A stretch of 64,000 nt of DNA from Vitrella brassicaformis CCMP3155. Lineage: Eukaryota > Protista > Chromerida. The notes below the pieces were generated by a model. It was given only the letters and a program-made list of their open reading frames with translations. It was not told the origin of the DNA and searched no databases. The position numbers were made by a program, and so were the translations under genes. The stretch is taken from NCBI GenBank assembly GCA_001179505.1, contig CDMY01000279.1, positions 62,001-126,000 on the forward strand, in the 5' to 3' direction. Below are positions 1-64,000 of this stretch, piece after piece. Every line of letters starts with the position of its first letter. Positions within the stretch are counted from its first letter, which is position 1.

Positions 1-1342
1 CACGTCCAGCCTGCAGCTGACCGAGCTTGAGTACACCCTTCGCTCCCTCGCAGAAGGCAGAACGGTCGAGGAGTGCTTCAACGCCGAGGGGCTGACCACG
101 GTCAGCGCGCAGGACGTCGTGCCTTTCCGTGTGTCTGAGGGGGTGTCTGATGCGGCGCTGTCGCCGCTTCCGGTCAACACGACGAGTGAAGGAGACATCA
201 TCGGGATCCCGCCCATTGTGGACGTCAGCACGGGCAGCATCAACTTCGCGGTGAGTGACCACAGACAGATTTGGAGACCACAGAGACGGCGCAACTTCTG
301 CTCCTGCATCTCTTTGGGGGGGGCAGTCCCAGGGGACCTTGCCGCCCAACATTGACGTGGATGACGACGTGCTGACGCTGGGAGTCAGGTGAGGGAGCAA
401 TGCAATCGCTGCAATGGCTCCGTCCGTCCGTCCATTCGACACTTGCGAAACAAAGTGTGTGTCCATCCATTCTTCAGGGCGCCACTGAGTGCGAGCATCG
501 AGCCCCCCCAGACGCAGAACCAGTCCACCGTCTTCGGGCGGCTCACCGCCCTCTGCAACCTACCAGAGGAGGGTAGGCCAGGCCACTGCAGTGCACCCTC
601 TGTGTGTCCCATCCGTCCACTGACTGCACTGACTGCAGTGGCGATTCAGTGCAAGCCCTCGCTACCCATCCCCCTCATCGCCGGTGCGGACGCCATCGTC
701 CCGAACGGCACCGACTTCGCCACCGTCCTGACGGGCGACACATCGGGCTCGACGGTCGGGCCTCTGAGCGTGGCTGAGAACTTCACCCTCTCGTGCTCTG
801 TCAGCGAGGCGAGGGCGCTGCTGCTGGTGGACGACGGTCCCGAGCTGGTGCTGATTCGGGTGGTGCCGCTGACAGTGGTGGTTGTCGACGAGGAAGACGG
901 CACTGTCAGCACCACGAGAACGGATTGTCCCATCACCATCGGTGGGCGAGTGGAGGGATGGATTGGTCTCGACGTCATGTTGGTGTCTGTGTGCCTCTCT
1001 GGGTGTGGTGTGTGTGGTGGCTTGTTGGTGCTGCCATGTGGTGGTTGGATCCTCGTGTCGCCATCCAGACTGCCGTAAGCCACACACACATATAGCAAAG
1101 AATCACCCTCAGTGCAGTGCACCCTTCGAGTATTTCGTGCCTGTCTTTGTGCGTCAGAGCTGCCAACTGCAGCATCGTCGGCCGCACAAGAGCAGACTGG
1201 CGATGGACGTGCTGCCGGCCGGCCTTCGCGGACAGCAGGTGGTCGTGGTGCTGCTGGTGATGCCCATCTGCAGATGGTGACGGACATCCGGCGGCGGCGG
1301 AAGCTGAAGGAGACGAGGGGGCGATTGATGACAGACAGGTGA
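1..1342 (+). CDS. 3' part of a multi-exon gene, probably a membrane or surface protein with beta-rich (Ig/cadherin-like) segments; 5' end lies outside the window
   Basis: Open frame from base 2 (TSSLQLTELEYTLRSL...VDVSTGSINFA) ends at a GTGAGT donor at 251. Further GT-AG exons follow (TLPPNIDVDDDVLTLGV; APLSASIEPPQ; ...VVDEEDGTVSTTRTDCPITIGG), then a hydrophobic Trp-rich stretch near 1000-1070 and a basic tail (DIRRRRKLKETRGR). The 3' exon structure is uncertain. Confidence 0.5.
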
Positions 1343-1739
1343 TAGGCCTTGATCGATTTGTGCGGTGTGTGGGCGTGGGTGTGGGTTCGGGCGGCTCTTG
1401 GTGTCTGACTGAGCTTGGTCGCTCTCAGATAGGCTCTCAGCTTTGTGACCTGTCCTCTGTAGCGCATTTATGTAGAGATCTAGGTGTGTAGCAGCGCCAT
1501 GCTTGAGCACTGCCTCTCTAGGGAATAGTCATCTTCGTCTAGGTCTGTCTGTCTGTCCATCTCTGTGGTATATATACTTGAGGGCTTCCAGCTGTGTGAG
1601 TGAGTGCGTGTGTGTGTCTGCAAGTACGGATGACCGAACAGTGAATTGTGTGGCCGGCCGGTGTGTACGCGACGCGACTCTCCTTGTTTGTTGAAAGGAA
1701 AGCATTCAATTCGACTGGAGTAGTGTAGTAGGTGTCTGT

Positions 1740-2560
1740 CTCTGTGGGTCATCTGGGGTCATCTCTACATCGCACGCACAAGCATTGCAACCATCCCATC
1801 AACACGTCAGTCAACATTTGGTCGACCACTCCACTCACAATGCAGGCAGGCAAGCGATCCAGACAGACAGACAGACAGAAACCCAGGCAGACAGACCGGC
1901 GGGAGGGATCAGCTTAGCTATCGTAGTCAGTCAGTACACACAAACAAACAAAAAGAACGAGACGACAGCCAGGCAGGGAGGCACGGACGGACTGATAATC
2001 AGACAGGCAGGCAGGCAGGCAGACAGGCAAGTGCACACCAGCCAGTCCAAAAACATACATACGCCTATGTGTGAGGGTGTGTGGGATAAAACGAGTACAT
2101 GTACAGTCGGTCGATACTCTGTGTCTGTGTATGTGTGTGTGTATGTGGGTGGGTCTCTCCACGTCCATCCATCCATCCATCCATCCATCCAGTCAGGCAT
2201 ATGTCATATCACAGTGCACTCATGTGTGCTTACGGTATGGTGTGTTGATGTCTGTGTGGAGCGATGTAAGCTTCTTAAAAGCGGTCAGCCAGTCAGTCAC
2301 GCGAGCAGGCAGGCAGGCAGGCAGACAGACAGGCAGACAAACAGGCCGGCATGCGAAACGAACGGAGGGCTGGCAAGGCACAACATGGCACGGCACGGAA
2401 CGGCACGCACTTGAGGTACACAAAGTCACCCTCTCCAGTCAGTCAGGTCGGCCGTGCGTGCCACCCACCATACCATCCATCCATCCATCCAGCCGCTCGC
2501 TACAATTCCCTTCCTCCTCTCTCTGGGTTACTTAGTTAGTTCGCAGTGAGTTGGTTAGTT
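1740..2560. repeat. Microsatellite-rich intergenic DNA ((CAGA)n, (GGCA)n, (ATCC)n, (GT)n)
   Basis: Direct reading, e.g. cagacagacagacagacag at about 1860, ccatccatccatccatcc at about 2166, gcaggcaggcaggcag at about 2305. Confidence 0.85.
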
Positions 2561-2596
2561 ATTGGGATACGATACACACTGACTGAGTGGGTCAGG

Positions 2597-4936
2597 TCAC
2601 TCCATGCCCTCTGGCTGCCCCTCCTCGCCCAGGACGTCCTTGAACACCCCCGCTATCTCCTCCGCACCCTCCACCTGCCCCTCCCCGCCCCCAGCGCCGC
2701 CCTCCTGCCCCTCAACGGCACCACCCGCCTCACCTGCACCTGCAGCAGCAGCAGCACCGGCCACCTCGATCTCCACCTCCTCGGCCTCGACGTGCCCCTT
2801 CCTTCCCGGCTTGCCCTTCTTCTTGGGTCGCGGCAGCCCCTCCTCGCCCTGTGTGTCGTCCTTCTGGTCGTCCTTGCGCTTGCGCACCGTTTTGCGGCGG
2901 GGCTGCTGCTGGGCGTGGGTGGAGACGGCGGGGGGCACCACGGGGAGCTCCTGCTGCGGCATGTGCATCTGGGGCAGCCCCTGCATCGCCTGCATCTCCG
3001 GCAAGCCCTCCACGTTCTGCACTATCACATGCTGCTCCTGCCCGGGCACCTGCTGCATCTGCTGGACCATATGGACGTGGGCGTCCGGGGGCAGCACCAG
3101 GCCCTCGGGGTGGTGCGCCAGCGGAATGCCCTTCTGGAGGGGCTCCTGCAGCGCCACACCCTCGGCTAGCGGCACCCCCTGCGGCACCTCCACCGGAATG
3201 CCGCCCTCCATCGGGACCTCCTGCAGGGCCTCGTGCAGGGCAGCATGCTCGTGGTGCGACGCGTCCAAACCCTCGGCGCCCTCGGGGGGCACGCCCAGGG
3301 CCGGCGCGGCGTACTGCAGGTAGGCGGCGCTGAGCTGATCGGCAGACTCGGGAACGGCTCCCTTCTTGCCCTTACCTGAGTGAACACGAAACAGGGCTAG
3401 GTGAGAGAGGGGGTGGGGTGTCTGTGGTGGATGGATGGGGAGACGGGGAGTGGGAGTGATGCTTACGTTGAGTCTTGCGTTTGGGTTTGGCGCCGGGGAG
3501 GGAGGCCCCGAGCTGCTGGGCTGAGGCGTCGCCGCCCTCGGCCTTCGACAACTTGTTCCTGCTTACACCCACCAGCCGCACACACACATACACACACAAA
3601 TGTCATGCAGGTGTTGGTGGCGAGGGGAGGCGTGTTCTCTCCAGCGCGCACCACACACGCTTGAGCTCCGATACGTTTCGATTGTCCCTCAACGTCTGAG
3701 GAAAGGAAGGATGGATACGTCAGCCTCCCAGTCTGTGTGTGTGAGAAGGGGGGGAACTGACTGACCTCGATGTGAGCCGGCAGGGTGTAGCTACTCTCCG
3801 TCAACGCGTTATACATGCCGTCAGCGGCCTCGCCTAGGAAGACACAACACACAACACAGAGAGAGAGAGATGTCGGCATGGCTGTCTGTGTGTGTCATGT
3901 CGTTGGCTGGGTGGCTTTCTGGCTGGCTTACCAACTGAGTCGTGGGCCATGACCATGAGTCTGGCCAGCGCCCGCTTAATCTCCCCCTTATCGAACAGGT
4001 GCACGTGCTTGGCAATGTCATCGCCACGGCAACGCTCTATCTTGACCTGGATCTTCATGTCCTGCATAACACAACACAACACAACACACGGCACACCACA
4101 CCACATCACACACGTCAAGCTGGGAGAGGGCGGGAGGGCGGGAGGGTGTGTGGGAGTGGGTACCTACCCGTCCGGACGTGGATGTGAGGCATGGTATCTG
4201 CGCCTTCCAGATGGGTGGGCGACGGCTCTCCACCGACGGCACCTCACGCGACACGAACTCCATCCACTCGGCAGCGTACTCGTCCTGACATCATGTCACC
4301 ACACACCCGTCTGTGCAGGCGTCTGTCTGTGTCTCGCTGTCTCGTCAGTCAGACACCTACCTTTCGGAATTTGCCGCAGATTTTGGAGAGGTATTCCTTC
4401 AGAGCGTCCCTTGGTATGCGGCCCTCCCCGGCCAGCTCCTCGTCGGGCTCGGTCAGCGGGAAAACCACGTGGTTGAAGACGTAGTCACAACGCATCTGAC
4501 ACACGTGCGTGCAGCCACAACAAACAGCCAACACAGAGGGAGCGAGCATGACCTCCAGCTCGCCTCCGAGCTTGCTTTGTGCGTGGCTGACCTCGTAGGT
4601 GGCGCCTTGGGCTTTGAACTGCCTGTCGGTGTCCTTGCTATAGACCACCTGCTCGCCCCCCTCACCAGCTGCCGCCGCTGCGGCTGCGGCCATCGCCATG
4701 GCCTGTTCGGGGTTCGCGGCTGAGATACAGCGCGCAGAGAGCGCGCACAGGGGTCGACACAGACATTTTGTGAGACGTGTGGACGCGTGTCACTATGAAT
4801 GTGACGTACCTGCCCAGGCCTGCTGTTCCATCGCCTGCTGCTGCTCCATGGCCTGTTGCTGCTCCATGGCCGCTTGCTGCTGCTCCATCGTCCCCTCAAT
4901 GGCCTGGGTATAGCCCTCCACGTGTCCCTCCTCCAT
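2597..4936 (-). CDS. Hypothetical multi-exon protein with N-terminal MEQQQA repeats and a Gln/Pro/Glu-rich, basic (NLS-like) C-terminus
   Basis: ATG at 4936 (MEEGHVEGYTQAIEGTMEQQQAAMEQQQAMEQQQAMEQQ). Exons with GT-AG ends include ...CDYVFNHVVFPLTEPD..., DEYAAEWMEFVSREVP and DMKIQVKIERCRGDD. The last exon equals ORF 2597-3292 (QQQPRRKTVRKRK, KKKGKPGRKG). No family recognised. Confidence 0.65.
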
Positions 4937-5027
4937 TACGATACAACGAGCTGTCAGAGGAGGCCTCACACGAGCCTCGCACGAGCCTTCTACTCACGTC
5001 CAAAGGTCCGACTTCAGTTTTAGAAGG

Positions 5028-5054
5028 CCCTAAATCAAACCCTTTAGGGTTTAG
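5028..5054. promoter_or_regulatory. Telomere-repeat-like (telo-box) inverted element in a bidirectional promoter
   Basis: CCCTAAA at 5028-5034, then AAACCCT-TT-AGGGTTT (inverted repeat, 5037-5052) and TTTAGGGTTTAG. It lies 3 bp from a TGCGAGCT octamer. Confidence 0.35.
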
Positions 5055-5334
5055 TCTGCGAGCTTCAAAGGAGGAGAAAGGAAAAAGGAGAGGAAAGTGA
5101 ACGCGCATAACCATCTGCAGCTGCTGAGGATCTCTGTCTGGGGTGATTGTTTCTTGGAGGTTGATCTTTGCAAGGCCGCTGGCATGCAAGCCTACCAAGA
5201 CTCCAAGGACCAGGCCTTGCCACAACTGGCGGCAACACACAAATGAACAGAGCAGGTAAGCAGGGACAACACACGCGCACACGAAGCAACAATGATGTCG
5301 GCGTCTAGTGGGCGGTATCTCTTCTCTGCAGCTG

Positions 5335-7145
5335 CAGTCCTGTGTTGGTGTGATCCACACGCACATCGGGCGCAACAACGATGAGCTGGCTGCTGCCCAG
5401 GCGACGGCACCGTAGCTATTCTTACCGACGAGTGGCGGTTGGCGACCCCTCGTCCATCAGCCAGTCTTTGCTATCGGTCGTCACGACTGATGACACCGCT
5501 GACCATCAAGGGCTTCCTGTTGACGTCTTCGCCCGTGTGTTCGCTTCCTTTCTCACTGTCGACGATGCTTTGAGGGCCCGGGCGGTCGGCAAGGCGTACG
5601 GCGCTGAGCTGATAGACGAGGCGTTCCTTCTGCGTCGCATCACCAGCTGCCAGCAGCAGCTCCCCGGCCTCATCGATGTGGAGAGGGACCGCGGCGTCGA
5701 CCCCTCGGCCCCTCCCCTCCCACCATCCCTCTCGCGATTTGGGTATCTCGCTCGGTGTGCCTACGTCATCGAGCGGGCGGCCGAGTGGCGCTATATGGCC
5801 ACATTTGTCAGGGTGGCGAGTGCCTGCGGTGTGGCTGGCCAGCTGCCTGTGGTGCTGGCAGCTGAGAGGGTGGAGGCTCATATTCCCGACAAGGAAACTT
5901 TCCATCGGCTGCCCGCTGCCATGGCCGTCTACAAGACACTTGGAGATCTGTTTGGCTGTGAAAGCATCAGCCCACCCCTGCAGCTGACCGAGGGCGACCA
6001 GGAGGAGACAGACTTGTGGGTCCTGCCGAGCCTGCTGCTGCTGCGGCTCCTGATTGGAGCCGTCCACGTCATCACTGCGCTGGTGTGCTTGTGCGGTGCC
6101 GTGTGCATCCCGTTAGAATTCTATTTTCTCCTCGTCGCCCAAACCCAGGATCATAGGGTGTGGCGTGTACTTGGCTGGCTTCTGCTCTGCGTGTTGACTT
6201 GTGGCCTTTACCTCCAGGCGGCCTGCAGCTGCGGATGGGCTCTCGCCTGGTGGTTGCATCGACGGACGAGGCTGGTGCAATGGTATCAAATCGGCGTGCG
6301 GCGGCTCCGTGTCATCGATGGGGACGAGTTGTGGCGCCTGCGGCCTTTTATTCGGCCGATATATCGCCCCACGGACCCGCCCATCAGCTGCAGCGTGCCA
6401 TTATGCCGAGTCTATCCCTCATTCAGTGCGTTTGCCCTCGACACGCTGCTGCAGCTCGACGAGGTTTCTTCCCGTATGAGCGTCGTCTTTGACGTGTTTG
6501 TGGGGACGCCTGTCCGCTACCGGACTCTGACGGCTTCCTGGATCGACGAACCTGACATATCCGTCATCGACTGGCAGGACGACATGATGGATGTACGAAG
6601 CCGCATTGTGATCTTGCTGCTCGGTGGTGGGTCTGTAGTGGCCGCCGTAACTCTCGACGTCGGCTTGATCATAGTCAGGACGACCGAGGTGGAGATGGGC
6701 GGCGAGATGACTGTCGATGAGCGGTTTCCTGTCACCGTGGCTGCCGTGCGGCAGCTCCTGAGGCGATATGGTCTCGAAGATAAGACTTTTGGCCCGTCCT
6801 CTTGACTGCCTCATTTTTTCTCCGGAGAGGCTGTCAATGCATTGGTGGTGGTTTCCGTGCGGTTTGGGCTATGTAATGGAACTGATGGGTTAGTTCATGT
6901 GACTGATCGGACGGTCATGCACTGAATGCGACTCTTATCCGACGAGAGTTTTCCCTTCAAAGTTTCTTTGCGTATCCGTCCACACGTTCAGACATCCTCA
7001 CACAACATGGCGTGTCTCAGAGGGCGTCACGTTGGCAGCGGGAAGAAGAACGACACACTCTGACGAATATAAAATGTAGGCAGCCATTTATTTCATATCG
7101 CCACATCGGCAGCGACATCCAATATCTTATTCTCGCCTATCTGCG
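5335..7145 (+). repeat. About 1.8-kb segment duplicated in inverted orientation at 24640-26485 (ORF plus both UTR flanks)
   Basis: The 5' flank cagtcctgtgttggtgtgatccacacgcacatcgggcgcaacaacgATG and the 3' flank ...ggagaggctgtcaatgcattgg...tgacgaatataaaatgtaggcagc...cgccacatcggcagcgacat both match the reverse complement of 24640-26485. Confidence 0.9.
5381..6805 (+). CDS. Intronless 474-aa protein of a lineage-expanded F-box-like family, with a central hydrophobic (2-3 TM-like) insert; copy A
   Basis: Single ORF. The N-terminal GLPVDVFARVFASFLTVDDALRARAVGKAY resembles the F-box pattern (LP-x-EIL-x-x-IF-x-FL...R-x-V-x-K-x-W). A close paralog lies at 24979-26439. Confidence 0.8.
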   Translation: MSWLLPRRRHRSYSYRRVAVGDPSSISQSLLSVVTTDDTADHQGLPVDVFARVFASFLTVDDALRARAVGKAYGAELIDEAFLLRRITSCQQQLPGLIDVERDRGVDPSAPPLPPSLSRFGYLARCAYVIERAAEWRYMATFVRVASACGVAGQLPVVLAAERVEAHIPDKETFHRLPAAMAVYKTLGDLFGCESISPPLQLTEGDQEETDLWVLPSLLLLRLLIGAVHVITALVCLCGAVCIPLEFYFLLVAQTQDHRVWRVLGWLLLCVLTCGLYLQAACSCGWALAWWLHRRTRLVQWYQIGVRRLRVIDGDELWRLRPFIRPIYRPTDPPISCSVPLCRVYPSFSAFALDTLLQLDEVSSRMSVVFDVFVGTPVRYRTLTASWIDEPDISVIDWQDDMMDVRSRIVILLLGGGSVVAAVTLDVGLIIVRTTEVEMGGEMTVDERFPVTVAAVRQLLRRYGLEDKTFGPSS

Positions 7146-8184
7146 CGGCGGAATGCGGTAGGATCGAGAATGCCCCCCTGCTATCGCATACGCCTGCACT
7201 CATTAATGGCCACACACACACACAGACGTACCAACGTGTGATTGTGTGTGGTATGTGTGTTGTCTGTGTGTGTGTAGGTCACTCACTCACTCACCCACGC
7301 CAGTCACTCTTGCCTTCGCGCTAAAGGCAAGAGATTACGCAAGTCCGATCCCCAACATCCCTACACTTACAGCACGAAAGCACATTTACCCCACATCATG
7401 AAATCCTAGATCCCTCATCACAAGTCGCCCAACATCCACGAAAACACATTTCCACATCACGAAATGCTAGGCACCCCTCATCATCCCCGCCATCATGAAA
7501 TCCTACCCCGGCCCCGCACTTTACCCCCGCCATCTGACCGTGGGCATGATGCTGGTGGCAATCTGCGGCCAGTGGAGTGTGTGTGGGTTGCTGGGTGGCA
7601 GCTGCAGCGGGGAAAGAATGGGCGATGCGCGGCAGGGCTGGCCGACACACCGGTGGCGTTGGCCTGGACCGTCGACGGCTGCTTCTGCTTGCTCGACGAG
7701 GCCTTGTATGAGGGCGCCACTGCAAACACCACACGGCACAGCACAGCACACATCAATGGATGAGTGGATGTGTGCCGGTTTTCCCCGCCTTGCTTACTCG
7801 TGCGAGGCTGCGGCTGCACGAACACCGGCTGCCCGAAGGACGCATACGTATATGCCGACGACTTCGTCGCTCGGCGGGTGACAGAGGCTGCAGAGAAAGT
7901 ATCACTTCGGTTGGTTCTCCTCGTCGGCAGGCAGAGAGGCTTCCCGAACGCGGAGAAGAGCGGCAGCGATGGGGAGGGATTGCAAAGTTAGTTTCTCTTT
8001 GTTGTCTCCCATTTTTCTCGACGGCTGCGGCTGTGGAGCGGTCTGTGCGAGGAAGTGCGACAGAAAAAGAATGTGCGTGTGCATCGGCAGCGGCACATGC
8101 ATCAGTATTTCCTCAGGTGATCGCTATTTCTCCTTTCTCCTTCTGTGGTTTTGAGCCATTTTGACCGCGAACGTTCGCTGCAGG

Positions 8185-9490
8185 ATGTGTATAACTCCCG
8201 CCATCATCGTGCAGCTGCTATATCTGATCTCGTTTTGTCTGTGCTGTATCGGATCCCTCGGTGCCTTCCTCGCGAGACCAATCGGCCTCACAAACGTCCT
8301 CACGAGCAGAAGAAGCGCGAGGGCAGCAACGTTCCTCAGCGACGTGCAATCGCCTGCCGACGCCCGGAGCCCATCTGCCCACTCGCCGCCCGCATCACCT
8401 GTGCCGCCGAATCCCCCACAACAATCGGAGGTACAGGAGCGTGTGGACACCGTCCGCGATGTCATCTTCTCGCGACGCAACTGCCGCACATTCCTGCCGA
8501 AAGAGGTGCCACTTGAGGTGCTGACCGACCTCATGACTGCCGCACAGCGGGCACCATCTGGCTTCAACATGCAGCCGTGGGTGTGCATTCTGGTGCGCGA
8601 GGCGTCGGTGAGGGAGCGGCTGGCGGCGACTATGCTGGGCGAGAAGAACCGCTCGAAGATCAAGGAGGCGCCTGTGGTGGCCGTGTTCTGTGCTGATCTG
8701 GGTGAGTGAGTGGGATCGGGCAAGCCAAACAGGGCATGTGTGCATCTGTGTGTCTGTGTGTTTCAGAGAGTCAGCGCCAGATGCCACGCATTGTGGCCCT
8801 GATCAAGAAGGACCGCGAGAGGCGGCTTGCCTATCGCGCCACACAGGCATCGTCAAAGTCACCGCAGAAGCCGCCCGCCAAGAGCAAGTCATTGCAGCGG
8901 ATACCCTTCTATGTCAGCCTCTTCGCCGGCGCCTTGCGAGGGTGGCTCATCCGCTACCTGTGGTTTCTCATTCGGTACGTAATCTTTGCTGTGCTGCGGG
9001 TGTTCCAGCCCCTTCCCGTGCCGTCGATGGCCGAGACCTGGGCCTACAAGAACACCATGCTGGCGGTGCAGACCTACATGCTGCTCGCATCGGCCTACGG
9101 GCTTGGCACAGCACCGGTGAGCTGAGCGGGCAGCTGATATAGAGAAGGCCGTTACGCATGCACACAATCATCAGGTGAGGTGACTGACCTGTGTGTTGTG
9201 TTGTGTGTGTATCAGATGGAGGGTTTTGACATGGTGCGTTTGCGGCGGGTGCTGATGCTGCCTGACCGCTTCAGCGTGCCTCTGGTGGTGGCGACGGGCT
9301 ACCCAGCCGACGCCCCCATCAGCCGCACCTACCCTCTGCTCAGCGGCCGGCTGCCGATGGACGAACAGGTGATCCACGCAGATACGGACACACCCACACC
9401 CACCCACACACACAGAGCTCATGTGCCGTTCGGTCTTTGTGCCGGGTGCAGGTGTTCTCTGACTTCTACGATCGAAGGCTTGCGATCTGA
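8185..9490 (+). CDS. Nitroreductase family flavoprotein with probable bipartite (signal + transit) plastid leader; 4 exons
   Basis: Motifs VIFSRRNCRTF, AAQRAPSGFNMQPW, AVQTYMLLASAYGLGTAP/MEGFD and VVATGY. The leader is hydrophobic, ends in LGAF and is followed by an Arg/Ser-rich stretch. Exons about 8185-8701, 8769-9116, 9214-9368, 9452-9490. Confidence 0.9.
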
Positions 9491-10501
9491 CCTCAGCTGT
9501 CTGTCAAGCGGCAGGGTGTGTCAGCGACGGTTTGGCCCCTGGTTGGTTTCCACAGGGTTGCATGCCTTCATACAGGCCATGTTTCCTCGTGTAGCCTCAA
9601 TCCGGCCGGCCACAGAGCATCGCTGACACCTCTAGCCAGCTCGCTTAGCAGCTATGTAATCATGGCGTCAGGCCATATCTATGAGTATGTAGACTAGTAG
9701 CCAGCACGTATATATATACCAGCACTGTAGCTGTAAGGCAGTGCAGCTTGGTTGATATGATATGGCGAGTGAGTAGCGGCAGGCAGAGAATTCGCACATT
9801 TGTACAGGGCGGGGGTCGTTTCATCGTAGGGTGTCTGGTTGTCCATTGTCCATGGTCGGATGCGTAGCGAGCAAACCGACAGACAGACAACTAACACACA
9901 CACGGGAAATCCGAAAGCCTATAAGTCAGAGTCCACAGTGATGACAAAAATCGAATCGTACGGCTTGATGGGCTGCCTGTCTCTGTCTGGTGGAGGGACA
10001 GCCTCCCTGCTCCGTTTAGTCTTCTGCCGTCTCCTCTTTCGCCTCCGGTTGGGGCACACCCGCCTCCAACAGGCACCACAAAACAAGGTGCTCTCTTTTG
10101 GCTTTGCAATGGGGGATGCAACGCCACTGGATGGTGTCGGTGGCTTCATAACAGGCGCCTGCAGGTGGCCTCTGCAATGGACACAACACAAGAAGCCACA
10201 TGAATGATGCATGGGCCGCCTCATTGCAAACGGCACCTGCTTACGACGAGAGGAGGCTTGTTGCTTCTGTTAAGGCTTCACCCCGCTGACGGGACAGCAG
10301 GGAGCCCATTTCATTGGGAGTGGGCACAGGCCCGAGAGAGCGGTTTCACAGGCCCACTTTGCGAGCTGAGCCCAGATCTGCCTTGCGCACGAAACTTCAA
10401 GATGAAGGCCCAAAGAATGCCCGGAGCTGCAGGGCATCGTCCCAGAGTCAACATTTGACTCTTTTCTCTGCTTCTGCTGCTGACTGGTGATTCATGGCGT
10501 G

Positions 10502-13500
10502 ATGCAGCTTGCCTCTGGCTTCTTGCGACGTGTGAAGCAGCGCATCGGCACCCGCAACCCGCCAGATGCCGACAAGGACGGCCACGGACAGCCAGAGGGC
10601 GGCACCGCCACCACCAGGAAGGGCCTCTTTGCCTCGCGCTTCCTTCCACGTGGCCTCCGTGAGAAGCGGCGGAGGCGCTCACTGCGGGCGCACCATCACC
10701 ACCAATCAAGACCGGCCAACGGCACCCTCACTGTGCGCGTGATAGCGGGCATCGGGTTGGCAGCGGAAGAGCCTTGCCTGGTGCTGCAGGTGGAGGGAAA
10801 TGAGTGTCGGCTGGAGAAGCCGCGGCGGGACAGCAATGTGGTGCAGTTCACCGCTGCGAGGGCGCCCAAGGGGGGTTCGGTCAACATCACCTACCAGCCG
10901 GGCGCATCGCCGGTGGCCAAGGAGGACACGGATGGTGGTGCCCAAGACAAGACGCAGAAGCCCGACGATGGAGGGAGGACGGCTGCGCAAGATCTGAAGC
11001 AGCAGCCGTTACCACTTGTGGACGTCAGTGGTGGCACCCAGCCGCCGCCCGCCCCCGGCACCACCGAGCCTTCCGCAGCCGACACCGCGGCAGCTGAACG
11101 TGCACCAGCGGCGCGTCCGAACAAGCCGCCCGCTCCAGTGCCGGACACTCAGTCAGGGTCGTCGACCCACTCGACCGGCATTATCAGTGAGCCGCCGCCT
11201 CTTCCGCATCTGAGCGTGTCTTTCAAGGTGGCGGACATGACGAGCGACCTGCACCTACTGCTCTATGAGGACAAGTACGTCCGTCGCGAGATCCTGGTGG
11301 GCCGCGTCATCATCCCGCTGGTGTGGTTCGTGTCGCCCACCGGGCTGCTGGGCTGGCGTGTGCTGCGGGTGGAGGTCTTTCCGCCCACCAAACAGACCGA
11401 GTCAGACCCGGATGAGCTGTTCGAGGTGAGCAGAGAGAGGAGAAACCACGTCCACGCATCCATCGTGGGCACAGACAGACAGATGGCCCTCCTGCCTGCT
11501 GTACTGCGTGTGTGCAGCCTGGGATAATGAATTGTCCCGGCACAGCAATGGTGCGGCCCAGGAAGCCACTGGGTGTGATCCAGCTGGCGATGAAGATGTC
11601 CTTTGACGACCGAGACGGCGCCAGTGAGAGTGGTGGCCTTTCTCGATTCATCGACTGCTCCGTGCTTAGGGTCAGCCACCATACACTCGGGTGCCGTGCA
11701 CTTGTCTGTCTGACTGACTGTCTGTCTGTCTGTGGGCGTATTTGCCATCGGTTTCTTTTGTGTGTGTGTGCGTGTTGCGTGCATCGCCTCAGATGTACAC
11801 AGCAGTGCCGCCCCGTCGTCACAAGAACGCCCCGATTGACGGCATGCAGGGTGATGAAGACGGCGACCAGATGCCGCCCACACACGCAGACTCGGGCAAT
11901 GAGGAAGGTACCCACGCAATTAATTGAAAGACAGCGATCATTGATCATCGTGTGCTCATCTTTTCCATCTGCGTCATTCCATTGGCAGATGACGTCACTT
12001 GGTTGTTTCACCGCCACCTATGGCGGCGCAACTTCGAGCGGCTTCGTCGAGCCCTCACCCTGCCGACCCTGCTGCAGGTCATCCTCACCACCCCGGTGGC
12101 CCTCATCGCTGCCGCAGCGCTCATGGCCTGGACGTGCCTCAAGGCCCAGCCCTACCACATCCCTCTCGAGATCTTCGGCCTCGTGCTCTTCAATGGCGTC
12201 CTCACCCACTACCTCGTCATGCCGCCCACCCCATCCACCCTCCTCGCCGCCAAGTACGACCGGGCGGCCGCTCGAGACGGCGAGAGCTGCTCCTTGCCTC
12301 TGCCGTGTAGCGTGCCGTGGACAGCCAGCATCGAGGGCCTGCCGGCCCAGACGCCATCGGGCGTCAAGACCGCCACACCGCGAGAGTCAGGGGGGCCGCA
12401 GCAAGGTCGACACCAGACAGGCGGCAAGGCAGCGGGCGGTGCGAGGAGCGTCGAGGCCGAGAAGCGTGCTGCGGCGAGTCTTCGCAACAGGAGGGGAGGC
12501 GCAGGTGGGGCAGATATGGTGGCGCAGTCACCCACCGTCTCTGAGGCTTCCCTTCCGCCCGCGCCATCCATCTCGCCACGGTGCGAACCGGAGAAGGACT
12601 CCCGCAGCAGCAGACAGGAGGGAGGGGCCAAGGAAAAGGACAAGGAAAAGGAGAAGGACAACACAGCTACGGCGGTGAACGACCAGCCCGCAGAGGCTTC
12701 CCAGCAGGCGACAGGGAATGTGGTAGAGAGGGTGGATGACGAGGACATCTCCCACATGATTCCGCCCCACTTTCGTCTGCTGTGGCCCACCAAGTACATC
12801 GTCTGGGAGAGTGAGATCGACAGCGCCGCCAACCCTGAGGCGGGCATGAGGCCATGGGAGAGAATCAGAGCGTTCGCCGGTCAGTGAGTGCACAAAAGAC
12901 AGCAGACACAACGTGCTTGCGCTAAAAGCTTAAGTGTGTCTCCTCCTCCTCTGTGGTGCGTGTGTCAGGTCGTGTGAGCAACATTCAGCGTCAGATAGGG
13001 CTGTGGGCGCGGTTCTTCGAGCGATGGTCCAACGCCCTCAGCTTCGCCGACTCCACCGTCTCGCTCTACTGCTACCTCACTCTTGCAGTCATCTGTGTCA
13101 CCCTCTCGATCGCATTCGCCGTCCTTCCCACACGGCTGGTGCTGCTGGTGCTGGGCGAGTGCGCCATTTTCGGCTTCTACTTCGGCTGGTGGGCGGCCTA
13201 CACTCGCCGGATGGCCCGCATTCGGTCGAGGGTTCGCGCACGGCAGCTGATGAAGACCACCCGATCCCACAAGCACAAGCAGGCCAAGGCGAAAGAGCAG
13301 CAGCAGCAGCAGCCGAAGGCTCCCACCGCGACGCCGCCGCCCGAGGCAACAACGAGCAAGAAGGCCCCAACCGACGAAGAGACAACGACCACCACCACAA
13401 CCGCCACCACCGCCACCAGCAGCACCAGAGCGGCCGTGTCGTCCGACGCACAGCCGCCTTCGTCGTGTGATGTGGACACCCTCTCTGTGGACAATGTGAC

Positions 13501-13948
13501 AGTGCCGGCCGAGGACATTGACAACGAGACACTGCAGGAGGGCAACGGGGCCAATGAGATGGACGAGTGTCTGTCGGGGAGCAGCGAGTCCGACCAGGAG
13601 ACACTCGAGGGCGACATCGAGGGCGACATGATGATGGACGACCAGGGGGGTCTGGGGATGGGTGACCTCCCACGGAGCAAGGAGTCGTCTCAGCAGCTGG
13701 TGGGGCTGCTGGGCCACTGGCGACGGGCACTCATCAGACGCATCAACCACACACGCGCACAGGTAGGTAACACAGTTGGGGAGAGGGAGGGGGCGGGGAG
13801 TGGCCAAGCCAAAACGTGTGTGTGCGCTTGTGTGCCGTGTGTGTGTCTTGTGCATCAGGTGGTGAATTTCCTGCTGCGGATTCCTGATGAGGAGATCGTT
13901 GCTCACCGCTTTATCGCCGCGTCGGCACTGCGGATGGATGCTGGCTGA
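10502..13948 (+). CDS. C2-domain membrane protein with a C-terminal PRT_C/MCTP-like transmembrane region
   Basis: C2 strands TLTVRVIAGIGL...LVLQVEG and DLHLLLYEDK...LVGRVIIPL. The MCTP-like segment NIQRQIGLWARFFERWSNALSFADSTVSLYCYLTLAV is followed by hydrophobic helices. Multiple GT-AG introns. Confidence 0.75.
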
Positions 13949-14358
13949 CGGTGGGTTATGCCGACAGATACGTCGGTGGATTATATATGTGTCTCAAGAC
14001 AGCCCGACAGACAGCCCGACAGACGGACAGACGGAGGGTTCTTTGTGTATGTTTTCTGTGTGTGGGTGGGTCATGGGTCATGTGTGTCATCATCACTCAT
14101 GGGGTGGACTGCCAATATGCAGCGAGAGCAGCTTTCACGCAAGGGAGAGGGAGGGGGAAGACGGGAGGGCAGCGCTGTGGCCATCCTCCCATATATCCAG
14201 GGGTCGGTCTTTCGCGTGTGTGGCTGACTGACTGAGCTCAGTCTTCTGTTTTTGGAGTGAGTGCCTTTCTGTGTGTGGCCCATAGAGACTTTCTCAACCA
14301 ACCAACCACCACATCAGACGCGTGTGTGTATCCGTCATTCAATGAGCCCATCAATCAT

Positions 14359-16235
14359 TCAATCGTCCGTCCCGGGCAATGCAATTGTCGTGGCGAACTG
14401 CAGACAGTTCCTAAACCGCAGCACAGCGAACTCACTCCACAGACGCAGCTTCCTAGGGAAGAGGCCTCTAGCTAAGGGGTGGGGCAGCAGGATGCACCCG
14501 TGCCGCCTCTTCCCCCCTCCCCACTCAGCCCCCCGCCGTATCTTCATGTCCATCAGCACTCTCAGGTCGCCATACAGAGCGTCGAGAGAACGGCACTTGT
14601 CATCACCCAGCAGCCCAGACAGACTCCGAACGGTCTCTCTCTCATCAGCGGGGTCGTCTTCAGCCAAAGTTTGTTGTGCATCTCTATCAGTGGTGAGGAG
14701 GCCGCTGATGTCCATTGGCACATAGGGTGGGTCCACCAGGATGTGGTCGAAGAGGGCGGTGGAGAGGCTGCCCGCCGCCGGCTGCTGGGGGGCCTTTGCG
14801 CCGGCCGGCTTGGTGAGCAGCAGGTCCTGAAACTTCCCGTGGTGCACGTTGATCAAAGGCAGCACCTGTATGTCCATGTCCCACACACAGGGAGGCGGTG
14901 TTGGTGTTGGTGTGTGTGGGGGAGCCTCCCCTCCCTGCTGCTTACATTAGCCTTTTCAGCGTTTTTGATGGTGCCGACGATTTCCCTCCACCCCTCCTCA
15001 CAGCCCACGAGCCGGCCCTCAAGCCTCCTCCACTCCCTGCTGTTGGGGAGGACCATCCGGCGGTCGCACTCTTGTCTGGTCGCCAGCCATAAGCCCGGGT
15101 CGTGGAAGGGCAGGTGCTGAAAGCCCCAGGAGTGCTCTGGCCGCATGTAGCCACAGGGGGTGCGGGTGGCCATCAGGGCCGCCTCCACCAGAATGGTTCC
15201 CGTGCCGCACATGGGGTCGAGCAGACTGGCAGTCGGCCGCCGACGTGTCTGTTGGTCGCGGCTCGTGGGTGTGTCTTGAGTGTGGTCGTCGTTGTTGACG
15301 TGTTCGTGGGCGAACCCAGAGGATAGAAGCATTGCTGATGCCGTGCAGGGGTCCAGCGAGTAGGGCAGCGTCACATCACTGCAGGCAGACAGAGAGATGC
15401 ACCCATTGGCAAGCAACCAAGGGACATGAGGGAGGCTGTTCTGTCCTGCCTCTGTCTGTCTGTGCCCACCCACAGGTATGGCCTTCGCGATAGCGATTGC
15501 TGCGGCCCTGTGGTGTCGATCTGGACCACCACTTCACCGTCCCCGTGAGCCACCACACGGACCAGCCGCTGCGGATCCTTCAGCACCACCCTCACACACG
15601 CCTCACTGCCCACGTCTGCGGCCACGTCAACACCCCCAGGAACCGCCGCCGCCTTGGCCTCGCTTGACGTCGGCCTTGTCGTGTCGAGCCGGTCGAGGAT
15701 GGCATCCTTGACCAGCTGAGAAAGGTACCGTGTGGATGTGGCCCAGCCCATTGCACCACCTTCTGATGATGAAGGTGGTGCACTATCAACGGGGGCAGCT
15801 GGCGCGCCTTGGCTCGGTAGGTGGGGGACGATCAGCTGGCTATTGACAGCAAAGGTTTGCGGCGGGTCGGTTGAGCCGCTGCTGCGGCGGGCGCGGGCGC
15901 GGAACACCTGTGTCCAGTCGACGCTGCGCAGCCCGTCGATGAAGTCAGCCTTGCTGCTGCAGTGAAACCGGCCCAGCTCCACAGACACGCGAGATGCCAC
16001 ACTGCAAAGGGAGAGGGGGAAGAAACATTATCTGAATGAATCAGCGAATGAATGGGCGGATCTCCCGTGCCCACCGTGACATATAGTTGAGGAGGTAGAC
16101 GTCCCTCAGCTCGGCGTCTGGCAGCAGGACCCCGCATCGCTGCAGCTGCAGCTGCTTCCGGTCGTAGCCCAACGACACGAGCTCGTTGGCGAGCGAACTC
16201 TCCAGGCCGCGGCGGGTGGACAGAAAGCACCGCAT
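14359..16235 (-). CDS. THUMP-domain rRNA m2G methyltransferase, RlmL/UPF0020-like
   Basis: N-terminus MRCFLSTRRGLESSLANELVSLG, SAM-binding LLDPMCGTGTILVEAALMA, GFQHLPFHDPGLW and the amino-methyltransferase motif ILVDPPY. Confidence 0.85.
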
Positions 16236-16456
16236 CAAGGAGATCTTCGCGCCTCCCCTTCGACGTTAGCGAGCGCCCTTCAGGCGTGCGAGCTAGCAAG
16301 CACGCGAGAAGGGACGCCGAAGGGATGCGGTGTAGCGCAGTGAATAGTGCAACACAGACACCGTGTGATCTCAAGAAGCAGCGGGTAGGTAGCCGACATC
16401 AGATCTTAGCTGGCGTCTGTGTCAGTGCTTTTGGGAAGTGTAGCGGCTGACGAGAG

Positions 16457-19400
16457 ATGCCGAGCAAGGGCGAGCGGACAACTGAGAGGGAGTATTCCCT
16501 GAGCTTCAATGACCTGTGCCGGCTGCTGTGCGAGAGCGGCAACCGGGGCTCCACTCTCAATCCATACTTCCCTCTCAGGTCAGCACCCACGAGACACACA
16601 CGCGCCTGTGAGTGCATGCACCCATCTGTGTCTGTGGGGACACGTGTGTGTGTTGCTGGCTGCAGCTTTGAGACCTATGGTGACGGCGCGGCGCGGGACG
16701 ACATCATCCACAAGCTGAGCATGCCGTGCAGCACGCTGCTGTCGCTGGAGAGGGAGGACAGCCACGAGCTCGACAAGGCCGTCAAGGACGCCTATCCCCC
16801 ACCCCACACACAGCCTCCCCTCCCACCCTACTATGGCTTCAAGACCGAGGCCATCTTTGAGGCGCACAAGAGCGCGTGCAAGGCGCTCGACCACTGTGTG
16901 CACAACCGGATGGAGGAGGGGCTGAAGCGGGTCAAGGAGATACTGGCCACGGAGCCGCTGTGCGCGCAGGCCATCCTGGTGCAGGCACAGTTCGATACCG
17001 AAACATACCGGGTGGGTGGGTGGTTTGTGGCGAGAGAGGGGGAAGAGGAAGACACACAGGGCGTCACAGAAGTTGCGCATGACGTGGGTATGGTGTGTAA
17101 TGCATGTTGTCGTCGTGGCGTGTCTTCAGGATGCGTTGGCTTTGTTCCGTCGTGCGCTGGAGGTGTCGCTCGAGGCGTGTCAGGAGGATCTGATAGATGA
17201 CCTCATCCGCCACCCCCTCAGCGACGACGACTGCCGCGCCGTCGAGCCGACATCCGGCCAGAGCCTGCTGAGCACCGCCCTCGCCGGCCACTCATCACCT
17301 GCCGCCAGCCCCACATCGTCGTCAGGGGGGAGGAGGAAAGGCACATCGCGGCGGAACCAGTACAGGGCCCCTAGAGTGGACTCACACACGTATGTGGGTC
17401 TGCGGCCGTGGTATCGGTCGGTGCTGGGCATCGCCATGACATGTCTTAAGATCGGGGTCTTCACCATTAGGGGCGGCAGCGAGGCCAAGGCCCTGGGGCG
17501 GGAGAAGGACCCCAGTCGAGATGCACAGTGGTACCTGCTACAGGCCAGGGAGCACTTCCTGGTGCTCCTCTCCACCGAGAGATCCGAGCGAGACCCCAAA
17601 GCAGTCTGGGGTAAGTCACCGGCACCGCACACACCGAGCAATGAGGAGGGAAAGGGGAAATATGGTGTGTGTGGTGTGGTGTGGTATGTGCCCTGACCGT
17701 GTCTTTCGTGTCAGGTTCCTACCAGCATTTCATGCCTTACATGCCCACGACTCTGCTGTGGAACTGCATGCCTGTGGAGGCGTGTCTGGCCTTCCTCGAC
17801 ACACACGACAAGAAGGAGACAGCCAACGAGTTCAGCGGGACCACACTCCCGTGGCGCTTCTCCACCGCACTCTGTGACTTTGTCGTCGGCCGGGCGACCG
17901 TCAGCCCGCCGCCGGGAGGGGGCCAGACGCTCGACGCCTACCTGAGGCTGCAGGCGCTCAGACAGCTGGCCATGACACTCGTCAACTGTAAGCCAGCAAC
18001 AAGAGATAGATGCATCCATCCATCAGAGCTTGTGGATGGATGCTGTGTGTGCCGTGTGGTGCGCAGGTGCTACTGAGTCTGCGGGCGTGTATGGCAGCGT
18101 CAATTACAGTTTGCTCGGTACCGGAGAGCGAGAGAGACCACACAGAACAGACACACCGGCCATCCATCCATCCATGAGTACCTTTCTTCTCTTTATGTGT
18201 GGGTTTTCTCCTCCCTTGATGCAGGCGACGTGGTAGCATACATCAGCGGAACGAAGCCCCTGCCCAAGGCGAGCATCCCCGTGTGGCTGCCGTCATACGC
18301 CGGGCCGCGCGGCTCCCTCAGCCTCATCCAGGCATGTCTCTACGCCAAGCTGGCCGGCGACCTCTGGCATCGCACACCCTCGGCCCTCGACTTCCTCCAC
18401 CGTGTCTACAACTCGGCCGTCGCGTCTCTGATGCTGCACCACAACGACCTCCTGACGCACTCCAAGACTGCTGCCAGCACCGTGCCAAAGGATGAGCAGA
18501 GCTACCGCGGCTTCATGCGCGCCATGCTCGGCTCCACAGACACATCAGGGGCCAGCAGCACCACCACGACATTCGCCGCCAGCGCGCCGGCGATCCCTGA
18601 CGCGATAGTGGAGATTGTGAGCGGCGGCAAGACCATCCTGGAGCGAGCGGCTGACTGTTCGACGGCGCACCTTAAGCTGCTGGTGCAGGCGGGCGTGACG
18701 CCTCTGACTCCCATCCACACCTGCAGCACTGGGTGTTACAAGGACAAGCGCGCCCGAGCCGGCAAGGCGGCCACTGCTGGCAGCACCGCTGAAGCCGACA
18801 ACGACAACCAGCCCGTCCTTCCGTACCTATCGCAGAAGGTCGGCTACCACGACCTAGACCCTGAGATGGCCATCATTGCCGCAACGGCCAAGCCCAAAGG
18901 CCTCCCGCTCTTCGGCTTCCCGCCCTACCCGGCGCTTGAGGGCCGTGCACCCCCAAATGTCGCCAGTCTGTGCCGCCTCGAGCATCGGTCCTGTCTCGAG
19001 CTCGCCGTCGCACGAGGCCACGTCGCATTGGTTCGTTCGCTGCTGCTGAGAATTGTAGAGAACCATCTGCTGACGGGCCATCTGTTCATGCGCCGGAAGA
19101 GGCTGCAGAAGAAGTCCCAGCCCGGCGGCAAGGGCAAGGGAGGAGGCCACACACACACGGGCAAGGGCGCCTCCAGTAGTAGCAGCAGCAGCGGTGCGGG
19201 CGGGCCCCAGCAGCCGGCAAGCGGCGACACCGAGGGCGTTGAGTTCGGCGAGTGTCTGCTGGCCACACTCATGGAGACCCTCGTGCAGGAGCAGCGCGAC
19301 AGCGACACGGACGAGTATGCCCGCATGCTTGAGATGCTCGTCGGCTTCGGTGCCCCCGAGCCGCCCCAGTCTGCCTCGCTGCCCCTCACCCGCCACCTGG

Positions 19401-20866
19401 TCACCCTGCGAGGCGTGCAGATCCGCGACCATCCCAGGCGATACACCATCGTCCGCAACATTCTCACCACGCTCAGGATCAAGATCACCCTGGCAGCCAA
19501 GGCCAAGGGCCGGGGCGACACGGGAGGCGATGTGGCCGGCAAGGATGAGGCCCTGTGGGAGGGTGTGTGGGAGGATGAGGGGCCGGCGAGAAACGTCAGC
19601 AGAGCACCGCTCAAGGGCACCATGTCGCAGAGCACGACGGCGTCGTCGGCTGCGCCATCAGCACGTGGGTCAACGAGGGCGTCGCCCGTGGCCGTGCGGT
19701 CCCCCTCGCCCGTCAAGATTATTGAGGATGAGTGGGTGGACTTGGGGGCCAAGAGAAAGACCAGCAAGAAGAAAAAGGCGGCACACAAGGCTGACCAACC
19801 CAATGGCGGCCAAGGCGATGCGACCAAGTCCGCCAGCACATCCCCGCCAGAGTCCGCCGACCCATCCCCCTCCTCTCGTCAATCGCATGCCCTGTCGATG
19901 TCTCTCCAGCCGATAGTGAAGCGCCAGCTTGCTGTGGAGCTGCCCCAGGCCGTGAGGACGGCCGCCATAGACCTGCTCAAGGTGTGCGAGGCGGCCCTCA
20001 AGGCGCCCATGCCGGAGCGGCAGCTGGACACCGAGAGTGTGCACACGAGGGACTCGGTGGTGCTGGAGGGTGAGGGGCTGCCGCTGCCCAGCCAGACGGT
20101 GGAGATCGTCGGCGGGACTGACGACACGCTCATCGGCCGGTTTGGGACCTACGTCAGGCCGGCATCCGACAGCGTCATGGGTGTTGACGATGGCGACACG
20201 GACGGGCCAGTCGACCCCTCGACGGAGCTGCACGAGGTCCTGCTGGACCCTCTCGTGGTGGAGGACGTCACGCCGACGAGCAGCAAGGACTCGGTTGTGT
20301 CGACAAGTGCGGCCCCCGAGTGTGTGTTGGTGCCTCGCTATGCGTTTCGTGTGGTGTGGCTGCCACCGCCCAAGATGCTCGGTGGCAAGGAGGTGCGGCT
20401 GCAGAACCTGAAGGCCGACCTGCATCTCAACGGCAGACGGGGAGTCGTCACACAATATGGCGGCACTGACAACAAGGGAGAAGACAGGTATGTACCCAAC
20501 GAAGGAATGAGTGCATCAACCCATCTCATCAACCAGAATCCTGGTCTGCTTCCCCCCTCGTGTAGGTACGTGTGTGATGTGGATTATCGCATGGGCGAGC
20601 AGGGCCCCGACACGAGCGAGACCGACCTGCGCGGCCGCCGTGTGCGGCTGCATCACCTGCAGCTGCTGAAGCACACACGCATGGGCGGCAGCAGCCCCAA
20701 GGCCCAGCCGCTCATGGAGGAGCGGGACATCGATGCCGAGACGGAGCGTGTGGAGCTGGCCAACGAGGAGGTGCGCGAGAGCCTCTACGCCGACACGCGC
20801 AAGCTGCTCAAGTTCTTCGGTGCATGGGTGCCGGGGCCTCTCGTAGACATCCATGCCATCGACTGA
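16457..20866 (+). CDS. Large hypothetical multi-exon protein with an ankyrin-like motif and a C-terminal SH3/KOW-like segment
   Basis: Long ORFs joined by GT-AG introns. SCLELAVARGHVALVRSLL is ankyrin-like. EVRLQNLKADLHLNGRRGVV is a recurrent L-x-x-x-x-x-LNG-x-x-G-x-V SH3-like motif. Function not recognised. Confidence 0.7.
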
Positions 20867-22379
20867 CAGACTGACGGACTCACTGTCTAAATGAAGGGAG
20901 GGTCATAGATTAGAGTAGCTGCTGCGAGGTGCGCACGACGGCTGAAGGGGCAGGGTGAAGCCGTTCATCGCGTGGTCTGAGGGAGGCGTTGGGGGCCTCT
21001 CTTGCTTGCGATGTGCTGCTTGATCCGACTCTTGAAGAGCCCGTGGCGCCTCACCGACCCAGAGGCTGGCTGCTCGGTAAATAGGCCTCCCATAGCAATG
21101 CTGAGGCAGGCCGGTCTGCCTGCCTGGGGATGGAATGGTAGCCAGCTGTCCTTGTCGACGGACATATAGACAATCTACATATGAATGCCACTCAATGACC
21201 GGTGGGTGAGTGACATCAGCATTCATCGGCCGTGCTGCAGCCAGCTCCCACAGCTGCTCCCCCAACCCAATTCTTCCCCATCACCCGGGCCATACGTACT
21301 TGCACTTGGTGGCGGTGCGTGTGGTGCATTGTGCTTGCACTTGTGTGTGTATCTGACTGGATGAATGCGTGAATGAATGAAGGGCTGCTGCCGCTACAGA
21401 TGTGCACACACACACACACACACACATACGCAGCCAAAACGGACTCATCCCCTTGCAACTTGATTGGCTCATGCGCCGTTCGTTCACCATGGTGCATGGT
21501 GGACTAAGCGCGTGGGTGGCGGTGGTCGCCGACCGACGCACACCGATGGCCATCGGCTGCATGCCGCTGCGTGCACAGCACACCACAGCGCTCCACAGCC
21601 GCAGCCGCAGCCGTCGAGAAATATGGAGCAAAGGAGGAAATGTCGAGAATTTTGGGGACGGAGACGGAGACGCCCCAAAATTTAATTAGTTCGCTCAAGT
21701 TCGCTCCGCTCGCTGCTGGTCTTCTCCACGTTCGGAAAGCCTTTCTGCCCGCGTCGTGAGTCGGACAGCCGCATGGATGGCCTCATCTACTGACCGCACC
21801 GTGACCGACGCGGCCGTGCAGAAACCATCACTCCCACTCCCACTCCCCCTCCCCGCCCACCACCACCACCAGCAGGGCGGGCACGACGGAGCCGCACCCG
21901 ACACAGCAGACCAGCACGGCCACTGAGGGAGGAAACAGCCGGCCGCCCTCCCACCGGCCGTGTCTTTGCCCGCCATGCCAGCGCCGAGACCAGCCGCAGT
22001 ACGAGAGGATGGGATTCGTGACTTCCCCCTTCGCGACTCGTGGGTCGAGATGGTCGACAGCTGTGCAGCCAACCAAAGGCCGATTCCCGCCCCCTCCGCC
22101 GCTGACGAAGACCCTTGAGTCACCCGAGATCACACGTGAGCCACGTGCACAGGGAAGGATGATGCGAGGGGATGCGGGCGGATATCTGTCGGTGTTTGTG
22201 TTTGTGTGCGATGTTGCTCGTACAGTTGGCACAGACACCGAACCTCGGCAACACGTGTTATCAGTAAGAAAGCCACAATTGAACGTCAATACATACTTAC
22301 CCTTTCTCTCCTTGTGGGCGGTGTGCAGAAATGCCGTCGTCTAACCACTGAAGGAGACGCCAGTGCTCTCAACGCTCGT

Positions 22380-24190
22380 GTCATGTTGATCTGTCTGTCT
22401 GGGTGCGTGTGTGGGTGTGTCGTGTCAGCAAGCAGGTGACCATCTTCAGGCTCCCGCCGGCGTTCAGGCTGACGATCAGCCGGTTTCTCAAGGACAAGAG
22501 CGGCACACCCCAGTCCGCTTCAAGACCCGCAACTTCTGTCCCGGCGGGGTCCACGGCCTGTGCGAGCACTCCTGTGAGGAGAGATATGGGAGAGCGGCGG
22601 GGAGGGTGCGCTCATGCCTCTGTGTGTCCCTCTGTGTGTGTGTTGGGTGTTTTAGGGCACCCGACGATCGGCCGCGCCGCGAGTACGACCTCTACGCCGT
22701 GACCCACCACGGCGGCATCCTGAATGGCGGACACTCCTACGCCTAAGCACCTGACTGACAGACACGCACACACACAGACAACGCGTGACTGCAGAAGTGA
22801 AATGTGTGTCTGTCTGTGTGTGTCCGTGTCCGTGTCCGCGTGTGCAGCTGCGTTAAGTTGGTGAAGAACGGCGTGGTGTTGTGGGTGCGCCTCGACGACA
22901 AAGAGACACACTACGACATCCCTGAGGAGGAGCTGCAGGGTACGGGCCCAGCAAGACGCACATGACATGAGCTGTATTGTTTTGGGTCTGCCTGCATTGC
23001 GTGTGTCCCTGTGTGCGTCAGGATCGACTGCTTAAACCTTGTGGTACGTCGCGCGTGACATGCCCAAGGTGTTCCAGGAAGCACGGACGATCCACATCCC
23101 CAAACGTATTGATGACCACCCACACACGACCACAGACACACAGACACCCTCTCCCATGCCCTCTGCTTATGCATATCTGTCACGTTGTGTGAGCAGCGGC
23201 CCCGCCCCCAGCGAAGCCCCCGACCACCACCAAGGGCAAGGCGGCCCCGCCCCCGCCGAAGCCCTCCACCAGCAGCAACGGCGGCATGTTGAGGCCAGGT
23301 GGGTGGGGGGACGGTTTCCGTGCTCTTGTCATGTTGATCTGTCTGTCTGGGTGCGTGTGTGGGTGTGTCGTGTCAGCAAGCAGGTGACCATCTTCAGGCT
23401 CCCGCCGGCGTTCAGGCTGACGATCAGCCGGTTTCTCAAGGACAAGAGCGGCACACCCCAGTCCGCTTCAAGACCAGCAACTTCTGTCCGGGGGCGGTCC
23501 ACGGCCTGTGCGAGCACTCCTGAGGAGAGATGTGGGAGAGAGGCGGGGAGGGTGCGCTCATGCCTCTGTGTGTCTCTGTGTGTGTTGCGTTTTCAGAGGA
23601 TCCCTCCATCAGCCGCGAGTATGATCTCTACGCCGTGACACACCACGGCGGCATCCTGAACGGCGGCCACTTCTGGGCGTAAGCACCCGACGGACAGACA
23701 GACATACACACAGACAGAACGTGACTGCAAAAGGGAAATGTGTGTCTGTCTGTCTGTGTGTGTCCGTGTCCGCGTGTGCAGCGATGTGAAGCGGGTGGTG
23801 GATGGCGTGGAACTGTGGCTGCGTTTCGACGACGACAAGCCAGTCTACTTCATACCTGAGGAGGAGCTGCAGGGTACGGGATGGCCCAGCAAGATGCACA
23901 TGACATGAGCTGTATTGTTTTGGGTCTGCCTGGCTTACGTGTGTCCCTGTGTGCGTCAGGGTCGACGGCCTACATCCTCTGGTACGTCGCTCGCGACATG
24001 CCCAAGGTGTTACAGGAGGCACGGACGGTCACCATCCGCAAACGTATGTATGACCACCCACACACGACCACAGACACACAGACACCCTCTCCCATGCCCT
24101 CTGCCTATGCATGTCTGCACGTTGTGTGCAGCGGCCCCGCCTCCAGCGAAGCCCCCGACCACCACCAACAGCAAGGCGGCCCCGCCAGCG
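22380..24190 (+). repeat. Tandem duplication of about 0.9-0.95 kb (22380-23260 vs 23327-24190) including introns
   Basis: Introns and exons are near-identical in both units, e.g. gtcatgttgatctgtctgtctgggtgcgtgtgtgggtgtgtcgtgtcagcaagcaggtgaccatcttcagg and gaggaggagctgcagggtacgg. Confidence 0.9.
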
Positions 24191-24620
24191 TCGAGGCCCC
24201 CCCCCACCACCAAGGGCAACACGGCCCCGCCAGCGTCGAGGCCTCCCACCACAACCAAGGGCAACACGGCCCCGCCAGAATCGAGGCCCCCCACCACCAC
24301 CAAGGGCAACACGAGGGCAACGCGGTCCCGCCCGCGTCGAAGGCCCCGCCAGCGTCGAAGGCCCCCACCACCGCCAAGAGGACCCGCCACCACCACAGGC
24401 AAGGCGGCCCCGCCCCCGCCAAGAGGACCCACCACCACCACCAGCAACGGCAAGGCGCCTCCGGCCACCACCAGGATGAGCAACGGCAAGGCGCCTCCGG
24501 TGCCGCCGAAGCCCACCACCACCAGCAACGGCAAGGCGCCCCCCACGAGCAGCCATAGCAAGGCGCCCCCCACCGCCAGCCATGGCAAAGCGCCCACCAG
24601 CAGCAAGGGGAAGGCGGCGC
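24130..24620 (+). repeat. Minisatellite encoding Pro/Thr/Lys-rich repeats (APPASRPPTTTKGN; SNGKAPP)
   Basis: Repeated units of about 45 nt (ccccgccagcgtcgaggcc...ccaccaagggcaacacgg) and repeated cagcaacggcaaggcgcc. Confidence 0.8.
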
Positions 24621-24978
24621 GCGGCAGCTTTGGCGCGGGTTCGCACATCCTGATAGGCAGAGAACAAGATATTGCATGTCGCTGCCGATGTGGCGATGCC
24701 ACATATTGCTGCCTACATTTTATATTCGTCAGTGTGTGTCTCTGTTCCTCCCGCTGCCAACGTGATGCCCTCTGAGACACGTGTTGTGTGAGGATGTCTG
24801 AGTGGGTAGACGGATGCGCGAAGAAACTTTGAAGGAAACTCTCGTCGAATAAGTGTCGCATTCAGTGCATGTCCGATCGATCACATGAGCAAACCCATCA
24901 CTTCCATTACATAGCCCAAACCGCACGGAAACCCCTACCAATGCATTGACAGCCTCTCCAAAGAAAGAAATGAGGCAG

Positions 24979-26439
24979 TCAGGACGAGGGGCCAAACGCC
25001 TTATCTTCGAGACCATATCGCCTCAGCAGCTGCCGCACGGCAGCCACGGTGACAGGGAACCGCTCATCGACAGTCACCTCGCCGCCCACCTCCACCTCGG
25101 TCGTCCTGATGACGATGCGCCCACGGACGACGGAGACGGCGGCCACCACAGACGCGCCACCGAGCAGCAAGACCACGATGCCGCTTCGTACTCCCATCAT
25201 ATCTTCCTGCCAATCTTCCTGCCAGTCGATGACGGATATGTCAGATCCGTCGATCCAAGAAGCTGACAGAGCCCCGTAGCGGGCAGGTCCCCCAATCAAC
25301 ACGTCGACGTCCAGAACTTCAGTCATGCGGGAAGAAACCTCGTCAAACTGCAGCAGCGTGTCGAGGGCAAACGCGCTGAATGAAGGGTAGACTGGGCGGT
25401 GTGACGTGCTGCAGCTGATGGGCGGGTCAGTGGGGCGATATATCGGCCGAATAAAAGGCCGCAGCCGCCACAACTCGTCCCCATCGATAACGCGGAGCCG
25501 CCGCACGCCGATTTGATACCATTGCACCAGTCTCGTCCGTCGGTAAATCAAGGAGGCGACAGCCCATCCACGGTGGCAGGCCGCGCTCACAAAAATGGGC
25601 TCAAGGCAATAAGCTAACATGCAGAGCAGAAACCAGCCAAGTCCGCGCCACTCAGCATCCTGGGCTTTGGCGACGAGGAAGTAATACAAAGCCAACGGGA
25701 TGCCCACGACACCACAGCCGCACACCAGCAGATAGATGTTTTCGAGTGCCCGAGGCGGGACGCGGCCCAGCAGGTTGGCCGGCAGGACCCACAAGTCTGT
25801 ATCCTCCTGGTCGCCCTCGGTCAGCTGCAGGGGTGGGCTGATGCTTTGAAGCCCACACCCCACCAGACCGCCAAATATCTTGTAGACGGTCATGGCAGCA
25901 GGCAGCCGATGCAAAGTCGCCATGTCGGGCACGTGAGCCGCCACACTCTCGGCCGACAGCAGCACAGGCAGCTGGCCAGCCACACCGCAGGCACCTGCCA
26001 CCCTGATAAATGTGGCCATATGGCGCCACTCGGCCGCCCGCTCGATGACGTAGGCACACCGAGCGAGATACCCAAATCGCGAGAGGGATGACGGGAGGGG
26101 AGGGGCCGAGGGGTCAACGCCGCGGTCCCTCTCCACATCGAGGAGGCCGGGGAGCTGCTGCTGGGCCAGGGAGCTGTTGATGCGACGCAGCAGGAACGCC
26201 TCATCGATCAGCTGAGTGCCGTAGGCCTTGCCGACCGCCCGGGCCCTCAAAGCATCGTCGACAGTGAGAAAGGAAGCGAACACACGGGCCAAGACGTCAG
26301 CAGGAAGCCCTTGATGGTCAGCAGTGTCATGAGTCGCGACGACCGATAGCAAATGCTGGCTGATGGACGAGGGGTCGCCAACCGCCACTCGTCGGTAAGA
26401 ATAGCTACGGTGCCGTCGCTTGGGCAGCAGCCAGCTCAT
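24979..26439 (-). CDS. Intronless 486-aa F-box-like family protein; copy B, inverted paralog of 5381-6805
   Basis: MSWLLPKRRHRSYSYRRVAVGDPSS...GLPADVLARVFASFLTVDDALRARAV...ERFPVTVAAVRQLLRRYGLEDKAFGPSS, co-linear with copy A. Confidence 0.8.
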   Translation of the reverse strand: MSWLLPKRRHRSYSYRRVAVGDPSSISQHLLSVVATHDTADHQGLPADVLARVFASFLTVDDALRARAVGKAYGTQLIDEAFLLRRINSSLAQQQLPGLLDVERDRGVDPSAPPLPSSLSRFGYLARCAYVIERAAEWRHMATFIRVAGACGVAGQLPVLLSAESVAAHVPDMATLHRLPAAMTVYKIFGGLVGCGLQSISPPLQLTEGDQEDTDLWVLPANLLGRVPPRALENIYLLVCGCGVVGIPLALYYFLVAKAQDAEWRGLGWFLLCMLAYCLEPIFVSAACHRGWAVASLIYRRTRLVQWYQIGVRRLRVIDGDELWRLRPFIRPIYRPTDPPISCSTSHRPVYPSFSAFALDTLLQFDEVSSRMTEVLDVDVLIGGPARYGALSASWIDGSDISVIDWQEDWQEDMMGVRSGIVVLLLGGASVVAAVSVVRGRIVIRTTEVEVGGEVTVDERFPVTVAAVRQLLRRYGLEDKAFGPSS

Positions 26440-26994
26440 CGTTGTTGCGCCCGATGTGCGTGTGGATCACACCAACACAGGACTGACGTTGAGCCGACGA
26501 GCCATCAGGACGGAACTGTGCAGATCTGTCGACACACACACACACACACACATATGCATGTCGATGACCGTCGACGCCAAGGTGTACTCTCACTTGTAGA
26601 AGATCTGACCTCGGTGTGGGCCGCCCTGCTTGTCAGATGACGACGACAGCCTGCAGATCAGATGGACAAACAGGAGGACACGTTGATCAACATGTGGAGT
26701 CTGTTGCACATCCATCCCATCACGCATACCGCACCTGACAGAGGGCGTCCACAGCACAGAGGTAGTCACGGCAGATCTGTGCTCCACTTTGCCGACCTCT
26801 TCGTTGATCAATGCCGTTGCCGCCTCACTGTCGCAATCTGGCAGATGAGATGGCCATATCTGGGCTACTTTCAACGGGAGAACACACTGCGAGCTCAAGC
26901 TCGAGCGGCATTCTCCTCGACGACAGAGGCGTGCAGACCCGTTGAAGCCGCAAAGCAGCACTCCGATCCATAGCTTTCGCTGCTTGGCTGCCCG

Positions 26995-28971
26995 ATGGCT
27001 GCCAGTGCCGCCGCCCAGGTGAGAAAAGAGGGAGCTGCAGGCCAGGCAAATCCCTTCATCATGACGTGAATCACTTGTGCTGTCTGTGTGTGGTTTGTCG
27101 TTCGGTTTGGTGCAGATGAGCCCAGTGGTGCGGGCGCAGCTGCTGCCTCAGGTAGAAGGCTATAGGACGAAGCAGGCTCAGGTATCAGCTGACGTCCAAC
27201 ACACATACCAACTCGTCCATTCCATGCAGCGCCTCCCAAAACTCATCGGCTGCTTCGTGTGTGTGTGTGTGTGTGATGTGCAGGTCAACAGCTGCATCGA
27301 CCAACTCCTGCAGATGCAGACCACAGCTTCGATGACACCACTGGTGCGGCAGGCTGCCAAGCAGCACACCGACAACCGCAGCACAAAGGCCTCTGTGTCA
27401 TGTTGCCCTCGTCTTGGTGAGTTATTTGTCAGATGGTGGATAAGCTGAGTCGTCAATTTGCTGCTGCGTCCGAGATGCTGGCCGAGTTGGCAGAGACCAT
27501 CAACTCGACCATCGCACTCACAAGACATAGCCGCACACAGGTCAGTGGGGGAGTGACCACAGGCTGACACAGACGCAAGACCCACACTGATGTTGCGTGC
27601 ACGGCTTGTGTGTGTTGCGTGTCTTGTGTCGTCAGGCGCGACGGTTGCACCTGACTGACATCCCTGCCAACCCCATGAGCGTCGTCACTGAACTGTCTGA
27701 CCTCACCACCATCGCCCACCTCAAGTCGACAGCCCGCCACTTCACCAACGCCGTGCGGCCCGTCATCAGCAATATTCGGCTGCCGAAGGCCATCGAGCGG
27801 GCGGGGGTGGGCGGTGTGGTGCAGTTCGACGATCAGCTGAGCGACGGCGACGTGATGAAGGCCATGTGGGTGGTGGAGGAGGGGGGCGAGGGCGGCTGGG
27901 GGGAGGTGGCGGATACACTCAGATTCGCTGAGCCTTTCGGCTGCTGCCAGCTGCCGGTCACTGTGGGTGCTGTAGATCTGCAGACACACGCCACCAAGGC
28001 GGTAAGCACGACACACAGAAGAGGCAATGGGTGAGCTGCTGGATGTGTGTGTGTGTGTGGCTGCAGGACTACTCGTCGCTGCCCCGTTTCTGTACGCAGT
28101 GGATGCTCGTCGGCCGCTGTGTGGCCTTCCGCCGCCCCACTGGCCAGCAGGACGGCACACTCCAGCTGTTCCGACACAGCAACAACGAGATCCGCGTCAT
28201 CTGCAACGAGCCCGGCTTCACCATCACCCTCAACCCGCCCCTCCCCCAGCCCAACCGCCCCGTCCATCCCTTCTCGCAGCACCCCTTCGCCCACCACGCC
28301 AAGCCACACGACCCGCCAGTCCGCCACCGCATCGCGTGGGAGTCTGGTGTGGGCTGGGGGACGGTTGGCGTCAACAACGGGGCCGGCTGGGCATCGGCCA
28401 GCTGCATGTTGAAGGGGCTGCTGCTGACTCATCGGGTGTTTGCCGTGGGCGGCTTCACCTACTCGCCAACGGTGGTGGTAAACCGGTGAGTGGATGGAAG
28501 GCACGCAATGAGAGGGCAAATCGCTATGTGGTGCGCTATTGACGTGTGTGTCAGGAGTGCATGTGGCGGCCACCTCGGCCGCATCATGATTCGATCGCCA
28601 CATACGCCCCTCAACGGATGTTCGGACGTGACGACATGGGAGGCGGCCGATGGGACCTGTGTGCAGCTGCATTTGTTGACGACGTCGAACGACCCGTTTT
28701 TCGCATACATTTTCTTCGAGATTCCCCCAGGCAACAACCAGGACGGTACGCCTACACATTGACAACACATCCTGATGCTGTCGTGTCGTCGGATCAGCCG
28801 CTCCTCTCTTGTCTGCATGCAGTCCACGTCACCATCAATACCACCGAGGCGCCAGCAGCAGGTGTCCCCCATGACGCCCCCTTCGCCCATCGGTTCCGCC
28901 TGACGGCCGCCAAGGTGCGTCGCGTCCTCGGGCCCATCGCACCTATCGTGCTCGACGGCCAGGCGCCATGA
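26995..28971 (+). CDS. Intron-containing distant member of the same F-box-like family (no TM insert)
   Basis: Spliced exons MAASAAAQ / MSPVVRAQ... / RQFAAASEMLAEL... / ARRLHLTDIPANPMSVVTELSDLTTIAHLKSTARHF...AMWVVEEGG...WGEVADTLRFAEPFGCCQLPVTV...HDPPVRH...INTTEAP...FAHRFRLTAAKVRRVLG. Several motifs align with copies A and B. Confidence 0.7.
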
Positions 28972-29887
28972 CCGTGAAGGTGAGAGCCCCGCCGATGATG
29001 CAGACATGCATGTGATGTGTATGCACAAGACGCCTGTGTGTTGGTCTCTGTCCTGCAGGATGGTCGTGTGGCTCGAAGGATGAGCCGCTGGACTGGGCGG
29101 CTGACTGGCTGGCGGGCTCTTAGTGGGATGGTCTGTCTGCGAGTTGGATGCATGTGGTGCAGCCGGCCGAATGGGATGGACTCTTCCGTGCGGCCTGTCG
29201 GCTGTGTGTGCAGACAGACAGACAGGTGCACGCGCCGACAAAAACTGAGATGAAGGGATTCTCTGGTAAACTGGTCTGTCCGTCACGCCCCATGCACACA
29301 CACCGCCTGTTGTCTGTACCGTCGGATCCACCAATCGACCCAATCAATTGACCGAGAATGATATGACCCCACCCATCTTCACAGGCACCGCACCCAGCCA
29401 CGTCCCCTATGCATAGCTGCCTCCTCGCTCACTCCCTGGCACCTGTTCGCCCGTTATGTACCTCTTTATAATAGAGAGAGGATTGAACGTCCACGTGGAC
29501 GCTCGTGGGCTTAAGCACGTGCGTGTGGCACTGACAAACTTATTTCTCTATATCTTTATCCAAATCTCTCTCTCTCTCTCTCTATCCTTCCGTTGTCTAT
29601 AAATGTGACCCTTCTTCTCATACACATAGACCTCTCTCTGCCTGCCTGCCTGCCTGCCTGCGTGTGTGCGTGTGCACTTGTGCTGGAGTGACGGGTAGGA
29701 CAGACTGACGGATAGCGCTGCCGCGTGGCCGATTGATGAATGAAACGCATAAACAAAGACGACGTGTTCAATCCACCCACTCGACCATGCGACATCAATC
29801 GCATCGATCCTCCGTGCAGTTGCCGCATACGAACGAAACACACAAGTCCTTGCAGCCCCACGCTCTCATTGACAGCAAGCTGGTCAG

Positions 29888-31083
29888 TCAGCGGAGGCCG
29901 ATCTCTCTGGCGGCAGACAACGCTCTGAAGGAATTACGTACGTGACATGCGCATATCGACACACTGTGTGTCTGTGTGTCGATATGCGCTGTGTGTCTGT
30001 GTGGTGTATCTACCTTTGTCGAATGGTGGGCGAGTCTGTGAGGAGCTCCTCCAGCCGCATGCGGTCGCCAAGGCAGAAGTCGTCGGCCCACCGCACCACC
30101 TGCAGCGCAGCCAGCCAGCCACAATGTCATGTGCTCACATCCATCCATCCATCCATATCTCCCCTCTCTCTTAGCGTGGGTGTCATTTAGGTACCTCTTG
30201 CTGCATGAAGCCAGGGTCGTGGTCATAGCCTGTCAGCCAGGAGCCACACAAGACAGACAGACATGTATACCATCACACGACTGCACTTGCCCCCCCCAGC
30301 CACCTGTGTGTGCGTCGTAGTCTGGGTGCAGCCGTCTGATCTTCGGATGGGCCGACAGGGGGAAACCGCTCCGCTCACGCACACTGAACTCGTGCTGCAA
30401 CACACAATACAATACACCCAGTACAATACACCCAATGGCACACACACACGTGTGTGTCATGGTGGCTTGCTGACCTCTGCTGCCAGTGGTTTGAAGAAGC
30501 CATCGACGAGAGACGCCGCGACCGAATTGATCGACTTGACACACACAGCCAAAGAGACAGACAGTGTCTGCACTCAGGTGGATGGGGGACTGGTGGGTGG
30601 CTGCTGTTGTCACCTCACCGGGTGTGCCCATTGTGGCGGGTAGTAGTACTTCTCCGACTCGCGTGTCAGTGAGGCGCGGAGGCCCTCCAACAGGTCGGGA
30701 TGAAGCTGAGGAGGACACCAGAGGCATGTGAGAGTGTGTGCGTGATGCATGGCCATCCATCTGAATGCGTGTGTGCATACCATGAGTCTGTGCAGTACTC
30801 GTGTTTCGAGTGTGAGTGCCTCCGTGAGGCATCGCTCCTCTATAGCCTCGTACATCTGGACAAGGGAGTCCTCCTCAGCCGTGGAGGGCAGCCGCCGGCT
30901 GATCCTCACCATCCTGATCGACCAAGGCGCCACAGCCACCCCCACACAAACCATTAAAAGCCCTCTCTCTCTCTCTCTCTCCCTTCTTGCCTTTTCCACT
31001 CGTCCGCCATGACGCCTGTTTCGGCCATCAGAGAGTGGCGCAGCCGCTGCACACGACGGACCAGCTCAAACGTCAGCTGACGC

Positions 31084-31114
<31 letters not shown>

Positions 31115-33419
31115 ACACACATCGCCCCCCGACCCACGATGTCTGCCTGTGCTCACCTGCATTGCCAGTGGTGAGTTCTCCCTCATCTGTTGGAGTGTGT
31201 CCTGCGCCCAGACAGCCACAGTCTTGTCGCTGTAGGCCGTCGTGGCCAGCCTCTCCAGGTGCCGCTCCACATCAACCAGCTGCACACACGAGCCACACAG
31301 AAAACACCCATTATGACACGTACACACATGAATCGTGTGTGTGTGTGCATGCTTGTGCCGCCCTGCACTGGCCCCCTCGTAGCTGCCTATCTGTGGCTGT
31401 CTATGAGAGGGCAAAGCACATCAGGGGGGCTGAGGGTCTGTGTGGCAGGCTCTTAGTGCGCTCCAGCACACAGGGCAACACGAGGAGCGAGTGGATTCCT
31501 GCACTCCTGGCTGGCTGTCTAGCCCTCTGCCTCTCTGGCTGTGGGTGGTGTGTGGATGCTGACCGAGTCTCTCTGTGCGAGGGCTTTGTTGATCTCCTGC
31601 TCCCACCGGGCCAGCTTGAAGCCATCTGCCAGACACACGGAGAGAGAGAGAGAGGCGGTGAGATGGTGCTGGTCTGCCGCTGTGTTTGAGTATTGCACCT
31701 ACCTGTTCTCTGGTCGTGTGGCGATGTGGGGTTGATGAAGTGCTCCTCCAGCAAGTGGGCGGCGTCACGCTCAGAGACCTCCAGCTGCTTCTGATGAATG
31801 ACACCAAAGATGGACACAGGGACACATACAGACAGACAGCCCTGCAAAGCAAAGGCCGCGTCCCCCTCCCTTTCTCTCTTTCACCTCGGATGTGATCTCG
31901 AGCAGCGGCAGTGCCTCAGGCGACATCCAATGGCGGGCGAGGCCACCGTGGCTGATCGATACGCACGCGCATTCACAGACAGACAGACAGACAGACAAGC
32001 AAGAAGGTGTGGCCCACACCGCCGCCCCCCTACATGAGGTCGGTGCCTCTGAGCGTCTCCCCCGCAAGCGCCACATAGAGCCCCAGGCCACTGCTCATCC
32101 TCGACAGCACATAAGACAACCCACACGTGGGAATGAAGCCCCAGCCTGACAAACACGACACGGCCGTGTGCAGGCGGGACGCATTTGGTTGTCTGTGTAT
32201 GTGCGTGGTCACTTGCGGTGTCGGTCTTGAATGTCGAGTGGTGGTATGCGCAGCTGCGGTTGGCCAGCAGCGGCCACGAGGCGCCTGCGTCCTCTGTGAG
32301 CGACACACACATCATAGAACACCACAGGGAGGCAGGCAGGTGTAATGGTATTGTGTTGTGTTTGCGCATCTGTACCAGCGTATCCGTTGAGGAGGAACAG
32401 GAGTGGCTTGTAGTACGTTGCCACCATGTAGCTCACTTCCTGGGAGTTGCGTATCCACGCCGCAGCGCTGGGCAGCACCTCACCCTCCACCACACACGAC
32501 TCGGCCAACAGCAGCAACACTGCAGGGACAACAGACCGCCATGCCCTCTGCCCTCCCCCAACAAGCCACGCTTACTTTTCTTGTCGATCCCGAGTGAGAA
32601 ATACGGCCTCGTCAGGCGAACGCTGGTGGGCTCCCCGGTGTCCCAGTCAGTGCCCATGTCGCCGCCCTCCCCAATGAGGGATGCATCTGGTGGCCGCACG
32701 TAGCCGTCATGCAGCGAGTGGATGGGGGGGACGGGGGAGGACTGGTCGGTGACGCTTCTGTGCTGGGTGGTGGAGGTGACGGCCACGAAGCGCTTCAGTG
32801 AGTGGACCTGCAGCGGGCAGAAGACAGAGAGAGGAAAGGAAAGATTGATGGATGGATGGATGCTCTGTGGATGTGATGACTGCACGAGCTCTACGTCCTT
32901 GTTGCGTTGCGGACCTCAAGATCTCTCATCTTTCTGTAGAGCATGTTGACGCTGCGCAGGTCCCAAGTGTCACTGACCCACAAGGAACGCATCGACGCAA
33001 GAGGACCGACCCATCGATCATGTGCTCCTATCCTCCCTCACGTGTTGATGAGCAGCATGCCCATGCCCACGTTGTTCCGTTCCAGCACTGGTGCCCTCAT
33101 GGTCCCGTCGTCGGCATGCTGATACTCGTCAACCGAACGAGCAAACTGAATGAACAACAGAGGCAAACAATGCACAGACACACAGCGATGCTGTCGCTTT
33201 CTGGCTGACCAGAGGGTCTTCGGGGTCCACAAAGTGATCATCTTGACGGAAGAACCCGGTGCGGACCCACCGAACGGCGCCACTGCCAGCCATGCGCCTC
33301 ATACCACTCAGGGCGCTGCCAGCAGAGGGAAGGAAAAATGGGGGATCTGATGGTCGCGGCACGCTTGGCTGCCGCAGCGACGCAATGGCTGTCCTCGCAG
33401 GCCTCATAGAGCTGGCCAT
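29888..33419 (-). CDS. 3-hydroxyisobutyryl-CoA hydrolase (enoyl-CoA hydratase superfamily)-like protein, probably mitochondrial and non-catalytic
   Basis: Arg/Ser-rich leader MASSMRPARTAIASLRQPSVPRPS. Family segments SYMVATYYKPLLFLLNGYA, GFIPTCGLSYVLSRMSSGLGLYVALAGETLRGTDL, LQQMRENSPLAMQ and HPDLLEGLRASLTRESEKYYYPPQW. About 13 or more exons. Confidence 0.8.
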
Positions 33420-33609
33420 AGAAAACCTCCCAAAGCCGCCTCGGATGATGAGCTTCTTTTTGGAAGATCTGTCTACTGCAGCTCCCTGCTCAGCTTAGCT
33501 CGCAGATTTTAAACGGCCGAACCGTTTGCCGAGAAGCCAGCGTCCCACGACAAACGTGCTCTTCACTCCCTGTGCTCTGCTGCTTTTTCCGGAGGGCGAC
33601 GACAGAAGA

Positions 33610-35624
33610 ATGAGTAGTGCAGAACATCGGCCACTGAGACGGCCGCCTCCTTCGAGAATGTCGCAGCAGCCTCCATCACGACAACCACTGCGCCAAAGTC
33701 GGAACACGTCAGGGCCGCAGGCTGCTGCATCTGATGGGCATAGGGCAGTCTCACAGCCGCCGAGGCAGCCGCCCCGTGGCCAGAAGGGCCAAAAGGGAGA
33801 CGGCGAGAAAGACTGCAAGGGAGTCGGAGGTCCGTCCCAGGGTCCGTTGGTGTCAAGGGGCCGCACATTGACGAGGAACGTGTCTTCAATGGTGGCCGGG
33901 TCGACCAAAAGCACTCGGATTCCGTCTGACGCCAGTCACGACGCCGCTGAGGTGACAGTGGGGGAGATACTTCAACAGGTCAGTGAGTGAATGGACACCG
34001 AACAAGGCAGAAATGATGCACTTTTTGAATGCATCCGTGTGTTGTCGACAAGCAGCTGGCTGGGCTTCGCTGTCAAGTGCGCCAGTTGGCCAAGAGCATC
34101 CCATCCCAACGGAGCCTCACTTTGCCCTCTCGCGACCACACGCCTCCTACAGCCCCAGCACCCAAGAGAGAGCCCCCCAAGGCCACAGCAGCCTTGCGAA
34201 CTCAGCGCCGTATCTCTCTCGTGGAAAGGAAGCCCGAGCCGTCCTTGTCAATGTCTGCCTTGACCATTCCAATTCGGTGTCGTCCACGGACGACGCCGTC
34301 ATATCCGCGCTGGCAATCCTTCGAGGACCTGCCGCCTGTGTGCATCGCAGCCATACAAGGCAGGAGGGCCGCCACGCAGGAGTCACTGTGGGATTTTCGA
34401 GCACATGCAGGACGACATCTCTCTTTTTCGGCCGGCTCTGCCAGAGACCAGAGCCGCAGAAGGGCAAGAGCTGGTCGTCGCCGCGATTGCGTGTCTCCCT
34501 CTCCGCCTCAGCATTGTGCCACGAGGATGGCAAGGCGGCTGCTGAGTGCCGGTGTGTCCGTCAATCGGCTCTATGAGGACCCTATGGCCGTCAGTGCGGC
34601 TCTACATCGTGCCCCCACGCAAACCAGCCTGAGAAGAAGCAGTGGCAGACGGAGGGAGAGCCGCCGAGCGATGGACGGCAATCAAGATCTTGTTCGCCCT
34701 GCACCTCCGGCTGTTGTCTACCACGTCATGCCGGAATGGATCCCACCGCCCCCAGGAGCAGCAGCAGCAGCACCAGAGGCGGCCGCCTACTGGACTCCAC
34801 AAGGCTGCTACGCCCCTGTGTGGCCTTCCCTCACTCCACCAAGTCGGTATGACTCGCTGTTCGACGACTACAGACGAACGGCGGAAACTGAAGAGCAGCA
34901 GCAGCAGCAGCACCACCAGCTGCAGCGCCCTGCGGTTTCCTGGAACAACATCCCCACCTTCGAATCTTGTCAGAAGGAGGCTCACGGTCTCACTCCACCA
35001 GCACGTGCCTCACCAAGCGCCCTAGGCGATTGCCTACACGAGCAGCAGCAGCAGCCGCACCACCACCGCAGCACGAGGGCAGGACAGCCAACGAGACACG
35101 AAGAACCAGCAATCGATGCGCGCCAGGCGCTAGGAGAAGAGGCACTACCCGCCGGGAGAGACACTGCCGGCACTTCAGCAGCGGTGGAGGTTCCCTGCGA
35201 TGATTGGCCTGCAGAGGGAGGGCGGCTGGCGTGTGAGGCGTCTGAGGGTCTTGCTTGTCGCGCGACAGGGCGGTTGTCGGCCTCTGCTGTGGCTGCGAGG
35301 GCTCGGCGGGCCAGGCCCCTGGCGCGAGTGACGAGAAAACTCTACCAAAAGGTGCAGATGCGATCGACGAGGCTGCCATACTTTTGTTTGTCTGCCTCCA
35401 TGCCATCGGTCGTCCTTCTATATATGTCTGTGTTTGTGTGTCAGCATCTATGTGTGGGCTTCACTCGTCTGACCACCCTGCGGTTCGCGTCGTCGTTGCC
35501 CTTCGTCCGGGGAGATCGGGGGCTGGACATCAAATCCAACAGGACCGCAGAGACACCAGCTAAAGAGTCCAATTTCGACCGCTGGCGGAGAAAAATCAGT
35601 ACGGGGGTGAGGCGAGGCGCGTGA
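33610..35624 (+). CDS. Hypothetical low-complexity (Ser/Arg/Pro/Gln-rich) protein
   Basis: ORF 33526-33990 ends near a donor (CAG|gtcagt), followed by the 531-aa ORF 34029-35624. No recognisable domain and exon structure is uncertain. Confidence 0.5.
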
Positions 35625-36155
35625 AAGAGAGAGGCACGACATGGACTTATCCTCCTGGTACACGTCCATGGGCGTCTTCGTGTGTGTATGGAACTCCTGA
35701 AGACATTTCTGCCTTGAATAATGCATAGTCACACCGGTACTTCACACGCCGTAGAAAGAACACTTGTGTTGATGGCTCGACGTAAAATGTAGGCAGTGGT
35801 GAATACAGCATATGACCGCAGGCGGACGGCCACACACAACGCACAGGTGTGAGTAACGAGATAGATTCTCTGTCTCCCCGATATCGCGTTTATGTCGACC
35901 GTCTTGTCTATCACATACGTAAGGTAAGGCTGCTGCACCCGAGCCCTGCACCACATCAATTGAATCACGGGTCTCTACCGGCACGATGCAGCCATAATGT
36001 TACCATACTGCAGGTGGTACGCCTGTCTGTCTCCCTGTCTGTCTGCCTGTCTGTATGCGATACACAGCTGGCTGGCTCGACGTGCAGACAGCACAAGCAA
36101 GCCACCACAGGTGGGCAAGGCCGGCATCTCATTCACTCATTCACTCATTCATTCA

Positions 36156-39100
36156 TCAGCTGTCCGTCATTCGAGCTGACTTGCGCGCCGGTCTGCTGGC
36201 CCTCCACTCGTCTATCCTGGCCTTCAGCTCAGGCTGCGGCTCCAGCTGATCCACCTGCACATGGACGGATGGATGGATGGATGTCCATCTTTCTTTAAAG
36301 GCGTCCCTCCGTGTGCTCTCTGTGCTGTGCTGCCTACTGAGAGCGGCTGTCGGTTGAATGGGTTGAGGGGGGTGGACAGCAAGTGGCGCTCAATGACGTT
36401 GCGATTCACCTGCAGGCACACGCACCACACGCACCCATACAAACCGGTGGACAGACGAGTGTGTGGCCGTGGCGTCAGAGCGCTTACAACATGTCCCGAT
36501 GGGAGTTTGACGGGATCGACGAGCAGATCGTTGATAATCTCACACTGGAACTCCTCCTGCAAACCACATACAGCCACACACACATGCATATCAGTTGTCT
36601 GTTCGTCGTTTCTCTCACCGGAATGTCCTCATCCTCCATCTCCATCATCGAAACTGTCGCACGCTCCTCCAACTCGGCCACCTGGTGGACAGACACGCAC
36701 CATCAGGCCACACACATGCCCCACAACCAGTACTTGTCGACGTACCAGATTATCGAATTTGGTGAGTATATCCCTGTTGATGAGTCCCTCCCGCCTGATA
36801 ATGCGGGCGGCCTTCTTGAAGGTCTGCACCGAGAAGTAGCGCTCCTCCTTGGGGATCTCGTCGACGAAGTCCCCTCCCCTGCTGGATGACGCCAGGTAGG
36901 CGTACGTCTCGGCCACCTCCTTGAGCAGCTGCACGCACACACAACGAATCAGCGCACACACGGACACAGACATACACACAGGTGCGTATCTGAGTGTGGT
37001 GGGTCCACATCACCCTTGGTAGGCTGACTGACCTGCCGGGGGTCGAAGCCGTACTCCTCCTTGGGATTGGCCACCTGCCGGACAGACAGACAGACAGACA
37101 TGAAGGCACCATCAGCCTGTGTGACCTTGGCAGGCAAGCCGTGCACACCGACCTTGAGCTCGAGAGCCTTTGGCCCGACGAGGCTGTGCACGTTGCAGTT
37201 CAACGCACCCACAATCCTGACAGACACCACACAACACACAGACACACACTACATGTTGCCCCATGGAGTTTGTCTGTCTCTGCTTACTGTGGTATGATGG
37301 GTTTTGACTGGAGCAGCACGTCGGGCACCTCCTTGGAAATGAGCCAAAAGAGAGCTATCTCCGACTGGCCGATCGTGATGCACTGACGAGCTATCCTGCA
37401 TGCAGCCAGGCAACACACACTCTCACACACACATGACCACCCCACCCCACCGAGCCACCTTTTGAGTGTCGAGAGCTTCTGCCGCTCTGTAGTGGGGCCC
37501 TCGGGGTTCTGGCTGCCGCTGCCGGCGCTGGAGGCCTGTGTCTGCTGCTGCTGCTGCTGCTGCTGCTGTGGCTGTGGTGTCTCGTCCTCCTCTTCTTCGT
37601 CGGGCTGTGCGGTCTCGCCCTGCTGCTCCCGATGTCTGACCTCGACGATCTTGCTCATGCCCTCCTCGAGGAAATACATGGTGTCGTTGAGCAACATGTG
37701 GATGAACCGACAGAACACCTGACCAAAGAGAGATGGGGATGGATGGATGGATGTCTTGTTCTTCCGTGTGTGGGGGGTGGGGGTGGCTGGGAGGTATACC
37801 GCGTTGTCCGTCTGCCCGAAGGAGTGGAGGGCCTGCCGGTAGGCCTCGATCTGATGATATACACACACACAGATGTGTGGTGCACCTCGTGTATGTGTGT
37901 GTTTATTCGTTGACCTTGAGGAGCTTCTCAAAAATCTGTATGATGGGGTACCGCACGTTGAACTTGATGTGCTGACCTGCCCACCACCATGACGACAAGG
38001 AACACATAACGCATTCACACGGGGTGGGGTGGGGTGAGGTGAGGTGACCAACCTGTCGACTCCGCATCGATGAAGAGGCCGATCAGCGCGGGGACCAGGT
38101 GCCGACGCAGCACCGAAGAGCCCTCGACCTGCACACACACACATACAGATAGTCATGGTGATGGTGGCGATGCCTGGGTGTGCAGAGTGACGCCAACGGA
38201 CTTTCAGGGTGTGGTTCTTGTTCTGCAGCATGCTCCAGATGATGGAAGCAGCGTTGCTGCGCGTGTGGGGATTGCGGAAGTAACCTGATAGACAGACAGA
38301 GACAATGGGCGAGACTTCTTCTTTATGTGAATGGGATGCCTCCCTCTTTCCTCTGACCGACCGGGCGATCCTATGCAGAACAGGCATGCGTTGATGAGCA
38401 GCTCCAGGTCCAGGTGGTCCAGGACCACTACCAACTGACCATGCCGACACACACACACAGGCACATATACACACCCGATGTCACCAGGGCGGCCACGATT
38501 CGACTGAGTGCAGTGCACTTACCCTGGACTTCATGCACTGCCGAGTAGCCGACCGTCGAGGGGAACAGACACATAAAGACATACAGCAGCAGCGGCAGCA
38601 GCAGCAGTGCAGGATGTCTCTCCCCCATGCCCCCCCTTTTTGTCGGCGTACCTCGTGTATGCAGTCGAAGAGGTCCTCCACCAGCGACACAGGCAGGCAG
38701 CAGAATTGACTGCCACACACACACACACACTCGCGGGAGTGTCGCACCATCTACTGCTCATTAGTTACGGTGAGGGGTCCTGCTTGAGGGGGAACCTCTC
38801 AGCCACCGCCCGCCACACCGCCGTTAGGGGGATGCCTAGACGATGCGGTGCCCATCCATCAGACCAGTGGATGCACTCATCGACCTCACTTGTCTGATCT
38901 GCCGATCGGCCTCTCACCCACCTGTCGTCTGTGTGTCGGTGGCGAACACGCCCGAGCTGGCGCCATTTGGGAGGTATGCGAAGATGTTGTAGAGGAGCCA
39001 CGTCAGGAAGCGGGACACAAAACTGCCCAGCATCTTCAGGCTGACGAGGGGGAAGGCCAAACCAAACCAGCCAGGGCAAACCAAACGTATGGACACTGTG

Positions 39101-41710
39101 TGTGTGTGTGTGTGTGTGTGTGTATCCGTCACCTACAAGTGTGGGTCGAGCAGGTAGCACTCCCAGCAGAGCATCTCGCCTAGAATCAGGTCCAGCTCCG
39201 CCGCCTGACACACACAGACAGACAGAGGCAGATAGAGCAGCAGCAGCAAGAGCAGCAAGAGCAGCACAGAGTCCGTCGTACAGGTAGTGGCTTGTGTCCA
39301 CGTGTGCGTGTGTGGTTACCGACCACTTGTGGGTTGGTCGGGGGGTGTCCGCCCGGGTTCATCTTCTGCAGATTGATGAGCACCCTCTCGTAGTCGGTGA
39401 TGCTCGGCCTGACATACACACACGCACACACACACACACACGATCCGCCTCGGGCTCATTCATGTGTTCGTCTGTGTTGTCCTACCTGAGGATGACCCCA
39501 CAAGCTCGAGCCGTCAGCCAGAACACTGCACAGACAGACAAGGACCAGCGACCTCATCAAGACACCACACCAAACTGTCTGTCTGCGTGCAGTCATTCAT
39601 TCATCGCCGACGCACCCACCTTGTGTGATGAATTTGGGCTCTGTGGCATTTGCAGTGCGCACGAAGTCGCCCACGGCCAGCTTGACGGCCTCGTCGCTGC
39701 CGCCCAACTTGGAGTCGCCCGTCAGGGCACCCAAAAGGCGGCCGGCGTCGTCGCGCAGACAGAAGAAGGGATCCAACTCGGGCAGCTTCGCACCAGGGAT
39801 GGGCTCAGCTAGCCTCAACAACGCCCAACTGCATGCACGGGGAAAGCACGTGTGTGGTGGGGAGTCATGTGTGTTAGTAGCAGCTGCTATGGCATACATA
39901 CAGGGTGTTGAGGGCGAATCCCGATGCGCATCCGCTGAATCTGAGCATGAGGGCGGCCTGGGAGCTCATGGGGGCGTCCTGACCAAAGTGCCGTGCCATC
40001 TTGGCTCTCGACTCGTTGGCCTTGAGCACCGCCGCAAACCACTCTGAGCTCAGGAGGCCGAGAGAAACCACATACAGGCCAGGCCTCTGTGGTCGGTGCA
40101 CTTATCAACGAGGCGCTAAGCTGCCTACCGAGTGTGGCCAGCCTGGTCTCACTCGACGCCTTAAGCAGCGGCATCACAGCCTGATCGATCAACACACACA
40201 GACTCACTTAGTCACGTCATGTTGCCGCACATTCCCGCTCTCGACTGGTAGGTAGCTTACGTCTCTGGCGCTGTCCTGGAGGTGTGAGAGGTCCTGCCTC
40301 AGCTGTTTTGTGCTCTGCTCAATGGCCTGCCGCGACTTCCTGCCAGTGGCCACGTCGCTGTAGTGCTTCTGACGCACACTCACTGCCGACGATGGCGGGG
40401 TGGGCCGCTGCGGGCTCGCAGACATGGGCATGGCCATGGGCATCGCAGCGGCCTGCTGGAAATCCAACTCGAAGTCCAACGTGCTGGGGCTGTAGGGTAG
40501 GCACATTTGAACACTCAGAAGTGAACGAATGAAGACAGACCGTTGTCTGAGTGTGTGTATGTGTGTGTGTGTCTGCCGGCTGACCCGAGTATGTGTCCGA
40601 GTATGGTCTCTGTAAGCAGCCTCCAGCCGAGGCCCATGGGAGTCGCGGGCGGCTTGAACACCGAATGGCTCACCAGCAGCTTGCCTGAGGGGAGGGAGGG
40701 AGGGAGGGAGGGAGGGACGATGACACATAGAGGGGTGTGTGTGTGTGTGTGTATCTGTCGGTTGGCGGTGGTTTCCTCACTGATGTGTTTGTCCTTGACG
40801 AGCTGCAGCAGGATGCGCAGAGCCACTCCCATCGGCTCACCAAGCTGCATCGCATCACCACACACAAGTGTGAGGGCACCTTCCCTTCACACACTGCCGG
40901 CTGGGCTGTCTGTCTGTCTGACCCTTTTCCCCTTGAGCTCTTGCGCCATTCGTTGGATGACCGGCCCGAAGATGCGCGGGACGTCATCAGCATTCTGGTC
41001 GACCAGCTGGTCCACAAACCTCCCGAAAAACTCCGGAGAGATGGCGGGGCCGTGCTCAAACGCCGAAAAGATGAGCTTCGGGTGCTGTCACATACACACA
41101 CACGCACACGGAGAGAGAGAGAGATATGGGGCGCGCACTTGTCTGCCTGTCTGCCAGTCTGCCTGCCTGTCTGTCTGTCTGTCTGTCTGCTGACCTCCAC
41201 GTTGCACTGCTCTGGCGTCGAAGGCGAGTGCTGAAACAGCTGTGGCACCTGGAAGTAGAGCGCTGCGTAGTTGACGATCATCTCATGTGCGTCGGCCTTG
41301 ATCTGCTCGCGCCTCTCCTTGGGAATGGTGCGTGCCAGTGCATCCTCCTCGGCGGCCCGGCGGTAGGCCTCTGAGAGGTAGAGGAAGAGGGGCGGGGCGC
41401 GGAACGGCTTGGACAGCCGCGACATGAGCACCTTCTCCATCACTTCCCGGTCGCCCGACAGCTTGGGGATCTTGCTGCCGCCCTCGCTCAACTCATTTGC
41501 AACGTCGCCTGCCGCCCAAGTCAGTCAGTCAGGCAAACACACACGCAGCCACAGCAGGAGAGAGAGGGATGATACGTGGTCGTCTTGGTGGTGGTGTTGC
41601 TTGTGCTTGTGCGTACCTAGGTGTGTCTTGTGCGCCTCGCCGGTGGTGGTGAGGGTCACATCGAAGACCTTCGAGCACCACATGTGCTCGTGCTCCTTCT
41701 GCTTATCCAT
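36156..41710 (-). CDS. UFD2: Ubiquitin conjugation factor E4 (UFD2/UBE4), C-terminal U-box
   Basis: N-terminus ...SKVFDVTL, YFRNPHTRS, FCRFIHMLLNDTMYFLEEG, VANPKEEYGFDP, EERYFSVQTFKKA and U-box EEFQCEIINDLLVDPVKLPSGHVV/NRNVIERHLLSTPLNPFNRQPL...ELKARIDEW. Confidence 0.93.
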
Positions 41711-41898
41711 TCTATCTATCGTGCTGCTCTTCAACGGGAACCTTTCACAATAATCACGTTCCCGGCATCCCCACCCTCTTCTCTTTTCCCCTCTTTTTTG
41801 CTTGCGAGCTAGACCTCTGCAAGCTTAGCTCGGGAGGAAGCTGAGAAAGCCTTTCCTCTCCTGCAGTCATTCGGTGCAGCAGTCCTCTCCTTGGAACG

Positions 41899-42495
41899 AT
41901 GCGGATCTTAGTTGTTCTCACCACCTTGGTGCTATGGGGTCTTGGATCTGTGTCAACAGCATTCGTGAAGTCCTCAGCCGTCAGCCACGCCAGCCAGCCA
42001 TTACGACGACGCGCTGCTGCCTCCATTCCACCCCTCACACACACAAGCATGCATCTCGTTCCCGAGCACCTGGACTCGACAGATCTCGCCCACCTGGGCG
42101 CCCATTTCGGCGACACAGCCTTCTCATCCCACCCCCTGTCTGATTTCTACACGACGCTGCAAGTGGCTGCTGCCGACGCGGATGCCCCCAAGACGTCGCC
42201 CGAGGTGGCCCGCATCTACCGCAACATCTTTGTGTGGAGCATCGGGCTGCCCATCGCCTTGGTGATAGCCACGCTGGCCCTCACTAGGGTGGCGGCCGAC
42301 TCGGTGGGCAAGTGGGGGCCCGCTGCCGTGGCGCAGAGCGAAGAGGCCAGGAACGAAGCCGCCAGAGCGGAGGCCAGCCTAATCCGCAAGGCCAAGGAGA
42401 CCGACCAGACCACTCGGATGCCGTTGGGGCTGGGCGTCGGGGGCGAGAGGGACGTCAAGAGGAGAGAGAGGGCGGGAGATGAGCTCAACTTTTAG
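41899..42495 (+). CDS. Intronless 198-aa protein with bipartite plastid leader and one TM helix (putative thylakoid or plastid membrane protein)
   Basis: Signal peptide MRILVVLTTLVLWGLGSVSTA followed by F, then a Ser/Arg-rich transit region. TM segment IFVWSIGLPIALVIATLAL. Confidence 0.75.
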   Translation: MRILVVLTTLVLWGLGSVSTAFVKSSAVSHASQPLRRRAAASIPPLTHTSMHLVPEHLDSTDLAHLGAHFGDTAFSSHPLSDFYTTLQVAAADADAPKTSPEVARIYRNIFVWSIGLPIALVIATLALTRVAADSVGKWGPAAVAQSEEARNEAARAEASLIRKAKETDQTTRMPLGLGVGGERDVKRRERAGDELNF

Positions 42496-43138
42496 CTAGC
42501 TATAGGGCGCGGTGCGGTGTGCAGAGTGCCGCTGATCAAGCAATGGTCAAACCTTTGAAAGTTTTTCGTGTGTGGGGTGTGTGTTGTGTGTCTGTGGTTT
42601 GTCAGTGAAGCGCATGAGTCATTCATAGATTGGTCGGTTGAGAGACTGACGTACACACAGACAGACAGACAGACAGACAGGCAGACGTGTAGTGTATGTG
42701 TGGGCAGGCAGGTGCATGTTATCATCATTATTCTGTGCCTATGTGCCCCCGTATACGATGGATGGATGACAGACACGAACAATGGTCCATCCACCCACCC
42801 ATCCATGTGAAAGAATGACACCATGCGATGCATCCGATGTGCCCACCCACCGGCAGCAGTCTCTTTCCCGCCCCTTATCTCACAGCAACAGCACACACAC
42901 ACACCCAGTACTGAGAACGAGAGAGAGAAAAATATGTCTGTCTGTCTGTCTATCGGCCAGCGGAGAAGAGAGGACAGACAGGCGTCCTGTCTGTCAAGAA
43001 GTGTGTCAATCTACATGGGGTCCCGACTGTACTTGCGGCGGCCATAACTGAAGAGGAATCAGACACAAGGAGAGCGGTGTTCCCAAAGAGGTGGCCAGGG
43101 TGAGTGGCTGGGCGGTGAGTGAATGAGTGGGTGGGCGC

Positions 43139-45043
43139 CTACAAGGGTCGTTCGGCTTGTTCGTCGCTGTCCTCCCTGCCACTCAGCTCTGTCTCGTGAG
43201 GCGTGAAATACGGCGTGTGGCTCACTGCACCTGCACACACACACACATACACATACACACATCTGGACCAGCTGTCTCTCTCTATCGTGCCATAGAGTGT
43301 GTGCCTCCGTCTGTGGTCCGTGCGTGTGATGTCCCTCCCTCCCTCCCTCCCTCCCTCCGACCTTTGTTTGCTTCCCTCTGCTTCGCCGTGACGGGTGTGC
43401 CGATGAACACATGCCGCCCTCCACCTGTGGACTGCAGCCACTCGATCGGGTCTGAGGCCCGACGGCCCCTGTGTTGGGGGCTGGCCGAGATAGACCTCAG
43501 TAGGCTGTCGTTGATCCTCAGCAGCTGCTCGGTGAGCGACAGGGCCTCACCGCTGGCCATCTCCAGCCCCCAACGCTCTATGGACCTTAACGATGCACTG
43601 CACACGCACACACACACACACACACGCACACACCACACACGCAAAGAGAGAATGCAAGCAGAGCAGATCAACACACATGAGATGGGAAAGAGGCGGGCGC
43701 GTGACGTACCTGAGTTGTTTTCGCCATAGTTTATCGAGGACATGGCAAAGATTGGACGAGTAGGGCGCCGATGCCGCTTGCCGGTGCGCCAGCCATGTCT
43801 CCCACTGCCGCATGCAGGCCTGCATCCGCCGCTGCTGCAGCCGGTGCACAAGACTGACGAGCCTCTCGGCCGGCGGCTGGTGGGGCCATGCTACAGCCCT
43901 CGTGTGGCGATGCCACCTCCTCCAAGCGTCCATCTGCGCCCGCCTTCTCGCCCGATCCACAGCCCGACGGAGGAACACCTGCCGCCTCTCATAGTCATCG
44001 ACCCTCTCGCGTAGCCGGGCCCAGGCGTGGACGAGCCGGTCGTTGACGAGCTTGAGCAGCATCGATCTCAGATAGCAGGACCGCACGTGCACATAGCCCT
44101 TGGCCGACTCCTGGCTGTGAGTCACCAGCATGTCCACCATAATAGCGTCGCTCGACGCTTGGCAGCGGCTCGCCTGCGCCTCACTGGCGCCCACTGCATT
44201 CGCCGCCCCGACGGCCGAGGCGCCAAGCCGCATTTGCGAGAAGGCTGAGCCACACCGCTTCCGCAGCCAGTCTGCGATGCGTGAAGCCGCTGCCTCCCTC
44301 TGAGACGCCTGGGCCCTCCGCATGGCTGAGGTGGCCTTCTCCTCTGCCTGCCTTTGTGCATCCTCCAGCTGGCGAGTCATCTTGGTCCGGGTGGCCTCCA
44401 TGGCCTCAGCGAGGTCCGCCATGGCCGCCGCACAGCCACGGTGGGCATTCCACAGCAGCCTCACAAAGGCCCGAACCAGCCGTCGCTTCTGCCGCCAGAA
44501 GTGCCACGTCGCCATTCTCTGCAGCCCCGCCTCAACCACTTTCCGCCTCTCCCTTTGCAGTTCGCTGTCCACGGCCTGCTGCAGCCTCACAAGCGTCGCA
44601 TCTGCCGACGCGGCGGTCCGAAAGCGCCCCAGCGGCACTGGCCCGGCAGCTGCAGTTGGGGCCAGGCCCGCGTCGCTGCCCGCGGCCACGGGCGGTCCTT
44701 GTGCGGCCTCCTTGCTACGCTGCACGGCCTGCTGCAGTGCCTCAATCCATCTGTCCATCTCCTCGTGAGTCTCGGACCGCAGTGAGAACTCCCGGCGGCT
44801 CTTGGGGGTGGCGGGCGACGTGACGGCGAAGCGAATGACGAACTTGGTGGGGTCTTTCCAGGTGGCAGCGGAAGTGACCTCCGTGACGGTGGCGAGTGCG
44901 ATGGCCTTTTTGACTTCGCTGCATTGGTGCGAGGCGAATGCGATGAGGAAGTTGTGTTGGATGGCGTACCACTCCATGGCCCAACGCTTCCGGTAGAGGC
45001 CCTTCAGACGCTCCAGCGGCCCCTGAAGCTCACAGCTCTCCAT
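43139..45043 (-). CDS. PH-domain protein with coiled-coil and Trp/Arg-rich helical repeats
   Basis: KRWAMEWYAIQHNFLIAF...KFVIRF...REFSLRSETHEEMDRWIEALQQAV is a PH signature. Sfi1-like repeats RAFVRLLW, HAWARLR, DAWRRWH, ACMRQW follow. The 3' end is uncertain. Confidence 0.7.
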
Positions 45044-45334
45044 TCTCGCAGTCTCAGACAGACGGGGGGCGAGCTCGCGCATGCAATGCAGATCACACGA
45101 CGTATGTCGGCGTCACCATCCAAAGGCATTCACACACGAAAAACACACGGCAGGTCTCATGCAGATCTGTACAACAACACCGCCCCATCGTTGGTCACTC
45201 AGGGACGGAGAGAGATGCATAGTCACTCAGTCAGACAGACAGCCAGCCAGCCAGCCAGCCAGCCAAACAGACAGACAGACAGGCAACAGATTAGACAGGT
45301 GCGTCTGTGTGTATGCTAATTCCCCCGGCCGGCC

Positions 45335-45408
45335 ACGCTAGTAGCAACATCAGGACCGACGCTGGCCGCCTGGCCTTTTCACGACGGCCCCTCACACGCC
45401 ACACGCGC
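45335..45408 (-). promoter_or_regulatory. SECIS element (form 2, GUGA core) in the 3' UTR of the SelK gene
   Basis: Minus-strand RNA: GUGGCG-U-GUGA-G-GGGCCGUCGU-G-AAAA-GGCC-AGGC-GGCC-A-GCGUCGGUCC-U-GA-U-GU-UGCUAC. It forms helix I, a UGAN/NGAN quartet, a 10-bp helix II with one U-U, unpaired AAAA and a 4-bp apical mini-stem. Confidence 0.88.
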
Positions 45409-45603
45409 TTGCACGGCCCCTCACCCCCATGACATCCCATCAGCGATGCCGATGGTCCGTCCGTCTGTTCGGGCGTCTTCAAGAGATGCAGCACAGATCC
45501 GGCAGACGACAAAACTGCCGGCCGCCACCTAGATGGCGGCCAGCAGTGTTTGTCCGTCCGTCCGTCGTTGGGTGGATCTGGTTGCATGGTCTTGAGGACG
45601 CCC

Positions 45604-46021
45604 TTATCGTCATCCGCCGCCACCTCTGACGTTCATCCTCGGCCGGAGACCCCTCATGTTGGGCCCTGGTGGCCCGCCATCTCCCGGCCGCCGGCGGCCG
45701 TTGCTGTTGACCTGAGGGTGGAAGAGCGTCTTGAAGAACAACAACACCTGCAGCCGCGACACGACAGACAACACACACACACACACAGATGTATGTGGCC
45801 TGGCGGCTGGGTGCGCGTCGGTTCTTTGGGGACCCACCATGGCGACGAGCCACCAGAAGAACCGAATGATGGGATTGTTGCTCTCTGCGGGACCCTCCTG
45901 CAACCAAACACGCAGCGCACACACGTGTGTCGCTCTACTTCGCAGCGGAGCGTATTCTCTGTAATCCAATCACCCACACCTGTATTTTGCCGCCGACGAT
46001 GCGCGGAGGAGCCCGCTCCAT
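45604..46021 (-). CDS. SELENOK: Selenoprotein K-like ER membrane protein, 81 aa, Sec as penultimate residue
   Basis: Exons 46021-45980, 45897-45838 and 45747-45604 give MERAPPRIVGGKIQEGPAESNNPIIRFFWWLVAMVLLFFKTLFHPQVNSNGRRRPGDGGPPGPNMRGLRPRMNVRGGGG-TGA-CGA-TAA. The FFW...VLLFFKTL TM and G/P/R-rich tail match SelK, and a SECIS lies downstream. Confidence 0.9.
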
Positions 46022-46192
46022 CCTTGTCGGCTGCTACAAGGCCCGGTAGTCGCCCTTAAGACTGGAGTTCTCCTCTGAACGAAACACACAAAAGCCACAG
46101 CAGGTCAAATCAATTGAGTTTGGAAACGGGCTCAGCAACAGTCCACGCTACCTTTGTGTCCTTCCGTTCTTCCTTCTCCTCCCTCCTTCATC

Positions 46193-46200
46193 TGCGAGCT
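46193..46200 (+). promoter_or_regulatory. Representative copy of a recurrent promoter-proximal octamer TGCGAGCT
   Basis: The same octamer occurs at 5057, 10360, 16287, 26888, 41803, 46193 and 51006 (+), and at 33497 and 53356 (-). Eight copies lie within about 250 bp of an inferred start codon; 53356 is about 400 bp from the 53755 start. Confidence 0.55.
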
Positions 46201-46267
46201 TGGAAGCAAAAGCGCGCGGTCAGCAGCAGCAGAAAAAGGGACGAAAAAGGAGGATGTCCTTCGTCAG

Positions 46268-46895
46268 ATGTCGATAGAAACTGTCAAGGAGCACTTCAAC
46301 TCGATAAGGGAAAGCAAAGGTGAGTGAGCAAATGATACAATGATACACAGATCTGTGCAGCATAGATCAGGACATGCATCCGTGTGTGTGTCGTTGTGTG
46401 TGTGTGCACTGCAGTGGTGGTAGACTTGCGTCCGATAGCCAACGCGCCGGTGCTCAAGACGGGCAAGTTCAAGGTCTCGGGGCAGGAGACCTTCGCCGAC
46501 CTCAAAAGCAGAATCGAGACCATGGTCAAGAGAGATACAGTGGTGCGCATGAGTGGAGTGCACTCATTCCAGACAAACACGGCTGCCTGCCTGCCTGCCT
46601 ACCTACCGCTGCCTGCCTGCCTACCTACCGCTGTCTGTGTGCTGTTCTTCCCTCGGTCAGTATTTGTACGTCAACAACAGCTTTGAGCCCTCGCCTGACG
46701 ACTACCTCTTTGACCTGTTCGAGGTGACTGACTGAATGACTGACCCTCTCACGGCCCCTTGCCAGACTGTACGGCTCGTCTGTGTGTGTAATGTGTGTGT
46801 AATTGGATTGGATTGGTCCGATGGTGGGACTGCAGTGCTTCAAGACCGGCGAGCAGCTCAACATCGGCTACAGCCTCACTCCCGCATTCCACTGA
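46268..46895 (+). CDS. ATG12: Autophagy protein ATG12, lacking the C-terminal glycine; 4 exons
   Basis: MSIETVKEHFNSIRESK/VVVDLRPIANAPVLKTGKFKVSGQETF.../YLYVNNSFEPSPDDYLFDLFE/CFKTGEQLNIGYSLTPAFH-stop. Confidence 0.92.
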
Positions 46896-47134
46896 AGCGA
46901 ACCGAACCTTCCATCGCGCTCACCTCCCTCCCTCCCTCCACCTTTCTCTGTCTCTCTCTCTCTCTCTCTCTGCCGACGGACGGACGGACTTGTTTCCCTC
47001 CCCGGAAGCGCGTCTGTGTCATGACGGACCCTGAAGTGACCATCGGTGTGAGGGAAGGGAAACGGGAAACACAAAACACACACACACACACAAGCACACT
47101 GGTCACCACTCTTGCGTGCCTGTGGCTGGCTTGA

Positions 47135-48432
47135 ATGGAATGCACTGCAGAGTTTGTGCGTGAGCTGGCCCAGAGTGCTTCCGACATGATCGGCCAGCAG
47201 AACGAGGCGTCCACCAAGCAGACCAACGCCAAGGTCAAGGTGTCGGCTGCCGACCTCGTGACGGAGACGGACGTGGCGGTGGAGAACCTCCTCAAACAGA
47301 CCATCCACAGCAGATTCCCCACACACCAATTTCTGTGTGGTCAGCCAGCGATACGACGGAAGGAACACACAGCAGATAAGATGGTTATGTGTGTGTGTGT
47401 GTCTGTGTGTGTGTCTGTGTCTGTGTCTGTGTGTGTTCAGAGGAGTCGTCGGATGCGTCGGCAGAGCTCACTGACGCGCCGACGTGGATCATCGACCCGG
47501 TGGATGGAACGACCAACTTCTACCATGGAGTACCCTACTGCTGCGTCAGCATCGCATTCGCCAGACACAAAACAGGTGGGTGGATGCGCTGCTGCACAGC
47601 CGCCAGCAGCCAGTCACTCCTTCTTTCGTTCAGTGCTGTTTGGGTGCGTCCAAGCGCCGTTGCTCAAGTGGGTCGACGTTCAAGCGCCATGTCTGGTCCG
47701 TATATGTGTGTGCATATGTGTGTATGTCGGTAGAGAGGCCTGGTGGGCCGAGAAGGGCGGCAAGGCCTGGCACATGGACAACAGCGGCAATGTCAAATGC
47801 ATCTCGACATCCACCACAACTGATCTCAACAAGTGAGCAGCCACCAAGCAGCAGCCAGTTGACCCCCCTCGAGGCTCATGCACGACGACATATATGTCGT
47901 GTGTGTTGGGTTGTTTCTCTCTCCGCGTGCCGTGCAGGAGCCTGCTGTCGACGGGTTTCCTGGTAGCGACGGTGCAGCGCCTCAACAACCCCAACCTGAG
48001 TGTCGACGACCGCCAGAGGATCGAGCACAAGAGGGACCTGGTCATCCGGCAGCTACAGGCATTCCTCCCCCATGTCAGTCAGTCAGTCAGTGAGACACAT
48101 ACATAGTTAGTATACACGAAGGAAGGCCTTGACCGGCATCTGTGTGTGTCTGGCCTCCCCCCATCCATCAGGTTCACGATGTGCGTCGGTTGGGTGCCTG
48201 TGCGCTGGACCTCTGCCACGTGGCCTGCGGGAGGATGGACTGCTACTTCGAGTGCGGCCCAAAAGAGTGGGACTTGTCCGCTGGTGTGCTCATAGTGTAC
48301 GAGGCGGGGGGCGTGTGCAGCAACTATGCGGGCGCCCCCCTGTCGGACAAGCTGGACGACTGTGAGATAGTTGCGTGCGCGACGCCAGAGCTGCATGACA
48401 AAGTGATAGCGCTGCTGAAGCAAGTCGAATGA
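47135..48432 (+). CDS. Inositol monophosphatase family protein
   Basis: [14 protein letters not shown]...[48 protein letters not shown]...[15 protein letters not shown]. Confidence 0.93.
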
Positions 48433-48669
48433 GGGTGGAGACGCCTGTGTCTGACAAGTGCTTTGTGCTATTGCCACTTTTGTATTCGGCCTTCACCGCG
48501 CCGATTGGTCGTGGACCACACACGGCGGCGGACAGATGCATATATATCTGTGTGTGTGTGTGCATAGATTGACACAAGTTTTGAGTCAGTCGTCGGTCAG
48601 ATCAACATGCACGAGTGAGTCCCGCGATCACACACATCACCGAACTAACATCACTCACTGGTCGGTCAG

Positions 48670-50995
48670 TCAGGTTTGCCAGTCGTCGCCCGGCCCCGGC
48701 GGCCCCGGCAGCCAGAGGGATACGGCGAACCGCTTCCGATGACACAGCAGCACCTCGTGGGGCATGTCACGACTCCTGCACACACATGCACCGCACCCAG
48801 GACAGATACAGAACAAAGACACACAGAGGCCGTAGACACAACCACCATTTCCACACGCACCTGAAGAGGACGAGTCTGTCGCCCTTGGGCAAGATGTCCT
48901 GGATGGCAGGCGTGTCGTCGTCGGCCTCACTCCCATCGCCGTCTGGAGGTGTGCTGCCGCCCTTCGAGCGGCCATATGGGTTCCGCCGCGGCCCATATAT
49001 GCGGAGGGCCCCGCCGTCACTCTCCTGACCGGCCAAGCAAGCATACGGCCGTGCAGGGCTCTGCAGGCCTGCTGCCCCCTTGTTTGGTGTGAGTGATCTG
49101 TGCGTGTGTACCGTCCAGTCCTGTGGATTGGGGTAGTAGATAGCCGTGATCTTGCGGCCATTGTTGGTCTTGGCGTCGTAACTGCAACCACAAACAGCGA
49201 TAAGCAGCTGAGCTGGCTGCGGCCGGCATTCTTGTGTGTCTGTTCTGTTCTGTTCTTCGCCTGACCCTCCGTCGATGTGTCGCTTGTAGAAGGTGCCCTT
49301 GGCGTGATAGCACGCCAGCTGAAACGTCGACGACATCTGCACACACAGATTACACACACACAGATCCACCACCGGCGTGTTGAAGTGGTGGGTCTGGCGT
49401 GGTGTGGTGTGTTGACGACCTGCAGGTAGAGGTTGGCCTTCTTGTTGAGCTCAAATGGGAGGGACGACAGCACCTCAAACACACCCCACAAATGCTGCAC
49501 ACACACGGGAGAAGCCAGATAAACGGTGGGGCTCTGTTTAAGGATAGCATCGTGCATCTACGTGAGTGTGGCTGGGGCGGTGTCACTGCTGACCTTGTGT
49601 TGTATGCGGTCGATGTCGGCGAATGAGAACCAGCCCATGTCGTCACTCCTCGTCCCGCTCAGCTGCTGCTGATACTGCACCGCAGACATGACAACCAGCC
49701 GTACGCCACGCTCATGGCCGTACTGAGTGAATGTATGGGTGTTTACGGTACCACTTGGTTGAATGTGCTAGCGTATTCGAGCATCTCGACCTCGCGATAC
49801 ACCTCGGTGTACTCCTGCATGCACCGCATACAGACACAAACACCCATATCCATCCATCCATCCAGCCGCGCATCCAGGATACACCCACATACACACCTGT
49901 CCGCCCATGAATCCGTCCTGCACAGCGAACCCCGTCCTCATCAAGCTGTGGATGGTCTCGGAACGCAAGCGATCCAAATCAGAACCGCGATAACCACCTG
50001 ATCAGCAAGCAGGGGCCGGGAGGGGAGGGGGCCACATAGGGTAACATAGGGTAGGTGTGTGCTCCACACAGGCGCTTCATCCGTCTGTCCGTCTGTCTGT
50101 CTGTCTGCTTGTCTAGTTGTGCTGACTGACCCACCAGGTGTTGCGAGCAGCCCGCCTTCCCGACTCTCCAGCGACTGGGCACTGCGGATCTGCACACACA
50201 CACATATCCACACAGACCGGCTGCCTTTGGTGCGGAGACAACTGACCTTTGCGTTGACGGTTTGCAGTATTTGTCTGATGAGGGCCTCCTTGAGTATCTC
50301 CTTCTGCACGCCAATGGCCGTCTCCTCGTCCATCACAGCTCCCTCCTCTGACACACACGTGCAACGATACAAACACGACCGAAGGTGTGCTGAACTGGTT
50401 GGTGTGATGCTGACCGACCCTGGGCGGCCTTTCGCCGGACATTTTCGAAGATCTCTGCTGTTCTCTCCATGACGAGCACCACCATGTCCCGCAGACCGTC
50501 ATCGCCGCATACCTCATCCAACAGCTGACCCACACCGTCATCTGCACGCATACACACAGTCACACGCCATCCAGGCAACCAAGCAACTAACGTGAAATTG
50601 CGTCTTTCCCTCTCGCTGGGGTGTGTCTGACCAGGTCCTTTCTTGCACGTGTGATGGTGGTGGTGGTGGTGATGCTGGTGGTGGTGGTGCTGGTGGTCAT
50701 GGCCATGATGGCCCTCGTCATCTGACGCATCATCTTCGTCTGCCGCATCATCGTGACAGTGGTGGTGGTGATGCCGGCCCTTCTCCTCGGTCCCTGTGCC
50801 GGATCTGAGTGGGTGAGGAGAAGCAGAGCAGCCAACATGGATGGATGGATGCCATGTGTGTATTCGACCGCCTGTCCTCTACCTCGCCCGCCTCTCTAGA
50901 TCCAGCATCGCTCGATGGTCGAGAGTGCTCCGCAGCACCGCCACCATCTTGTCCACCGTCTCTTCGTCCCATTCCACCTCCACTTTCCCGTCCAT
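48670..50995 (-). CDS. 2OG-Fe(II) prolyl-4-hydroxylase (PHD/EGLN-like) with an N-terminal His/Asp-rich tract
   Basis: RSDDMGW, QLACY...FYKRHIDGG, RKITAIYYPN, GGALRIY, DRLVLF...HEVLLCHRKRFAVSLW contain the H-x-D...H facial triad and the 2OG-binding Arg. ATG inferred at 50995. Confidence 0.88.
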
Positions 50996-51884
50996 TTTCG
51001 CATCTTGCGAGCTTTGCCCATCTGGCTCGCGTTCCTTCTGGGGGATTGAATGAATGCAGATGGCGCCAATGTCGCCCGGAGTGCTGTAGCAGTGCCTTAA
51101 GAGAGGACCTGCACAGTGCCAGCCATTTTTTACCCGTCCACTTGCCCACCAACACTCTTTCTTCTGTCTGGCTCAGCCTGCATGTCTCTTTGGCTGCTCA
51201 GGTGCGTGTTCCGTCCCCCCAGAGCCCCGCATATCAGCGGCTGCTCCGCCAAGGCCATCCTCTCGACACCATGATGCGGCTGGCAAGGTCAATCCATGCA
51301 CGCATCATGCACCAGCTACAGTCCCCCTCTCGCCCTCACACCACACGCCATGCCAGCCACCATGGACTCACAGGCCAATTGTGGCACTATATGTGTGTAT
51401 GCCCAGACTCCCCTCACGCGCCGTATCGTTCATATATCCATTCCCATCCAGCAGTCCCTTCCCACCAGGCGTCACGTCACCTCGCCTCGCCCACCTACAC
51501 AGAGCGCAGCACCCACAGCACACATGCACACCCAACACAGAGAGATGGATGGAGCACTCATTTCACCCCGACACTCACCCACCTTTATATAATAAGGTCT
51601 TGCGCAGTCTCTTTCTGGTTGACCACCATATTTGCTATGGCGTCCCTCAGCAGGCCGCCCACCAGGGGGGCGGTGGCGGGCCGGCGGTCCGTGAAGGCAG
51701 CCGATGCATCACCCACTGGCGGCTCGGTGGTGAAAGCAGACACACACACTGCATTCAGCAGAACAGCACACGTCAAAGGATGGCTCAATCAGCAAAGGAT
51801 CTCTTATCCGCCCCCTACCTATATGGGTCATGTTGGTATGAGTGATGAGAGTGATCGATGCGACGAATGGGCTGTCTAACGGCG

Positions 51885-53082
51885 TCAGCAGCAGCCGCCG
51901 AAACTCCACCCTATCGGCCCACCTGCAAGCCATGACGGCGGTGCATCGGTTGGGGGGCTGGTGGGGCGACTGGTTGAGGAGGCCGTCCAGCACACCGCCG
52001 TAAGCATGGCTGAGGAGACCAACACATAACAGAGGGAAGAGGCCGTGATGGATGGATGGATGTCTGTCTGAGTGTGGTGTGTCCTGTGTACCGGTACGCC
52101 CGAACCCACGGAGTTCTGCCCGGATTGGCCATTCGGGGGGCCAAGATGGTCTTCATGATGAACGCCGACACCGAGGCATCAGTGGTCTCCTCACCACCGG
52201 CCACCCAGCTGCCCCCCCGCGGCGTGATTCGGCTTCTGACGGGCGGGTTGTCGTTGATGGCGTGTGTGTGGAATGGGTGGGCGGGGGGGAGGGGGGAGGG
52301 CGATGTCCAGCTCGAAGCCCGCCTCGTCGCGGAGGGCACGCACCATGCTCCATAGCGCCTCGATGGCCTTGTGCTTCCCGTACTTTGCTGCAATCAGGAG
52401 CGGTGTCTTGATGTAGAGGACATCCTCACGCGAATCCTCTGCGCCTTCCTCGGGATTCAGGCCGCGTCATCTCCAGCCCTCAAGAGCAGTGCGGCCATAG
52501 TGCCGTCGTTGACTATGACGGCCACGCACAAGGGCGATAGTTGATGATCTCATAGCCGGTTGATGTCAGCACGACGATCAATCAGCGCCGTTGCAACCAA
52601 ATCGAGGCTGCCTTGCGATGCCGCCAAGTGGAGAGCCGTGACGCCATCCGTCTTGGCGTACTTGTTGAGCAGCAAGCGCACCATGGTGACGTTCTGCAGA
52701 CCACTGCCCCAACTGCCGCTGGCAGACGCCGGTCATGACAGGGGACACGTAGACGAGATGCTGACGAACCCCGAAAAGTCATGGTCATCAGCGGCGAACT
52801 CCAGCTCGTCGCGATACAGAGGCCATCTTGTGAAGAGAAGAGGCAGCGGAAGAGAAGGACGGCCACGACGTCGACGTGATCTCCGATGGTTGGATCTGGT
52901 GATTCCATCTCAGGCAGGCCGTCTTCCCTTGAACCGCACACGTGGACTTTGATGAGTTGGGAGTCGCCGCTCTTGGACCCGATGAAGAGCAGCCCCTGCC
53001 AAGCGGGGGCCGCTGCGTCCCCCATGCGATCCGCAAGGGGCAGAAAGGCCAGGCCGTGGGAGCTCGGGACGCTGCCGGCACC
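51885..53082 (-). pseudogene. Chimeric remnant: DDB1-type beta-propeller fragment followed by interrupted ankyrin repeats
   Basis: GSVPSSHGLAFL...GLLFIGSKSGDSQLIKV (52936-53082). Then VRLLLNKYAKTDGVTALHLAASQGSLDLVATALIDRRADIN-stop-SPLCVAV...LLLRAG-stop and a frameshifted TPLLIAAKYGKHKAIEAL. Confidence 0.7.
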
Positions 53083-53754
53083 CAGAACAGTAAAAAACAG
53101 GAAGAGATGCCCGACGATTTTGGACAGCGTGGACGTCACCCAGACTCTTCGATGAGGCCTCTGAAGCACTCGGGGCTGCCGAACATTCCGTCTTTCTCGG
53201 GATCGACTGAGGATCGATTTTCCATTTTTCTCGCTTCTGGCAAATTCATTTTGAGATTTTATCACACGAGTGTCTCCTCAGTGAGACCACACACACCTTC
53301 AGTGAAACAAGCGGGCAAAACAAAGAGAGAAAGGGGTGAATGGACTCTACCTTTGAGCTCGCAACTTTTGGTTTCTGAAGAGAAGGCGTCAGGACAGCTC
53401 ATTGGCCATCGCTGACATCGCAGGTACGCAGAGCTGGTGCATCCCTCCCGTGGACTATCTACGTGTGGACGTTGACAGAGGGGCATTTCCATCCGGTAGG
53501 GCTCGGCAAGGGTGAGAGAATCCAGCGTGGGAGGCCTCAGCGTGCGAACGAGGACATGTGAGGGATGCAGGAAGGACCAATAGACACGCCCGACCACAGG
53601 AGGTGGACTGGCGGAGAGTGTAGCTAACCGACGACACGCGTATCAGCTGAGGTGAGATGGCGCCACTCATCCAATGTGTTGGCCGATGATGGATTCCTTC
53701 GAATGAAGGAATGTATGTATGTGTTGCTGGTTGCAGGTTGCTTCACCCGCCGCT

Positions 53755-55860
53755 ATGGCGGCCTCTTCCTCTGATGCTAAGCCTGGTGGTGGTCGTGCGA
53801 GTGAGAGCGATGAGGAGCGACAGCGTCGGGCTGAGAGGGAAATACGCTTCTGGGTGAATGCACCGGTGAGCCAACCACACTCACAAGAGGATACACACCC
53901 TGAGGGGTATTCACATCTCTTGCCGTCCCGTGTGTTGTGTGGGCTGTGTGCAGCCCGGTCTCATTAGCATCGTCATGGCCTTCCTCCCCATCAACCTGCT
54001 CATCCAGCTGCAGCTGCCGCCCCTGATGTGGCAACACGCGGCCCGCAAACAGCACCACCTCACCATCAGCGCGGCCGACGACCACGAGCGGTCGTTCTGG
54101 CAGAGGATCACCATCGATGTCGTCAAGGAATGGGCCACACACCTCAGACAGCTTACCTCCATGATCCTCCGCCACCCCGTCCGCTTCCCTATGTGGTGTT
54201 TCGACGTCTTTGTGGCCATCATCGAGGGCCACATTGCCGGCCGACGGGCAGCCAACATCCAAGGAGGGACACTGCATACCATCACCATCAAAAAGGGGGT
54301 TCGGCTGACCGGCACGGCGAGGCAGAGCGTCGCACGCACAAATCCGCCCCTCCCAGCCCCTCTCGACCCGTTCCCGACCCTCAACGCACTCGAGACCATT
54401 GAGGGTCTGACCCGCGAGCATCGACAGCTGGCCGACCGACACTGCCTGGTGCCCTCACTCGCCACCGTGCGGCAGGAGGGGTGGTGGGCTGACGGATATC
54501 TGTTGGGCCGACTCATCACTTCGTCCCGCTCCCTGCGGTGCGTGGACGGCAGCCTTGACGGTGAGGGGTGGGCGGATGTGTTAGAGCGCATCCCTGCGGC
54601 ACCGGCTGGGCAGCTGAAGGGGGGGCTACTCGCTCAGCTGGAGAGCATCGGCACTATCGTGGTCAATGATGCAGAACATGACGAGGACGATCTGGCGGGC
54701 ATCGAGCGGCTTCAGGTGATCACAAAGGGCAAGACAGCAGCGCCCGTGGGTTGGCTCGTGATGTCCTTCCTGCATGTGTGTGTCTTCTTGTCTGCCTTCA
54801 GGAAGTGCTCGTTGCGCGTGGCTGCCGACGGTCGCTCAAGCAGCTGCACGTGGCGTTGTTTGCCGCATGCATCGACCGCCACAGCATACCCATACTGCTG
54901 GCCCTGGACCGGCTGGTCACCAGGTGCTGCCGGGCGGACGCCCCACTCACACTCACCACCGCCCTCGTCCGTTCCGGCTTCGACCTCTCCATCTTCTGCG
55001 ACAACAACTTCCCCTCCCACCCCTCGCCCTCACTCAAGACCATGATTCAGCAGCTGGCGCAGCAGGCCACGTCGGTGGCATACACCTTCACCCAGGACGG
55101 CCTCACCGACCCGCACACCAGCCCCAGCCCATCGGCCATCGAGATGGCCAAGACACTCTCATTCGACAAGGCCACCGAGGTGGTCGTCGAGGATGCCCCT
55201 GGCTTCCATCTCCCCGCCACCACCCCACCGCCCCACCCCGCCATCATCACCCACATGCAGCCGTTCCCCAAAGCCTCAGGGCTGGAGGTCTGGAGCAAGC
55301 TGAGCGGTGCAGCCGCCGCCCGGCTGTTTGCCAGCAAGATGCCCAAGGAGCTGACGAGTGTGCACATTGGATTCATGTCGGGTGGGGAGAGGTTGGGCGT
55401 GTTGACGGCGCTGGGGAGGGACAGGAAGGTGGGTACGGTGAAGATGGGGGACATCGGTGTCGACCAACTAGAGCAACTGCTGGTGGGGGCGGCCGACGGA
55501 TTGCCGACGATTGGGAGACTAGACTTCGCGCTGACACGTACGCCGAGAGAAGGGTCGTGTGCCCGTCCATCCTCATTGCTGCCTTGTGTGTGTCCTTCTT
55601 TAGTGCCCGATGGTGTGGAGGATGCGGGCAGCTTCGTCCGCGCCCGCCTCTCATCGGTGGTCCTCTGCATCAGGGGCCTGCGGCATGTGGAGCTGAGAGT
55701 CGACAGGACGACAAACGAGCATCATGGTTCCATCGAGGCCTCCCTCGCTGTCGGCACCAACATCGAGGCCACCAACATCGGTGCCTTCACCATCAAAAGC
55801 ATCAGACGTGTCAACTTTGGGGGCACATGGGTGAAAATAACTGCACCATCCGATGCCTGA
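53755..55860 (+). CDS. Lineage-expanded family protein of unknown function (LRR-like repeats possible)
   Basis: ATG at 53755. Exons MAASSSD...FWVNAP / ...MAFLPINLLIQL...FWQRITIDVVKEWATHLRQLTS...PTLNALETIEGL... / ...LDFAL / ...VKITAPSDA. Coding-like composition but no known domain recognised. Confidence 0.75.
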
Positions 55861-56823
55861 AGGTAATGGCACTTATACACACGAAGGCCTGTGTGACCGT
55901 GTTCGTGTCTGCTCTCTCTCTCTCTCTGTGGGTGTGCGTGTGTGTTGGTGGTGGTGTCTGTCAGGCCGACCATTGTGTGTGGTGGATCATTCATAGCGGA
56001 GGGGCAGACACTTATGTGCTGCATAGCATAGCTGCGGGCCGTGTGTATGTGTGTGTGTGTGTGTGTGGACGAGTGACTAGGTAGCTGTGCAGAATTGACG
56101 GATGGGGGCTGATTGATGCTGCTGTGTGAACCCACCCCACCCACCCACCCATCCATCCGTGACGCATGGCTTGCCGTTGCTTGCCCCACCCACACATAAC
56201 ATACACGCATGCATTACATTGCCGTGGGTAACATGGGTGGGTTCTCGGCCTGCCTTGCCTCGTGCACGTCGGCTGTCTCGTGTCCCTTCTATGTCTCTGT
56301 ATTCTGCATTACATGTAATTTGTATATATGTGTGTGGACGTGTTGGTGGCGGTTGCCTTGCTTGCAATTGCTCGGCGCGGCGGACCCAGACATATGTCTG
56401 ATGCTGCAGCTGATGTGTTAACAACATATGTGCACACCACCCTCTGTCCACTGGTGTCCATCCATCCATCCATCCGCCCACATGACAAGGCACCCGCCCC
56501 ATCACAAACATGGACATACAAAGGTTCACCGTAAGTTTGCCATACATAGCCGGAGAGACAAGTAAGGCTCATGCTCCGGCTCCGACGGCTGCCATCAAGC
56601 AAACACCCTGACTCTCATGGTACATGGGATCGAGGGCAAAGATCTGTCCACAAATATAAAATGCAGCCAGCGATGTGACATGTGGGCTGAAGACACAATA
56701 TATGGACAAAGACATGGCAACACAGAGAGCGACATGGGTCAAATAATCAGCATCTTCGTTCGCGCACTGCTCCACAGCCAGCAGGTGCCTCCAACGCCTC
56801 GAACAGACCTGCTGCTCATGGGG

Positions 56824-58480
56824 CTATATGTGGCGCCAGAGAGCCGGGAGACCTTGTTGCCATTCCTGCTGTCGTGGACCGCGTGGATAAAATGGCTGCG
56901 GGTGGGGATGGATGGCTGTGAACGAGAGTGAAAGGCCCTGCCACGAGCTGGAGAGCTGTGTGTCGGACTCCTTTCCTTGTTTGCCGCTGCGGTCGGTGGA
57001 AGGGGGCCGGCCGCCGCTGTTGAGGTATCGGTAGACGTGATGGGGGAACTCACGGTGGTGCCCCGAGGCCTCACGCTGACGTGACATCAGCTCAGCCCGC
57101 CGACGCCTGGCGTCCTTCATAAACTCATGTTGTTCGACGTGTGGCAGTATGCCCGAGTGGCCTCCATGCGGCTGTAGTCGAGCACCAGGGCGCGCTGACG
57201 GTGCCGCGCTTCCGGGCGAGGGCGCCACCCCCAACAGACACGCCCGGACCTCCAATCATTACACTATCTCATACAGCACCCGCCTTCCTAGCTCCTCCGT
57301 GCGATGCCGTCAGCCCCTCGCCCCTACACGAATGCCCGGCAACGCCTGCGAGGGAACAGCGGACAAAGCGCAAACAGACACGTGTTTGGTATGGACCGCG
57401 CGCAGAGAGCCGATGCAAGCCGTGTGTGTTTCTTCTTACTTGATTGTGGCGTCTGTGAGTTCTCCTCATACGGATGCATCCCCCACGTAATCAGGGCCTG
57501 TGCCATTGGCAGGTCCTTCCTGGCCTCCTCGTTGCGTCCGGCCCCTCTCCCTTCCTCCCACTGGAGCCGCTTCTCCACCGCCCCCAGCAGCCACTTCCAC
57601 CTCTGCATGGCGCTCGCCTCCGTTGCCACCCTCTGCAGATCGCTGACCGCCGTGGCCATGTGAGAGTTGGCGGCCGTCCGCATCTTGTGCGCCTCCTGCC
57701 TCACGGGACCGGCGAAGTGCCGCTCGTACAGCGACTCGGGGTGGCCAACGGCTTCGCTGAAGAACCACCCCTCTTCGCCGTAAAGCTGCCAGCTGTGCCG
57801 GCCCTCGAGAGGATCCATGTGCAGCGCCATGAGTGTGGCTGCCGCCAGCGAACAGACGGAATAGCCATCCGCCTTTCGGCTGAACGGGCCGCGGTAGGAT
57901 GGCGCCGTGGGTTGGGGTGCCGCGCTGGTGCTGCTGGTGCTGCTGTCGCGAATGGCGGCCTCCATGAGGGCGGCGACCCGTCGGATGGCGGCGGGGTCGC
58001 AGTGGGCTGCTCGGCCTCATCGAGCTGCGGGACACATTCAGGCTTATGTGCTGTGTCGACTTTATTGCACGTAACTGACGTACTTGTCGGATCTGTTGTG
58101 GGACTAATAGATGGTCCGAAACACTGTGGAAAGACGTCCGCGGATATAAAATGAAGGCAGCGATACCCTGCGGCTGAAGACACAAATACGGAAAGAGACA
58201 TGGCGAAACACAAACAAGCACATGGAGGAAACAACACCCATACCTTCTCTTCCTCCTCTTTAGGCTGATCGCCTTGATGTCCCGTTGGCATCGTCGTGAA
58301 CAAGGCCAGCCGTGTGGATGGCGTGCAGGGCCGTCAGGACCGACTTGATGAGCCGGCGAGTGCCGTCAGGGGGGAGCTGCAGACGGGCGAGGGTCTGCTG
58401 GATGCGGTGCAGCTGCCGCTCGTCCCTGCCCGACGACGCCAGGCCGACGCGGATGTGGAAGAGGTCCTCGAGGGTGATGG
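56824..58480 (-). pseudogene. Degenerate protein-kinase C-lobe remnant
   Basis: ITLEDL...LIKSVLTALHAIHTAGLVH is followed, after 11 extra nt, by RDIK in another frame. Downstream pieces ADGYSVCSLA (subdomain IX-like) and LITWGMHPY lie in separate ORFs. Confidence 0.45.
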
Positions 58481-61073
58481 ACCCCCTCCACAACTCGTCA
58501 GCAGTGGTCGGTCCCTCCAGCTGCCGCCGCTCCTCGTCCTCGTCGCCGCTCTCCTCGGCCTTCTCGTCCGCTCTCCTCGCCTCCTCAGCCGCCTTCTCCT
58601 CCCACATCTCGCGGATCTCGTCAGGCACCCAGTCGTCCTCCTCACCCTCATCACCCACCCACCTCCTCCTCCTCCTCCTCGTCTCGGGGTGGCGCCGCTG
58701 GCCCGTCGTCGTCGGAGTCGCTGTCGTCGCCAAACCCCGGCTGTGGTGGCGGGGGTGGGGCGGATGGCCATCATGTGCGCTCGTCCTAATGTGCGAGAAG
58801 CGCACCGTCTGGCAACACCGCAGGCGTTTGAGCGGCCCCGATTTCTTGTCGCGGGTCGAACATGAGTTGCATTGTTCATCCATGGCGGCACTCGAGAGCT
58901 GACAAATCGGGCACACGGCATCGTCCCAGCCGTCGTCGCTCTACCCACCAACAGCAACACATGACAAGGTATCACTCTTCCTATCTCTCTGCGTGTCTGT
59001 CTGTCTGTCCATCTCTGTCTTTCTGTCAGTGTGTCCCGCTGCATACCACGGTCGGTGCGTATCTTTCGATGCACGGGTCGCACATGCGGTGGTTGCACAC
59101 CAGCATTGCCTGTGGTATACACAGCACACAGCGTCAGTAAATCCATCGGTGGACGCCCTGCAACGTGTGGTGCGGTGTGGTGTAGCATCATTCACCTGGG
59201 TGTTGCACGTGCTGCAGTCCCCCAGGAAACGAGCGAGAGGGCCAAACCGCGGCGTCCCAGAGCTACAGACACGCACAGAGGTACCATGAGTGTGCGTGAG
59301 AGGTGTGGTGTGTGTTCCTGTCAGGTGTGTACTGGTAGAGTATGTCGTAGTGGCCTGGGCGATGCAACAGGGTGATCGTCCTGGTGCCTGGGCGCCTCAG
59401 GTGCTTCTCTGGGTACTCCACGATGGCCAGCAACTTGCGGTCCTGAGTGACGTATAAGACATGCTAAAACAGTAGCATTCTACTTGTTTTCTTCTCACTT
59501 ACCAGATAAACGATGTCGATGTTGACCCCGAAATGCGCGGCCGCCGCAGGGGCTACAATTCCCGCCTCAGCGTCCTCATCTGACACACAATACACAGAGA
59601 AGAGAAACACCACGCACAGATATCGGCGACTGCACAGACAGACAGGTCCACCCCTCCTCCCTCTCTGTGTGTTTCCTCACCCATCGGAAGCACCACGTTG
59701 TTGACGAACTCCTCAATACTGACGAAGTTCTCCTCTTCGTTGTCGGCGGCTGCCGACGATGACGAGTCGGTTTTGGACTCTTGATATGTCTGCCCGCCGG
59801 CCTGCACCGGCTGATCGGCGTTGGTACGCAGGTACTTGGCCACCACCAAACGCACCATCAGCACTGAACGAACGAATGAAGCGACACAAGCGGATGGAGA
59901 GCGCAGACACACCAGACCACACACGCTGAGCCTGCCGGTTGCTTGGTATGTGTGTGTGTGTGTTTGCGCCTCACTCACCAAGGTCGCGGTCCAGTTGGAT
60001 GTTGGTCATCAGCTCATGATACCTCTTGTCACCACGAAGGCCCTGCAAGCTGCCGTACTGACTCGTAAGGCCGTTGGACTGCAGCAGGTCATCGGGGATG
60101 CGGAAGAAATTGCGCGCCCGAGAAAAACAATTTCCTGTGTACACAAGACACAGACAATCCCACCTGGTGGATGGATGGATGGATGTGGCCTCACCTTCTC
60201 CATAGCCCTTTGCCACCAGCGTGTCGATGTTTCTCCGGTGATCCGGGCTGGCCTCGCGGCCCCTCACCTCAGCCCTCTCGGTATTGGTTCCCCCTCCACC
60301 ACATCTGGCTGCGCCTGCACACCGGTGGCCTTGCCCTGTGGGTGCGCCCGGACGGCGGCGTCTCGCACGCTGCGTTGGACGGCCGAGGGGGGAGGGAGGG
60401 GGGAGAAGGCGAGCGTGAGGGTGAGACAGGGGCTGAGGACGGGATTTGCGAAGGGGAGACCGACGCCGAGGCCGGGCTCCCCGACGCCGTGGACGGCTGG
60501 GCTGGGCTGGTCACCGCCTCTAGTTGCTGATATGTGCAACACAAACGAACGAACAAAGCACATGTGTGTTGGGTGTGTGCGCATGAATGGTATACGTATT
60601 GAAGAGTTTTGTGCCCTCCTGACACGCAGACAGACAGACAGACATGCATGCATCCATGCGCCTCTCCTCCTATCGTGTGGCGCTGTGATGTGACGTCTGT
60701 ACCAGTAGCTCCTCGCTTCCCTTCCTGACCTGGGCGATTATCTTCTGGGCCACCTCGATTGCCGTCTTGATCCGAAAGATGGTGGTGAAGATGGCCGAGA
60801 CCTGCACCGCACAAACCCACACAGAGCCACCCGCATGGTCCTTAAAGCCGTTCGTCCGTCCGTGCTTACATCTGGATCCTTGTCAAAGATGTTGAGGTTG
60901 AGTTCCTTGGCTTTGGTCTCGGCCTGGCTCGAAATCTCCGTCAACTGCTTCGCCAACCTACACACAAACACACACACACACAGACACACGGACACACAGA
61001 CATTCCAGTCAGTCACATAGGACAAACGTGTGGATGCGATTTTTTTCATCGCTGGGTGGCTTCTCACTCACAT
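58260..61073 (-). CDS. Otubain-type (peptidase C65) deubiquitinase fused to a C3HC4 RING finger, ending in a kinase fragment
   Basis: GNCFSRA (catalytic Cys), MVRLVVAKYL, SIEEFVNNVVLPMG, AAAHFGVNIDIVYLDR and ITLLHRPGHYDILY (catalytic His). The spliced RING reads CSTCNTQAMLVCNHRMCDPC...CPIC. Confidence 0.8.
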
Positions 61074-61283
61074 CTTCTCACGAGCCGGCAGCTACCCACA
61101 GCACCCAGACACAGAACTGTCGTGTTTCTGTGCGCGCGCCTGTGTGTATGTGTTGTGTGTAAGAGGCGTGAACCGGGAAGTAGCGGCCGTCTCCGTCGAG
61201 AGGGGAGGGTTGGGAAAGGCCGGGGCGAGCCACACACGACAAAAACCAGCCGACAAGACGACAAACAGAGGAGAATGGAAGGA

Positions 61284-62438
61284 ATGCGAGGGAAAAAAAA
61301 GCTTAACGGTAGGGTTTCGCGTTTGTCTCGAAAATTCTCGCCGCATACGTCTGGAAAAAGTGAATCTCACCGCCGTCGTTGATGAAGACGATGGAGACGA
61401 CAACGCTCAGGAGAGCACCGGTGAGACCGAGCTCGAGAAGGTCGAGAAGGTGATCAGACAGGAGCGCCAGGTGGCTGAAGGTGAGCCTCGCTCAATTGCA
61501 TGCCAAATTTGTTGCATACACGCAGGCAGAGAGGGGGCACAGGTAGCCAGACAGATGGGCAGTCAGCTGCGTGGGAGGGAGGGATGCGTGTGTGTGATGG
61601 CACTGCACATGCCTGGCCTCAATTGGTGTTGGTTCTGTGGGTGGGGTGTTGCAGAGCTGGCCCGTTACGACCGCGGGCAGCTGTTTGAGCTGTGGGAGGA
61701 GAAGGAGTACCTGAAGGGTAGGCCCCAACACCGGCATACCTCCCTGTCAGTCGCTGTCAGTTCTTTATGTGGTGTCTGGCTGTGTGTGGTCCACGGCGTG
61801 CAGGCCTTGTGAATAAGTGGAGGCAGAGGCAGCAGGCGGACGCAGAGAGACTGAATAAGGCTCTCAACAACATGGAGAAGGCCAAATCGAACCAGGTGCA
61901 TACACGAATATGGCTTGTCGGCATGTCGGCGGGCAGATCTAGATCTCCTTTCTGTCTGCGTGCTTGTGTGTGATGTTGTGAGTACAGGAAATACTCGTCG
62001 CCGCTGCCGCCAAACTGGAGGTCAGTGGCTGAGCCCCCCTCTCCCCCTACACCCAGACACACAAAGAGACAAAGCGAGCGATCGAGCGAAGACTCTTTCC
62101 CTTTTTCTTTCTGCGGCTCACAGGAGGAGAAGGAGGAGCTAGAGAAGGAAAACGCCGCGCTGAAGGCCACGATAGCCAAGCTGCAGCAGGTACACATGCG
62201 TACTGCACAGACCCACACATGCTGGGAGAGAGACAGAGGGGTGGGGGGGCACAACACACGCAGCCACCACCTCTATATGTGGGGTGTGTGTACAGGCGCA
62301 GTTGTCAAGCGCGGCTGATGATGGGGGTGCCGCGGACGTGGAGGTACGCGTGCGTATATGATATGGGTGGCTGCGGTTATGCATGCAGCTTCTCTTCCCT
62401 CTGTGTGTGTATGGCAGGACGAGTCGGCCGAGACGTAG
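61284..62438 (+). CDS. Hypothetical coiled-coil protein, multi-exon
   Basis: Exons ELEKVEKVIRQERQVAE, ELARYDRGQLFELWEEKEYLK, AERLNKALNNMEKAKSNQ, EEKEELEKENAALKATIAKLQQ, DESAET-stop, with GT-AG introns. Confidence 0.65.
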
Positions 62439-63644
62439 ACAGAACACCCAGTCGGACACACACACACATTTCATTGATCCATCCATACATGTACGTAGCT
62501 AAAAGGGGGAGGAGAGGGGCATCCCATCCGACGACATCACATCACACACGAAAGACAGACCGATAGAATGCAGACGCACCGTGACGCGCCTTTTTTTCTC
62601 TTGACCCACCCACCCACCCACCCACCGACCCACCCACCGACAAACTACCGACAGACAGATGTATTTGCACTTCCTTGTTTTTCCTTGGTTCATTTATGGA
62701 TCGATGCACTGGATGGACGTTGATTTATTGCCTAGGACGCTTCCGCCTGCACATTTGTCTGTCCGCCCGGCTGCTAAGTTGGCTGTCTTGCTTTGTGTGG
62801 TTTGTGTGTGTGTGTGTGTATGTGTGATTGTGTGTACAGCTGTCTGTCTGTCCGTCCGTGGAAAGCGTTGTGTATAATGGATGTATTGTTGGCTGGCTGA
62901 CTGATGTGCATGGCAAGAGACCTGCCTCCATCCCTCGGTGTGTGTATATAAATTTCAAGGAGACGTCAGTCACAGGTGCACATCCGTCCAGCACAAGCAC
63001 CCCTGCAAATCAATACCCATGCAAACAGGGCACGCTCACATCCTGACTGACATCCCATTTCCACCTTTCGGTGAATGAATACCTTTCAGGCATTCCCCTC
63101 CAGCTCTCAAACACGCACTCACCAGAGTACCACTGGAAGAGAGTGAGTGACTGAGACAGAGAGCTGCGTGTGTACACTGGCCAGTCTGTGTTGGGGTGAT
63201 ACCCATGCAAGAAGGGAGAGTCGCAGCTGGGGTGCGTGTGAGTGACTGTCTTGGCTCTCCGTTGTGCTCTATCCCCTCAGTTCCCTTGTTGCAATGCGGC
63301 GAGTGAGCGGAGCAATCGTTCGTTGAGTATTCGTCTAGGGTACATGGACGTGTGCGCGTCTGCCGTGCCTGCGGCGACATTCCCGTGGATACACACGCTG
63401 TCGTTTGAGTCACGCTGTCGTTTGAGTCACTTTGTTGATAAATGACCACACACATGCACTCACTATAGTGTCTCTCTGTCTGCCTGTCTGTCCAGAAGGT
63501 ATACCTGCCGTACGCAGACGTACGTCTGGCATGTCTGTCTACACTATGTAGGTGGGGTGGGTGGCTACAGCTTGCGTCCCCACGCCACGGGACACCCCCA
63601 CCAGCCCAGCCAGCCCCAGGCATGACATACGTACGTACATCAAA

Positions 63645-63904
63645 TCACGCCTCCTGTTCCTGTTCGGCCTTGCCATTGGTGGCCTCCTGCTCAGACCGAC
63701 CCTTCTTCTTGGCCTTCTTCGGATTAGCTGACGTCTGACACACACAAGTAGATTAGATAGAGAGGACCCGCCCGTGAGCTGTGCATGGTGGGTGATTCGT
63801 TGACGCAATGGGTGCGTGGGTGCGTACAGCAAGGATCTTCTTGAGGTCCTCATCCTGCACTGTGAACTCCGACTGGATCTGAGAATCCTGGCCGAGCGCC
63901 AGAC
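63645..63904 (-). CDS. PA2G4: Last two exons of PA2G4/EBP1 (M24-fold curved-DNA/RNA-binding protein); gene continues beyond the window
   Basis: GLALGQDSQIQSEFTVQDEDLKKILA/TSANPKKAKKKGRSEQEATNGKAEQEQEA-stop resembles the EBP1 tail [29 protein letters not shown]. Confidence 0.75.
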
Positions 63905-64000
63905 CTGCAAAACATACATGCGCACAGGCCCGCAAAGGTCGGTCGAGACCATGAACTGCATGTGCTGGCCTGCCTCGACACACCCAGCCACTGACCAGTA

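Follow-up and report, generated by a model that had tools for sequence, protein, structure and literature searches.

Gene structure and transcripts

The locus lies on the minus strand of the window, that is, the whole 64-kb stretch of contig CDMY01000279.1 from Vitrella brassicaformis CCMP3155 that was analyzed. It comprises a short three-exon gene with an in-frame UGA near the end of its coding frame, and a 3′ UTR that contains a very stable hairpin directly after the stop codon and a second, SECIS-like hairpin further downstream. In transcript order, and in coordinates of the window, the features are:

46022-46098, minus strand: 5′ UTR; transcript contig L002 begins at 46098, and Logan RNA contigs reach 46076
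46021-45980, minus strand: coding part of exon 1, 14 codons (MERAPPRIVGGKIQ); the junction 45979/45897 is present in three runs
45898-45979, minus strand: intron 1, 82 nt, GT..AG; spliced out in contigs of runs X1, X2, and X8
45897-45838, minus strand: exon 2, 20 codons, encoding the first half of the transmembrane (TM) helix (..IIRFFWWLVAM)
45748-45837, minus strand: intron 2, 90 nt, GT..AG, with a (CA)n run; spliced out in contigs of runs X1, X2, and X8
45747-45604, minus strand: coding part of exon 3, 45 codons followed by TGA, CGA, and TAA, encoding the remainder of the TM helix (VLLFFKTLF) and the Gly/Pro/Arg-rich tail and ending GGGG-UGA-CGA-UAA
45612-45610, minus strand: UGA, putative selenocysteine (Sec) codon, codon 80 of 81, in the last exon with C as the next base; the UAA occupies 45606-45604
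45007-45603, minus strand: 3′ UTR; contigs pass through the SECIS and end at about 45105-45007, with the end of L002 at 45007
45603-45471, minus strand: proximal hairpin, 133 nt with 54 bp, interrupted, beginning directly after the UAA and present in the mature mRNA contigs
45403-45340, minus strand: putative type II SECIS element, matched by Rfam SECIS_1, whose GUGA core occupies 45395-45392; with all of helix I included, the hairpin spans about 45327-45418

Joined across the two introns, the frame opens with ATG and runs through 79 sense codons to TGA, CGA, and TAA. An in-frame TAG lies 15 nt 5′ of the ATG, and the start of the coding region is therefore well defined. The open reading frame list of the window halts at the UGA (45610-45612), as the preliminary description of this DNA, made from the sequence alone, had remarked. 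That description also proposed three GT-AG exons and an 81-codon frame ending GGGG-TGA-CGA-TAA, and its junctions are reproduced exactly in assembled RNA: Logan contigs from three runs (X1, X2, and X8), which belong to two studies, contain joints that skip precisely 45898-45979 and 45748-45837, each bounded by CT..AC on the plus strand, while those of DNA run X3 are collinear with the locus and skip neither intron. No single-letter difference separates any Logan run from the window, which indicates that the TGA is genomic and unedited, and identical in DNA and RNA.

Intron 2 is in frame and free of stop codons, and its retention would insert 30 residues within the TM helix. This form was rejected; the RNA contigs show the spliced form only, and splicing alone restores the FFW..LFFKT helix typical of the family. 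An Rfam match to the ceN89 snoRNA at 45754-45806 reflects the CA repeat of intron 2, falls far under its cut-off, and was likewise discarded.

The spliced Logan contigs are unbroken from 46076 to 45292, at which point a (GGCT/GTCT)n microsatellite interrupts placement. Beyond it, Logan pieces covering 45064-45217 and 45105-45217 have a depth similar to that of the SelK contig, and further downstream the depth drops to 3, roughly a hundredfold lower. An independent transcript contig, L002 (920 nt), spans 46098-45007 with both introns removed. Because the spliced contigs and L002 are continuous through all of these features, the mature SelK mRNA includes the UGA, the proximal hairpin, and the SECIS. 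It had been anticipated from the sequence that the 3′ UTR would cover 45335; the spliced contigs and L002 pass through 45340 and beyond. Polyadenylation before 45408, which the same description named as evidence that would count against a selenoprotein, was not seen in the assembled transcripts, although contigs of this kind give no proportions of 3′ ends or of SECIS-carrying transcripts.

Several further observations concern the transcripts and their surroundings. Runs X1 and X2 derive from one study in which they are labeled as different organisms; their spliced SelK contigs are identical, with depths of 66.7 and 65.7, and may reflect two strains, relabeling, or cross-contamination. The microsatellite in the SelK 3′ UTR, at 45218-45291, has a four-base unit, (GGCT)n/(GTCT)n, and similar (GACG)n runs occur both in and beside the proximal hairpin. 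Downstream on this strand, the neighboring gene encodes a 564-aa PH-domain protein with its ATG at about 45043; the SelK 3′ UTR reaches or runs into the start of this gene, and L002 extends 37 nt into its coding sequence, although the depth of the PH-domain gene itself is about a hundredfold lower. On the plus strand, an ATG12 (APG12) gene with introns at 46318-46412 and 46542-46659 is arranged head to head with SelK. The starts of the SelK and ATG12 transcript contigs are only about 120-135 nt apart (window positions 46098-46232), which suggests a short promoter region shared by the two genes.

Protein product and family assignment

The 79-residue product encoded upstream of the UGA matches the Pfam family SelK_SelG (PF10961) over residues 12-68, with 34.2 bits against a cut-off of 23.3 (E 4e-08); exon 3 alone scores 18.8 bits. 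A hydropathy calculation, used here in place of a topology predictor, identifies residues 24-42 (IIRFFWWLVAMVLLFFKTL) as the sole strongly hydrophobic stretch, and the best 19-residue window has a mean Kyte-Doolittle value of 1.93. In the tail that follows (residues 44-79), 23 of the 36 residues (64%) are Gly, Pro, or Arg. Cysteine is absent throughout the product. Within the ESM Atlas, the neighbors by language model and structure are selenoprotein K clusters; the model of the Vitrella protein itself has low confidence (pLDDT 0.41), as expected of a mostly disordered protein.

The UGA, as codon 80 of 81, would place Sec in the second position from the C-terminus. The SelK/SelS group is defined by one TM helix in the N-terminal region, a positively charged tail rich in Gly, and Sec as the second- or third-to-last residue (PMC10650576), and SelK is present in almost every eukaryote that uses Sec (PMC2375036). 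The assignment to SelK made from the sequence alone is thus borne out by a SelK_SelG score above cut-off, a single hydrophobic helix, a tail rich in Gly, Pro, and Arg, and a penultimate UGA.

Toxoplasma encodes SelK, and compared with SELENOK from animals, green algae, Dictyostelium, kinetoplastids, and Toxoplasma, the Vitrella protein is of similar size (81 aa, vs. about 94 in human). Features in common with SELENOK include the N-terminal ..NGQ/GGK-I.. motif, the FFW...LFFKT TM helix, and the Gly/Pro/Arg-rich tail, as well as a near-C-terminal Sec after a run of glycines (a UGA here), a type II SECIS, and truncation by automated annotation. In human SELENOK the Sec is third from the end (GG-U-G-R), whereas in Vitrella it would be penultimate (GGGG-U-R). 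A second point of difference is the SECIS core, which is GUGA in Vitrella and AUGA in SELENOK.

SELENOS (VIMP) falls with SelK in the SelK/SelS grouping and shares with the Vitrella protein one TM helix, a tail rich in Gly, and a next-to-last Sec, which is predicted in Vitrella; its mRNA also has a stem-loop where the 3′ UTR begins, 9 nt past the UGA (PMC3628699). However, there is no sequence similarity between the two, and SELENOS is a coiled-coil protein of about 189 aa whose Sec has a Cys partner. The Vitrella protein, unlike SELENOS, matches the SelK profile and lacks Cys.

Run exhaustively against 1.8 billion representative sequences, HMMER returned five matches, one of which is a genuine relative. 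This sequence (P0004) is an 82-residue MMETSP protein, the single member of its own cluster, with 39% identity to the Vitrella product (BLASTP E 3e-12). It is known as a protein alone, with no DNA recorded, and it stops right after the GGGG run at the same aligned place; judged from the aligned residues, this ending fits a conserved UGA. Two of the other matches (P0003 and P0005) are repetitive, low-complexity translations by sequence and were considered unrelated, and a 1437-aa protein (P0002) with 10 repeated TM-segment matches was judged spurious from the match pattern alone. Word-indexed protein searches returned nothing beyond the Vitrella SelK product itself and P0004. Metagenome scans, one with the two-sequence alignment and one with a degenerate DNA pattern for FFW..LFF[KQ]T, both returned no match. 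A sequence search of the PDB gave a match to Toc34 (E 0.49), which is spurious.

The SECIS element

Downstream of the UGA, a hairpin on the same strand matches Rfam SECIS_1 (RF00031) from end to end, with 26.4 bits against a gathering threshold of 35 (E 0.017 in a 1.6-kb search). Across the whole 64-kb window it remains the sole SECIS match (E 0.69), and no match of any Rfam family in the window attains its gathering score. The minimum free energy (MFE) fold has an energy of -53 kcal/mol (z -3.4), is dominant in the ensemble (frequency 0.68), and is retained when the whole proximal 3′ UTR is folded together with it. Helix I has 6 bp and extends outward; the internal loop, UGUGA facing GAUGU, forms the quartet as U.U, G.A, and A.G. 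Helix II consists of 7 and 3 pairs around one U.U mismatch, with 11 nt from GUGAG to AAAA, and the apex contains an unpaired GAAAA bulge, a GGCC/GGCC stem, and a 4-nt loop, an arrangement that makes the element type II. Each hairpin feature listed in the preliminary description (helix I, a GUGA/UGAU quartet, a 10-bp helix II, the AAAA, and the GGCC/GGCC stem) is recovered in the MFE fold and the SECIS_1 match. The UGA lies 217 nt 5′ of the SECIS core, which is on the same strand and within the 3′ UTR of the mature mRNA.

In the core, G-UGA-G on the 5′ side faces U-GA-U on the 3′ side, with tandem G.A pairs; this fits UGAN/KGAW, the conserved kink-turn core of SECIS elements (PMC3753652). The GUGA form had been described from the sequence as a less common SECIS variant. 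That view does not hold for algae, as GUGA_AA is the commonest SECIS pattern in Chlamydomonas and Ostreococcus, and a G before the UGA is usual in both of these and in sponges (PMC3473315). The Vitrella element has the same G before UGA and the same AA(AA) motif as these SECIS elements and does not differ from them in kind.

A separate pattern scan over 128 kb of strand (NUGAN, 10-13 nt, AA, and NGAN, with pairing in helices I and II) recovered the SECIS together with one weak match at 62969; shuffled sequence yields 0.25 matches per window. The match at 62969 (minus strand) has a fold z of -0.3 and no Rfam match, falls within the chance expectation of 0.25, and was rejected.

The score below the Rfam gathering threshold is the main formal weakness of the SECIS call. 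The consensus model of SECISearch3 was built without the elements of Ostreococcus, Toxoplasma, and others, on account of their lineage-specific characteristics, and the same study mentions five T. gondii SECIS elements (PMC3753652). As such lineage-specific elements were left out of that consensus, a metazoan-weighted model may score an alveolate SECIS too low. From the window-wide E value, a rough chance of a SECIS-like match in the SelK 3′ UTR is 0.69 × ~600/128000, or ~0.003.

The proximal 3′ UTR hairpin

The proximal hairpin has an MFE of -84.6 kcal/mol (z -8.94), and its stem starts at nt +10 counted from the U of the UGA, leaving a 6-nt spacer. It stays folded alongside exon 3 or the remaining UTR. 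Among 5110 GC-adjusted folds of 150 nt from both strands of the 64-kb window, ranks 1-4 all correspond to this hairpin. No second copy of its 32-nt apical palindrome, or of 24 nt of its 3′ arm, is present in the window. An Rfam match to mir-2131 at 45494-45570 coincides with the apex and is an artifact, scoring 18 bits where the cut-off is 92.

Structures in comparable positions are known from other selenoprotein mRNAs. The Sec redefinition element (SRE) of SelN starts 6 nt past its UGA, the same spacing as in Vitrella, and a stem-loop of SelS lies 9 nt past its UGA (PMC3628699). Of the eight human mRNAs that encode a C-terminal Sec, six, among them SelK, can form a stem-loop right after the stop; the human SelK stem has 8 bp, far smaller than the Vitrella hairpin, and its stem-loop could be deleted without effect in a surrogate assay (PMC6844570). 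The Vitrella hairpin also differs from the SelN SRE and proximal stem-loops in its extent, with 133 nt and 54 bp, and in lying wholly within the 3′ UTR.

The hairpin may have nothing to do with recoding and instead represent an inverted duplication, the remnant of a foldback element, or a small-RNA precursor, an explanation to which we assign about an even chance. Its arms contain (GACG)n-like microsatellite sequence, which is common nearby, and its sole Rfam match is the meaningless miRNA-like one noted above. Against such an origin, the arm sequences are not repeated elsewhere in the window, the most stable fold of the entire 64 kb places its first pair 6 nt from the only Sec codon, and six of the eight human C-terminal-Sec mRNAs can form a stem-loop at the same place (PMC6844570). 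By analogy with the SelN SRE and the SelS proximal stem-loop, it is tentatively suggested that the hairpin might modulate recoding or termination at the UGA, although we regard such a function as rather less probable than its absence.

Decoding of the UGA

The best explanation of these data is very probably that the locus is the Vitrella SELENOK gene, expressed as a three-exon mRNA in which the penultimate UGA is read as Sec by means of a type II SECIS. The UGA at 45612-45610 itself is almost certainly a Sec codon. On this model, the three-exon mRNA would direct synthesis of a membrane protein of 81 residues that crosses the bilayer once and carries a disordered tail rich in Gly, Pro, and Arg. 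The SECIS, 217 nt past the UGA, would recruit SBP2, eEFSec, and Sec-tRNA; Sec80 would then be inserted at the UGA, Arg81 added, and translation terminated at the UAA, to give a C-terminus of ...GGGG-Sec-Arg. None of tRNA-Sec, SBP2, eEFSec, PSTK, SepSecS, or SPS2 is encoded within the 64-kb window. Mammalian SelK and SelS work with p97. By analogy with the mammalian protein, Vitrella SelK would be expected to reside in the ER and to act in ERAD or as a cofactor of palmitoylation (acyl transfer).

Sec insertion at this codon may be inefficient or dependent on selenium, in which case both 79- and 81-residue forms would be made and the proximal hairpin would set the balance between them. There is precedent in mammalian SelS, which recodes weakly and is tuned by proximal 3′ UTR elements (PMC3628699, PMC6844570), and the very stable hairpin 6 nt past the UGA is well placed to affect a ribosome paused there. 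However, deletion of the proximal stem-loop of human SelK was without effect on recoding (PMC6844570), and production of two forms in Vitrella is possible but on balance doubtful.

It is very improbable that the UGA is a plain stop, with a Sec-less protein of 79 residues and a hairpin that is a chance look-alike or a decayed SECIS: the public gene model does end at the UGA and the SECIS_1 score is under the Rfam gathering score, but the truncated protein, with neither Sec nor Cys, would have no reactive residue; no core SECIS feature is missing from the hairpin, which is the sole match in the window, on the correct strand and in the gene's own 3′ UTR, where a chance match is expected at only the ~0.003 given above; and the order UGA, one codon, UAA matches the C-terminus of SelK/SelS (PMC10650576).

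Public annotation and significance

Returning to the reading of the UGA as Sec, the 79-residue product is on public record as CEL99394.1 and UniRef100_A0A0G4EP42 of Vitrella brassicaformis CCMP3155, under the UniRef name "Selenoprotein K"; it also occurs in transcriptome-derived sequence sets of MMETSP and EukProt. The public gene model on contig CDMY01000279.1 agrees in its exons and terminates at the TGA, with Sec80 and Arg81 missing. The preliminary description had called the selenoprotein hidden and predicted that automated annotation would truncate it. The truncation occurred as foreseen, with CEL99394.1 ending at the UGA after 79 aa; "hidden" is accurate with respect to this truncated end but not to the gene, which is annotated with correct exons and named. 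Errors of this kind at the UGA are a textbook difficulty in selenoprotein annotation (PMC1557815).

Within the library of papers searched, none names both Vitrella and selenoproteins, and Vitrella and Chromera are absent from the main text and one supplementary file of a survey of selenoproteomes in algae published in 2020. Both the family and the mechanism are well known, as is the GUGA core; Vitrella SelK is an ordinary member of its family, and its novelty is at the level of annotation. The correction to CEL99394.1 and A0A0G4EP42 is of consequence in that the missing residues include the only reactive residue of the protein. In addition, the evidence for decoding of UGA as Sec in Vitrella, which is photosynthetic and related to the apicomplexan parasites, gains a clean, RNA-supported case.

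The proximal hairpin is the single element of the locus that could repay experiment. If it does act on recoding or termination, structures close to the UGA at C-terminal Sec codons would be ancient or repeatedly reinvented rather than a vertebrate peculiarity, and chromerids would provide a free-living, selenoprotein-rich outgroup for understanding how apicomplexan parasites pared down Sec decoding.
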